From a virus, in IMG/VR virus record IMGVR_UViG_3300026628_000004: DNA of 36,326 nucleotides; one strand, written 5' to 3'. Of the stretch, positions 1 through 36,326 are shown in pieces. Made by a program: the position numbers and the translations under genes. How positions within the stretch are numbered: the stretch's first letter is position 1; each line of letters opens with the position of its first letter. Under the pieces are notes generated by a model. It saw only the letters and a program-made list of their open reading frames with translations, made no database searches and was not told where the DNA came from.

Positions 1-127
1 TCAAAAGCTGTGATGGCAAAAATCAGGGAGTATGACTCCCGCTTTTCCGTATCAGAAGTAAGCCGTATTAGCTCAGAAAAGTACTACAAAATACAATAAT
101 AGGAGAAAAAACAATAATGAGAAAAAA
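1..127. repeat. Terminal overlap copy A, identical to 36200-36326; indicates a circularly closed contig
   Basis: Base-by-base comparison: 1-127 matches 36200-36326 exactly. It covers the last 33 codons of the BRO-like gene, the intergenic RBS and the first codons of the next ORF. Confidence 0.95.
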
Positions 128-368
128 GGATTTAACAAAAACTATCAAGGAGCGCCTTGACGACCTGAAAAAGCGGGTGGCCTGGCTTGAAGAGCTGCAG
201 AAATACGGCGTAAGACAGGCTGATATTCATGCCCGGACGGGTGTTTGCAGGCCCGAGATAAGCAAATATTTTGCCGGTCTCGGGGATAATGAGGAAGTAG
301 AGCAAGCTGTACTGGATATACTGTGGGAAAAAAGAAAAGAGGTGAAAAAATGCACGGTGGAAAAATGA
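117..368 (+). CDS. Small early protein with an HTH-like segment
   Basis: AGGAG lies 11 nt upstream of the ATG. It is the first gene after the BRO-like gene in the rightward early operon. The segment QADIHARTGVCRPEISKYF looks like a helix-turn-helix. Confidence 0.5.
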   Translation: MRKKDLTKTIKERLDDLKKRVAWLEELQKYGVRQADIHARTGVCRPEISKYFAGLGDNEEVEQAVLDILWEKRKEVKKCTVEK

Positions 369-832
369 ATGTAAACATCAAGTGTCCATATTGCGCAAAA
401 GAAATAATCTTTTCAGCTGAAGACAGGCTGGAGACAGTCACCTGCGATGACTGCAAAAGAAGCTTTGTGATAGAGCTGGAAATTGAGCCTGTAATATATA
501 TCCAGGCAAAACTCAGCCAGCGTGAAAATATCGAAAGACTCAAAAACAATATGGCTGACAGACAAAATATCGATACACAGCGTGGATACGAATCTGAAGC
601 AACAGGCACCCGCTCAATAAGACTTTCTGTGGAAGTCATAAAAGCAATAAGAGAATACGGCATCAAAAACTCTATGACACAAAAACAGCTGGCTGAGAAG
701 ATCGGTATTAAGTATCCGATGTTTAACAAGATAATGCAGCATTACAGAGGCGGAGAGAAAAACTGCAAGAAAGTGCTGGCATTTTATCATGAGATATGCC
801 CGGTAGGGCAGTACACTGAAGCCAGGAGCTGA
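350..832 (+). CDS. Zinc-ribbon (CPYC...CDDC) plus C-terminal HTH protein
   Basis: The ORF is open from 323. The ATG at 350 follows AGAGGTG, and an ATG at 365 (ATGA overlap with the upstream stop) is an alternative start. It has two CxxC pairs and the HTH-like segment MTQKQLAEKIGIKYPMFNKI. Confidence 0.5.
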   Translation: MHGGKMNVNIKCPYCAKEIIFSAEDRLETVTCDDCKRSFVIELEIEPVIYIQAKLSQRENIERLKNNMADRQNIDTQRGYESEATGTRSIRLSVEVIKAIREYGIKNSMTQKQLAEKIGIKYPMFNKIMQHYRGGEKNCKKVLAFYHEICPVGQYTEARS

Positions 833-836
833 GAAA

Positions 837-1052
837 ATGGCGTTATTTCTTAATCATCTGCCTGAAGATAATATCAGAATTATCAACCGGAGGCTGGAGA
901 GTGAATTAAGAAAATATCAGATAAGATGTATAGCTTTGCAGGCAGAGAACGAGAGCCTGAAAAGAGAACTGGAAGCATGCAAAACGAACAATTCCGAGCA
1001 ATATAAAAATACGGGAAAGGGAGAGACGAGATGGGAGACGGATATAAAATAA
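837..1052 (+). CDS. Hypothetical coiled-coil protein
   Basis: An RBS precedes the ATG. The sequence is heptad-like and charged (LESELRKYQIRCIALQAENESLKRELEACK). Confidence 0.45.
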   Translation: MALFLNHLPEDNIRIINRRLESELRKYQIRCIALQAENESLKRELEACKTNNSEQYKNTGKGETRWETDIK

Positions 1053-1513
1053 CACAGCAACTTATGTACGAGCTCAGGTTTGTACACGGCTTAAGTCACA
1101 AGGACATAGGAGAGCATATCGGGCTGAGTAAAAAGACTGTAGATAACTATCCGAGGCAGGCACTGCCCAGCTTAGAAAATTTTCTTAAGATGATAAAGCT
1201 CAGGCGTGTGGATGACACAATGTCACTGTTTTGCAAGATTGCCGGAGGTGTTTTTGTACGCCTGCCGGAAGTGAGACACAGCGGAGCTCATATACTGCAG
1301 CAACTTTCTGAACTATCAAAAGATTTCGGTGGGACAGTCGAAGCGGTAAGCGGCTCGGTAACTCCACAATCAGATGAGGGGGCAAAGCTGTCAAAAAAAG
1401 AAGCAAGAGAAATATTGCTGACTCTTGCGCCTCTGATTCTCTGCGCTGAGGAGATGGTGCAGTATTTGACAGATGTGATCGACGGCAAAAAGACAAAAAG
1501 ACGGGGGTTATAA
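1031..1513 (+). CDS. HTH DNA-binding protein, hypothetical
   Basis: The segment LSHKDIGEHIGLSKKTVDNY is HTH-like. The gene is tightly packed within the early operon. Confidence 0.5.
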   Translation: MGDGYKITQQLMYELRFVHGLSHKDIGEHIGLSKKTVDNYPRQALPSLENFLKMIKLRRVDDTMSLFCKIAGGVFVRLPEVRHSGAHILQQLSELSKDFGGTVEAVSGSVTPQSDEGAKLSKKEAREILLTLAPLILCAEEMVQYLTDVIDGKKTKRRGL

Positions 1514-1855
1514 ATGGATGTAAATAAAGCAATAACAGATGTAGTCAACATCAGCATAAGAGAAGCGCTCGAGGGTGTGGATGAAGAGTTGACTAAGAAT
1601 GTTTTTATGCAAGCTGAATCGTTAAAAAATATCGAGAAATACAACGCTAATTCACTCTTAAATGAATCTCAGGTTTCGGAGCTGACTGGAATTGCTGTGC
1701 CTACTCTGAGAAAGTGGCGCAATGAAAAACGTGAGATCCCCTATATCAGGATGGGGAATTCTGTCAGATATAAATACAGTGATTTGCTGGATTATATAAA
1801 GGCAAACACCGTGAAGGTTATGCAGAACGGGAGCCTAAAAGGGGGTGGTGTGTGA
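1514..1855 (+). CDS. Excisionase/AlpA-family (HTH_17-like) DNA-binding protein
   Basis: LNESQVSELTGIAVPTLRKWRNEKREIPYIRMGNSVRYKYSDLLDYI matches the MerR-superfamily excisionase-type HTH pattern. Confidence 0.6.
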   Translation: MDVNKAITDVVNISIREALEGVDEELTKNVFMQAESLKNIEKYNANSLLNESQVSELTGIAVPTLRKWRNEKREIPYIRMGNSVRYKYSDLLDYIKANTVKVMQNGSLKGGGV

Positions 1856-2765
1856 ATCAGCCGGCGGCCGTGAGTGTGAAAACGATCGTCCGGGGGTGCA
1901 TGCCGTGCTGATGCTTTCCGCCGGAAAACATATAACAGAGGGGTATAAAAAGATAAAGATCCCGTTCAGACGACTACATGAGGTGACTGCAAGTTTCAAC
2001 TATTCTGCCGGTATCTATAAAGACGGCTACAGAACTACAGGCAAGCTGGAGCAAATAGGCAATCTGCTGATATTCGATTTTGATGACGGCACACCGATTG
2101 AAGAGACAGCAGAACGATTTAAGGCATTTCAGTCCACATGTTTGATAGTTACCAGCAAGAGCCATATGAAAGCAAAACGTGATAAGCCAGCATGTGAAAG
2201 ATACCGGCTCTTAATTCCTCTATCAGCCCCTCTTAATGTGGAGATCAGGGAGTATACAGAGTTTTACGTGTATTTTGCCGAGCTGACCGGCATAAGCAAT
2301 GCGATTGATTCGCAATGCAAGGATTGTGCCCGTTTCTATTTTCCGAATCCTTCACAAGAGGTCAGATATATAGAAACAGGCAGAGTTTTTGAAACAGCGG
2401 CACTAATAGAAAACTTTCGGGGCTGGAAAAAAATGCGCCGTGAAGAGTCAGACAAAAAAAATCGTAAACAATATATAACAACCAGCAAAACAAAAAAAGC
2501 TTCCCAGAAAAATTTTGAAAACAGCAAGATGAAAAAGAACGAGCTGCCGGCTGAAACAACAATAGAAACAAAACAAGGCACACATCAGTTCCGTGATTTT
2601 GAATATCTGCAGGTTGATCAGACTGTTCCCTGCCGCTGCCCGGATCCCGCACATGAAGACAGAAATCCGTCTGCTTTTGTGGGCCGGAGCAAAGAGAGCG
2701 GTAATCTGCTGGTGACATGCAAAAGCTGCGGAGCTGTTTATTTTATGCATAAAGAGGGGGCGTAA
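1845..2765 (+). CDS. Putative AEP-type primase domain protein with C-terminal zinc finger
   Basis: It has an LIFDFDDG (DxD) motif, a TSKSH motif and a later acidic motif. The C-terminus carries CRCPDPAHEDRNPSAF...CKSCG. It starts at GTG after AAGGGG and lies directly upstream of the SF3 helicase. Confidence 0.5.
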   Translation: MVCESAGGRECENDRPGVHAVLMLSAGKHITEGYKKIKIPFRRLHEVTASFNYSAGIYKDGYRTTGKLEQIGNLLIFDFDDGTPIEETAERFKAFQSTCLIVTSKSHMKAKRDKPACERYRLLIPLSAPLNVEIREYTEFYVYFAELTGISNAIDSQCKDCARFYFPNPSQEVRYIETGRVFETAALIENFRGWKKMRREESDKKNRKQYITTSKTKKASQKNFENSKMKKNELPAETTIETKQGTHQFRDFEYLQVDQTVPCRCPDPAHEDRNPSAFVGRSKESGNLLVTCKSCGAVYFMHKEGA

Positions 2766-2995
2766 TGTTTGCGGAATTTTTGACACTGAAAGATAAGCCT
2801 GAGTACGTTATTGAACTGCATAAAGACAGGATACTTTTGTATAAAGATAAATCCTGGACTCTTTTGACTCCTGAAGAAATAACTGACAGCCCGGAGATCA
2901 ACACAATAAAAAGGCTCAAAAGATATCTGAATGAGCGAAATGAAAATCTGGCAGAGACCGTGGATAACTATGTGAAGCGGGTACTTTATGTCTGA
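2765..2995 (+). CDS. Hypothetical protein
   Basis: GAGGGGG RBS and ATG start. The gene is coupled to its neighbours. Confidence 0.45.
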   Translation: MFAEFLTLKDKPEYVIELHKDRILLYKDKSWTLLTPEEITDSPEINTIKRLKRYLNERNENLAETVDNYVKRVLYV

Positions 2996-4451
2996 AAAAA
3001 AATATGAGCTGAATAAAGAGATGCTTCCTGTCCAGCAGTTGAAAGACTACGAGCTGCGAGAGGAAGGAGAAGATATAGATTACAGCAAATTTGAGACAAA
3101 CAACTGGATGCGTATCGGTGTAGAGAATGAAACTCTTCAGGAGATATACAACAAAGGCGGCGGCGTATGGCAGGACTTTGACGGCTCAACCGTATATCGT
3201 CCTCACTTTGAAGAAGACATAATAAAGTTTGAAAGTGACAGGAAAGCGGCACAAGCGATAGCCAATTTTCTGGACAGAAAAAAAGTGAAACTATGGCAGG
3301 GCTCAGGATCCGGTGAAAATTTTCAGCCCCCTGATGTGTACGTCAATGAGGTGCTAAGTGTGAAGGAGCGGTTTACTGTATTCTGTAACAGCGAATTCTA
3401 CAGATATAATAACCTATGGTACAGAACGGCATTCCGACCGACAGAATATATGAAGATACAACGGAAGGAATACAAATACCCGGAGACAATTTTGAAACTA
3501 ATCCAGAATCTGTGCAATGATAATGCTGCATATTATGAGTGGGTGGTTAATTGGCTTGCCGGCTATTTTCAGACACTCAGGAAAAGCCAGGTTTCACTGT
3601 TGATGCGCGGGGATCAGGGCTCCGGTAAGGGTGTGTTTTTCAACAAGATCCTGGCCCCACTATTTGGTGAGCAATACTGTGCCATTGTGGATTCTGACAG
3701 GCTTGACTCTCAGTTCAAAGGGTGGGTTGCGGAGACGCTTTTTTTTAATCTGAACGAAATTGCCGTGGATATGAAGGCAAGAAAAAGCATTAAAAACTTT
3801 CTGAAACAGCTTGTAACCGATGACAAAGTGCAAATAGAGACAAAACACAAGGATGCAAAAGAAGTCAGAATCTACGGAAATATACTGATCACCAGCAATG
3901 AAGCTTTTCCAATAGAAATCGAGGCGTCTGACAGGCGCTTTACAGTAATGAGAACCGGCAAAACATTTAAAGAAAACGGATGGGATTACCAGCATATGGT
4001 AGAAAACATAAATAATGAGCTTGAAGATTTTGCTGTGTTTCTGAACCGTACAAAAGTCGACTGGAAAATGTATCATACTGCGCTGGAAACACCCGAAAAA
4101 ACAGCAATCGTAGACGCTACAAACAGTCAGACAGTCATGTTTATCAAAGCGGTTCTGAAGAAAGATATATCGTTCTTTGAGGATCTGAAAGATGAAAATT
4201 ATGACATTTACAATGATCTGAAGAGAGGTTTTAGAGAAAATATGGTGCTCCAGACTGCCCTCACAAGAGCTTACGATGAGATGTTTGAGAGTAAGAAGAG
4301 CTCAAAACGTATTATGTCAGATATCAGGAAGCTTGAACCGAACTATTTCGGCAAGCACAGAGTGCAAAAAAAATACGGTGCTAAATATTTTGAGCTTGAT
4401 CCCGGGATTGAGTTCATCGATATGGATGCCGTAGAGGATGAGAGACAATGA
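2988..4451 (+). CDS. SF3 replicative helicase (P4-alpha / D5 family) with a C-terminal domain shared with the BRO protein
   Basis: Walker A GDQGSGKGVF, Walker B-like LFFNLNE, and SF3 motif C ILITSN. Confidence 0.75.
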   Translation: MSEKKYELNKEMLPVQQLKDYELREEGEDIDYSKFETNNWMRIGVENETLQEIYNKGGGVWQDFDGSTVYRPHFEEDIIKFESDRKAAQAIANFLDRKKVKLWQGSGSGENFQPPDVYVNEVLSVKERFTVFCNSEFYRYNNLWYRTAFRPTEYMKIQRKEYKYPETILKLIQNLCNDNAAYYEWVVNWLAGYFQTLRKSQVSLLMRGDQGSGKGVFFNKILAPLFGEQYCAIVDSDRLDSQFKGWVAETLFFNLNEIAVDMKARKSIKNFLKQLVTDDKVQIETKHKDAKEVRIYGNILITSNEAFPIEIEASDRRFTVMRTGKTFKENGWDYQHMVENINNELEDFAVFLNRTKVDWKMYHTALETPEKTAIVDATNSQTVMFIKAVLKKDISFFEDLKDENYDIYNDLKRGFRENMVLQTALTRAYDEMFESKKSSKRIMSDIRKLEPNYFGKHRVQKKYGAKYFELDPGIEFIDMDAVEDERQ

Positions 4452-4801
4452 GACAGGTAAATATCCTCCAGGAATTTACAACAGACTTTATGGATGAGCA
4501 GAGCTGCCGGCGCTTTATTGCAGGCCTGCTGCATGAAAAGCCAGCATGTCCCGCCTGCGGGGTGTTTGTAAAAAATCTGGATCGTTTTTACTCAGGACGC
4601 TTTGTGAAATGTCAATGCGGTAAACGCTACAACTGGGCTACCGGCACAGAGCTATCAGGAATAAAAATCAAATGCTCAGCATTGGTGTTGCTGATGCTGC
4701 TGTATGAAACGAATCTGTCAGACACACATGTGGCAGAGATTCTTGATATAGATAGAGAGACAGCGCGTTTGTGGCGCCTGCGCGTCAAGGGTGACTTATG
4801 A
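4448..4801 (+). CDS. Zinc-ribbon plus HTH-like small protein
   Basis: CPACG...CQCGKRY zinc ribbon followed by THVAEILDIDRETARLWRLRV. ATGA overlaps on both sides. Confidence 0.45.
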   Translation: MRQVNILQEFTTDFMDEQSCRRFIAGLLHEKPACPACGVFVKNLDRFYSGRFVKCQCGKRYNWATGTELSGIKIKCSALVLLMLLYETNLSDTHVAEILDIDRETARLWRLRVKGDL

Positions 4802-5475
4802 TGGAAAAATATGAGCGGCTTAAAACAGTTCTTGATTCGGACTCGTTCAGTATTCTCGAAAGCATGTATTACGATTACAAAGCCGCCCTTGAGGCCTGCA
4901 GGGAGAGCAAGAAAACATCCGATCTGAAGCATTACTCCAAATGCAAGAATGAACTTGAGCACACTATCAATGAGTTTTGGGAAATACATTTTCCGGAAAA
5001 CGAACAGTTTAAGAATGTAGCTGAAGTGTATGAGTATCTCAAAGACATAGGTTATAAAGTTGCAAAGCGTACAGTCTACCAGCACAAAGAGGAAGGTAAA
5101 TTACAATATAATCCGAATACCGGAATAACTATAGAGGATGTGGACAGATATGCTGAACGATATCTGTCGGATCCGGAAAAAGAAGAGAGCCTGAATGACA
5201 AGAAGACAAAAGCTGATCTTGATCTGAAAGAGATCCGCCTGGAAAAAGAAAGGCTATTTGTTGAAGAGAAAGAGGGCAAGCTGATTTCAAGGGAAACGGT
5301 AGGTGTAGAATTCGCGGCTCGTATAGAAGAAATCAAAAGAGGTTTTGAAGAAATTGAGGCCACACTGCCTGTCATACTTTCAGGCCTTCCACCTGAAGAG
5401 ATAAAGAAAACACTCCGGAGGAAATTTGACAGTATGCTTTCCAACTATTCCCGAAAATTGGAGTCTCTGAAATGA
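4798..5475 (+). CDS. Putative small terminase subunit (call based on position)
   Basis: It lies immediately upstream of, and is translationally coupled to, the GpA-type large terminase. It has an HTH-like segment (KVAKRTVYQHKEEGKL) and a charged coiled-coil tail. Confidence 0.35.
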   Translation: MMEKYERLKTVLDSDSFSILESMYYDYKAALEACRESKKTSDLKHYSKCKNELEHTINEFWEIHFPENEQFKNVAEVYEYLKDIGYKVAKRTVYQHKEEGKLQYNPNTGITIEDVDRYAERYLSDPEKEESLNDKKTKADLDLKEIRLEKERLFVEEKEGKLISRETVGVEFAARIEEIKRGFEEIEATLPVILSGLPPEEIKKTLRRKFDSMLSNYSRKLESLK

Positions 5476-7307
5476 TAACGGAATATTTTGAAACGGAAGC
5501 CCTGGCAGCCCAGCCCAGAAATTATATGCGCGGCAGCGAATGGGCGGAAAAATACAGGATACTGACAAGCGTGACATCGAGTATCACCGGCCGCTGGCAA
5601 AATCAGGTATTTCCTCATGCATCAGGTATTCTTGATGCTCTTGTGCATGAGAATGTATCTGAAGTCAGCTGGGTGTCAGGAACACAGAATGCAAAAACCG
5701 AAACAATGCTGAACGCTGCAGGCTATCTAATACATAATCACCCCGCGTCAATAATGCTGGTAATGCCGGAAAAAGACGACTGCAAATCGATGAGCAAAGT
5801 GAGAATACAGGACATGATAGAGAATGCAGCGGACGGTGTATTAAGAACACGGTGTGAGCTGCCTGATGTCAGGAAAGATATTTTTAATATCCCCTTTGTG
5901 GGCGGTATACTCTATCTCGCATGGTCAACAAGTGTAAACAGGCTTGCCTCAAAACCTGTGAAATATTTGTTCCTGGATGAAGTTGACAAGTACAAGGATA
6001 TTCCGAAGCACGGTAATCCTGAATCACTGGTAACTGAAAGGCTCAAAGCTCAGATTAACACAAAAATAATGCGTGCAAGCTCACCGACTGTTGAAGAGGG
6101 CGCTATCTGGACGTCTGTTCACAACTCTGATTATCTTTTTGAAAGGCATGTGCCCTGCCCCGCCTGCGGACGTAAGTTTGTTTTTATGCATTCACAACTC
6201 CGCGTGGAAGAGAAAAATGTATTTTATGAGTGTCCTCACTGCGCCACATATTTGTCTGACAATGATAAGCCCGGGATGCTAAGCTCAGCCTTATGGCTGA
6301 CCGCGGACGGCTACGAGCTATATAGCATATTAAAAACCGGGCATGATCTGCATTTAGGTTTCAAATCAAGCTCTTTTTACAGCCCGTTCATATCATTCAC
6401 AGATATATACAACAAACAGCAGGACAGTAAGGGAGATATTGAAAAGAAGCGTGTATTTTATAACGGCTGGCTTGCTCTGCCATATGATCCTATGCAGGAA
6501 ATAGAACAGCATACAACAGAAGATCTGAGAAAACGTGTTGAAGATTACGATATTCTCCCAGCAGGTGTATGTGTCCTGACCAGTGCTACTGATGTACAGA
6601 ACAACCGCCTTGAGACCCTTATTATGGGCTGGGGTTTGAACCGGGAAAACTGGGTAATCGAAAAGAAAGTGCATTACGGGGATCCACGCGGTACGGATGT
6701 CTGGAGAGAGCTGGATATTTTTCTTTATTACACAAGGTATAAACATTTCTGCGGCAGAGAGTTCGGGATAACATGCGCCGTTGTTGACGCGGGGTATCTC
6801 ACAGAGGAAGTAAGCTCATTTACAAAGCCAAGAAAAAAACGGCATGTATACGCGATACAGGGTGCATCAAATCCGGATGCACCTATGCTCAAAGAAGGAA
6901 AAACAAGCAGCAAAAAAGCAATACTTTTTACTCTCGGTACACATATCCTGAAAGAAACTATAACAACATGGATAAGCTCGGGACCCGGTGAGCCCGGGTA
7001 TATGCATTTCAAAAAAGACACGTGCGATGAGGAATACTTTCTACAGCTGACAGCTGAAAAATGTATCAATCAAAAAAACAGGACCGGCAAAACAGTCAGA
7101 GAATGGATAAAGCTTCGGGACCGTAACGAAGTATTCGATCTTACATGCTACAACCTGGCTGCGTATCACATCATCGGGGCTCCTGCTGAAACATATGCAA
7201 GACAGATAGAAAAGATAAGCGGTATTTCAGCCTTAGGGGCAGGGGCTCATGAAGACGAAAAGCAGGAACCAAAAAAGACAAAGCCGAAAATACTTATAAA
7301 GGGGTGA
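5472..7307 (+). CDS. terL: Terminase large subunit, lambda GpA family
   Basis: 611 aa with a GpA-like N-terminus (WAEKYRIL...TGRW). It has a Walker-type LFLDEVDKY motif and an internal CPACG...CPHC zinc motif. The head module lies downstream. Confidence 0.9.
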   Translation: MITEYFETEALAAQPRNYMRGSEWAEKYRILTSVTSSITGRWQNQVFPHASGILDALVHENVSEVSWVSGTQNAKTETMLNAAGYLIHNHPASIMLVMPEKDDCKSMSKVRIQDMIENAADGVLRTRCELPDVRKDIFNIPFVGGILYLAWSTSVNRLASKPVKYLFLDEVDKYKDIPKHGNPESLVTERLKAQINTKIMRASSPTVEEGAIWTSVHNSDYLFERHVPCPACGRKFVFMHSQLRVEEKNVFYECPHCATYLSDNDKPGMLSSALWLTADGYELYSILKTGHDLHLGFKSSSFYSPFISFTDIYNKQQDSKGDIEKKRVFYNGWLALPYDPMQEIEQHTTEDLRKRVEDYDILPAGVCVLTSATDVQNNRLETLIMGWGLNRENWVIEKKVHYGDPRGTDVWRELDIFLYYTRYKHFCGREFGITCAVVDAGYLTEEVSSFTKPRKKRHVYAIQGASNPDAPMLKEGKTSSKKAILFTLGTHILKETITTWISSGPGEPGYMHFKKDTCDEEYFLQLTAEKCINQKNRTGKTVREWIKLRDRNEVFDLTCYNLAAYHIIGAPAETYARQIEKISGISALGAGAHEDEKQEPKKTKPKILIKG

Positions 7308-7310
7308 AAA

Positions 7311-7505
7311 ATGGAAGATGAAAAATTGACTGTGAAAGATATAGCATTCAAGGAGGCTGTGAGCCAGCAGACTGTATACCGCTGGGTGGCGGAAGGGTAT
7401 ATTGAATATGAAAAACGCCCCGGGAAAAACGGCGGAATAGTAATAACCATGCAGGCATACAGGAGGTTTAAATCTGAATGCGCTGTAAGGCAGATTAACG
7501 AATAA
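7311..7505 (+). CDS. Small HTH_17-like DNA-binding protein
   Basis: LTVKDIAFKEAVSQQTVYRWVAEGYI, with a GGGGTG RBS. Confidence 0.55.
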   Translation: MEDEKLTVKDIAFKEAVSQQTVYRWVAEGYIEYEKRPGKNGGIVITMQAYRRFKSECAVRQINE

Positions 7506-7519
7506 AAGGGAGGCGTGCA

Positions 7520-7681
7520 ATGAGCTATATTGCCGGAATGTGCTGCCCGGACTGCGGCACAAGATTGGTAAATGTCGGCGGGTGCAGCATGTGTGCAGCA
7601 TGCGGATGGAGCGAATGTGAAAGCTGTGAGCCAGCAAGCGGGCAGAGATTTCTCCGCTTCGGTCGAAATGACAATGAATAG
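7520..7681 (+). CDS. Cys-rich 53-aa protein (below the ORF-track size cutoff)
   Basis: Hand translation: MSYIAGMCCPDCGTRLVNVGGCSMCAACGWSECESCEPASGQRFLRFGRNDNE. AAAGGGAGG lies 6 nt upstream of the ATG. Confidence 0.4.
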   Translation: MSYIAGMCCPDCGTRLVNVGGCSMCAACGWSECESCEPASGQRFLRFGRNDNE

Positions 7682-7719
7682 GTGCGCGGATGCATGAAGC
7701 AAGACAAGGAGTTGAGTAA

Positions 7720-7950
7720 ATGACTGTGAAAGAAATATGTGAAGATTTTTTAAGAGAAAACGGGTTTGACGGTCTTTTTAAAGATGACTGCGGGTGCCGG
7801 CTGGGTGATTTGATGCCGTGCTGTGAGCCGTCACCTGCTTGTGAGCCAGGGTATCTTCAGGATTGTACCCAGTGTTTATCATTCGACATGAATGAGGGGT
7901 GTATTGATGCCTGCGAGAGCTGTCTGGGGCCGGAGGTGAGTGATGAATGA
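7720..7950 (+). CDS. Cys-rich acidic 76-aa protein
   Basis: AAGGAG RBS. It has 12 Cys, including CGC, CC and CESC motifs. Confidence 0.5.
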   Translation: MTVKEICEDFLRENGFDGLFKDDCGCRLGDLMPCCEPSPACEPGYLQDCTQCLSFDMNEGCIDACESCLGPEVSDE

Positions 7951-8146
7951 TGCTGTCTATATTGGAACAATTATTTTTCTCGGTATGGTTGTTTTCTTTC
8001 TGATTTTAAAAATCAACGATTATTCAGAACGAATTCAACTCCAAAAGGGAAAAAATAAAAAGCTAAGAAAAGAACTGGCTGAACAGTATCAAATAGTATC
8101 TTCATTTTTGCCTAAATTAATTTTAAGAAAAGAGGATCCCCAATGA
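7940..8146 (+). CDS. Small membrane protein (N-terminal TM helix, basic tail)
   Basis: GGAGGTG RBS. Hydrophobic segment VYIGTIIFLGMVVFFLIL. Confidence 0.45.
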   Translation: MMNDAVYIGTIIFLGMVVFFLILKINDYSERIQLQKGKNKKLRKELAEQYQIVSSFLPKLILRKEDPQ

Positions 8147-8235
8147 CGCCACTGATTGGCCTGTATTTATCCTCAGTAGCTACCGGCGGTTTGCTGGCCA
8201 TAGCTATCATTTTTATATTTATATTTTGGAAATAA
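8143..8235 (+). CDS. 30-aa hydrophobic peptide (below the ORF-track cutoff)
   Basis: Hand translation: MTPLIGLYLSSVATGGLLAIAIIFIFIFWK. ATGA overlap with the upstream stop, and AGAGGA lies 7 nt upstream. Confidence 0.3.
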   Translation: MTPLIGLYLSSVATGGLLAIAIIFIFIFWK

Positions 8236-8249
8236 AAGGAGAGTAAATT

Positions 8250-8786
8250 ATGAAAGGCACACAATTGACTGGCAAATACGGATTGTTCAGCAAATACAAT
8301 GTTCAAAAATCCGACGGTTCTCCTGTTGATCCTGAAGCTGAATATTTTGTACTAAGGCTCGATGACGGCTGTTCAGATAAAAGACACCTTCAGGCATCAA
8401 GAGAAGCAGTGCTTGTCTATGCCGATCAAATTGAAAATCATTTACCAAAATTAGCCCAGGATCTGAAAGAAAAATATCACGGGACAGTGAAACTGAAGGC
8501 AACGGAAAACTTTATACATAATAAATATGGTTACTGCTATTACGATGTATGCGAAGACAGAGCCTTTATTTATAATCTATATGTGTATCCGGAATACAGG
8601 CTCCGGGGGCACGCAAAAAGGCTTTTGAAGTACGCAATATTAGAAATCAGAATAATAGGTCATGAAGGAGAGATAGAGATAGAAGCTGAGCCGAGAGAAA
8701 GAAGTATAGATAGAGAGTGCCTGATACGTTTTTACCAAGATATAGGATTAAAAGTTTTGGCAAGGAGGGAAAATGCCGGTGCATAA
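8250..8786 (+). CDS. Two-domain protein with an N-terminal phage-type domain and a C-terminal GNAT-like acetyltransferase
   Basis: The C-terminus has LYVYPEYRLRGHAKRLLKYAI, a GNAT motif-A-like acetyl-CoA loop. AAAGGAG RBS. Confidence 0.55.
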   Translation: MKGTQLTGKYGLFSKYNVQKSDGSPVDPEAEYFVLRLDDGCSDKRHLQASREAVLVYADQIENHLPKLAQDLKEKYHGTVKLKATENFIHNKYGYCYYDVCEDRAFIYNLYVYPEYRLRGHAKRLLKYAILEIRIIGHEGEIEIEAEPRERSIDRECLIRFYQDIGLKVLARRENAGA

Positions 8787-9153
8787 TCTTTTTACCAAGT
8801 CAATACAATTTGCTCAAGAGTCTAAAGATATTCAGGAGTTTCTTTATAAAATAAAAGAGCAATTGGGATATATCAGAACAGTGGATATAGAACATATTTT
8901 CTCACATTTTCCTGACCCCTGCGGTGCCGCCGGGCTTTCTACTTTTTACGAAAAATACAGAAAGAGACTGAAAACCTGTGAAGGCTGCAGGGCTTTTATT
9001 ACAGAAGAAAATACCCCACAACCTGAATGTAGATTAAAATATAAGTTTACAGATGCTGTTGTCAGGGGATTCTGGACGTATATCCCACTTGAAAAGTGTC
9101 CTAAACCAAAAACCTATGCGTCTGTGCTTGAACATTTTGGAGAGAGGCTATGA
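8773..9153 (+). CDS. Hypothetical protein; its N-terminal part is paralogous to ORF 9524-9760
   Basis: Shared ES..EF...IK..LG.I and FYEKY segments. AAGGAGG RBS. Confidence 0.5.
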   Translation: MPVHNLFTKSIQFAQESKDIQEFLYKIKEQLGYIRTVDIEHIFSHFPDPCGAAGLSTFYEKYRKRLKTCEGCRAFITEENTPQPECRLKYKFTDAVVRGFWTYIPLEKCPKPKTYASVLEHFGERL

Positions 9154-9491
9154 GTAAATATATCGAAGCTTATAAAAAAGGCTACGAAGATGCATTAGCA
9201 AGTAAAGGCGTGAAACTGATCGCAAAAGAAAGAGCAAGACAAATTGCGAAGGAAGGGTGGACAAAAGAGCACGACAAAGTCTCCCACCCTGATGGTGGTT
9301 TAGCCTTAGCAGCCGCTTGCTATGCGAGTCCTGCGCCTATCTATTACTACAATGCGAGGGTTTATCAATTTTTAGATCCGTTTCCTTTTGATAAAAAGTG
9401 GGACAAGAGAGGAAAACATTCGTATAAAAGGAAACTTGAAATTGCCGGAGCACTGATTGCTGCAGAGCTGGATAGAATAGAAGGAGAATAA
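9150..9491 (+). CDS. Hypothetical protein
   Basis: Translationally coupled to its neighbour. Contains an EGWTKEHD...LALAAACYA segment. Confidence 0.5.
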   Translation: MSKYIEAYKKGYEDALASKGVKLIAKERARQIAKEGWTKEHDKVSHPDGGLALAAACYASPAPIYYYNARVYQFLDPFPFDKKWDKRGKHSYKRKLEIAGALIAAELDRIEGE

Positions 9492-9523
9492 AAAAAAAGA
9501 TACTAAAATCATGGAGGCAAATT

Positions 9524-9760
9524 ATGATGAACGAAGTATTTAACGAAACAAATATTGCTCAGAAAGAATTTTCGCAAAAGGTAACATTACTGGAAAGGAT
9601 GAAAGACATTGCAAGTGAATCTGAAAATTTTGAAGAGTTCTTTATCAATATAAAAAACCGCCTGGGCTGGATAAAACTAACCAGGATATTAGAGGTCATG
9701 GGGGAAAACGGGGATCATGATCTGGGTGAGTTTTACGAGAAATACAGTCAACAGGTATGA
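9524..9760 (+). CDS. Hypothetical protein, paralog of the N-terminal part of ORF 8773-9153
   Basis: GGAGG RBS. Similarity to 8773-9153 was seen by eye. Confidence 0.5.
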   Translation: MMNEVFNETNIAQKEFSQKVTLLERMKDIASESENFEEFFINIKNRLGWIKLTRILEVMGENGDHDLGEFYEKYSQQV

Positions 9761-9824
9761 ATAACAATACAGAATAACAAAATCTTTCCGGAAAGCCTGG
9801 CCATCAGCTGGATCCAAAGCCAGG
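9761..9824 (+). repeat. Palindrome-rich intergenic element, copy 1 (copy 2 at 33406-33469)
   Basis: About 64 bp aligns ungapped with roughly 5 mismatches. It contains the CTTTCCGGAAAG palindrome and a CCTGGC...GCCAGG stem enclosing CAGCTG and GGATCC. Confidence 0.85.
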
Positions 9825-9858
9825 TCAGGCTTTATCATAATAACAGAGGAAAACAACG

Positions 9859-10038
9859 CTATTCTTTTTTACTTTCCCACAAATCATCATGAAGATTTTC
9901 AGTGTTACGTACAGAGCATGAATTCCAAGAGCTTTGGCCTATTTCCTTGTTAATATCAAAACTTATGCTTGCCAACGGTCCTGCTTTCTCATATTTCTCC
10001 CTTTCTGCTATTTTGATTCCAGCAATATCAATACTCAT
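9859..10038 (-). CDS. Lone minus-strand 59-aa ORF (below the ORF-track cutoff)
   Basis: Hand translation: MSIDIAGIKIAEREKYEKAGPLASISFDINKEIGQSSWNSCSVRNTENLHDDLWESKKE. GAGGTG lies 5 nt upstream of the ATG. Confidence 0.4.
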   Translation of the reverse strand: MSIDIAGIKIAEREKYEKAGPLASISFDINKEIGQSSWNSCSVRNTENLHDDLWESKKE

Positions 10039-10051
10039 GAGTCACCTCTCT

Positions 10052-10076
10052 ATTGTAGATGTATAGATTCTACAAT
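10052..10076. promoter_or_regulatory. Inverted repeat ATTGTAGA-N9-TCTACAAT next to the RBS of the minus-strand ORF; operator or 5-prime-UTR hairpin candidate
   Basis: Perfect 8-bp arms read directly from the sequence. It sits in the 160-bp T-tract-rich gap before gpW. Confidence 0.3.
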
Positions 10077-10201
10077 CCAGGAGATAACCTTGCAAGTTTT
10101 ATTTTCTATTTTTTATACAATTTTCTAATCTTTCTAAGTTTTCTCAGTTTTATTAGACGGGGAGTCTAAAAGGGTTCATATTTCCCTCAGGAAGGTGAGA
10201 T

Positions 10202-10420
10202 ATGGCTGGTATTACCCTTGAACAGGCAACCGAGCATTTGAATCTCTGGCTTGAGGCAGATAAAGTCGTTAGCACCGGCCAGGAATATTATATCGGCAAC
10301 AGAAAAATGACCCGTGCCGACGCATCTGAAATCCGGAAAAATATAGATTACTGGCAGCACAAAGTTACATCCCTCTCCCGCGGCGGCGGAATAAAAGTGC
10401 ACCAGGTCGTGCCCCGATGA
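10202..10420 (+). CDS. Head-tail joining protein, lambda gpW family
   Basis: 72 aa, immediately upstream of and overlapping the lambda-type portal. It shows the gpW-like pattern (LEQA..HLNLWLEA...G.EY.IGNRKMTRAD..EIRKNIDYW). Confidence 0.7.
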   Translation: MAGITLEQATEHLNLWLEADKVVSTGQEYYIGNRKMTRADASEIRKNIDYWQHKVTSLSRGGGIKVHQVVPR

Positions 10421-11937
10421 ATGTTAAAACTAACATTGTAGACAAAGTAGTCGGCTGGATTAGCCCCCGTGCCGGCTACAGACGCATGGCAGCCCGTGCG
10501 TCTATGTCTATCCTTGGCAGCGCTTCGTATTCCGCCGCCACTTCCAAGCCCTCTTTGAAACAATGGAAAACGTCCCCCGGGGACGCTGACGCTGACTCTC
10601 TTGATGATCTGCCAATACTCCGGGAGAGATCAAGGGATCTTATAAGAAATGCTCCTGTAGCAACAGGCGTAATAAACACAGTACAGACCAGTGTCGTGGG
10701 TTCAGGCTTAACCCTGGATGCAACTATAGATAAAAATATACTTGGCTTCACTGACGAGCAAGCCAAGGAATGGGAAAGGAAAACAGAAAGAGAGTTTAAA
10801 TTATGGGCTGAGAACACAGCCTGCGATGCAGAGCGTACTCTGAATTTTTACGGTTTACAAAATCTTGCTTTCAGACAAGCTCTTGAAAACGGAGATGTTT
10901 TCAGCTTATTGACATACATAGAGAGAGAGACACCATATGATCTTGTGGTGAATCTCATTGAGGCTGACAGGTGCAGTAACCCCAATTTCAGATATGATAC
11001 ATCAAAACTCTCAGGCGGTGTGGAAAAAGACGAGCACGGCGCTCCGAAAAAATATTATTTTCAGAAGACTCATCCAGGTTCAATTTTTGGCATAAATCAA
11101 AGATGGGAGCCGGTTGACGCTTTTAACAGTATGGGTTTAAGAAATGTCCTGCACCTGTTTGACAAAAAACGTCCCGGTCAGTCAAGAGGGATTCCTTATT
11201 TAGTGCCAGTGATAGAGGCGTTAAAACAGCTTGAGCGCTTTACCGATGCCGAACTTATGGCAGCGGTAATTTCAGGCATGTATACTGCATTTCTTGAAGA
11301 TGATGATCTTGAAGATATCCCGCCGGCAATCCTGGACGATGACAGCACTGAAAAAACAGACGGTCCCCAGGAGTTCTCGCTTTCCGAAGGAACAATAATC
11401 TCCGCCGGAAAAGGTAAATCCCTGAAGCCAACAGGTCTTGACAGACCTAACCAGGCTTTTGAGCCGTTTTTTCTGGCAATAGTAAAACAAATCGGGGCAG
11501 CTCTCGGAGTGCCGTTTGAGATACTTATGAAAAATTTTCAGGCAAGCTTTTCTGCGTCCCAGGCGGCGATGTATGAAGCCTGGAGATTTTTTAAAGCAAG
11601 AAGAAACTGGCTTGCAACTTATTTCTGCCAACCTATATATGAAAGATTTTTATACGAAGCAGTGGCAAAGGGCAGAATAGACGCTCCCGGTTTTTTTACC
11701 GACCCCATGAAGCGCAAAGCTTATCTCTCCGCTAACTGGATAGGACCCGCAAAAGGCATGATCGATGAGCTGAAAGAGATAAAAGCCGCAAAAGAAAGAA
11801 TCAATGTTGGTATATCGACACTAAAAGAAGAGACTGCAAATCTTACCGGCGGAGATTGGGAGAAAAAGACGGAACAGCGCGGGGTTGAGGTAAGGAAGAG
11901 ACGTGACAACAAGCTTGAAAAAGAGGAGGCGCAATGA
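10417..11937 (+). CDS. Portal protein, lambda gpB family
   Basis: 506 aa, placed between gpW and the S49 protease. The family-typical RSRDL.RN.P segment is present. Confidence 0.85.
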   Translation: MNVKTNIVDKVVGWISPRAGYRRMAARASMSILGSASYSAATSKPSLKQWKTSPGDADADSLDDLPILRERSRDLIRNAPVATGVINTVQTSVVGSGLTLDATIDKNILGFTDEQAKEWERKTEREFKLWAENTACDAERTLNFYGLQNLAFRQALENGDVFSLLTYIERETPYDLVVNLIEADRCSNPNFRYDTSKLSGGVEKDEHGAPKKYYFQKTHPGSIFGINQRWEPVDAFNSMGLRNVLHLFDKKRPGQSRGIPYLVPVIEALKQLERFTDAELMAAVISGMYTAFLEDDDLEDIPPAILDDDSTEKTDGPQEFSLSEGTIISAGKGKSLKPTGLDRPNQAFEPFFLAIVKQIGAALGVPFEILMKNFQASFSASQAAMYEAWRFFKARRNWLATYFCQPIYERFLYEAVAKGRIDAPGFFTDPMKRKAYLSANWIGPAKGMIDELKEIKAAKERINVGISTLKEETANLTGGDWEKKTEQRGVEVRKRRDNKLEKEEAQ

Positions 11938-13145
11938 TTCTAAAAACATTACTTGCTCAGCAGTGGGCAATGCAGCGCGATGCTCTGCAGAAAATGTACG
12001 ATATAGCTCTGCAGCATAAAAACAATAACTTTGATGCTGTGCAATTGAAATCGGGTGAACCACTGAAGAATACAATAGAAACAACTGTTCGCGACGGAGT
12101 GGCCATTATCCCTGTGACCGGTCCCATATTTCGATATGCAAACCTGTTTACTGCAATGTGCGGAGCAACATCGATAGAAATATTCGCACAGGAATTAAAT
12201 ACGGCAGTGGAAAACCCGGATGTAAAAGCAATCATCCTGGACATAGATTCCCCGGGCGGTCAGGTGTCGGGTATACATGAGCTGGCCGAAACCATTTATA
12301 ATTTCAGAGACACAAAACCGATAAAGGCTTATGTAGGCTCACTTGCCGCAAGCGCAGGTTATTTTATAGCAAGCGCTGCAGATGAAATCATCATTGACGC
12401 AATGGGACAGGCAGGCAGCATCGGTGTTGTAACAACGCTTTATACAAACAAAGATGAGAACAGTGTTGAGATTGTATCAAGCAAGAGCCCGAATAAGCGT
12501 CCTGATTTCTCGACAGAGGAAGGAAAATCAAAAGTACAGGGGCTTATCGATGAGATGGCGGATGTGTTTATCGACAGGGTAGCGAAATACAGAAATATGA
12601 CTGCAGAAGCTGTTGTAAAAGCGGGCGATTTTGGCGGCGTTCGTATAGGTACGAGTGCTGTAAATGCCGGTCTGGCTGACAGGCTTGGAAATATGGAAGA
12701 TCTAATAAAAGAATTAAGCGAAAAGGAGGATGCCACCATGGTAGTAAAACGCGGAGCAACCACAGGCAAATCTGAAGAAGATATGTCCGGCAAAGAGAAA
12801 GAGTTATCTCCGGATACCGTAAAAGCGGATTATCCGGAAATAGCCGAAGCACTTAAAAAGGAAGGCGCAAAAGACGAAAGAGACAGAATCAAAGCTGTGG
12901 AAGACGCATCAATCACAGGTGCAGAGGATTTGATTGCCGAATTGAAATATGACGGCAAAACAACCGGACCGGAAGCTGCTGCAAAAGTGCTGCAGAAAAT
13001 GAAAACAGCCGGTAATGACATCCTGGCATCATTGAAAGATGAAGCTCCAAGGACAGTAAAAGGGTCTGAAGATGATAAGCAGACCGCTCAGGCAAATCTT
13101 GAGAATTACATGATCGAATCAGCAGGAGGAAAGAAAAATGAGTGA
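11934..13145 (+). CDS. Head maturation protease, S49 (SppA/ClpP-like; lambda gpC-type)
   Basis: LDIDSPGGQV and ASAGYFIASAAD motifs. It has a charged scaffold-like C-terminal third. Confidence 0.85.
   Translation: MILKTLLAQQWAMQRDALQKMYDIALQHKNNNFDAVQLKSGEPLKNTIETTVRDGVAIIPVTGPIFRYANLFTAMCGATSIEIFAQELNTAVENPDVKAIILDIDSPGGQVSGIHELAETIYNFRDTKPIKAYVGSLAASAGYFIASAADEIIIDAMGQAGSIGVVTTLYTNKDENSVEIVSSKSPNKRPDFSTEEGKSKVQGLIDEMADVFIDRVAKYRNMTAEAVVKAGDFGGVRIGTSAVNAGLADRLGNMEDLIKELSEKEDATMVVKRGATTGKSEEDMSGKEKELSPDTVKADYPEIAEALKKEGAKDERDRIKAVEDASITGAEDLIAELKYDGKTTGPEAAAKVLQKMKTAGNDILASLKDEAPRTVKGSEDDKQTAQANLENYMIESAGGKKNE
12738..13145 (+). CDS. Candidate nested scaffolding protein (Nu3-like in-frame internal start)
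   Basis: AAGGAGG (12723-12729) lies 8 nt upstream of an in-frame ATG at 12738. The downstream 135 aa are charged and alpha-helical. Confidence 0.45.
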   Translation: MVVKRGATTGKSEEDMSGKEKELSPDTVKADYPEIAEALKKEGAKDERDRIKAVEDASITGAEDLIAELKYDGKTTGPEAAAKVLQKMKTAGNDILASLKDEAPRTVKGSEDDKQTAQANLENYMIESAGGKKNE

Positions 13146-13482
13146 GTATATCCCAGATAACCTGATAGCAGGTGATTTTCCAATTAAGGCAAAAAGTATT
13201 ATTGTTGCCAGCGGGCAGGTACTAACACGCGGCGCGGTGCTGGGAGTTGTTACCGCTTCCGGTAAGGCTGTCTTATCCGAATCGGCTGCTACAGACGGTT
13301 CACAAGACGCGAAAATGATTTTGGCCGAAGATGTTGATGCAAGCGCAGTCGATGTGGTCGCTACGGCGTATATCACAGGCGAGTTTGCAGAAGAAGCCCT
13401 GACAATAGGTACAGGGCATACCGTAGACAGCATAAGAAACCCCCTTCACTTGAGGGGAATTATAATCAGAAAAACAGTGTGA
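13138..13482 (+). CDS. Head decoration protein (lambda gpD-like)
   Basis: 114 aa, placed between the protease and the major capsid protein. It shows the GDFP...G.VLGVVTASGK...DGSQDA..ILAEDVDA...AYITGEF pattern. Confidence 0.65.
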   Translation: MSEYIPDNLIAGDFPIKAKSIIVASGQVLTRGAVLGVVTASGKAVLSESAATDGSQDAKMILAEDVDASAVDVVATAYITGEFAEEALTIGTGHTVDSIRNPLHLRGIIIRKTV

Positions 13483-13490
13483 GGTGAGAA

Positions 13491-14513
13491 ATGCCTGATG
13501 TATTTGACAGAAGAACACTTAATCGTGTTGTGCAGCAAAGAGTATATAAGGGAAGTTTTTTCCTTGATACTTTTTTTAAACCAGAGCTGCCGGCTGACAC
13601 GGAATTTATAGAGGTTGATATCGAAAAAACCGGAGGCAGGAAACTTGCGCCGGTGGTATCACCTGTAGTCGGCGGTGTTGTAGTGAAGAAAGACGGTTCT
13701 GAACAAAGAACGTTCAAAGCACCCTATCTGCACCCAAAAACAATTATCACTCCGAAGGATATGGCAAAAAGGTTTGCCGGTGAAAATCCTTACGGCGACA
13801 CCATAACTCCTGAAATGCGTCTTGCAAGAAAGGTTGCAAAAGAACTTTCCAGGCTTGATGACAGTATTGAGCGCAGAAAAGAATATTATGCTGCTCAGGC
13901 GCTGCTTGAAGGCAAAACTGTTGTTTCCGGAGAAGGCGTTGAGTATGAAATAGACTATCAGAGAGATGTTGAATTGACAGTAACTTTGACAAGTACAGAT
14001 CTCTGGAGTGATGCAGCGTCAGATCCTATTGATGATCTGAGAAATTTCAGAAGACTCCTGAACAAGAGAGGATACACACCCGACACAGTAGTCTTAGGAG
14101 CCAACGTAATAAAAAATTTCTTTTCGCATCAAGCTGTGAAGGATCATTACGCAACCAGCGGATTCAATATTGCTCAGCTTGAGCAGACTCCTATTGGCAG
14201 CGGTGTTGTATACCACGGAGCAATACCTGAATTCGGCAAAATTTACAGCTATAATGAATGGTACTTTGATGAGGACACTCAGACAAGTCTGCCGCTGATG
14301 CCTGAAGACAAGATTCTTTTGGGTGATTCATCAGCCGATAACAGATTGCTGCACGGAGCAGTGCAGAATATGCATGCCGGAGGTATGGCAGCACTTGAGA
14401 AGTTTGTTGATCGTAAAGACCTGGATGGTAAAGGGATGGAACTGAAAGTGGAATCGGCGCCTTTGCCTGCACTAACCAGCCCGGATTCAGTTCTCGTGGC
14501 TACGGTAATATAA
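13491..14513 (+). CDS. Major capsid protein (lambda gpE family)
   Basis: 340 aa. Its position and gpE-like N-terminus (FDRRTL..VV......FFLDTFF) support the call. Confidence 0.85.
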   Translation: MPDVFDRRTLNRVVQQRVYKGSFFLDTFFKPELPADTEFIEVDIEKTGGRKLAPVVSPVVGGVVVKKDGSEQRTFKAPYLHPKTIITPKDMAKRFAGENPYGDTITPEMRLARKVAKELSRLDDSIERRKEYYAAQALLEGKTVVSGEGVEYEIDYQRDVELTVTLTSTDLWSDAASDPIDDLRNFRRLLNKRGYTPDTVVLGANVIKNFFSHQAVKDHYATSGFNIAQLEQTPIGSGVVYHGAIPEFGKIYSYNEWYFDEDTQTSLPLMPEDKILLGDSSADNRLLHGAVQNMHAGGMAALEKFVDRKDLDGKGMELKVESAPLPALTSPDSVLVATVI

Positions 14514-14524
14514 GGGGGTAATTT

Positions 14525-14878
14525 ATGGGTAAAACAATAAAAGCAATGACTCTACATACGATAAAATCAAAGGGCGAATTTCAGCCCCCAGGGACGGAAG
14601 TCGCACTCGATGAGGCGGAATTCAAGAGGTTGTTCAACAACGGAGCTGTGACAAAATATTCCGGCAAAAAAACCGAAAACAAGGGAAGCGAAAACGGCAA
14701 AAGAACACGTGAACTTGATTATGAAAATCTCACAGTCGAACAAGTAGAAGCGGAGCTCAACAAACTCACAGTCGGTGAAATAAAGACTTATCTCGAGCAG
14801 ATGGAAGTTGAGCACCAATCTGACAGCACCAAGGCAGAGTTGATACCTGTGCTTGCTAAAGCACTTAAGGGGTCGTAG
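14525..14878 (+). CDS. Hypothetical protein with SAP/HeH-like motifs
   Basis: LTVEQVEAELNKL and TVGEIKTYLEQMEV...KAELIPVLAKAL segments. GGGGG RBS. Confidence 0.5.
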   Translation: MGKTIKAMTLHTIKSKGEFQPPGTEVALDEAEFKRLFNNGAVTKYSGKKTENKGSENGKRTRELDYENLTVEQVEAELNKLTVGEIKTYLEQMEVEHQSDSTKAELIPVLAKALKGS

Positions 14879-14911
14879 AAGACCCGCAAACCTCCTGAAG
14901 GTTGTTGAATG

Positions 14912-14937
14912 AAGGGCGGTACTATGTTGCCGCCCTT
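14912..14937 (+). terminator. Hairpin AAGGGCGG-N10-CCGCCCTT after the capsid operon; weak or partial terminator candidate
   Basis: An 8-bp stem read from the sequence, followed by only TTT. Confidence 0.3.
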
Positions 14938-14959
14938 TAAAAAAGGCAGGGGAGTTTTT

Positions 14960-15226
14960 ATGGATGAAATACTTATGATCTTACAGATAATTTCCGCAGT
15001 TGCAGCACTTGTGCTTTTTCCGATCTGGAAAAATATGCATTCGATTTCAAAAGCAACAAATGAATTGAAAGTTAATATTGCGGAAAACTATGTGAAAAAA
15101 GCGGATTTGTTAAAACATGAAGACGATAACAACAGACGTTTTGATAAATTTGAAGAGCGGTTCGGAAGTGAGATCGGCAAAGTCTATAAAAAAATAGACG
15201 AAAGAACGATCGGGGGGAATAAGTGA
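14960..15226 (+). CDS. Membrane-anchored coiled-coil protein; holin or i-spanin candidate
   Basis: The ORF track begins at 14909, inside the hairpin. The ATG at 14960 follows AGGGGAG. It has an N-terminal TM helix (ILMILQIISAVAALVLFPIW) and overlaps the endolysin start. Confidence 0.4.
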   Translation: MDEILMILQIISAVAALVLFPIWKNMHSISKATNELKVNIAENYVKKADLLKHEDDNNRRFDKFEERFGSEIGKVYKKIDERTIGGNK

Positions 15227-15687
15227 ATCTGCGTGCAGCTATTGCAAAGTTCAGAAAAAAGAAAACAACGGAAACATTTCTTGCCCGCCAGCTTGTGAGG
15301 CATGAAGGCTTACGTCTGTATCCTTACAAAGATACAAAAGGTAAGCTGACAATAGGTGTAGGCAGAAATATAGAAGATAACGGAATAAACGAACAGGAAG
15401 CAATGTATATGCTTGAAAATGATATCGAGCGCAGCAGGAAAGAACTTGAAAACAACCTGCCATTTTTTAACACTCTCAACAAGGCAAGGCAGGATGTATT
15501 GATAAACATGTGTTTCAACATGGGCATTACCTCTTTTCTGGAATTTGAAAAAACATTTGAATATATAGAAGCCGGTGATTTTGAAGCGGCATCTATTGAG
15601 ATGCTTGATTCAAAATGGGCTAAAAAAGATGTGGGGGAGAGCAGATCAAATGAACTTTCCCAGCAGATGAAAACAGGGGTGAGATAA
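15223..15687 (+). CDS. Endolysin, T4-type lysozyme (GH24)
   Basis: RHEGLRLYPYKDTKGKLTIGVGRN carries the catalytic Glu, Asp and Thr triad pattern. Confidence 0.9.
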   Translation: MNLRAAIAKFRKKKTTETFLARQLVRHEGLRLYPYKDTKGKLTIGVGRNIEDNGINEQEAMYMLENDIERSRKELENNLPFFNTLNKARQDVLINMCFNMGITSFLEFEKTFEYIEAGDFEAASIEMLDSKWAKKDVGESRSNELSQQMKTGVR

Positions 15688-16163
15688 TGTTTGGGACTAT
15701 AGCAGCAGCGGTTGCCCCGCTGATCACAAAACTTGCAACAAACGGACTGGAAACCGTCGGAGAAGCTGTTGCCCAAAAAGGAAAAGAGAAAGTTGAAGAT
15801 ATGCTCGGGGTTGATCTTGAAAAAGAGGCTCAGAGCCCTGAAGGCATAAAGAAACTAAAAGAACTCCAGGAGCAGAAAAACACAGAACTAAAAATGCTGC
15901 TGGAGGATAAACAAAGTCTTGACAGGCAGGTTACAAAACGCTGGGAAGCTGACTCGGGGAGCGAGTCTTTTCTATCAAAAAACATTCGTCCGATGACGCT
16001 TGTATATCTTTTACTTGCCTTTACTCTTTTCGGTATTCTCGCAGGGCTCGGAGTTGAAGTGCCGGCGATTTATGCAGAAGGGCTCAGGGATTTTATCTAT
16101 ATTGCTGTACCAGCATATTTCGGACTTAGAACTATCGATAAAAGAAAAGGAAAAACAAAATGA
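15687..16163 (+). CDS. Putative holin (3-TM, gene-transfer-agent type)
   Basis: It lies directly after the endolysin. It has a charged N-terminal helix and then C-terminal TM segments (MTLVYLLLAFTLFGILAGLGV, IYIAVPAYFGL). Confidence 0.45.
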   Translation: MFGTIAAAVAPLITKLATNGLETVGEAVAQKGKEKVEDMLGVDLEKEAQSPEGIKKLKELQEQKNTELKMLLEDKQSLDRQVTKRWEADSGSESFLSKNIRPMTLVYLLLAFTLFGILAGLGVEVPAIYAEGLRDFIYIAVPAYFGLRTIDKRKGKTK

Positions 16164-16480
16164 TATTGAAAGACACTTTTTTCAAAGATGCCGAAACAAT
16201 GCTAAACACTGATGAATTTGCTGAAATCGTAAATTGGGACGGCAAAGATATAAAAGTTATACCGGAAAGTGTTTCGGATCCTATGAAAAACCTGGAAGAT
16301 ATAAGCACAAACGGACTTATACAGAAAAGGTATAAAGTTTTTGTCCAGGAAGCTGTGTTGCCGAATCCGCCGGTTATAGGCTCGCTTGTTGAAATCGACG
16401 GCGAACACTACACAATCGATGAGGCGGAACCGTCAGGCACAATGCTTGAGATAACTTGCATCAAAGGAGAAGGCAGGTAA
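16160..16480 (+). CDS. Putative head-tail joining or head completion protein
   Basis: The size, position and general pattern (DEFAE.V......I.VI....G.LVEIDGE.Y.I) fit this role. Confidence 0.4.
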   Translation: MILKDTFFKDAETMLNTDEFAEIVNWDGKDIKVIPESVSDPMKNLEDISTNGLIQKRYKVFVQEAVLPNPPVIGSLVEIDGEHYTIDEAEPSGTMLEITCIKGEGR

Positions 16481-17142
16481 TGGCAAAAAGAAAACCAGCA
16501 CCCTACAGCTCAGAAAAGCCTGTGGAGCTGGATGTAACGCTCGATGCCGAGGCGCTTGACTGGGTGCAGGATTATATGCGCACATTCCCTGAGCGTGTAA
16601 AAAAGAGTGCTGAAAGAGCTATAAGAAGAGCCGGCAAAGGTTTTCTATCAGATCTGAAGAACGCTATAGCTGAAAAATACACGGCGCCCAGAAAAGTTTT
16701 CGATGAGTATGGATCTGTAAAAACATTCGGTCCTTATAATAATGATCTGAAATTCAAGATTCGGCTGGGTGAAAAAGGCCGCGCAAAGAGGCCGCCGCTT
16801 ATTCTTTTTAAACATTCTCCTGCAGGAATAACCCGTGGTGCAGATGCTCCAAATGTCGGGCTTACAATCGAATATATGAAAGGGAAGCGCTATAAATTGC
16901 CTGGCAGTTTTATAGCTGATGCACCGGTAAGAGGACTTAATATATACGTAAGGCAGTCAAGCAGATCAACAGGTAAAACTGACTCAAGAGACAAGATATA
17001 TAAACAGGTAGGGATGTCAGTGCCTCAAATGGCAAGGTCAAATGACCTGCTGGATGAAATAACGCCTAACATATCAATGCGCTTTCAAAAGGAGCTAAAG
17101 CATCAGCTGACAGAAGGATATAAACACGGAGGCAAAAAGTGA
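16480..17142 (+). CDS. Hypothetical virion morphogenesis protein
   Basis: The ATG at 16480 follows AAGGAGAAGG and overlaps the upstream stop. The ORF track's start at 16456 is less likely. Confidence 0.4.
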   Translation: MAKRKPAPYSSEKPVELDVTLDAEALDWVQDYMRTFPERVKKSAERAIRRAGKGFLSDLKNAIAEKYTAPRKVFDEYGSVKTFGPYNNDLKFKIRLGEKGRAKRPPLILFKHSPAGITRGADAPNVGLTIEYMKGKRYKLPGSFIADAPVRGLNIYVRQSSRSTGKTDSRDKIYKQVGMSVPQMARSNDLLDEITPNISMRFQKELKHQLTEGYKHGGKK

Positions 17143-17630
17143 ATACATGGGCTTTGCTTGAAGCACTTGTGGAGTTATTTAAAGCTGAATTCGAGAAAGG
17201 CGAAGTTTATTTCTCGAAAAAAGACAGCCTGGCCAAAGATCAGCTGCCACAGGTATACATTGATTCTCTACCACCCAGGATAAATGACAGTGACTGGCCG
17301 TATATCGTAATAGAGCCGCCGCGTGAAGCTGAGGATAACCTGGAAACAACGTCAATACCAATAAATATCTTTTGCGGCGCTTACAGCTCAATAAAGTCCG
17401 AGGGAAAAGACGGCGCACTGTTTGAAGTGCTGCGCCTTGTGGACAGAGCAAGAGAGATACTGAATAAGAACCGCACTATTGGTGCTTTCCGCCTTGACGG
17501 GAACGGCATCAAGTGGGGAGTTGATAAAATCAGCAGGGAAGCTGTTCAGTATGCAGTAGGCGGAATACAGCCTATGTACGAAACAGTTTCACAAATGCCA
17601 GAATTAATGGAGGAAGACAGTGGCTACTAA
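17139..17630 (+). CDS. Hypothetical tail completion or terminator-region protein
   Basis: GTG start after GGAGG. Located between the connector genes and the sheath. Confidence 0.4.
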   Translation: MNTWALLEALVELFKAEFEKGEVYFSKKDSLAKDQLPQVYIDSLPPRINDSDWPYIVIEPPREAEDNLETTSIPINIFCGAYSSIKSEGKDGALFEVLRLVDRAREILNKNRTIGAFRLDGNGIKWGVDKISREAVQYAVGGIQPMYETVSQMPELMEEDSGY

Positions 17631-17910
17631 AACAAATTTCAAAAGTTCGGAAACAAAGGAACAGGAAACTTCAACAAAGAAAGCGCCTGCAACAAAAAAA
17701 CAGGCGATTGTGTATCTCGGTCCATCGATGCCAGGATTGATGCACGGGACGATTTTGAAAACACTTAATCCTGAAGCGAAAAAACTTCAGGAAAACAGGC
17801 CTGAATCCAGGCAGCTTTTCGTAACGCCTGACAGGGTTGCTGCTACACGCAGAGAACTTCAAAACAAAGGTGCTTTGAGAGACATTTTCGAAGCGATAAG
17901 AGGTGAATGA
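17620..17910 (+). CDS. Hypothetical protein
   Basis: GTG start after GGAGGAAG. Coupled to the sheath gene by an ATGA overlap. Confidence 0.4.
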   Translation: MATKTNFKSSETKEQETSTKKAPATKKQAIVYLGPSMPGLMHGTILKTLNPEAKKLQENRPESRQLFVTPDRVAATRRELQNKGALRDIFEAIRGE

Positions 17911-19343
17911 TGGGACACGGTATAAGAATTTATGAACAGGCTACAAGCCTGTTGCCGCCGAGATCGGTTGACTCGGCGCTGCCGGTTGTTTTCGGTACTG
18001 CACCGCTGAACATGGGAAAGACCGAAAATGTAAACAAGCCGGTTCTCTGTTACAGCTATGCAGACGCAGTTGAGGAGCTCGGCTATCTTGATGATTATGC
18101 AAATTACACTCTTTGTGAAATGATGCATGCGTATTTTGTCATGTACGGCTGCAAGCCGGTTGTGTTTGTGAATGTGCTTGATCCGGCTACACACAAAACA
18201 GAGATTACAGGCTCCGCCGTAACTCTTGCCGATGGCAAGGTTACGATACCTGAGACAGGGATTCTTAAAGATACTATTGTTGTGAAAGATTCCGGCGGGA
18301 CAACAACGTATGTGCTTAACACAGACTACACAGTAGCTTTTGATTCAGACGGTTATATTGAAATCAAAAAGATAGACACAGGGTCAATAGCTTCAAATGA
18401 TATTACGGTATCTTACTCGAAGCTGGATCCCAGTGCAGTAGTCAAGGATGATATTATCGGCGGCATCGATGCAGCAACAGGAGTCAAGACAGGCCTTGAG
18501 CTTGTGTCGGAAGTTTTTACACGTTTCCGTATGGTGCCCGGAGCTCTGCTTGCTCCAGGATGGTCTTATAATGTTGACGTTGCTGCACTCCTGGCGGCCA
18601 AGGCAGAAGGCATAAACGGTCTGTTCAGATGTGTTGCAATCGCAGATATTCAGGATGCTTCCATTGAAAAGTATTCTGACATCCCAGCGTTCAAACAACA
18701 AAAGAGTCTCATCGATGAGGACATGTTATTGTGCTGGCCGAAAACAGCGCTTGGTGACAAAGAGATATGGATGAGCACACAGGTTGCCGGTGTGATGGCT
18801 GCCACTGATGCAGACAATGAGTCAGTTCCCTATGTATCTCCGTCCAACAAAAACTTTGTTATGGACAGAGCGATATACAGCGGCAAGGAAGTATGGCTGA
18901 CAAACGACGAGGCTACTTACCTGAACGAGAACGGCATTGTCACAGCTCTGAATTTCATGAACGGCTGGGTATGCTGGGGCAACAGAACTGCTGCGTATCC
19001 TGACATAACCGACGTGAAGGATACTTTTATCCCGATTCGCAGGATGTTCTCCTGGATAGGAAACACCATAGTGCTGACATACTGGCAACGGGTAGATTTC
19101 CCGATACGCAGGCGTTTTATAGCTACCATTGTGGACAGCATTCAGTTCTGGCTGAACGGTTTAACATCAAGAGAAATAATTCTGGGCGGCAGGATCTCTT
19201 TTGTTGAAGAAGAAAATCCTGTAACCGATATAATGAATGGCATTATTCGCTTTCATTTGCACGTTACGCCGCCGAGTCCAGCAGAAGATATAAGATTTAT
19301 ACTCGAATATGACCCTGAATATCTTCAGGCTCTGTTCGGTTAA
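17907..19343 (+). CDS. Contractile tail sheath protein (P2 FI-like)
   Basis: 478 aa, followed by the tube gene. The N-terminus has G..I.E........S.LPVVFGTAP. Confidence 0.85.
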   Translation: MMGHGIRIYEQATSLLPPRSVDSALPVVFGTAPLNMGKTENVNKPVLCYSYADAVEELGYLDDYANYTLCEMMHAYFVMYGCKPVVFVNVLDPATHKTEITGSAVTLADGKVTIPETGILKDTIVVKDSGGTTTYVLNTDYTVAFDSDGYIEIKKIDTGSIASNDITVSYSKLDPSAVVKDDIIGGIDAATGVKTGLELVSEVFTRFRMVPGALLAPGWSYNVDVAALLAAKAEGINGLFRCVAIADIQDASIEKYSDIPAFKQQKSLIDEDMLLCWPKTALGDKEIWMSTQVAGVMAATDADNESVPYVSPSNKNFVMDRAIYSGKEVWLTNDEATYLNENGIVTALNFMNGWVCWGNRTAAYPDITDVKDTFIPIRRMFSWIGNTIVLTYWQRVDFPIRRRFIATIVDSIQFWLNGLTSREIILGGRISFVEEENPVTDIMNGIIRFHLHVTPPSPAEDIRFILEYDPEYLQALFG

Positions 19344-19353
19344 GGGGTGAGAT

Positions 19354-19866
19354 ATGCAAGAAAGAATAACAGGCTTTAAGGCCTACAATGACAATAAAGA
19401 ACTGCTGGGGGTTGTTGATGTAACACCTCCGGCTATAGAAGCTATGACAGACACCGTATCCGGAGCAGGAGTGGCCGGAGAAATAGACAGCCCGACGGCA
19501 GGCCTTACAGGCTCAATGACGCTGGGGGTGACATGGAGAACTGTTGAAAAACAGGCCGAAGCGCTGAACGCTCCCAAGCTTCACGAGTTGGACGTAAGAG
19601 GCTCTATCCAGAAGTTTGACAAAGGCAGCGGCAAATACGTGCACATACCGCTGCGATATTTTATCAAAGGTACACCTAAGTCCATTGACGGCGGCAAGCT
19701 CGAAACCTCGGCATCTATGGATATCTCGCAAGAGTGGGAGCTTATCTATTTCAAAAAAGAGCTGGATGGACAGGCTCAGATAGAGGTCGATAAGTTCAAC
19801 TATATCTACAAGATAAATGGAATCGATTATCTTTCTGAAGTAAGAAAAAACCTGGGAATGGAGTAA
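19354..19866 (+). CDS. Tail tube protein (P2 FII-like)
   Basis: 170 aa with the pattern F.AY.D...LLGV.DV..P..E..T..VSGAGVAGEID.P. Confidence 0.8.
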   Translation: MQERITGFKAYNDNKELLGVVDVTPPAIEAMTDTVSGAGVAGEIDSPTAGLTGSMTLGVTWRTVEKQAEALNAPKLHELDVRGSIQKFDKGSGKYVHIPLRYFIKGTPKSIDGGKLETSASMDISQEWELIYFKKELDGQAQIEVDKFNYIYKINGIDYLSEVRKNLGME

Positions 19867-19870
19867 AAAT

Positions 19871-20128
19871 ATGGAAAAAGTAACTTTGAAATATCCGGTA
19901 AAAAACGGTGATACAGAGATCACAGAAGTTTCTGTCCGCAGGCCGAAAGTGAAAGATACTATGAAACAAGACTTTATCACGGAGTCTGAATACGAGATTA
20001 AGGTAGTATCTAATATTACAAATCTTCCTGAAGATGTTATCCAGGAAATGGATCTGGCAGATTATGCTGAGGTACAGGAGAAAATCTCAAATTTTTTGCC
20101 GGAGAAGCTGCGGATTATGAAACAGTAA
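19871..20128 (+). CDS. Tail assembly chaperone (P2 gpE-like), zero-frame product
   Basis: 85 aa, placed between the tube and the tape measure genes. Confidence 0.7.
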   Translation: MEKVTLKYPVKNGDTEITEVSVRRPKVKDTMKQDFITESEYEIKVVSNITNLPEDVIQEMDLADYAEVQEKISNFLPEKLRIMKQ

Positions 20129-20235
20129 TGGGTCTAAGCCTTAATACCCACACTTCGCTTGAGTATCTTATGAATATTGACATAAGAGAATTCCGGCGCT
20201 GGGTGAAGGCTTATAATAAAGTAGCAAAGTCATGA
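19871..20235 (+). CDS. Tail chaperone -1 frameshift product (P2 E+E'-like)
   Basis: The slippery heptamer T_TTT_TTG at 20092-20098 is in the correct phase. The -1 frame from 20098 stays open for 45 codons (AGEAADYETVMGLSLNTHTSLEYLMNIDIREFRRWVKAYNKVAKS) to the TGA at 20233-20235. Confidence 0.6.
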
Positions 20236-20330
20236 ATACAGGGAAACGGGACCGGCAACCCAAAACGGTGTTGCCGTAGTCCTTTCCAGTCAAAAAACAA
20301 GACATGCAGCCAGAGAGGAGCTAAAAGTTT

Positions 20331-23315
20331 ATGATGAAAGAAGGTTTTAATTTTACTATCGGAGCAGCCCTCAGCTCGTCTTTTACGAATAGCATAGGCG
20401 GCGCAACCAAACAAATCAACAAAATGAAAGGCTCTCTCGACAGCATGAACACAATGAAAACTAAAATTGATAGTATCCCAAAAATTGAAAAAAACCTTAC
20501 TTCTCTCGGCTCAGAACTAAACGAGGCAAAACAGAAAGCACAAAATCTTGGCAAGACACTCAACAACCCGCGACCTACCCAGACACTTATAAATAAATTT
20601 CGCAAAGCAGAATCCAGCGTATCTCAGCTGAAAGAACAGTTTGAATCAAACAGGCAGGCTCTCGGTAAATATCAAAATGAGCTGAGAGGAGCTGAAAACA
20701 GATTTGACAAAATAAGCAAAGCAATAGCTGAGACAAATGTGCCAACAAAGGCAATGCAGCAAGAGTACAATGCGGCATCAAAAGCCGTGGATACTTTGAG
20801 AAAAAGGGTCACAAAACAGGAAGCTACTTTCAACAAAAATGCGGCGGAGCTGGAGAGGAACGAAAAGAAGATGCACGATTTGCGGGAAGCTATGAACAAA
20901 TCAAGAAAGCCTACTGCAAAAATGCAGAAAGATTACGAAAAAGCAGTGAATAAAGTAAATAAACTGACTACTGAATACAAAGAGCAAGAGAATGAACTTA
21001 AGAGATACAAAAGGGAGCTGAGCGAATCGGGGGTAAATGTAAACGATCTTGCAGGTGAGCATGATAAACTGTCTAAAAAAATAGAAACCACAAGTAAGAA
21101 GATGAAACGAATGAATGAAATAAACGATGGTATGCAGGCAGCTGATGAACGCATGCAGCATTACAAGTCAAAAATGGTTGGGGCTGTAGTAAGGGCAGCG
21201 GCAATGGGCAGTGTGATTGCAGCGGGGCAACAGATGAGGAAAGCCCAGGGGGAGCTCGCAACTCTGGGTATGTCTGAAAAAGGAATCGGGCAGATAAGTC
21301 AGCAGGCCAAAAAATTTACAAATGAGTTTGCCGGCACAACTGCTCCTAAATTCATAAAAGCAAGCTATGATATTCGTTCGGGTATTGAAACAATCTCTGA
21401 GAAAGGTGTTGGAGAGTTCACAAGGATGGCGGCAATGACTGCTGCTGCCACAAAATCTTCCGTAGGCACAATGACAGATTTGATGGCTACAGGTTACGGT
21501 ATTTTCCGTGATCAGTATGAACAGATGGGATCTGAAATTATAGAAGGTTTCGAAAAACTTAGCCAGGAAGAAAAAGACATAAAGTTCGGGGAATACTTGA
21601 GCGCTGGGATAGCAACATCTGTGCAAAAATTTAAAACTGATGGAAGTAAAATATCGAAAGCTTTGAAAAAACTGGGTGCTACTGCAACTAAAGCAGGCTA
21701 CAGCATGCAGGATCAGCTTGCTGTAATAGGTAAGCTTAGTCAAACAATGGAAGGTTCGGAAGCTGCCACGAAGTTCAGAGCATTTATCGACAAAGCCCAG
21801 GAGGCAGGCAACAAGCTAAAACTAAATTTTACCGACTCAAACGGGGAATTGCTTAGAGTACCAGAGATATTGGAAAAGATAAAAGAGAAGTACGGGGGCT
21901 CTGTGGATGCGATAGAAAAAACAGAGCTAAAAAAAGCATTCGGAACCCAGGAAGCAGCTGCAATGATAGATCTGCTGATTGACAAAACAGGAGAGCTTGA
22001 AGAAGCCTCAAAAGCCGTGGGTGAATCGGCAGGCAAAGGACTCAGTGTAACTGAAAAAATGGCTATGGCAGCCCAGAGAGGAAAAGAATTTGAGCTTTTG
22101 AGCCAGCAAATATTTAATCTGGGATCAACTATTTCCAAGATATTTATGCCGGCAGCTCTCAATATAGCCGGTGCTATAGGTGTTGTCACAAACGGCATAC
22201 AGGGATTTATAGACACCTTTCCCACGATTTCAACCGGCCTGGGCTGGATCGTAGGCGGTTTCGTAAGTATGGGGATAATAGTACCTACAGTTGGTTTTGC
22301 TTTGGCGGGGCTTACAAGTGGCTATTTACGGTTTGCAAAAGTGATGCAGCTTGTCGGCATACGTTTACCGGTCACAAGAGCCGGGTTCAAAAGTCTCACG
22401 AGCATATTATCCCTTACATCCATCAAAACAGGGCTGTTAACCCTGAAAACAAAAGCCCTGTCAGCTGCAACAATGGCTGTCACCGGAGTTACGAAAGCGT
22501 GGGCTGTTGCTCAAAGACTTCTTAACGTAGCATTTATTTCCAGTCCTATAGGCTGGATTGTTGCAGGCATAACAGCTGTGGCTGCAGGTGCATATCTCGT
22601 TATAAAAAACTGGAAATTTATAACCGGTTTTTTCGGCAAGATGTGGTCTTTTGTAAAAAGCATATTCTCAGAATGGCAAGAGAGCTTTTTGAGCCTGTTT
22701 TCTCCTATTGCAATTATCGGAAAACTAAAAACCCTGGGCTCTATCCTATTGCGTTTTAACCCATTGAAAATGATGGTTGATAAAATCATGGGCTTTTTAA
22801 AAGGAACGAGTCTGTACAAAGCCGGAGCAAAACTTGTTGGAACACTTGTCAGCGGTATAAAATCAAAAGTAATGGCACCGGTTGAAGGCATCAAAAAAAT
22901 GCTCGGCAAGGTGAGGGATTTTCTCCCGTTTTCCGATGCAAAGAAAGGACCGCTTTCAGATCTTACAAAGTCAGGATCAAGGATACCGGGGACATTGGCC
23001 GAAGGTGTGGATAAAGGCAAAAAAGGACTTGCATCTGCTTTTGGAGAGAGTCTTTCGATGTTAAAACTTCCGGCGCCTGTTGCTAATGTATTCAATGAAA
23101 ATACATCTCCTGCTGTGTCTGTAAACACCCCTGCGGGTACAAGGCAGAAACAGATCCATATTACTTACAGTCCAACAATCTATTATAGCGGTCCTGCCAC
23201 AGATAGAAACGATATTCAAAACGGAATACAGAAAGCGTTGCGGCTTGATAAAGAGAACCTGAAAAAACTATTACAAGATATTGAGTCAGACACAGCGAGG
23301 GTCTCATATGCGTGA
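20331..23315 (+). CDS. Tail tape measure protein
   Basis: 994 aa. It has a coiled-coil N-terminus and central and C-terminal hydrophobic glycine-rich segments. It follows the chaperone pair. Confidence 0.85.
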   Translation: MMKEGFNFTIGAALSSSFTNSIGGATKQINKMKGSLDSMNTMKTKIDSIPKIEKNLTSLGSELNEAKQKAQNLGKTLNNPRPTQTLINKFRKAESSVSQLKEQFESNRQALGKYQNELRGAENRFDKISKAIAETNVPTKAMQQEYNAASKAVDTLRKRVTKQEATFNKNAAELERNEKKMHDLREAMNKSRKPTAKMQKDYEKAVNKVNKLTTEYKEQENELKRYKRELSESGVNVNDLAGEHDKLSKKIETTSKKMKRMNEINDGMQAADERMQHYKSKMVGAVVRAAAMGSVIAAGQQMRKAQGELATLGMSEKGIGQISQQAKKFTNEFAGTTAPKFIKASYDIRSGIETISEKGVGEFTRMAAMTAAATKSSVGTMTDLMATGYGIFRDQYEQMGSEIIEGFEKLSQEEKDIKFGEYLSAGIATSVQKFKTDGSKISKALKKLGATATKAGYSMQDQLAVIGKLSQTMEGSEAATKFRAFIDKAQEAGNKLKLNFTDSNGELLRVPEILEKIKEKYGGSVDAIEKTELKKAFGTQEAAAMIDLLIDKTGELEEASKAVGESAGKGLSVTEKMAMAAQRGKEFELLSQQIFNLGSTISKIFMPAALNIAGAIGVVTNGIQGFIDTFPTISTGLGWIVGGFVSMGIIVPTVGFALAGLTSGYLRFAKVMQLVGIRLPVTRAGFKSLTSILSLTSIKTGLLTLKTKALSAATMAVTGVTKAWAVAQRLLNVAFISSPIGWIVAGITAVAAGAYLVIKNWKFITGFFGKMWSFVKSIFSEWQESFLSLFSPIAIIGKLKTLGSILLRFNPLKMMVDKIMGFLKGTSLYKAGAKLVGTLVSGIKSKVMAPVEGIKKMLGKVRDFLPFSDAKKGPLSDLTKSGSRIPGTLAEGVDKGKKGLASAFGESLSMLKLPAPVANVFNENTSPAVSVNTPAGTRQKQIHITYSPTIYYSGPATDRNDIQNGIQKALRLDKENLKKLLQDIESDTARVSYA

Positions 23316-23514
23316 GTATGTAACTGTGCAAGGTGACTGCTGGGACAGTATATCAAAAAAGTTTTACGGGACAGAGAAGCTTACTGATAAGCTTATGTCT
23401 GAAAATCCTGAAGAGTCAGGTATTGCAATATTTTCAGCAGGCACAAAGCTGAACATTCCCGATATAAGCGTAGACACTCAGGTCAAAAACCTGCCACCCT
23501 GGAGACGCAAATGA
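23308..23514 (+). CDS. Tail protein X (P2 gpX-like, LysM-like)
   Basis: MREYVTVQGDCWDSISKKFYG...AGTKLNIP matches the gpX pattern. The ORF-track start at 23281 overlaps the tape measure gene, and the ATG at 23308 follows GAGGG. Confidence 0.7.
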   Translation: MREYVTVQGDCWDSISKKFYGTEKLTDKLMSENPEESGIAIFSAGTKLNIPDISVDTQVKNLPPWRRK

Positions 23515-24515
23515 GAAGAGCAGAACTTATACTCGAATATGAAAGTAAAGATATTTCTGCTGATATAGCACCTATGCTAAGCAGCTTTACTTTCACAGAT
23601 AACGCCTCAGACACTGCCGATGATGTACAGATACAACTTCACGACGCAGCAGGGTTGTGGCACAAAGACTGGTTTCCCTCGAAGGGCGCCAAAATCAGCG
23701 CAGGAGTGATGTGCCGCAACTGGGAAAACGGAAAAGATGTAAGCGTAAATTTTGGAGAGTTCACAATCGATGAGGTTACGGCTTCGGGTCCTCCGGATAC
23801 ATTTTCTATTAAAGCAGTATCCGCATTTGTTGATACAAGTATCAGGAATGAAAAAAAGAGCAGAGCTTATGAGCAGTTTAGCTTGCGTGATATTGTCAGC
23901 TATGTTGCTGACAAACACGGTTTTGCTCTTTTTTTTGATTCTGATATCAATCCGCAGATAGAAAGAGCCGATCAGGCAGAAGAAAGTGATCTTGCTTTTT
24001 TACAGCGCATATGTACATCCCACGGTGTAAAACTGAAAGTTACAGATAGGAAGATAGCAGTCTATAATGCAGCAAAATATGACAGCAATGAGCCGGTGAT
24101 GTATATCAGGAAAGCAAAACAGGCAAAAACATGGAATTTTACAACAAAGGCATATGACATCTACAAAGCTTGCAGTGTAAGCTATTGGGACGCTAAAGAA
24201 AAAAAACAAAAATCCTATACTTTTACTCCGGGAGATGCTCCCGAAACCGGCCACACTTTAAAAATAAATGAGCGGGTTGAATCACCTGCAAGAGCTCAGC
24301 AAAGAGCAAAAAACGAGTTGCGAAAAAAGAACAAGGAAGAAGTGTCAGCCTCAATCGACCTTATGGGGGCTCCGGGCCTTGCGGCAGGCTCAAACGTGCA
24401 GCTCGAGAATTTTGGTGTTTTTGACGGGAAATACTCCATCGAAAATTGCACACACAGATTGGCTGGCAACGGTTACACAACATCGCTTTCACTTAAAAAA
24501 ACACTGGGGTATTAG
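23511..24515 (+). CDS. Tail/baseplate hub protein (P2 gpD, late control D family)
   Basis: 334 aa, placed after X. The N-terminal region fits the family pattern. Confidence 0.7.
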   Translation: MRRAELILEYESKDISADIAPMLSSFTFTDNASDTADDVQIQLHDAAGLWHKDWFPSKGAKISAGVMCRNWENGKDVSVNFGEFTIDEVTASGPPDTFSIKAVSAFVDTSIRNEKKSRAYEQFSLRDIVSYVADKHGFALFFDSDINPQIERADQAEESDLAFLQRICTSHGVKLKVTDRKIAVYNAAKYDSNEPVMYIRKAKQAKTWNFTTKAYDIYKACSVSYWDAKEKKQKSYTFTPGDAPETGHTLKINERVESPARAQQRAKNELRKKNKEEVSASIDLMGAPGLAAGSNVQLENFGVFDGKYSIENCTHRLAGNGYTTSLSLKKTLGY

Positions 24516-25211
24516 ATGAATAAAATATACGAGCTGGAAATGCTTATAAAGCGTATGGTCAGGATCGGCAGAGTAACAAATACATATCCTGACAGAGCGA
24601 CAGTGAGGGTTGAGCTGCCTGATGCCGATGACGTTATTTCATCAGAACTGCCGGTACTCTATGCAAAAACGTTTCGAGACAAAAGCTATTTTATGCCGGA
24701 TGTCGGCGAACATGTTTTATGTATGTATCTCCCGAACGGTCTCGAGCAGGGCTTTGTTATCGGTTCTTTTTATTCGAAAGCCGACGCTGTACCTGTGTCC
24801 AGCCAGGATAAAAAACATATTACCTTCGATGACGACACCTGGATTGAATATGATCGGTCAAGTCATCACCTGCAGGCACATACAAAGGGAGATATTACCG
24901 TAACAAATGCCGGGAATGTTCTTGTAGATTCCAAGGGAGATGTGACAGTCAGAAGTCCTTCAAAGGTTCTTGTTGATTGTCCTGACTCGGAATTCACAGG
25001 GAAATTAACAGTAAACGGTCTGTTTACATATAAAGCAGGCATGTTAGGCGGCGGCGGTGCATTAACCGGAGCCGGCGGGGCAAGTGTTCAGGCAAAAATT
25101 GTCGGCAGGCTCCAGGCAACCGAGATAAACAATGATAGCGGTCTTGAATATGACTCGCACGTTCACGGCGGGGTTAACCCCGGAAGCGGCACAAGTGGAG
25201 AGCCCGAATGA
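24516..25211 (+). CDS. Baseplate central spike (P2 gpV family)
   Basis: RIGRVTNTYPDRATVRVELPD...SELPVL...G.HVLCMYLPNG.EQGFVIG is an OB-fold pattern. The tip carries SHVHGG. Confidence 0.75.
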   Translation: MNKIYELEMLIKRMVRIGRVTNTYPDRATVRVELPDADDVISSELPVLYAKTFRDKSYFMPDVGEHVLCMYLPNGLEQGFVIGSFYSKADAVPVSSQDKKHITFDDDTWIEYDRSSHHLQAHTKGDITVTNAGNVLVDSKGDVTVRSPSKVLVDCPDSEFTGKLTVNGLFTYKAGMLGGGGALTGAGGASVQAKIVGRLQATEINNDSGLEYDSHVHGGVNPGSGTSGEPE

Positions 25212-25606
25212 TAGGAACTTACGGAGATATTGTTTTTAATGTTTCGGCTGACAAGGTGAAAACTTTCGGAGATTTCAGCCGAGAAACAAAAATAAAATTT
25301 GCAAAGCATGAAATATATAACGGTAAACCTGTGCTGCAGCATACAGGAGCTGAAAACTGCACAGTAAGCATGAGCATACAGTTGAAAGCCTCACTGGGCG
25401 TAAACCCAAAACAAGAAATTGACAAACTAAAACAACTGGCTGACGCCGGAGAAGAAAAAGCCCTGGTGGTGGGTGAGGAGATACTTGGAAAATATGTCCT
25501 GGAAAGTATTTCTGAAAAACGGGAGCATATAGATAACCGGGGAAACATTATAAATGCAAGCGTTACAATAAAACTGACAGAGTATGTTGACTATGAAAAG
25601 CAATGA
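25208..25606 (+). CDS. Tail protein, P2 gpU-like
   Basis: 132 aa with G.IVF........F.DFSRE....FAKHEIYNGKPVLQHTG. Confidence 0.6.
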   Translation: MIGTYGDIVFNVSADKVKTFGDFSRETKIKFAKHEIYNGKPVLQHTGAENCTVSMSIQLKASLGVNPKQEIDKLKQLADAGEEKALVVGEEILGKYVLESISEKREHIDNRGNIINASVTIKLTEYVDYEKQ

Positions 25607-25916
25607 TTTTGAAGTATCTACACTGCATTTAGACGAAGTAGTTTTTTTTCCTGAAGGACATAGGGAGATATTCCAAAATATAGCCATGATACTGTCAACA
25701 ATTAAGGGCAGTCTGCCTCTTGACAGGGATTTCGGGATATCTGCCATATTTCTTGATGCACCTACAGAAAGGGCAAAAGCGCTCTTGAGGTCTGAAATCA
25801 TCGATGCTGTCCAAAAATATGAACCGAGAGCAGAAATAATATCAGTAAAATTCAGCGGTGATATAAACGGTAAAATATATCCAACCGCGCGCGTGAGGGT
25901 GAAAGATGGATATTAG
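25584..25916 (+). CDS. Baseplate wedge protein (gpW / T4 gp25-like)
   Basis: IFQNIAMILSTIKGSLPLDRDFG...I.DAVQKYEPR pattern. The start may be at 25593. Confidence 0.75.
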   Translation: MLTMKSNDFEVSTLHLDEVVFFPEGHREIFQNIAMILSTIKGSLPLDRDFGISAIFLDAPTERAKALLRSEIIDAVQKYEPRAEIISVKFSGDINGKIYPTARVRVKDGY

Positions 25917-27024
25917 TATTCTTGAAGACATAAAGTTTGTAGAAACTGATCCTGCACAAGTAGAGCAGGAGATAATAAATGCATTTGAAAATATTTCCGG
26001 AAAAACACTTTACGCAGGTGATCCTGTAAGATTATTTCTTGAAGGTCTTGCGTATGTTATTTCTCAGCAACGGTTTCTTATCGATTCCGCAGCTAAGAGC
26101 AATCTTTTAGCGTATGCAACCGGTAATAATCTTGACCATATTGCAGTCTTGTTAGATGTTGTACGCTTAGAACCATCATATGCAACAGTGGATGTGCAAT
26201 TCAACAAGAACCAGGATTACAGCGGACAGGTAACTATACCGCTCGGAACCAGAGTAACCCCTGATAACAAAATATATTTCAAAACAATTAAAGAAAAAAT
26301 AATTGAAACCGGAGAGACGAACGTAACAGTAAAATGCATATGTACCACCGCCGGCCAGGCAGGTAATGGTTTTACTGCAGGGCAAATAGTGACAATTGTG
26401 GATCCTGTTGGGTATATAGAATCTGTAACAAATACCACAACATCCCTGGGAGGTGCAGACTATGAAACTGATGAGCATTTCAGAAGCCGGATACAGATAG
26501 CTCCGGAAAAATTCAGCACAGCAGGACCGGCAGGTGCATATGAATATTGGGCAAAAACAGCACATCCAGATATAGCTGATGTTTATGTGAGCAGTCCCAG
26601 TCCGGGTGTCGTGGATGTATATCCGCTTATGAAGAACGGCGGATTGCCGGACGCTGCCGTTATCCAGGATGTGGAGGATATTCTTACAACTGAAAAAAAA
26701 CGGCCGCTTACCGATTCCGTATCTGTATATCAGCCGCAGCAGGTTAACTACACTATCGATATCGTGTACTATATCAATAATTCTGATGCATCAGTTTCAA
26801 GCAAGATACAGCAGAGAGTGCAGGAGGGCGTTAAAAATTTTACAGATTGGACAAAAGAGAAACTCGGCAGAGATATAAATCCATCAGAACTAATAAGAGT
26901 TATCCAGAACGCAGGCGCCAAAAGAGTTGTAGTGAACAGCCCATCCTACACTGAGGTTGCTGGATCGTCTGTAGCTATAGCAGCAACAAGCACAATAACT
27001 TACGGCGGGCTTGAAGATGAGTAA
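25906..27024 (+). CDS. Baseplate protein J-like
   Basis: 372 aa, in the W-J-I order. It has GG.D.E.DE.FR.RI and AY.YWA segments. Confidence 0.8.
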   Translation: MDISILEDIKFVETDPAQVEQEIINAFENISGKTLYAGDPVRLFLEGLAYVISQQRFLIDSAAKSNLLAYATGNNLDHIAVLLDVVRLEPSYATVDVQFNKNQDYSGQVTIPLGTRVTPDNKIYFKTIKEKIIETGETNVTVKCICTTAGQAGNGFTAGQIVTIVDPVGYIESVTNTTTSLGGADYETDEHFRSRIQIAPEKFSTAGPAGAYEYWAKTAHPDIADVYVSSPSPGVVDVYPLMKNGGLPDAAVIQDVEDILTTEKKRPLTDSVSVYQPQQVNYTIDIVYYINNSDASVSSKIQQRVQEGVKNFTDWTKEKLGRDINPSELIRVIQNAGAKRVVVNSPSYTEVAGSSVAIAATSTITYGGLEDE

Positions 27025-27793
27025 AAAATATACTGATATATCGCTGAAAAATATACTGCCTGAAAATCTGATCAAAGACAGTAATATATCAAAAATTATT
27101 GACACTGTGGATCCTCATATTCTTGAAGCTGCAGGACTCATTAAAAACGCAGAAATATTTTCTTCATTAGACAATCAAAGTGAGCAGATACTTGAACTGC
27201 TCGGCTGGCAATTTCATGTGACACGCTTTGAAGGGTGGTCAGAAAATCTTAACATCACACAAAAAGCTGAGCTCATCAGAAATGCGATACTCTTACACCG
27301 CTACAAGGGGACCCCATGGTCTGTAAAAAAAGCATTTGATATAATAGGTATAGAAGCAACAATTAAAGAATGGTTTCAGGATGGTGGATCCGGGGAGCCA
27401 TATACTTTTAATATCTTTTTAAAAATAGCAGAAGATATTGAACATCTTTATAATGCACTGGGCATAATAGATCAAATGAAAAACGTTAGAAGCAAGTATT
27501 ATGTTGATTTTGATCTGCTGTCAGAAACAAAGATGACAATACAATCTGGTATACTGAACGATATTGAGCCTGAGAAAGCTTTCTCGCTTGAGAAAGCTGT
27601 TTCTTTTTATACGCCTATCGGGAAAATATTCAACATTGATACAGAGGATTCTTTTACAATAGAAAGCAATACAGCTGCATCTTTAAAAAGTGCCGGAATT
27701 TTTTCTCATGAAATCGATAAAGCTGATTTGGAAATAGAAAGATCCGCAACAAAATATATAGGAGCACAAGGTATCATAAATTTTTATATATAA
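27011..27793 (+). CDS. Tail protein I-like (P2 gpI family)
   Basis: ILP.NL near the N-terminus, then LLGWQFHV..FEGW...Q.KAELIRNAILLHRYKGTPW. Confidence 0.7.
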   Translation: MKMSKKYTDISLKNILPENLIKDSNISKIIDTVDPHILEAAGLIKNAEIFSSLDNQSEQILELLGWQFHVTRFEGWSENLNITQKAELIRNAILLHRYKGTPWSVKKAFDIIGIEATIKEWFQDGGSGEPYTFNIFLKIAEDIEHLYNALGIIDQMKNVRSKYYVDFDLLSETKMTIQSGILNDIEPEKAFSLEKAVSFYTPIGKIFNIDTEDSFTIESNTAASLKSAGIFSHEIDKADLEIERSATKYIGAQGIINFYI

Positions 27794-27805
27794 AAGGAGG
27801 CACAA

Positions 27806-28948
27806 ATGTCAGTAACAGGATTGCCCACCAGCCAGGGCATTGATATTCTCACAAGCAATCTGCGTGAGAATGTAACGAAATTTTGTTTATATGGTACAGA
27901 TACATCCTCAGGCACTGTTTCCTGGGATGAAAACTCAACACTTTCATCACTTTCTGCTTATCTGCTGGGAAAATTTGATATTGCAAGGGCATATTTTGAT
28001 GACAACGGCACACTAACTTTCGAATGTCCGATCCCATATGATTTCTCAGATACAAAATGGGTGGGTGCAGCAGGCATAATATATGTTGATGCAAATCTAT
28101 CCGAAACATTAGTGTCCGTAAGCCCTATGCCAAAGTTTCAAAAGACAGCCGGTATAGGTGGTACTATACGTTTTAAAGTGCCGATAGCAGGTGCAGCCGG
28201 CGATCTGATTTTTGAACAGATGCCATATGTATCAAAGCAAGAGTTAGACACAGTGTTAAACGAGATATTTTCAGGTATGTCTCTCTCTCTGGATGAGGCT
28301 TCAGTTGCAAACAAAGAGATACTGAAAACGCTTGATCAGAGAAATCAAACAGGCATTGCAACAATATATAACAGAGGTGTTGTGAAAGGCTGTGTTGCTT
28401 CTAAAAGTGCAGACTCAACAAGAAATATCTCACTCTCTTCCGGGCTGGTCTATATGCATGGCAGGTTAATTGCAGTGCCGGAACTGATTAACACTGCAAA
28501 TGTCCCGCCTAACACAGGTAGTGTAGCCAAAGATTCTTATTTGTTCCTGTGGGAAGATATCAATGGTGATATACAGGTTGACTGCACAACGCTCGATACT
28601 CAGCCCCCGGAAAACAGCATAACACTCTACAGGATAAATGTTCCTGCCGGTTCAACAGAGGCTACTGATCCGTATATAGGAAATTGCACACTGAATGATG
28701 TCAGAGTGCTTGAACCAAAATATCCGACACTGCTTGCAAATGCACCGCTTATCTATGTACCTCTTGAATTCGATCTGCTCGATGATGAATACCTTGTGCA
28801 ACTTGATATTCTCGATTTTGAAGGCGGAGGTTTTCAGCTCGGATATTGTTACGTAGGGGACAGAGCCAGCAACGGATTTAGCATATATCTAAACGGCACA
28901 GCGGATAAGGTGCGTGTGCGCTACAACGTATTAAAAAACAAGTTATAA
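27806..28948 (+). CDS. Putative tail fibre protein (call based on position)
   Basis: It follows J and I, the position of P2 gpH. AAGGAGG RBS. No recognisable motif. Confidence 0.4.
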   Translation: MSVTGLPTSQGIDILTSNLRENVTKFCLYGTDTSSGTVSWDENSTLSSLSAYLLGKFDIARAYFDDNGTLTFECPIPYDFSDTKWVGAAGIIYVDANLSETLVSVSPMPKFQKTAGIGGTIRFKVPIAGAAGDLIFEQMPYVSKQELDTVLNEIFSGMSLSLDEASVANKEILKTLDQRNQTGIATIYNRGVVKGCVASKSADSTRNISLSSGLVYMHGRLIAVPELINTANVPPNTGSVAKDSYLFLWEDINGDIQVDCTTLDTQPPENSITLYRINVPAGSTEATDPYIGNCTLNDVRVLEPKYPTLLANAPLIYVPLEFDLLDDEYLVQLDILDFEGGGFQLGYCYVGDRASNGFSIYLNGTADKVRVRYNVLKNKL

Positions 28949-28960
28949 GGAGGTATTTAC

Positions 28961-29287
28961 ATGAACTTTGAATACAAAGGAAAACAAGACGCAGAATATT
29001 CTGCATGTACCGTCGATGCCGATGTTGTAACTATCGGAGGGGAAACTTTTGATCTCGGGAGTCTTCAGACAGACGAACAAAAAATAATCGATGTCAAAGA
29101 AAACTCCAGGTACTTGGCAAACATTTTCATCCCGCCGGCAGAATATGACTACATCGAAACCGGTGAGACAGATATAGACGGGAACAAGATTTTTGAAAAA
29201 ACCAGAAAACCGGTTAACCAAGAAAAAGTTAAAATAATTCTATGGGAAAAGAAGCCAATAAATAATAACACAGAAGGAGGAATATAA
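28961..29287 (+). CDS. Hypothetical protein between the fibre and the DGR target
   Basis: AAGGAGG RBS. The stop abuts the start of the target gene. Confidence 0.45.
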   Translation: MNFEYKGKQDAEYSACTVDADVVTIGGETFDLGSLQTDEQKIIDVKENSRYLANIFIPPAEYDYIETGETDIDGNKIFEKTRKPVNQEKVKIILWEKKPINNNTEGGI

Positions 29288-29288
29288 A

Positions 29289-30317
29289 ATGCCAACAATT
29301 TTTACAAAAGACACATTGCGTGCCTCAGTCGAAGCTGCAACAGGAGGTAAAGTAACAGTATTGTACGATGACAAAGGTTATCCTTCATTTTGTCATGTAA
29401 TCCCGAAGTTCAACAATGAGGATATTGATCCCGCTCTTGGAACAGGTGTTTTCCCCGGTTTTATTGTCGGGGGGGTAGAAAAGAGCGAGATTTTCATCGG
29501 GCAGCAGCTTGCATCTGTTCAGGACGGACGCGCTGTTTCTTTGCCCGGGATGGATCCGGCAAATTACGTAACCTATGATGATGCAAATAATTACTGTAAG
29601 AACAAAGGTGCTGGCTGGCACTTGATGACAAACTGGGAATGGGCTGCAGTTGCTTTGTATTGCCTCAAGAACGGCTTTCAACCCCGCGGCAACACTGATT
29701 ACGGCCGCAGCCATGAGCTTACTCATGAAACTGCAGTAAGACAGGACGGTCTTGCACCGGGCGCAGCAGGTACAGCAAGATCATTGACAGGTTCAGGTCC
29801 AGCCAGTTGGAGGCACAACGATGATTTTACAGGTATTGCCGATTTGGTAGGTAACGTCTGGGAATGGACAGGAGGCCTGAAGTTAGTTGACGGTCAAATT
29901 ATCATGCCAAATGACAACAATTACGCCCTCGATGAGGTTAATTGGACATCTCAAGGTTACTTTTTTGATGCGTCAGCTGCCGGTGACGGGACAGGAGATG
30001 ACGCTGACCCGATCTTAAACAATCAGGTTACTACACCAATGACACCTGACAGCTATGCTCAGATTCCTAACTGGAAAGATTTGACAATAGATGCAGGCAT
30101 TACAGTCCCTAAGATTCTCCTACAGGCTTGCATAGCACCTTATGATATCACTAACCCAAAGGGAGCCCTATGGATACGAAACTATGGAGAGCGCATGCCG
30201 CTCCGTGGCGGTAACTGGTTCTATGCGTCCCATGCGGGCCTGTTTGCCTTGAACTTGGACAACGAGCGTTCGCTCTCGCGCAGCAATCTCGGGTTTCGGC
30301 CAGCTTTTGTTGGGTAA
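29289..30317 (+). CDS. DGR variable (target) protein with a C-type lectin / FGE-sulfatase-fold C-terminal domain; probable receptor-binding protein
   Basis: GAGWHLMTNWEWAAVA and GNVWEWTGG motifs. The last ~40 aa (aa 303-341) are encoded by the VR. It lies at the distal end of the tail fibre module. Confidence 0.85.
   Translation: MPTIFTKDTLRASVEAATGGKVTVLYDDKGYPSFCHVIPKFNNEDIDPALGTGVFPGFIVGGVEKSEIFIGQQLASVQDGRAVSLPGMDPANYVTYDDANNYCKNKGAGWHLMTNWEWAAVALYCLKNGFQPRGNTDYGRSHELTHETAVRQDGLAPGAAGTARSLTGSGPASWRHNDDFTGIADLVGNVWEWTGGLKLVDGQIIMPNDNNYALDEVNWTSQGYFFDASAAGDGTGDDADPILNNQVTTPMTPDSYAQIPNWKDLTIDAGITVPKILLQACIAPYDITNPKGALWIRNYGERMPLRGGNWFYASHAGLFALNLDNERSLSRSNLGFRPAFVG
30196..30311 (+). repeat. 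DGR variable region (VR)
   Basis: 116 bp aligns ungapped with 30728-30843. All 13 mismatches fall on adenines of the partner. It covers the 3-prime end of the target ORF. Confidence 0.9.
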
Positions 30318-30327
30318 CTAAATACTG

Positions 30328-30351
30328 ATTGCGGGGCGTTAGCCCCGCAAT
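30328..30351 (+). promoter_or_regulatory. GC-rich hairpin (10-bp stem ATTGCGGGGC/GCCCCGCAAT, loop GTTA) 16 nt downstream of the VR; DGR target-recognition hairpin candidate
   Basis: Read directly from the sequence. No equivalent hairpin follows the TR. Confidence 0.6.
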
Positions 30352-30394
30352 TGTTGCCTTATTCTCTATGGAGGGGAAATTGGAAGTCTTTAAA

Positions 30395-30715
30395 ATGAAA
30401 GAAAAATGTATTGATATGATCCAATATGGATATATAGCCTTGCAACAGTTTCCTAAGTCAGAAAAATTTACATTGGCTGCAGATATAAAAAGATATATGT
30501 ATTCTTTGCTTGAGAATATTGTAAAGCTTGCAAATTTAAGAGATAAAAAAAGAATTTTAAAAAATATAGATATATGCCTTGAAATGCTCAAAACATTCAT
30601 ACGCCTTGCACGAGATCTGAAATTTTTGAGCATCAAAAAGTACGAAATTATTTCAAGACATATTGTTGAGCTTGGCAAAATGAACGGTGGATACTGGAAA
30701 AGTCTAAAGGGATAA
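30395..30715 (+). CDS. avd: Accessory variability determinant (Avd), four-helix-bundle family
   Basis: It lies between the VR and the TR. The protein is basic and helical, with FPK.EKF.LA..I and ELGKMNGGYWKS segments resembling bAvd. The start could be 30368 or 30395; the ORF-track start at 30329 lies inside the hairpin. Confidence 0.8.
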   Translation: MKEKCIDMIQYGYIALQQFPKSEKFTLAADIKRYMYSLLENIVKLANLRDKKRILKNIDICLEMLKTFIRLARDLKFLSIKKYEIISRHIVELGKMNGGYWKSLKG

Positions 30716-30727
30716 AGCTGTAAAGTG

Positions 30728-30843
30728 TGCCGATCCGTGGCGGTAACTGGAACAATGCGTCCAATGCGGGCCTGTTTGCCTTGAACTTGAACAACGAGCG
30801 TTCGAACTCGAACAGCAATATCGGGTTTCGGCCAGCTTTAATT
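30728..30843 (+). repeat. DGR template repeat (TR)
   Basis: Partner of the VR. It has 27 adenines by my count and 10 in-phase AAY codons. It lies between avd and the RT. Confidence 0.9.
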
Positions 30844-30998
30844 CAAAGCTTGATATTGCAGACTCATGGGTTTGCAATCTATGCAAAAATAAAAGGAGCT
30901 TTATTCCTTCCTGTTACAGGAAAATATATACACACCTGGATGGTTAGTAAGCTAAATATGGCTGAAAGTGATCCGGGTTATTTTTACCAGGAGTTTTT

Positions 30999-32018
30999 AT
31001 GCCAAAAACAGCAAATAACATCTGGGATGAGGTTGTTGATTTTGAGAATCTATATTTTGCTTATCTTGCTGCAAGGAAATGTAAAAGATTTGCAAAAGAC
31101 GTTATGGAATATTCTGAAAGACTTGAAGAAAATCTTATTAATACACAGAACCATTTAATATGGAAAAGCTGGACTCCTCACCGCTGGAAAGAATTTTATG
31201 TACATGACCCTAAAACAAGGTTAATCCAAGCTCCCCAGTTTAGAGACAGGGTTGTTCATCATGCTCTTGTTAGAGTTGTCGAGCCATATTTTGAAAAGAA
31301 ATTTATCTATGATTCTTATGCCTGCAGAGTCAACAAAGGTACCCATGCTGCAATGCAAAGATTAAAACATTTTTTGCAAATAGCAACCAGGCAGCATTCT
31401 AATCCCTATATCCTAAAATGCGACATTAGAAAATATTTCCCATCTATTGATCATTATGCCCTGAAAAAGACAATCCGGAGAACAATAAAAGATGAAAACA
31501 CTCTTTGGCTCTTGGATAACACTATCGATCAGGAACCGAGTGGCAAAGGTTTACCCATTGGTTCTTTGACAAGTCAGCTTATGGCAAATGTAAATCTTGA
31601 TGTTTTAGATCATTATTGTAAAGACGAGCATGGTATCAAGTTTTATGTACGCTATATGGATGATTTTATTATAATTCATCATGATAAAGAATATCTAAAA
31701 TTTTTACTGGATGACTTAGGGTGGTTTTTGACAACAAACTTAGGCTTAAGCCTTAATTCTAAAACCCAAATTTTCCCTTACAATCAGGGTATAAATTTTT
31801 GCGGTTATCGTATTTGGCCAACACATGTATTGCCGAGAAAGAGAACAATCAGGAAAGCAAAAAACCGGTTCAGAAAATTTAGTAAACTTTATTGTGCCGG
31901 CAATATGTCGCTTGAAGATATAAAACCCTCTCTTATGAGTTTCCTGGGATATGCAAAACATTGCAATTCTTACAACACAGTATCTTCAATATTCGAAAAT
32001 CTTGTGTTCAAAAGATGA
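30999..32018 (+). CDS. DGR reverse transcriptase
   Basis: YMDD catalytic box (VRYMDDFIIIH) and the DGR-typical LPIGSLTSQLMANV motif. 339 aa. CAGGAG RBS. Confidence 0.92.
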   Translation: MPKTANNIWDEVVDFENLYFAYLAARKCKRFAKDVMEYSERLEENLINTQNHLIWKSWTPHRWKEFYVHDPKTRLIQAPQFRDRVVHHALVRVVEPYFEKKFIYDSYACRVNKGTHAAMQRLKHFLQIATRQHSNPYILKCDIRKYFPSIDHYALKKTIRRTIKDENTLWLLDNTIDQEPSGKGLPIGSLTSQLMANVNLDVLDHYCKDEHGIKFYVRYMDDFIIIHHDKEYLKFLLDDLGWFLTTNLGLSLNSKTQIFPYNQGINFCGYRIWPTHVLPRKRTIRKAKNRFRKFSKLYCAGNMSLEDIKPSLMSFLGYAKHCNSYNTVSSIFENLVFKR

Positions 32019-32030
32019 CAAATTATCCCC

Positions 32031-32057
32031 CAGGGGGCTAATAGGGGGCTAAAAATT
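32031..32057 (+). repeat. 27-bp direct repeat copy 1 (CAGGGGGCTAATAGGGGGCTAAAAATT); candidate integrase arm-type site
   Basis: Identical to 32282-32308. Each copy contains GGGGGCTA twice. The two copies flank the tRNA-fragment core. Confidence 0.6.
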
Positions 32058-32072
32058 TCAGCCCCTTTTTTT
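32045..32072 (+). terminator. Rho-independent terminator after the RT gene
   Basis: GGGGCT-N9-AGCCCC stem followed by TTTTTTT. Confidence 0.6.
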
Positions 32073-32112
32073 ACTTTTCCTGTAAATAACTGTGAAAATG
32101 GATTTTTAGAAA

Positions 32113-32154
32113 TGCGCCCGGCACGATTCGAACGTGCGACCTACGGATTAGAAG
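32113..32154 (-). tRNA. Partial tRNA, 3-prime part only: tRNA-Arg(UCU)-like anticodon loop, variable loop, T-arm and acceptor 3-prime strand; probable attP core
   Basis: The reverse complement reads CTTCTAA-TCCGT-AGGTC-GCACG-TTCGAAT-CGTGC-CGGGCGC-A. There is no D-arm or 5-prime acceptor strand, and the anticodon-stem pairing breaks down upstream. Confidence 0.6.
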
Positions 32155-32281
32155 TGCGATATTAGCGAACTTATCTCTGTTTGTCAATTTTTTTATTTAA
32201 AGATATCTTTCAGTGAAATATAAAGAAAATTGATTTTTACAAAATATTCGGTTACCCTTTAATACCCTGCTTTTTTCGCAT

Positions 32282-32308
32282 CAGGGGGCTAATAGGGGGC
32301 TAAAAATT
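32282..32308 (+). repeat. 27-bp direct repeat copy 2; overlaps the RBS and TTG start of int
   Basis: Identical to 32031-32057. Confidence 0.6.
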
Positions 32309-33386
32309 GTACAAGAAAACTAACCTACCCGGAGTGTTTTATTACCCGTCCAGAGTAAGAAAACACAAAGGTAAACCAGACAAGTGTTACTATATCAGAT
32401 ATTCAAGAAATGGCAAGAAAACAAGGGAGAAGATAGGCTGGCAAAGTGAGGGATTTTCTGCACACTTAGCAAGTCAGATACGTGCTGAACGTATCTCCGG
32501 ACACTATAAAGAAAAACAAAGCTTAACCGTAGAGGAAGCTGTAAAGAAGTATATAAATGCTGTCAAGGCAAATAAAGCCAGCTGGAAAGATGATCAGCAT
32601 CGATTAAAGCCTTTTTTAGATGATTATGGCCAGAGTCAAATCAATGATATAACTCCAGGGGATATTGAATCATATATAAATAGGATAAAAAAAGGCAACA
32701 GAAAACCTGCAACAGTAAAGCAATATCTGCAAGTTGTCAGGAGACTGTTTAATTACCTCAACGAGCAAGAGCTTTTTGACAAACAAAACCCAGCAGCTCG
32801 GGTAAAGGTCTCTGTGCCAGATAACACAGTTGTTGAAGCATTGACCCCTGAAGAATGTGAGAGGCTGCAGGATGTCTGTTTAAACAGCGAGATAAGATAT
32901 AACGGCGGATATGTTATCCTTTTTGCTTTATACACAGGTTTGAGGGCGTCAAGTCTTTTTCGGCTAAAATGGGAAGACGTGGATTTAAAAAAGAAATCCA
33001 TCAGGCTTAAAAAAACAAAAAATCGAAGGCAGGCAACTATCTTACTTTCTGATTTGGCTGTGGATCTCCTGGAATCTCTCGATCATAATGATGAATATGT
33101 GTTTCCATCTCCTTTTGGCGGGCAAAGAAAAGATATAAGACGAGTGTGGAAAAAAGTAAAAAGAGAAGCCGAAATTCGCCCTCACATCCGTTTTCATGAT
33201 CTCCGGCATACGTTTGCTACCATGCTCGCCGAAAAGGGCGTAGATTTGGATGTAATCAGTCGTATGCTTACCCACAGCAGCATTGTTGTCACTCAAAAAT
33301 ATGCACATATTAGAGATAAGCGTCTTAAAAAAGCTACCGGTGAAATAGATAATATTTTCAGATCCGATGATCCAGAACAAAATTAA
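32307..33386 (+). CDS. int: Tyrosine recombinase (phage integrase)
   Basis: LYTGLRASSLFRLKWEDVD (Arg box), HDLRHTFAT and THSSIVVTQKYAH (catalytic Tyr). TTG start after AGGGGG. Confidence 0.9.
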   Translation: MYKKTNLPGVFYYPSRVRKHKGKPDKCYYIRYSRNGKKTREKIGWQSEGFSAHLASQIRAERISGHYKEKQSLTVEEAVKKYINAVKANKASWKDDQHRLKPFLDDYGQSQINDITPGDIESYINRIKKGNRKPATVKQYLQVVRRLFNYLNEQELFDKQNPAARVKVSVPDNTVVEALTPEECERLQDVCLNSEIRYNGGYVILFALYTGLRASSLFRLKWEDVDLKKKSIRLKKTKNRRQATILLSDLAVDLLESLDHNDEYVFPSPFGGQRKDIRRVWKKVKREAEIRPHIRFHDLRHTFATMLAEKGVDLDVISRMLTHSSIVVTQKYAHIRDKRLKKATGEIDNIFRSDDPEQN

Positions 33387-33405
33387 ATAAAAAACCGTTT
33401 ACAGG

Positions 33406-33469
33406 ATAACAATACAGAGCAATAAAATCTTTCCGGAAAGCCTGGCCACGAGCTGGATCCAAAGCCAGG
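33406..33469 (+). repeat. Palindrome-rich intergenic element, copy 2 (copy 1 at 9761-9824)
   Basis: Same alignment as copy 1. In this copy the outer stem extends to 8 bp (AGCCTGGC/GCCAGGCT). Confidence 0.85.
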
Positions 33470-33539
33470 CTAAGCACCAACATAACAACCTACCATAATA
33501 TATAATAAAGAAGCTCTCAGGCGGGCACACAAGCATAGA

Positions 33540-33835
33540 AAACAAATGAGGTATAAATATAGATGTGCCTGGTGTACATTGTGCTTAAGGCTCTGTAAAG
33601 GACTGTTGCCCTGCATTAGCCGCTTGCTCCATACTTGGATGACAGGCACACATTAATTGTTTCTAAACAGCTACAGGCGCAGGTGTATCCCCCGCTCCCC
33701 CTACGAAGGGAAGCAACGGTTATATAGGAAAACAAACAAAAGACTTCTTACGGTTTATTCTAACCTCAATTATAGGTTCTTTCAGAAGAAAAACGCTTTA
33801 CGGAGCGCAAGCCCGCAAGGGTTGTTTATTTTTTG
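33540..33835 (+). ncRNA. Candidate structured non-coding RNA (class unknown)
   Basis: There is no credible ORF. TGTGCCTG (33563-33570) can pair long-range with CAGGCACA (33643-33650). Two GCAA tetraloop hairpins lie near 33805-33823, followed by the U-rich tract GTTTATTTTTT. Confidence 0.2.
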
Positions 33836-33893
33836 CAATAAAAATACAATGCAGCAATATGTCATGTAGGATATGCCGGTATATTCGATGTTA

Positions 33894-34180
33894 GTGTGTG
33901 ATTCCGGAAAAAGCCGGTAATTCTGGTTTCAATAGTGCAGTTTTTTGATCCCAGGGAAAACCGGTAATTTTTTGTTTCATAAGCAAAGCCCAGGGAAAAA
34001 TAACAGGCTGGGCGATCCTCCGGGGCATGCAGAAATAATGAGATTCCGAAACCTGTATAGTATGAGAAAGTGGATCACATTGTTTGTTTTGCCGGTTATG
34101 TGTTTTTCCCAGGTGAACCGGATAGATTTTCCCAGGCGAATATAGTGGAAACGAAAAATCAGAGAAACCGGGACACACAC
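33894..34180. repeat. 287-bp element bounded by imperfect inverted repeats, with four internal CCCAGGGAAAA-type sites
   Basis: The ends are GTGTGTGATTCCGG (33894-33907) and CCGGGACACACAC (34168-34180). CCCAGGGAAAA occurs at 33950 and 33989, and TTTTCCCAGG at 34104 and 34127. Confidence 0.4.
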
Positions 34181-34265
34181 AATGAGGGTTCACGTTTCCA
34201 GCAAGTGGTTTTGTTAACTGTTTTAAAATTTGCCGCCGAAAACTTCTTCATTTGTGGACCCAGTG

Positions 34266-34580
34266 GGACTCAAATTTTTTCCTTCGGTCCTCGGTATAAA
34301 TGTAAGATATAAAAAACAAAAAAGAGCGTTCCCTTTTCAGGGGGCAAAATCTACGGACTCAAAACATTATTTATTATCAGTCAGTAGACTCAGAAGGACT
34401 CAAAAGAGGGGTTTTACAACTTTTATATTATAATTTCACAGAGAACTTTTTTTGCTGTATTTGAGTCCATTGGGTCCAGAGAGACATTATATATTTTTAT
34501 ATAGCTGATATTATTAAAAAAAGCTCTGGACTCAGTTGAAAAAATTTGAGTCCTTTTGAGTCCAGAGATGAGTCCAGAGA
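34266..34580. repeat. Iteron array with a GGACTC/GAGTCC core (8 perfect and 2 variant copies)
   Basis: GGACTC occurs at 34266, 34355, 34396 and 34528, with AGACTC at 34386. GAGTCC occurs at 34463, 34548, 34558 and 34570, with GGGTCC at 34473. The extended form GAGTCCAGAG occurs three times. An AT-rich tract lies at about 34620-34760. Confidence 0.6.
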
Positions 34581-34883
34581 GCAAAATTATTGCTTTTTCC
34601 GGAAAATCGCATAGTGCATAAACCATTAATATATATACAAGTACACATTATTTATATTGAATTTTTTATAATAAGATACTGACAACATTAGCTAATGATT
34701 TTTTATTATAATCGGAATGGTTTATTATTAGTAAAATTTATATAATAATCATCAACACAAAATGGGGAGCTTACGCAACATCTTTTAGCTGCAACAGATC
34801 AGAAAAATAAAGGTGGTTTTGGGAACATCGGTAAAAAAATCAGGAAAATAATCAATCAAAACTATTTCGGAAGGCTGAGTTAT

Positions 34884-35357
34884 TTATGCTGTGTTATTAT
34901 AACCTTGAGGTGGTGTATCGTTGTGTTCTGAGTCCTGTTCTTTTTTTTCGAGCCAGGCTTTATATTCCGGGAACATCCTTTCAAATTCCACTTCCAGCCA
35001 TGCTTGCTCCCTGGGCGTTGCGCCTTTCCAAAACTCATCCAGCCACATCTTTATTTTCTCGATTGGTATGTCGGGAAGTTTTGTCAGATTGGGTTTATCT
35101 TGTTTGCCGGAGACATTATCTTTTTTCTTATATTTCTCACCGTGACCTGTAAGGAGCCAGTCGATATTGATGTCTTCACAAAATGCAAAGATTAAATCAT
35201 AGTCAATATTATTTCTTGCTTTCCAAGTCGATAGTGTACTTTGTCTCACACCCAGAAGATTAGCTAATTCGCTGTCATATCTCAAATTGTAAACTTCTTT
35301 GAGACGTAATAATATTTTTTTCACATCATGCGTTTTTTCTGTTGACATATATCCCAC
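34884..35357 (-). CDS. CI-type phage repressor (Phage_CI_repr HTH family)
   Basis: ELANLLGVRQSTLSTWKARNNIDYDLIFAFCEDINIDWLLTGHG. It is divergent from the early operon. The start could be the GTG at 35357 or the ATG at 35348. Confidence 0.8.
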   Translation of the reverse strand: MGYMSTEKTHDVKKILLRLKEVYNLRYDSELANLLGVRQSTLSTWKARNNIDYDLIFAFCEDINIDWLLTGHGEKYKKKDNVSGKQDKPNLTKLPDIPIEKIKMWLDEFWKGATPREQAWLEVEFERMFPEYKAWLEKKEQDSEHNDTPPQGYNNTA

Positions 35358-35500
35358 TGTGCGTTATTGTTTTTATTAGTAACATTGGAAATATAGCACG
35401 ACACAGGAGCACTGGCAATATCTAAATATAGGTCAGATGTGAAGATTCCGGCAGGGGCGGGCAAGGAGCAGATGACCTGAAAACAAGAAAGGGGGCAAAT
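35358..35500. promoter_or_regulatory. Divergent intergenic region; probable lysis-lysogeny switch (promoters and operators not resolved)
   Basis: It lies between the - strand repressor and the + strand early operon. AAATATAG occurs twice. Confidence 0.35.
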
Positions 35501-36298
35501 ATGGAAATCGTAAAATTTAACAACGAACAGTTTGGTGAACTAAGAATTGCAGACATTGAGGGTAACCCGTGGTTTGTAGCAAGAGATGTTGCTGAAGCCT
35601 TAGGGTATAAGGACGCAATTAACGCTGTTAAGCTGCATTGCAAAGGGGTGGTAAAATACCACCCCTATAAACAGCGGGTTTCAGACGGGGTCGTGAAACA
35701 CGACCCCTATGAACAGGACATCTCAGGCGGTCAGGCATATAATATTATTCCTGAGTCTGATTTTTACCGCCTTGTACTGCGCTCTAAGCTTCCAAATGCT
35801 GAGCGTTTCCAGGACTGGGTGACATCGGAAGTGCTTCCGTCGATTCGCAAGACAGGCACATACTCATTATATGAGCGGGTTGACAGTGCTGATCTTTCGA
35901 TGAAATGCGAATTCCTGAAGCAGGTGAGGCTTTCCGCACAAAACTTGCCTGGCTGGCAGCGGAGACAGGCTATTGTGCAGAGCCTTGAGTCTGTGGGCCT
36001 GCGTGTCAAAGCCGGCATAAATGATGAAACGGCTGATTTCGTAAATGCCGTTGTCACAAAAGATATCCAGTATTTCGAGCACTTGAAGGAAAATCACCCT
36101 ACCCTTTACGATTCGATTGCCAGCAATTTTGAGCGCAATAGAATCAGGAGCAATGACATAATAAAGGCTTACCAAATCATGTGTAACCCAACACTTTCTT
36201 CAAAAGCTGTGATGGCAAAAATCAGGGAGTATGACTCCCGCTTTTCCGTATCAGAAGTAAGCCGTATTAGCTCAGAAAAGTACTACAAAATACAATAA
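35501..36298 (+). CDS. BRO-N domain antirepressor-like protein
   Basis: FNNEQFGELRI....GNPWFVARDVAEALGY......A...HCKGV ... IIPESDFYRLVLRSKLPNAERFQDWVTSEVLPSIRKTG is the classic BRO-N pattern. Confidence 0.8.
   Translation: MEIVKFNNEQFGELRIADIEGNPWFVARDVAEALGYKDAINAVKLHCKGVVKYHPYKQRVSDGVVKHDPYEQDISGGQAYNIIPESDFYRLVLRSKLPNAERFQDWVTSEVLPSIRKTGTYSLYERVDSADLSMKCEFLKQVRLSAQNLPGWQRRQAIVQSLESVGLRVKAGINDETADFVNAVVTKDIQYFEHLKENHPTLYDSIASNFERNRIRSNDIIKAYQIMCNPTLSSKAVMAKIREYDSRFSVSEVSRISSEKYYKIQ
35645..35728 (+). repeat. In-frame 2 x 42-bp tandem duplication inside the BRO-N gene; each unit begins with a perfect hairpin
   Basis: Unit 1 is GGGGTGG-TAAAATA-CCACCCC TATAAACAG. Unit 2 is GGGGTCGTG-AAA-CACGACCCC TATGAACAG. 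Confidence 0.8.
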
Positions 36299-36326
36299 TA
36301 GGAGAAAAAACAATAATGAGAAAAAA
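36200..36326. repeat. Terminal overlap copy B, identical to 1-127
   Basis: Same comparison as copy A. The offset is 36,199 bp. Confidence 0.95.

Follow-up and report, generated by a model that had tools for sequence, protein, structure and literature searches.

Does the region at 29289-32018 of this virus genome hold a working diversity-generating retroelement (DGR), and if so, which protein does it diversify and to what end? The stretch of DNA analyzed here, 36,326 nt and referred to as the window, is the 36.2-kb circular genome of a temperate, uncultivated myovirus with a lambda-like head and a contractile tail. A preliminary description of the sequence had placed all four DGR parts in this region, a target gene with a variable repeat (VR), an Avd accessory gene, a template repeat (TR) and a reverse transcriptase (RT) gene, and each was present where it had been placed. 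Features of the DGR lie on the plus strand. Together, the evidence makes it very probable that this phage carries a functional BPP-1-type DGR; the element fits plainly into an established class, as one of the VHML/TaqVP type, and is no novel kind of system.

Differences between TR and VR fall on template adenines

VR (30196-30307) and TR (30728-30839) form an ungapped 112-nt direct repeat with an offset of 532. The TR core holds 25 adenines, and all 11 VR/TR mismatches in the ungapped alignment fall on TR adenines, at codon positions 1 and 2 of AAC, AAT and ATC codons. The preliminary description had named mismatches outside adenines as evidence against a DGR, and the alignment contains adenine-specific mismatches only. 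Its TR of 116 bp is better cut to the 112-nt core. The last four nucleotides (30840-30843) are probably not templated, because position 30840 of TR is C in L012, a close relative, whereas T is retained in both VRs. All 13 mismatches within the 116-nt limits are at TR adenines, of which there are 27 (p = 3.6e-10, hypergeometric test), and the two additional "A" mismatches are better read as divergence between IMH and IMH*.

VR makes up the last 40 codons of the target gene, 14 of which are diversifiable (ten AAY, two ATC, one GAG and one AGC). Mutation cannot reach a stop codon from any of the 14, and the computed repertoire is ~1.5e14 proteins. A degenerate search of the whole window returned this one VR and the TR, with no further VR copies. 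TR is ~75-79% identical at the DNA level to the TRs of VHML (~75%), VP585, ACA1, phiWae15 and BalMu-1, and across 10 contigs it is unchanged but for one C/T site.

VR alleles differ on near-identical genomes

The preliminary description had suggested looking for polymorphism at TR-adenine positions in related genomes. We ran this check on contigs that came from independent samples and carried an identical RT or Avd, and it was strongly positive. Four full and two partial VR alleles were recovered; 23 of the 25 variable VR columns are at TR adenines (p = 1.9e-19), and 23 of the 25 TR adenines are hit across the alleles. Non-adenine differences in VR were a T-to-G change at 30228 in L111 and a T at 30239 in L110, whose own TR has C; the latter is accounted for by a recombination patch of the L012 type across 30059-30338. 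L012 and L115 have a C-to-T change in TR that is not at an adenine, and VR mirrors it. Judged from these differences between assemblies, information evidently passes from TR to VR with mutagenesis at adenines.

Could homing have ceased, leaving a recently inactivated relic with intact parts whose alleles date from earlier activity in the lineage? The VR allele of the window is unchanged in three contigs from different samples (the window, L112/L117 and L118), no convincing sigma-70-type promoter was predicted for avd-TR-RT, and the target site described below has a hairpin loop of GTTA rather than GRNA and one CTG unit before the hairpin versus three in L012. Against this, all ORFs are intact, the catalytic motifs are conserved and the RNA elements are intact. 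Contig L124 shares 6,661 of 6,681 nt with the window, yet 19 of the 20 differences lie within VR, so that diversification has taken place on an essentially identical genetic background. We therefore regard a relic as highly improbable and proceed with an active element.

The RT resembles DGR enzymes

The RT gene (30999-32018) encodes 339 aa that include YMDD and IGSLTSQ, which fit the YxDD and motif 4 ([I/L]GxxxSQ) of DGR-clade enzymes, with K29, F66, R74 and I76 conserved. The catalytic and mutagenesis residues of bRT are kept in it. Its best PDB match was bRT (8ub7; 193.9 bits, E 3.6e-56), with a group II RT next at 78.7 bits. Over its full length the protein is 37% identical to BPP-1 Brt, whose active-site and fingertip residues it shares, and it is 45% identical to the VHML RT and 37% identical to the RT of Pseudomonas phage Bise. 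In searches of NCBIfam and PADLOC, matches to group II, retron, DRT and Abi models were all below cut-off or partial, and matches to Cas-linked RTs were weak and below cut-off.

An enzyme of another class (group II intron, retron or Abi/DRT defence) beside an unrelated duplication would be the alternative, and the best NCBIfam model was a group II intron RT/maturase, at 139 bits, in a library seemingly without a DGR RT model. That score is far under the cut-off of 300, however, and the retron, DRT and Abi matches are weak. The bRT score is 194 bits as opposed to 79 for the best group II RT, the Avd equivalog adjoins the RT gene, the repeat mismatches are adenine-only, and the Rfam search matched only RT-14 and no intron RNA domains. 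The probability that we assign to this alternative is vanishingly small. The preliminary description had held that grouping with retron, group II or Abi enzymes would contradict a DGR RT; by sequence comparison the protein appears to side with bRT. As a candidate, a non-DGR class was ruled out by the bRT score, the Avd equivalog, the adenine-only mismatches and the VR alleles.

Avd and the spacer RNA

The Avd gene (30395-30715) encodes 106 aa, or 111 aa from an alternative TTG start at 30380 that is used by public gene callers. The protein scored 99.2 bits against NCBIfam DivGenRetAVD (equivalog cut-off 80), 98 bits against Pfam bAvd (5e-28; cut-off 40) and 5e-30 against the PHROG "Avd protein of DGR". 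It thus shares the Avd family with BPP-1, but the two proteins show no pairwise similarity in BLASTP, cannot be aligned pairwise and are linked by profiles only. The VHML record has no avd annotated.

The preliminary description put 155 nt between TR and the RT start, a length that the coordinates bear out. Most of this spacer (Sp) is covered by the Rfam family RT-14 (RF02921), which matches 30836-30978 over model positions 1-144 of 144 at 71.2 bits, where the gathering score is 48.1. The RT-14 model supplies P1 (30838-30844/30886-30892) and a 9-bp hairpin (30855-30863/30870-30878). An A-run (30885-30894) lies directly 5′ of a strand at 30897-30909, followed by a short hairpin (30910-30920), then AAAAUAUAUACAC (adenosines, AAAA), and a long hairpin (30934-30978). 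Across the aligned loci, RNAalifold found compensatory change in 18 of 30 pairs.

The strand at 30897-30909 pairs with the 3′ end of avd (30707-30719, spanning the avd stop codon) in a long-range duplex of 13 bp and -18.2 kcal/mol, which is present in the MFE fold of the avd end, TR and Sp. When five divergent RT-14 DGRs were compared, with the registers set by hand on conserved GGG and CCTT anchors, 96.7% of cells were paired, as opposed to 42-62% in slid controls, and 7 of the 12 pairs carried compensatory changes. The conserved UUUAUUCCUU stretch that RT-14 depicts as "unpaired" is thereby paired with the avd 3′ end. In BPP-1, the analogue described by Handa et al. (bioRxiv 10.1101/2023.10.23.563531) is the "cPRT Stop" duplex, with a short stem-loop and then adenosines after it. 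BPP-1-like DGR RNAs also have an Avd-binding stem-loop of about 9-11 bp just 3′ of TR (Handa et al., bioRxiv 10.1101/2023.10.23.563531). The 9-bp hairpin at 30855-30878, with compensatory changes in 8 of 10 predicted pairs across six loci and a loop of 6 nt rather than a tetraloop, is likely the Avd-binding element, and the long hairpin is likely the RT-binding element. For the template-primer duplex between TR and Sp, which in BPP-1-like RNAs has a priming adenosine, there are two candidate pairings, RT-14 P1 with two non-canonical pairs, and GCUUU with GGAGC.

RT-14 was also found in L005, L013, L015, L032 and L033, and it lies 3′ of a VR/TR pair in all but L033, where no such pair was found. 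In five loci its start lies within the final few nucleotides of a genuine TR. Weinberg et al. 2017 made the tie to DGRs only for RT-10, the spacer family of BPP-1, and offered other RT motifs as DGR elements as speculation. The window locus links RT-14 to DGRs. Neither VHML, at the gathering threshold, nor Bise has an RT-14 match. While the family differs from that of BPP-1, the series of spacer elements is the same, including the duplex of Sp with the avd 3′ end, and the layout can be matched element by element to the cryo-EM description of bRT-Avd-RNA. That the DGR RNA maps onto the BPP-1 model supports a priming and stop architecture conserved beyond Bordetella.

The 3′ boundary of VR

At 30289-30327 lies an IMH-like boundary, in which the VR end CGGGTTTCGGCCAGCTTT, invariant and G/C-rich, is followed by TGTTGGGTAA..ACTGATT, which is divergent from TR. 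VR/TR homology ends at 30308/30840, and no population VR allele varies 3′ of 30288. The segment falls short of a pure (GC)14 run. CTGATT stands directly before a hairpin, as in the 21-bp IMH element of BPP-1, but in the window the stop codon lies beyond the end of VR, and the CTG/IMH-like part does not code for protein.

The hairpin is a GC-rich, cruciform-forming inverted repeat (30328-30351) with a 10-bp stem and a 4-nt loop, 16-20 bp 3′ of VR. Its DNA fold is -13.6 kcal/mol (z = -5.3), matched by 0 of 200 shuffles. The stem is retained in L012, and relatives carry similar hairpins. In phage DGR target sites, a GC-rich inverted repeat of 7-10 bp, whose 4-nt loop reads GRNA, follows VR at a distance of 4-34 bp (Guo et al. 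2011, PMC3240598). The window hairpin fits in stem and distance, whereas its loop is GTTA (ATTA in L012), not GRNA. BPP-1 likewise has a hairpin after VR, with the loop GAAA, and that loop is sequence-sensitive (PMC3240598).

The number of CTG units before the hairpin varies, with one in the window, three in L012 and four in many other sequences. More widely, in targets of the TaqVP/VHML class the non-coding stretch from the stop codon to the GC hairpin holds one to five CTG(A/T) units, 7-8 nt apart. In VHML and VP585 these are AACTG units after the stop codon, followed by the GC hairpin; in Bise, by contrast, the hairpin comes directly after the stop codon without CTG units. The 21-bp half of the BPP-1 IMH reads TCTGTGA..CCTGATT. 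We tentatively speculate, while thinking it rather doubtful, that the CTG(A/T) array is the functional counterpart of this poorly understood half, a conserved recognition element that varies in copy number and tunes homing efficiency, and, as a related point, that the "unpaired" conserved core of Rfam RT-14 and RT-9 is one strand of the stop duplex. If true, the stop-duplex reading would tie the orphan RNA families RT-14 and RT-9 to DGR function.

The target protein and its possible role

The target gene (29289-30317) encodes a single C-type-lectin/FGE-fold protein of 342 aa from the TaqVP / VHML ORF35 family. It is a full-length homologue of PDB 5VF4 (E 1.4e-85, residues 6-341), the structure of TaqVP, the variable protein of a Thermus aquaticus prophage DGR (PMC6328139), and it matches Pfam FGE-sulfatase (6e-11) and phrog_2889 (3e-128). 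Identity is 46% to VHML ORF35 and VP585 gp18, over 99% of the length, and 46% to the Bise homologue. As in TaqVP, VR is C-terminal and ~40 residues long, and its final residues do not vary, which an IMH would lead one to expect. In the alignment of the two proteins, all nine variable positions of TaqVP correspond to TR-adenine codons and are covered by the variable residues of the target. TaqVP has these nine diversifiable codons and a repertoire of 3e9, as opposed to 14 and 1.5e14 in the window, and its phage and host are different.

TaqVP is a monomer and a single domain, without a separate anchoring or trimerising domain, unlike Mtd (PMC6328139). As regards how the target is attached to the virion, this counts against our main reading.

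From its position and family, the target is probably a receptor-binding protein. We also weighed a DGR that is genuine and active but serves another end, the target being a decoration or adhesin for environmental glycans or a protein expressed by the prophage. The domain make-up of TaqVP would suit this, PHROG 2889 has no assigned function, the 380-aa and 108-aa ORFs upstream match no known family, and no experiment ties the TaqVP/VHML ORF35 family to adsorption. On the other hand, the gene comes last in a V-W-J-I baseplate block whose genes share its orientation, in the same position as in VHML, VP585 and Bise, homologues carry the labels "antireceptor" (given by the depositors of Pseudoalteromonas phage ACA1) and "putative virion structural protein" (phiARM81mr), both no more than annotations, and the precedent of BPP-1 Mtd favours receptor binding. 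A role other than receptor binding is possible but, we think, unlikely. Because the target gene closes the baseplate/tail module, switching of receptor specificity is the most likely pay-off of the DGR.

Genome context and related phages

Upstream of the target, J (25906-27024) and I (27011-27793) were confirmed by family matches, in line with the preliminary description. Its "fibre" gene did not fare as well, since this 380-aa ORF, for which a putative fibre role was drawn from position and family, has no match in family, PHROG and PDB searches. A 108-aa ORF sits between it and the target gene, and for neither ORF was a family assigned by Pfam, NCBIfam or PHROG.

Downstream of the RT gene, attP and int had been predicted and both were located there, from a host-junction contig and an integrase domain. 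The attP region (32031-32308, no strand assigned) comprises a core flanked on either side by a 27-nt direct repeat, at 32031-32057 and at 32282-32308; the two copies are identical, and each is 2x AGGGGGCTAA. In the junction contig L127, the match to the window starts at 32114, and to its left lie genes for tRNA-His and tRNA-Leu of the host; this contig confirms attP between RT and int. The core, from 32114 to ~32158, coincides with the 3′ portion of a minus-strand tRNA-Arg(TCT), its right edge being estimated from tRNA anatomy. A hairpin followed by a T7 run (32044-32072, plus strand), 3′ of RT and overlapping the first attP arm repeat, may be terminator-like as read from the sequence; its fold shows the stem but is not significant alone (z = -0.96). 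The tyrosine integrase gene (32307-33386, plus strand) matches Pfam Phage_integrase at 2.8e-36.

The order target-avd-TR-RT is that of BPP-1 (mtd-avd-TR-brt), as the preliminary description had proposed. Both phages have VR at the C-terminus of the target, AAY-rich TR codons and a DGR near a tRNA-derived attP. They differ in that BPP-1 is a podovirus and its Mtd is trimeric with three domains, whereas the window target is of the single-domain TaqVP type. The DGR of Vibrio phage VHML / VP585, with ORF35 as its target, is among the phage DGRs of Guo et al. 2011 (PMC3240598) and shares W-J-I-fibre-VP-RT synteny in a P2-like tail module. The VHML order is simpler (J - I - tail fibre - VP - RT), and tail sheath and tube genes follow the DGR where the window has attP and int. 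Closest in synteny among cultured phages is Bise (OR683401), whose record does not annotate the DGR as such. Its order is J - tail protein - ORF - ORF - 106-aa ORF - VP - four-helix bundle - RT; the window synteny of J - I - X - small ORF - VP - Avd - TR - RT is common to both. One Bise ORF is a C-terminal homologue of the 380-aa protein (38% identity) and the 106-aa ORF has 26% identity to the 108-aa ORF. Downstream of the RT, Bise has a DNA methylase in place of the attP and int of the window.

A model for diversification and its significance

We propose, by analogy with BPP-1 for the priming site, the parts played by individual RNA elements, integration and receptor binding, that the transcript (avd 3′ end, TR and ~155-nt spacer) would fold into an RNP with RT and Avd. 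In this complex the spacer would provide the 9-bp hairpin, likely bound by Avd, an A-rich primer strand adjoining the 3′ end of TR, the short hairpin with its adenosines, and the long 3′ hairpin, likely bound by RT. RT would prime itself from the spacer, copy TR and misincorporate opposite the 25 template adenines, and the 13-bp duplex of spacer and avd 3′ end would stop cDNA synthesis just upstream of TR. The cDNA would then take the place of VR at the target gene's 3′ end, with the direction of homing set by the IMH-like VR end and the GC-rich hairpin downstream. Change would be limited to the 14 codons, on the ligand-binding face of the TaqVP-type C-type-lectin fold, and would most likely serve to switch host-receptor specificity.

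The window DGR leaves the understanding of how DGRs work unchanged. What it offers is a well-documented natural case, a complete circular genome with several VR alleles on near-identical backbones from independent samples, and a target with a homologue of solved structure, which allows the 14 variable residues to be mapped to a binding surface.

Substitutions in the variable repeat fall at template adenines

A repeat search of the window returned a 112-nt direct repeat of 90% identity, formed by 30196-30307, the variable repeat (VR) at the 3′ end of the target ORF (29289-30317), and 30728-30839, the template repeat (TR). Ungapped comparison at an offset of 532 places all 11 mismatches of this core at adenines of the downstream copy, and in the frame of the target ORF they all fall at codon positions 1 and 2 of AAC, AAT and ATC codons. 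The preliminary description had extended both repeats to 116 nt (30728-30843 and 30196-30311), and over those limits 13/13 mismatches are at TR adenines (27 A in 116 nt; chance probability 3.6e-10). Position 30840, however, is A in the window TR and C in the TR of a close relative, contig L012, while both VRs have T, which indicates that the templated region stops at or before 30839. We therefore retain the 112-nt core and drop the last four nucleotides; the final two "adenine" mismatches are best read as divergence between IMH, the element at the 3′ end of the VR, and its TR counterpart IMH*. With that correction the adenine specificity claimed for the pair stands, as the alignment contains no mismatch opposite another base.

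We considered a second, remote VR and rejected it. A degenerate TR pattern allowing 3 mismatches matched the VR and TR alone in the whole window, which argues for one VR and no remote target. A 143-aa ORF with a GTG start that runs through the TR (30727-31158, plus strand, reading MPIRGGNWNNASNAGLFALNLNNERSNSNSNIGFRPA...) was also rejected as a gene, since it echoes the reading frame of the VR copy and overlaps the spacer RNA as well as the start of the RT.

The 14 variable codons comprise 10 AAY, 2 ATC, one GAG and one AGC, none of which can be converted to a stop, giving a repertoire of ~1.5e14 proteins. When the target is aligned to TaqVP, the diversifiable positions take in all nine of its solvent-exposed variable residues.

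Natural VR alleles point to activity of the element

Contigs encoding exactly the same RT and Avd proteins were collected from JGI, ENA and Logan assemblies, and IMG/VR contains a 94-97% relative. Taken together, these supply four complete VR alleles and two partial ones, with a TR that is unchanged but for one C/T site. Across the alleles, 23 of the 25 variable VR columns are TR adenines (p = 1.9e-19), and 23/25 TR adenines have been replaced in one allele or more. Between contig L124 and the window there are 20 differences over 6681 positions, 19 of them inside the 112-nt VR. In the close relatives L012 and L115, a T replaces C at TR position 30771 and the matching change is present at VR position 30239, as predicted by one-way copying from TR to VR.

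There are two non-adenine exceptions, one in L111 at 30228 and one in L110 at 30239. The former is a T-to-G change (Ser314Ala) in the VR allele shared by L111 and L124, and could reflect either infrequent misincorporation opposite a base other than A or ordinary mutation. L110 (a JGI 3300026626 contig) has an otherwise window-type genome with a 280-nt patch of L012 type at 30059-30338, which extends from the 3′ part of the target gene through its VR to the hairpin. This recombination patch accounts for the VR T at 30239, where the contig's own TR has C, and the mosaic is evidence that DGR-bearing relatives recombine at the target gene.

The RT, Avd and target proteins resemble those of characterized DGRs

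The closest solved structure to the RT (30999-32018) is 8ub7, a 328-residue entry, at 193.9 bits; by sequence and residue numbering (K29, F66, R74, I76, IGSLTSQ) this entry is Bordetella bRT. Next, at 78.7 bits, is the RT of a group II intron, and NCBIfam and PADLOC models for group II, retron, DRT and Abi RTs gave matches that were partial or far under their cut-offs. We therefore reject an assignment of the RT to retrons, group II introns, Abi or DRT systems, in agreement with the earlier assignment of this RT to DGRs. The protein shares 37% identity with Brt and 45% with the RT of phage VHML. The Avd ORF (30395-30715) scores 99.2 bits against the NCBI equivalog model for DGR Avd (cut-off 80) and is also matched by Pfam bAvd and by the PHROG "Avd protein of DGR".

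The 342-aa target has a Pfam FGE-sulfatase match and aligns across its full length with PDB 5VF4 (E 1.4e-85). That entry is TaqVP, the variable protein from the DGR of a Thermus aquaticus prophage. It is monomeric and consists of one domain, a C-type-lectin fold of FGE subtype, with a C-terminal VR (PMC6328139).

The TR-RT spacer is an RT-14 RNA that can be arranged in the BPP-1 layout

The spacer between TR and RT matches Rfam RT-14 over the entire model (71 bits, gathering score 48), and in five loci RT-14 begins within the last bases of a genuine TR. Weinberg et al. connected RT-10 alone with a DGR (that of BPP-1) and speculated that other RT motifs could also be components of DGRs. We laid out the window RNA after the cryo-EM description of the bRT-Avd-RNA complex (bioRxiv 10.1101/2023.10.23.563531) and found that it can take the same layout as the RNA of the BPP-1 RNP: a 9-bp hairpin directly after the TR (30855-30878), an A-run (30885-30894), a spacer (Sp) strand (30897-30909) that pairs with the 3′ end of avd (30707-30719), a short hairpin followed by AAAAUAUAUACAC (30910-30920), and a long 3′ hairpin (30934-30978). 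The putative priming nucleotide is predicted to be one of A30891-A30894, and the cDNA 3′ end to lie within 30720-30727.

The 13-bp long-range avd:Sp duplex is part of the MFE structure predicted for the entire RNA. Its energy lies only ~1-2 sd under the shuffle mean and does not separate it from shuffles, so covariation is required to argue for the pairing. Among five divergent RT-14 DGRs the duplex is 96.7% paired with compensatory changes at 7/12 pairs, compared with 42-62% in slid controls, although the registers were set by hand on conserved anchors, which tilts the count somewhat toward structure. RNAalifold independently backed the hairpins and P1. Scans for promoters and terminators gave none beyond shuffle expectation.

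A hairpin and CTG units follow the target stop codon

A GC-rich inverted repeat lies 3′ of the VR (30328-30351), with a 10-bp stem and a 4-nt GTTA loop (-13.6 kcal/mol, z = -5.3). Guo et al. described hairpins or cruciforms 4-34 bp downstream of phage VRs, with stems of 7-10 bp and 4-nt GRNA loops (PMC3240598). The window hairpin resembles these, but its loop departs from GRNA. The TR side (30840-30878) and the VR side (30308-30351) show vestigial similarity, the former reading AAAGCTTGATATTGCAG, the latter AAATACTGAT-TGCGG, each with a hairpin behind it. The first hairpin of the spacer may be a positional homologue of that at the target site, a remnant of the original duplication.

Tandem CTG(A/T) units with 7-7/8-8 nt spacing were also observed between the stop codon and the GC hairpin at 17 distinct TaqVP-family loci. 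The stretches compared are 30318-30330 of the window, the sequence downstream of the target stop in contigs L001-L032, L115 and L121 (VHML), and 3440-3460 on the minus strand of L129 (BPP-1). In the first 40 nt after the stop at the 17 loci, CTGA occurs 37 times (2.8 expected) and TCTG 34 times (2.3 expected). The window has one unit (ACTGATT), VHML two, and L012 and L115 three, by way of an 8-nt insertion. In BPP-1 the 21-bp IMH element just ahead of the hairpin reads TCTGTGACCACCTGATT. We found no description of the array in Guo et al. 2011 (PMC3240598). Complementarity between the array and a TCAGA motif in the 5′ spacer was dropped as a candidate, being present in two other RT-14 loci (L013 and L015) and missing from the window and a third (L032).

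The element lies between the tail genes and attP of a complete phage genome

A 127-bp exact terminal direct repeat (1-127 and 36200-36326), together with two contigs (L122 and L125) that cross the window ends, shows that the window is a circular, complete phage genome of 36,199 bp. Head genes encode a gpA-type terminase, a lambda-family portal, an S49 protease and a gpE-type capsid protein; tail genes encode a contractile sheath, a tape measure and V/W/J/I baseplate proteins. The sheath is at most 50% identical to those of cultured phages (Vibrio phages X29 and phi 2). As for the host, a single scan of genome contigs gave only relatives at 38-48% (Spirochaetia, Treponema, Desulfobacteraceae, Proteiniphilum, Aliarcobacter).

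After gene I come a 380-aa ORF (27806-28948), a 108-aa ORF (28961-29287, phrog_8734) and the target. Pseudomonas phage Bise (OR683401) has the same order and VHML a simpler version. The element had been placed in a tail-fibre module; its position after J/I is borne out, but the fibre itself is not, as the 380-aa ORF has no match in Pfam, NCBIfam, PHROG or PDB. The 108-aa ORF has none in Pfam, NCBIfam or PDB. Both proteins are candidates for a fibre or an adaptor through which the monomeric target could be anchored to the tail. For the 380-aa protein, the 150 N-terminal residues are found again in Helicobacter prophages and in Vibrio phages.

Downstream, as originally described, lie attP and int. 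The attP core (32114 to ~32158, minus strand) is the 3′ part of tRNA-Arg(TCT) and lies between RT and int. Two identical direct repeats of 27 nt, each containing two copies of AGGGGGCTAA, lie on either side of it within the attP region (32031-32308) and probably serve as arm sites for the integrase. In contig L127 (1-290) the match to the window starts only at 32114, with host tRNA-His(GTG), tRNA-Leu(TAG) and a partial tRNA to its left, and we interpret this as an integrated junction; its 245-nt host flank contains tRNA genes alone. Six further integrase-bearing contigs are in the phage (attP) form, L127 being the exception. Given this junction and the position of attP between RT and int, the DGR would sit at the very end of the prophage, adjoining the rebuilt tRNA. 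An unrelated IMG/VR contig with a TaqVP-family target (L021) has an Rfam int-alpA RNA match at 12106-12173 (38.8 bits, gathering score 35.8).

Beyond attP come the integrase, a 1.5-kb ORF-poor stretch, and then a repressor of CI type and a Bro-N protein. The ORF-poor stretch (33400-34880, most notably 34266-34575) contains eight GGACTCA heptamers in both orientations; the window has 11 in total against 3.1 expected, a count reached in 0/100 shuffles. It also holds tandem copies of TGAGTCCAGAGA and long inverted repeats, and has no Rfam match. These repeats could act as operators or iterons, or form an origin.

Discussion

The DGR anatomy and mechanism first proposed for this locus hold: VR/TR mismatches are confined to adenines, Avd matches its equivalog model, the RT is bRT-like and the target is of TaqVP type. 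The element shows every defining DGR feature open to an in silico test, apart from the hairpin loop (GTTA, off GRNA) and IMH, whose function is beyond judgement from sequence alone. By these features we assign it to the BPP-1-type DGRs, within the VHML/TaqVP target group, and would expect it to work like the BPP-1 type. Temperate-phage DGRs of this type have been catalogued since 2004, so the window DGR adds a member to a known class. Three points are mildly new: the connection of RT-14 with the stop duplex of DGRs, the array of CTG units that precedes the hairpin, and the natural series of VR alleles.

Follow-up and report, generated by a model that had tools for sequence, protein, structure and literature searches.

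A Bordetella BPP-1-type diversity-generating retroelement with a hypervariable target gene in a temperate myovirus genome

A complete, 36.2-kb temperate myovirus genome carries, after its baseplate genes, a cassette that is almost certainly a canonical phage diversity-generating retroelement (DGR) of the Bordetella BPP-1 type. The whole stretch of DNA that was analyzed (36,326 nucleotides) is referred to below as the window. The cassette is arranged in the order target gene with C-terminal variable repeat (VR), GC-rich hairpin, bAvd, template repeat (TR), spacer RNA and reverse transcriptase (RT), and all of its ORFs are intact. It is a DGR of the standard kind and not a new type of system, and DGR biology as known stays unchanged. 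What the genome provides is a natural DGR caught mid-activity, in which an invariant TR is accompanied by several VR alleles on an otherwise identical backbone. The features of the cassette, all on the + strand, are as follows.

29289..30317, +, DGR target gene encoding the 342-aa variable protein; C-type lectin fold of the TaqVP type and FGE subtype, with the VR at its very C-terminal end
30196..30311, +, VR; diversified tract 30201-30288, invariant IMH-like 3' end 30289-30311
30328..30351, +, GC-rich hairpin/cruciform, ATTGCGGGGC-GTTA-GCCCCGCAAT; 17 nt 3' of the VR, past the target stop codon and ahead of the avd start
30380..30715, +, avd (accessory variability determinant), 111 aa; start TTG at 30380, GGAGG ribosome-binding site
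30708..30720, +, upstream strand of the predicted stop duplex, AAGGGAUAAAGCU; overlaps the avd stop codon and is predicted to pair with the spacer RNA at long range over 13 bp
30728..30843, +, TR; inferred copied part 30728-30835, IMH*-like tail 30836-30843
30836..30978, +, DGR spacer (Sp) RNA; Rfam RF02921 RT-14, cmscan 71.2 bits against a gathering score of 48.1
30836-30843, +, within Sp, predicted template strand, paired with the predicted primer strand 30888-30895
30855-30878, +, within Sp, 9-bp stem-loop
30897-30909, +, predicted stop-duplex strand of Sp
30910-30920, +, within Sp, short hairpin followed by an A-rich run
about 30935-30979, +, 3' hairpin at the end of Sp
30999..32018, +, DGR RT, 339 aa; motifs IGSLTSQ and YMDD

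Realignment of the VR with the TR reproduced the ungapped match at an offset of 532 that had been reported in a preliminary description of this DNA, and homology ends on both sides of it. The two copies differ at exactly 13 positions (TR 30733, 30751, 30752, 30754, 30763, 30790, 30805, 30806, 30811, 30812, 30820, 30840 and 30841), each of which is an adenine in the TR, as that description had stated. The TR contains 27 A in 116 nt, and the probability that 13 random positions would all fall on A is 3.6e-10. The VR forms the last 39 codons of the target gene; read in this frame, 25 of the 27 adenines occupy codon positions 1 or 2, and a recount gave the same 10 AAY codons as before, with six changed in the window's VR (N to F, Y, H, D, L and R). 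The other altered codons are ATC at 30733, ATC at 30820, ATT at 30841 and TTA at 30838-30840. These had been counted as three changed ATY codons and one changed TTA codon; the differences are present, but only two ATY codons are diversified, positions 30840 and 30841 belonging to the repeat boundary. The preliminary description held that any mismatch at a non-adenine position of the aligned block would speak against a DGR. The window's own VR/TR pair has none, and this test is too strict in general: one sister allele has a T to G change, and non-A exceptions are known in 23% of DGRs (PMC5758913).

The earlier claim that the element has been active is borne out by contigs that carry the same RT and the same TR with differing VRs, the differences lying almost only at TR-adenine sites. 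An invariant VR in the population had been named as evidence to the contrary, and we instead find four different VR alleles among contigs that are 95.8-100% identical outside the VR. Each of these alleles comes from a metagenome assembly, in which a mixed population may have been collapsed into a consensus or joined into a chimera. Samples in which the phage occurs are SRR34858279, DRR873017, SRR5690668, the runs underlying ERZ27245779 and ERZ27245864, and JGI 3300026626 and 3300028034. The sister locus L002 is identical to the window in RT and TR; the two differ at 20 of 6451 positions, 19 of which lie in VR 30201-30288, and 18 of those 19 are at TR-A sites (P about 7e-35). The single non-A change is the T to G substitution mentioned above, at the position of TR 30760. 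Of the 24 adenines from 30733 to 30820, 23 are variable among the four alleles. They are replaced by C, by G and by T, which rules out an A-to-G process of the deaminase type. The TR of the sister lineage L006 carries C30771T, and the L006 VR has T at the matching position. This point mutation amounts to a marker-transfer experiment provided by nature, and points to information flow from TR to VR. Scans of viral_contigs and metagenome_contigs for further VR alleles with A-degenerate patterns gave only the L006 contig.

These alleles also bear on two other accounts of the repeat pair. The cassette could be a fossil, intact in sequence and inactive now, with VR/TR differences that are old; one genome alone cannot tell past from present activity, and the loop of the hairpin downstream of the VR is non-consensus. 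We consider this very improbable, given that 19 VR positions differ between genomes that, the VR aside, are identical over about 6.4 kb, which implies that the VR turns over far more rapidly than background mutation proceeds. The intact ORFs and a TR that is identical in five independent contigs likewise argue against an inactive relic. The pair might otherwise be an ordinary duplication or gene-conversion tract with normal divergence, its adenine pattern reflecting coincidence or compositional bias. A 116-bp imperfect direct repeat does exist, and nothing more than this favors such an origin, whose probability we put near zero: every mismatch is on A, the repeat lies next to Avd, a Brt-like RT and an Sp RNA, and four related cassettes share the adenine pattern. 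This account is effectively refuted already, and a DGR remains the preferred reading.

A third question is how many of the 13 differences are products of this DGR. The preliminary description attributed all of them to mutagenesis, and for 11 the attribution is supported (P = 8.5e-9 for 11 unambiguous positions within 112 nt). The remaining two, at 30840 (TTA to TTT) and 30841 (ATT to GTT), read TG in all four alleles. Adenine mutagenesis at these sites, with TG held by selection or shared by descent, would be in keeping with an A at both positions of the window's TR, and with a similarity that runs on for two further bases (TT), giving 6 of 8 matches after the CCAG at 30832-30835 (chance about 0.004). 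Selection is also plausible there, in that the VR codons concerned (F and V) lie in the conserved beta5 strand. Nonetheless, we think this unlikely. TG is found in four alleles and two lineages, yet nearly all upstream adenines vary; the L006 TR is changed from A to C at 30840, and the L006 VR still keeps T, making a non-A mismatch there. Position A30834 is invariant as well, and no A located 3' of 30820 varies among the four alleles. In relatives whose targets are 65-74% identical, the TR/VR homology extends precisely to CCAG and no further, and the authors of the TaqVP study give the last 7 codons to the IMH. Both positions are part of the template:primer duplex predicted for the DGR RNA and lie 3' of the initiation site; BPP-1 similarly leaves the final 17 nt of its TR uncopied (10.1101/2023.10.23.563531). 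Because TG is fixed in the four alleles and does not track the TR change in L006, positions 30840 and 30841 are best read not as mutagenesis products, but as boundary differences between IMH and IMH* that were probably never copied, leaving 11 true mutagenic substitutions. A repeat search places the repeat end at 30307/30839, with the mismatches at 30840 and 30841 lying 2-3 nt from the end of similarity. The invariant VR tail is G/C-rich at its start, TCGGGTTTCGGCCAGCTTT, followed by TGTT in the VR versus AATT in the TR. An IMH at the VR 3' end and a non-identical IMH* in the TR are thus present by sequence, with a putative role modeled on that in BPP-1.

Some DGRs, about a third of them, carry a GC-rich inverted repeat with a 4-nt GRNA loop 3' of the VR, and others lack it. 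The hairpin in the window has a GC-rich stem of 10 bp and a 4-nt loop, and its DNA fold is unusually stable (z = -4.4; none of 200 shuffles reached the same stability). It fits the description of DGR post-VR hairpins, which have GC-rich stems of 7-10 bp, 4-nt loops and a spacing of 4-34 bp, and phage VHML has one of the DGRs that carry them (PMC3240598). The loop is GTTA in the window and ATTA in the L006 lineage, neither of which matches the GRNA consensus that is sequence-critical in BPP-1 (PMC3240598). No obvious GC-rich hairpin was seen in the 60-70 nt shown downstream of the VRs of relatives at about 70% identity. As a candidate terminator the hairpin was rejected, there being no T tract.

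The protein components are readily recognized. The avd product matches Pfam bAvd (5e-28, 98 bits) and the NCBIfam DivGenRetAVD equivalog (99.6 bits against a cutoff of 80), and has no sequence-level match in PDB. The longest ORF for this gene begins at 30329, and gene calls in sister contigs correspond to the 111-aa form. The RT matches Pfam RVT_1 (5e-21), and its best PDB match over the full length is 8ub7 (3.6e-56), which is BPP-1 Brt, as judged from YMDD at 213-216; group II intron RTs score only 4e-21. By sequence the RT therefore falls in the DGR clade, with Brt a closer relative than the group II intron RTs, and its IGSLTSQ fits the [LIV]GxxxSQ motif of that clade. Among genome_contigs, its best matches have only 35-44% identity and are scattered over many phyla.

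The RNA of the cassette is predicted to fold into a cis-priming layout of the DGR type. The 13-bp duplex between the avd end and Sp was found in an unconstrained MFE fold of 30690-30998, and may be the counterpart of the 'cPRT Stop' avd:Sp duplex of BPP-1 (10.1101/2023.10.23.563531). The same layout (primer duplex, 1-3 nt linker, stop duplex, short hairpin and A-run) recurs with compensatory sequence differences in four relatives, which were compared duplex by duplex for each sequence, a MAFFT alignment of avd-TR-Sp having misaligned the spacer. The template:primer duplex predicted for the window itself is weak, with 7 of 8 pairs, mostly A-U; the RNAduplex optimum lies elsewhere, and the register of the Rfam alignment is 2 nt off the predicted duplex.

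With BPP-1 as the model, diversification would proceed as follows. A complex of RT and Avd would bind RNA covering the avd end, the TR and the spacer, and the spacer would prime cDNA synthesis in cis from the predicted priming nucleotide G30895, paired to C30836, with G30835 as the predicted first templated base. Synthesis would then run 5'-ward across the TR, with random misincorporation opposite adenines, and the cDNA would take the place of the homologous VR in the target gene's 3' end, guided by the IMH-like VR 3' end and possibly by the downstream GC hairpin. The outcome would be hypervariation of up to 14 residues, or about 1.5 x 10^14 proteins.

The spacer matches the RT-14 model, which was described together with RT-9 as an 'RT-associated' motif by Weinberg et al. 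2017 (PMC5737381); only RT-10 was explicitly tied to DGRs there, and RT-14 was left without a function. RT-10, a sibling motif of RT-14, occupies the same place in BPP-1 (PMC5737381). In the window, the first helix of RT-14 differs from the published description by reaching 6-8 nt into the end of a verified TR, and the conserved 'single-stranded' UUUAUUCCUU is predicted to pair with the avd end, outside the Rfam model. We somewhat favor the view that RT-14, with the overlapping RT-9, is the spacer RNA used by a large class of phage DGRs of the TaqVP type, UUUAUUCCUU being the stop-duplex strand and the first helix the template:primer duplex. If so, the cassette helps to give Rfam RT-14 a function, the cDNA start site could be read straight from sequence (G30835), and TR/VR directionality would rest on as little as two nucleotides (AA versus TG) and a hairpin with a non-consensus loop. 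RT-14 adjoins 2 of 18 distant RT loci (L013 and L023). A simple complement search of these copies, which are too divergent, did not find a stop duplex.

The likeness to BPP-1 (mtd-avd-TR-brt) extends beyond the order of target, avd, TR, spacer and RT. Both elements have a C-terminal VR in a CLec-fold, tail-associated protein, A-only mismatches with AAY codons, an imperfect IMH/IMH* tail, a GC-rich hairpin with a 4-nt loop after the VR, an equivalog Avd, a Brt-related RT and the RNA layout predicted here of primer duplex, stop duplex, short hairpin and A-run. Unlike BPP-1, the target is a 342-aa, single-domain protein of the TaqVP type and not a trimeric Mtd (Foldseek to Mtd, E about 0.02), the spacer is RT-14 instead of RT-10, and the hairpin loop is GTTA instead of GAAA/GRNA. 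IMH and IMH* differ here at only 2 positions, the shared tail past the predicted start site measures 8 nt versus 17 nt in BPP-1, and the predicted priming nucleotide is G, not A56.

The closest structural counterpart of the target is TaqVP from Thermus aquaticus (PDB 5VF4). Matches to Pfam FGE-sulfatase (6e-11) and phrog_2889 (3e-128, 429 bits) are accompanied by a full-length phmmer match to 5VF4 (1.4e-85), and a profile search gave 1.8e-110 with residues 4-342 covered. An AF2 model (pLDDT 84.6) retrieved 5VF4 in Foldseek with a TM of 0.87, followed by TvpA and Mtd. The protein is thus a DGR variable protein of the TaqVP type, with an N-terminal wrap, an FGE-type CLec core, a C-terminal VR and an invariant RPAFV tail. 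The two proteins share full-length homology (about 44-45% identity) and a VR in the same place; all 9 of the 9 variable residues of TaqVP align with A-containing TR codons of the window, and both proteins retain the invariant Trp, W349 of TaqVP and W310 of the window's protein, together with the invariant ...RPAFV tail that is attributed to the IMH. TaqVP has nine variable codons versus fourteen here, the extra sites being F311, D324, E326, S332 and L334 in the window's allele, and TaqVP W371 corresponds to a variable AGC codon. In contrast to TaqVP, the present protein is phage-borne, adjoins baseplate genes and is 40 residues shorter. Loci of the TaqVP type number roughly 2800.

As the preliminary description noted, mutagenesis of AAY yields 15 amino acids and no stop codon, and the codon arithmetic is correct. 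Its estimate of ~6 x 10^11 variants holds for the AAY codons alone and is a lower bound; inclusion of two ATC codons, GAG and AGC raises it to about 1.5 x 10^14 proteins. Up to 14 hypervariable residues would be displayed on the ligand-binding face of the C-type-lectin protein. Because its gene directly follows baseplate and tail-fibre genes, the target presumably binds the receptor and thereby determines host range, as BPP-1 would suggest. The region is useful as an annotation reference, and also as a possible engineering scaffold, since CLec domains of the TaqVP type are candidates for surface display.

A DNA-level search found no close relative among cultured phages. The only DNA-level matches among them are the TRs of Vibrio phages VHML/VP585, Pseudoalteromonas phage ACA1 and Bacillus phage BalMu-1, which are 75-79% identical over about 108 nt; these phages have no other nucleotide similarity to the window, and their backbones are therefore unrelated to it at the DNA level. 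Repeat searches gave a single TR/VR pair within the window, and the idea of a second or remote VR in the genome was dropped. A partial tRNA in the attP region, resembling tRNA-Arg(UCU) at 32113-32150, gave no Rfam score. The window's own target allele is also present on a 44-kb contig, which is possibly an integrated copy.

The window carries a perfect 127-nt terminal direct repeat (1–127 and 36200–36326; GC 42%) and encodes terminase, portal, protease, major head, sheath, tape measure, baseplate J and P2 gpI proteins together with an integrase. It is thus the complete genome of a temperate myovirus of ~36.2 kb, circularly closed or terminally redundant. The cassette that includes the variable repeat (VR) and the template repeat (TR) is arranged as follows.

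Features of the cassette and its upstream neighbors (window coordinates)
27806–29287: ORFs of 380 and 108 aa, after the baseplate genes and directly upstream of the target; no Pfam match, and matches only to a PHROG of unknown function
29289–30317: target gene, 342 aa, carrying the VR
30328–30351: GC-rich hairpin (DNA fold, z = −4.4)
Probably 30380–30715: avd, accessory variability determinant (Pfam bAvd, 98 bits; NCBIfam DivGenRetAVD, 99.6 bits, cutoff 80)
30728–30843: TR, between avd and the spacer
30836–30978: Rfam RT-14 match (71 bits, gathering score 48) marking the 155-nt spacer (Sp) RNA
30999–32018: reverse transcriptase (RT) with IGSLTSQ and YMDD motifs

These components make up a diversity-generating retroelement (DGR), and every defining feature of such elements that is open to in silico testing is present. 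Along its whole length the RT matches PDB 8ub7 (3.6e-56), group II intron RTs reaching just 4e-21; the YMDD of 8ub7 lies at residues 213–216, as in Brt numbering (PMC3240598). Every related myovirus examined has the 380-aa and 108-aa ORFs together with target, avd and RT in this arrangement; the two ORFs may encode the fiber or adaptor on which the variable protein is mounted.

Ungapped alignment of VR (30196–30311) with TR at an offset of 532 bears out the 13 mismatches listed in the preliminary description, all at template adenines. The TR contains 27 adenines in 116 nt, and the probability that 13 random positions would all be A is 3.6e-10. Similarity collapses on either side of the block, and a repeat search of the whole window found no further copy. 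In the frame of the target ORF, ten TR codons are AAY and six of these are changed in the VR (N to F, Y, H, D, L and R), as had been described; the other changed codons are likewise as reported (ATC at 30733, ATC at 30820, ATT at 30841 and TTA at 30838–30840). The reading of these differences as adenine mutagenesis by an active DGR is correct apart from two boundary positions.

Those two, 30840 and 30841, are set apart by the VR alleles of related contigs. All four alleles, from both lineages, have TG at the equivalent sites (P ~2e-4 if both were mutagenized like the rest). Moreover, the TR of L006, a contig of a sister phage, has C at 30840 while its VR retains T, so that the TR change is not followed by the VR and a non-A mismatch results. 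A30834 also never varies, and in relatives with targets 65–74% identical TR/VR homology ends exactly at CCAG (30832–30835). Imperfect repeats lying 3′ of the A-to-N zone, with a GC-rich stretch at their start, make up IMH/IMH* tails (PMC5758913), and positions 30840 and 30841 behave as expected of such a tail. The real substitutions therefore number 11, not 13, and the diversified tract is TR 30733–30820. This tract comprises 14 codons (10 AAY, 2 ATC, GAG and AGC), none of which can mutate to a stop; because it has no adenine at a wobble position, every A substitution is nonsynonymous. The earlier repertoire of 6e11 holds for the AAY codons and falls short as a total, since all 14 codons give 1.5e14 proteins.

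Hypervariation is directly visible among natural contigs. Five further contigs, each from a different sample, encode the identical RT protein; all have the TR of the window, and one (L003) also has its VR. A second, L002, shows 20 differences from the window over 6451 bp, with 19 falling within 30201–30288 and 18 of these 19 at TR-A sites, a clustering expected by chance with P ~7e-35. Across the four VR alleles, including that of the sister phage (L006/L007, 95.8% identity), 23 of the 24 adenines in 30733–30820 vary. A deaminase-like process was ruled out as the source, because changes of A to C, G and T are all represented. Four distant relatives with targets 65–74% identical (L090, L091, L092 and L094) carry the same module, and their VR/TR differences lie at adenines in 16/16, 11/13, 11/11 and 8/8 cases, the last within the scored block. 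Substitution spectra differ strongly between alleles (14 of 18 are A to G in L002; the window has five to C, four to T and two to G), in samples too small to separate RT bias, selection and host dNTP pools.

The TR of L006 also has a C-to-T change at 30771, and its VR has T at the same position; this natural marker agrees with transfer from TR to VR. The same T occurs in the VR of L001 (JGI 3300026626), whose own TR has C, creating a single "non-A" mismatch. L001 is identical to the window over ~8.7 kb save for a 280-bp patch across the VR (30059–30338), to which all of its differences are confined. Because the flanks of this patch are identical to L006 (0 differences in 156 nt), the mismatch points to recombination with an L006-type donor or to an assembly chimera. 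Either co-circulating phages would thus have exchanged the VR region, or the metagenome assembly is chimeric.

The target is a full-length homolog of TaqVP, the variable protein of the Thermus aquaticus DGR (PDB 5VF4; phmmer 1.4e-85, profile search 1.8e-110), and belongs to a very large family (>2800 homologs at E below 1e-5). Foldseek with an AF2 model (pLDDT 84.6) retrieves 5VF4 at TM 0.87, followed by TvpA, EgtB/FGE-type proteins and Mtd. When the phmmer alignment is combined with the residue list of the TaqVP paper, all nine variable TaqVP residues (I344, D348, N351, V354, Y361, N364, S368, R370 and G372) fall on A-containing TR codons here. Invariant W349 corresponds to W310, and the invariant C-terminal RPAFV, which the TaqVP authors assigned to IMH, is also kept.

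The RNA model is based on analogy with the ribonucleoprotein structure of the Bordetella phage BPP-1 DGR (10.1101/2023.10.23.563531). There, Sp 47–56 pairs with TR 117–129 and cDNA is cis-primed from Sp A56; since synthesis starts at TR G117, the final 17 nt of TR are never copied. Two nucleotides further, Sp 59–70 pairs with the end of avd ("cPRT Stop"), followed by a short stem-loop and A-minor adenosines. In an unconstrained MFE fold of 30690–30998, AAGGGAUAAAGCU (30708–30720, across the avd stop codon) forms a 13-bp duplex with AGCUUUAUUCCUU (30897–30909), directly followed by the hairpin CCUG-UUA-CAGG (30910–30920) and an A-rich run, a putative counterpart of the stop element. The Sp strand of this duplex is a highly conserved segment that the RT-14 model leaves unpaired. 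One nucleotide (G30896) upstream of it, AAUAAAAG (30888–30895) can pair with TR CUUUAAUU (30836–30843) at seven of eight positions, A30840 being the mismatch. From this pairing, G30895 is the predicted priming nucleotide and G30835 the first templated base, an exact start site that we regard as moderately probable; the duplex is weak and A-U rich, is not ranked first by RNAduplex, and is offset by 2 nt from the Rfam register. Four relatives preserve the same order (an 8–9 bp primer duplex starting one base after CCAG, a 1–3 nt linker and a 12–13 bp stop duplex, then a short hairpin followed by an A-run), with duplex sequences that differ and pairs that are compensated. In this model the primer duplex would have 30840 and 30841 in its template strand, so that they would never be reverse-transcribed, which would explain why the VR alleles keep TG there and why the VR of L006 does not follow its TR. 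The A-to-C change of L006 at 30840 falls on the sole unpaired position of the duplex.

Elsewhere in this RNA, the diversified part of the TR has at its 3′ end GCAAUAUC (30815–30822), of which spacer GAUAUUGC (30852–30859) is the perfect complement. In the MFE fold, this pairing is in competition with the 9-bp stem-loop of the RT-14 model (30855–30878), and it may represent an alternative "resting" conformation. At a distant DGR locus (L023, 1644–1796), the RT gene precedes its RT-14 match instead of following it, an indication of another gene order or of a second cassette.

The hairpin after the VR, ATTGCGGGGC-GTTA-GCCCCGCAAT, lacks a T tract and fits the pattern of phage DGRs, in which a 7–10 bp GC-rich stem with a 4-nt loop lies 4–34 bp from the VR (PMC3240598). 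Its loop is GTTA in the window and ATTA in the L006 lineage, neither matching the GRNA consensus, a loop sequence that is critical in BPP-1 (PMC3240598). Such repeats occur in only 34% of DGRs (PMC5758913), and unsystematic inspection revealed no obvious GC-rich hairpin in the 60–70 nt downstream of the VR in relatives ~70% identical. For the element as a whole, the components, the adenine specificity, the hypervariation and the 3′ boundary are seen in the sequences; the priming site, the stop function and what IMH and hairpin do are inferred.

Among characterized systems, the BPP-1 DGR is closest in mechanism and layout, and the T. aquaticus DGR in its target. The TR is ~75% identical to those of VHML, VP585, ACA1 and BalMu-1, and a DNA-level search found no close cultured phage. 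Modestly new are the natural allele series with a TR marker, the minimal 2-nt IMH/IMH* difference, the hairpin loop outside the consensus, and an interpretation that gives the Rfam RT-14 motif the function of a DGR spacer RNA.

The interval from the RT stop to the start of the integrase gene (32019–32310) resembles an attP region. Perfect 27-nt direct repeats of CAGGGGGCTAATAGGGGGCTAAAAATT (32031–32057 and 32282–32308), which together hold four exact copies of AGGGGGCTAA, flank a minus-strand segment at ~32113–32150 suggestive of a tRNA 3′ half, in which CTTCTAA would be the anticodon loop and GTTCGAATC the T-loop, together with an acceptor strand. It resembles tRNA-Arg(UCU); neither ARAGORN nor Rfam called a tRNA there. 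An 84-nt direct repeat (85% identity) occurs just downstream of the integrase gene (33406–33489) and at 9761–9844, just upstream of the portal gene, in the intergenic region between an ORF ending at 9760 and one starting at 10202. RNA folding of these repeats is weakly better than that of shuffles, and both copies hold the imperfect palindrome GCCTGGCC...GGATCC...GCCAGG.
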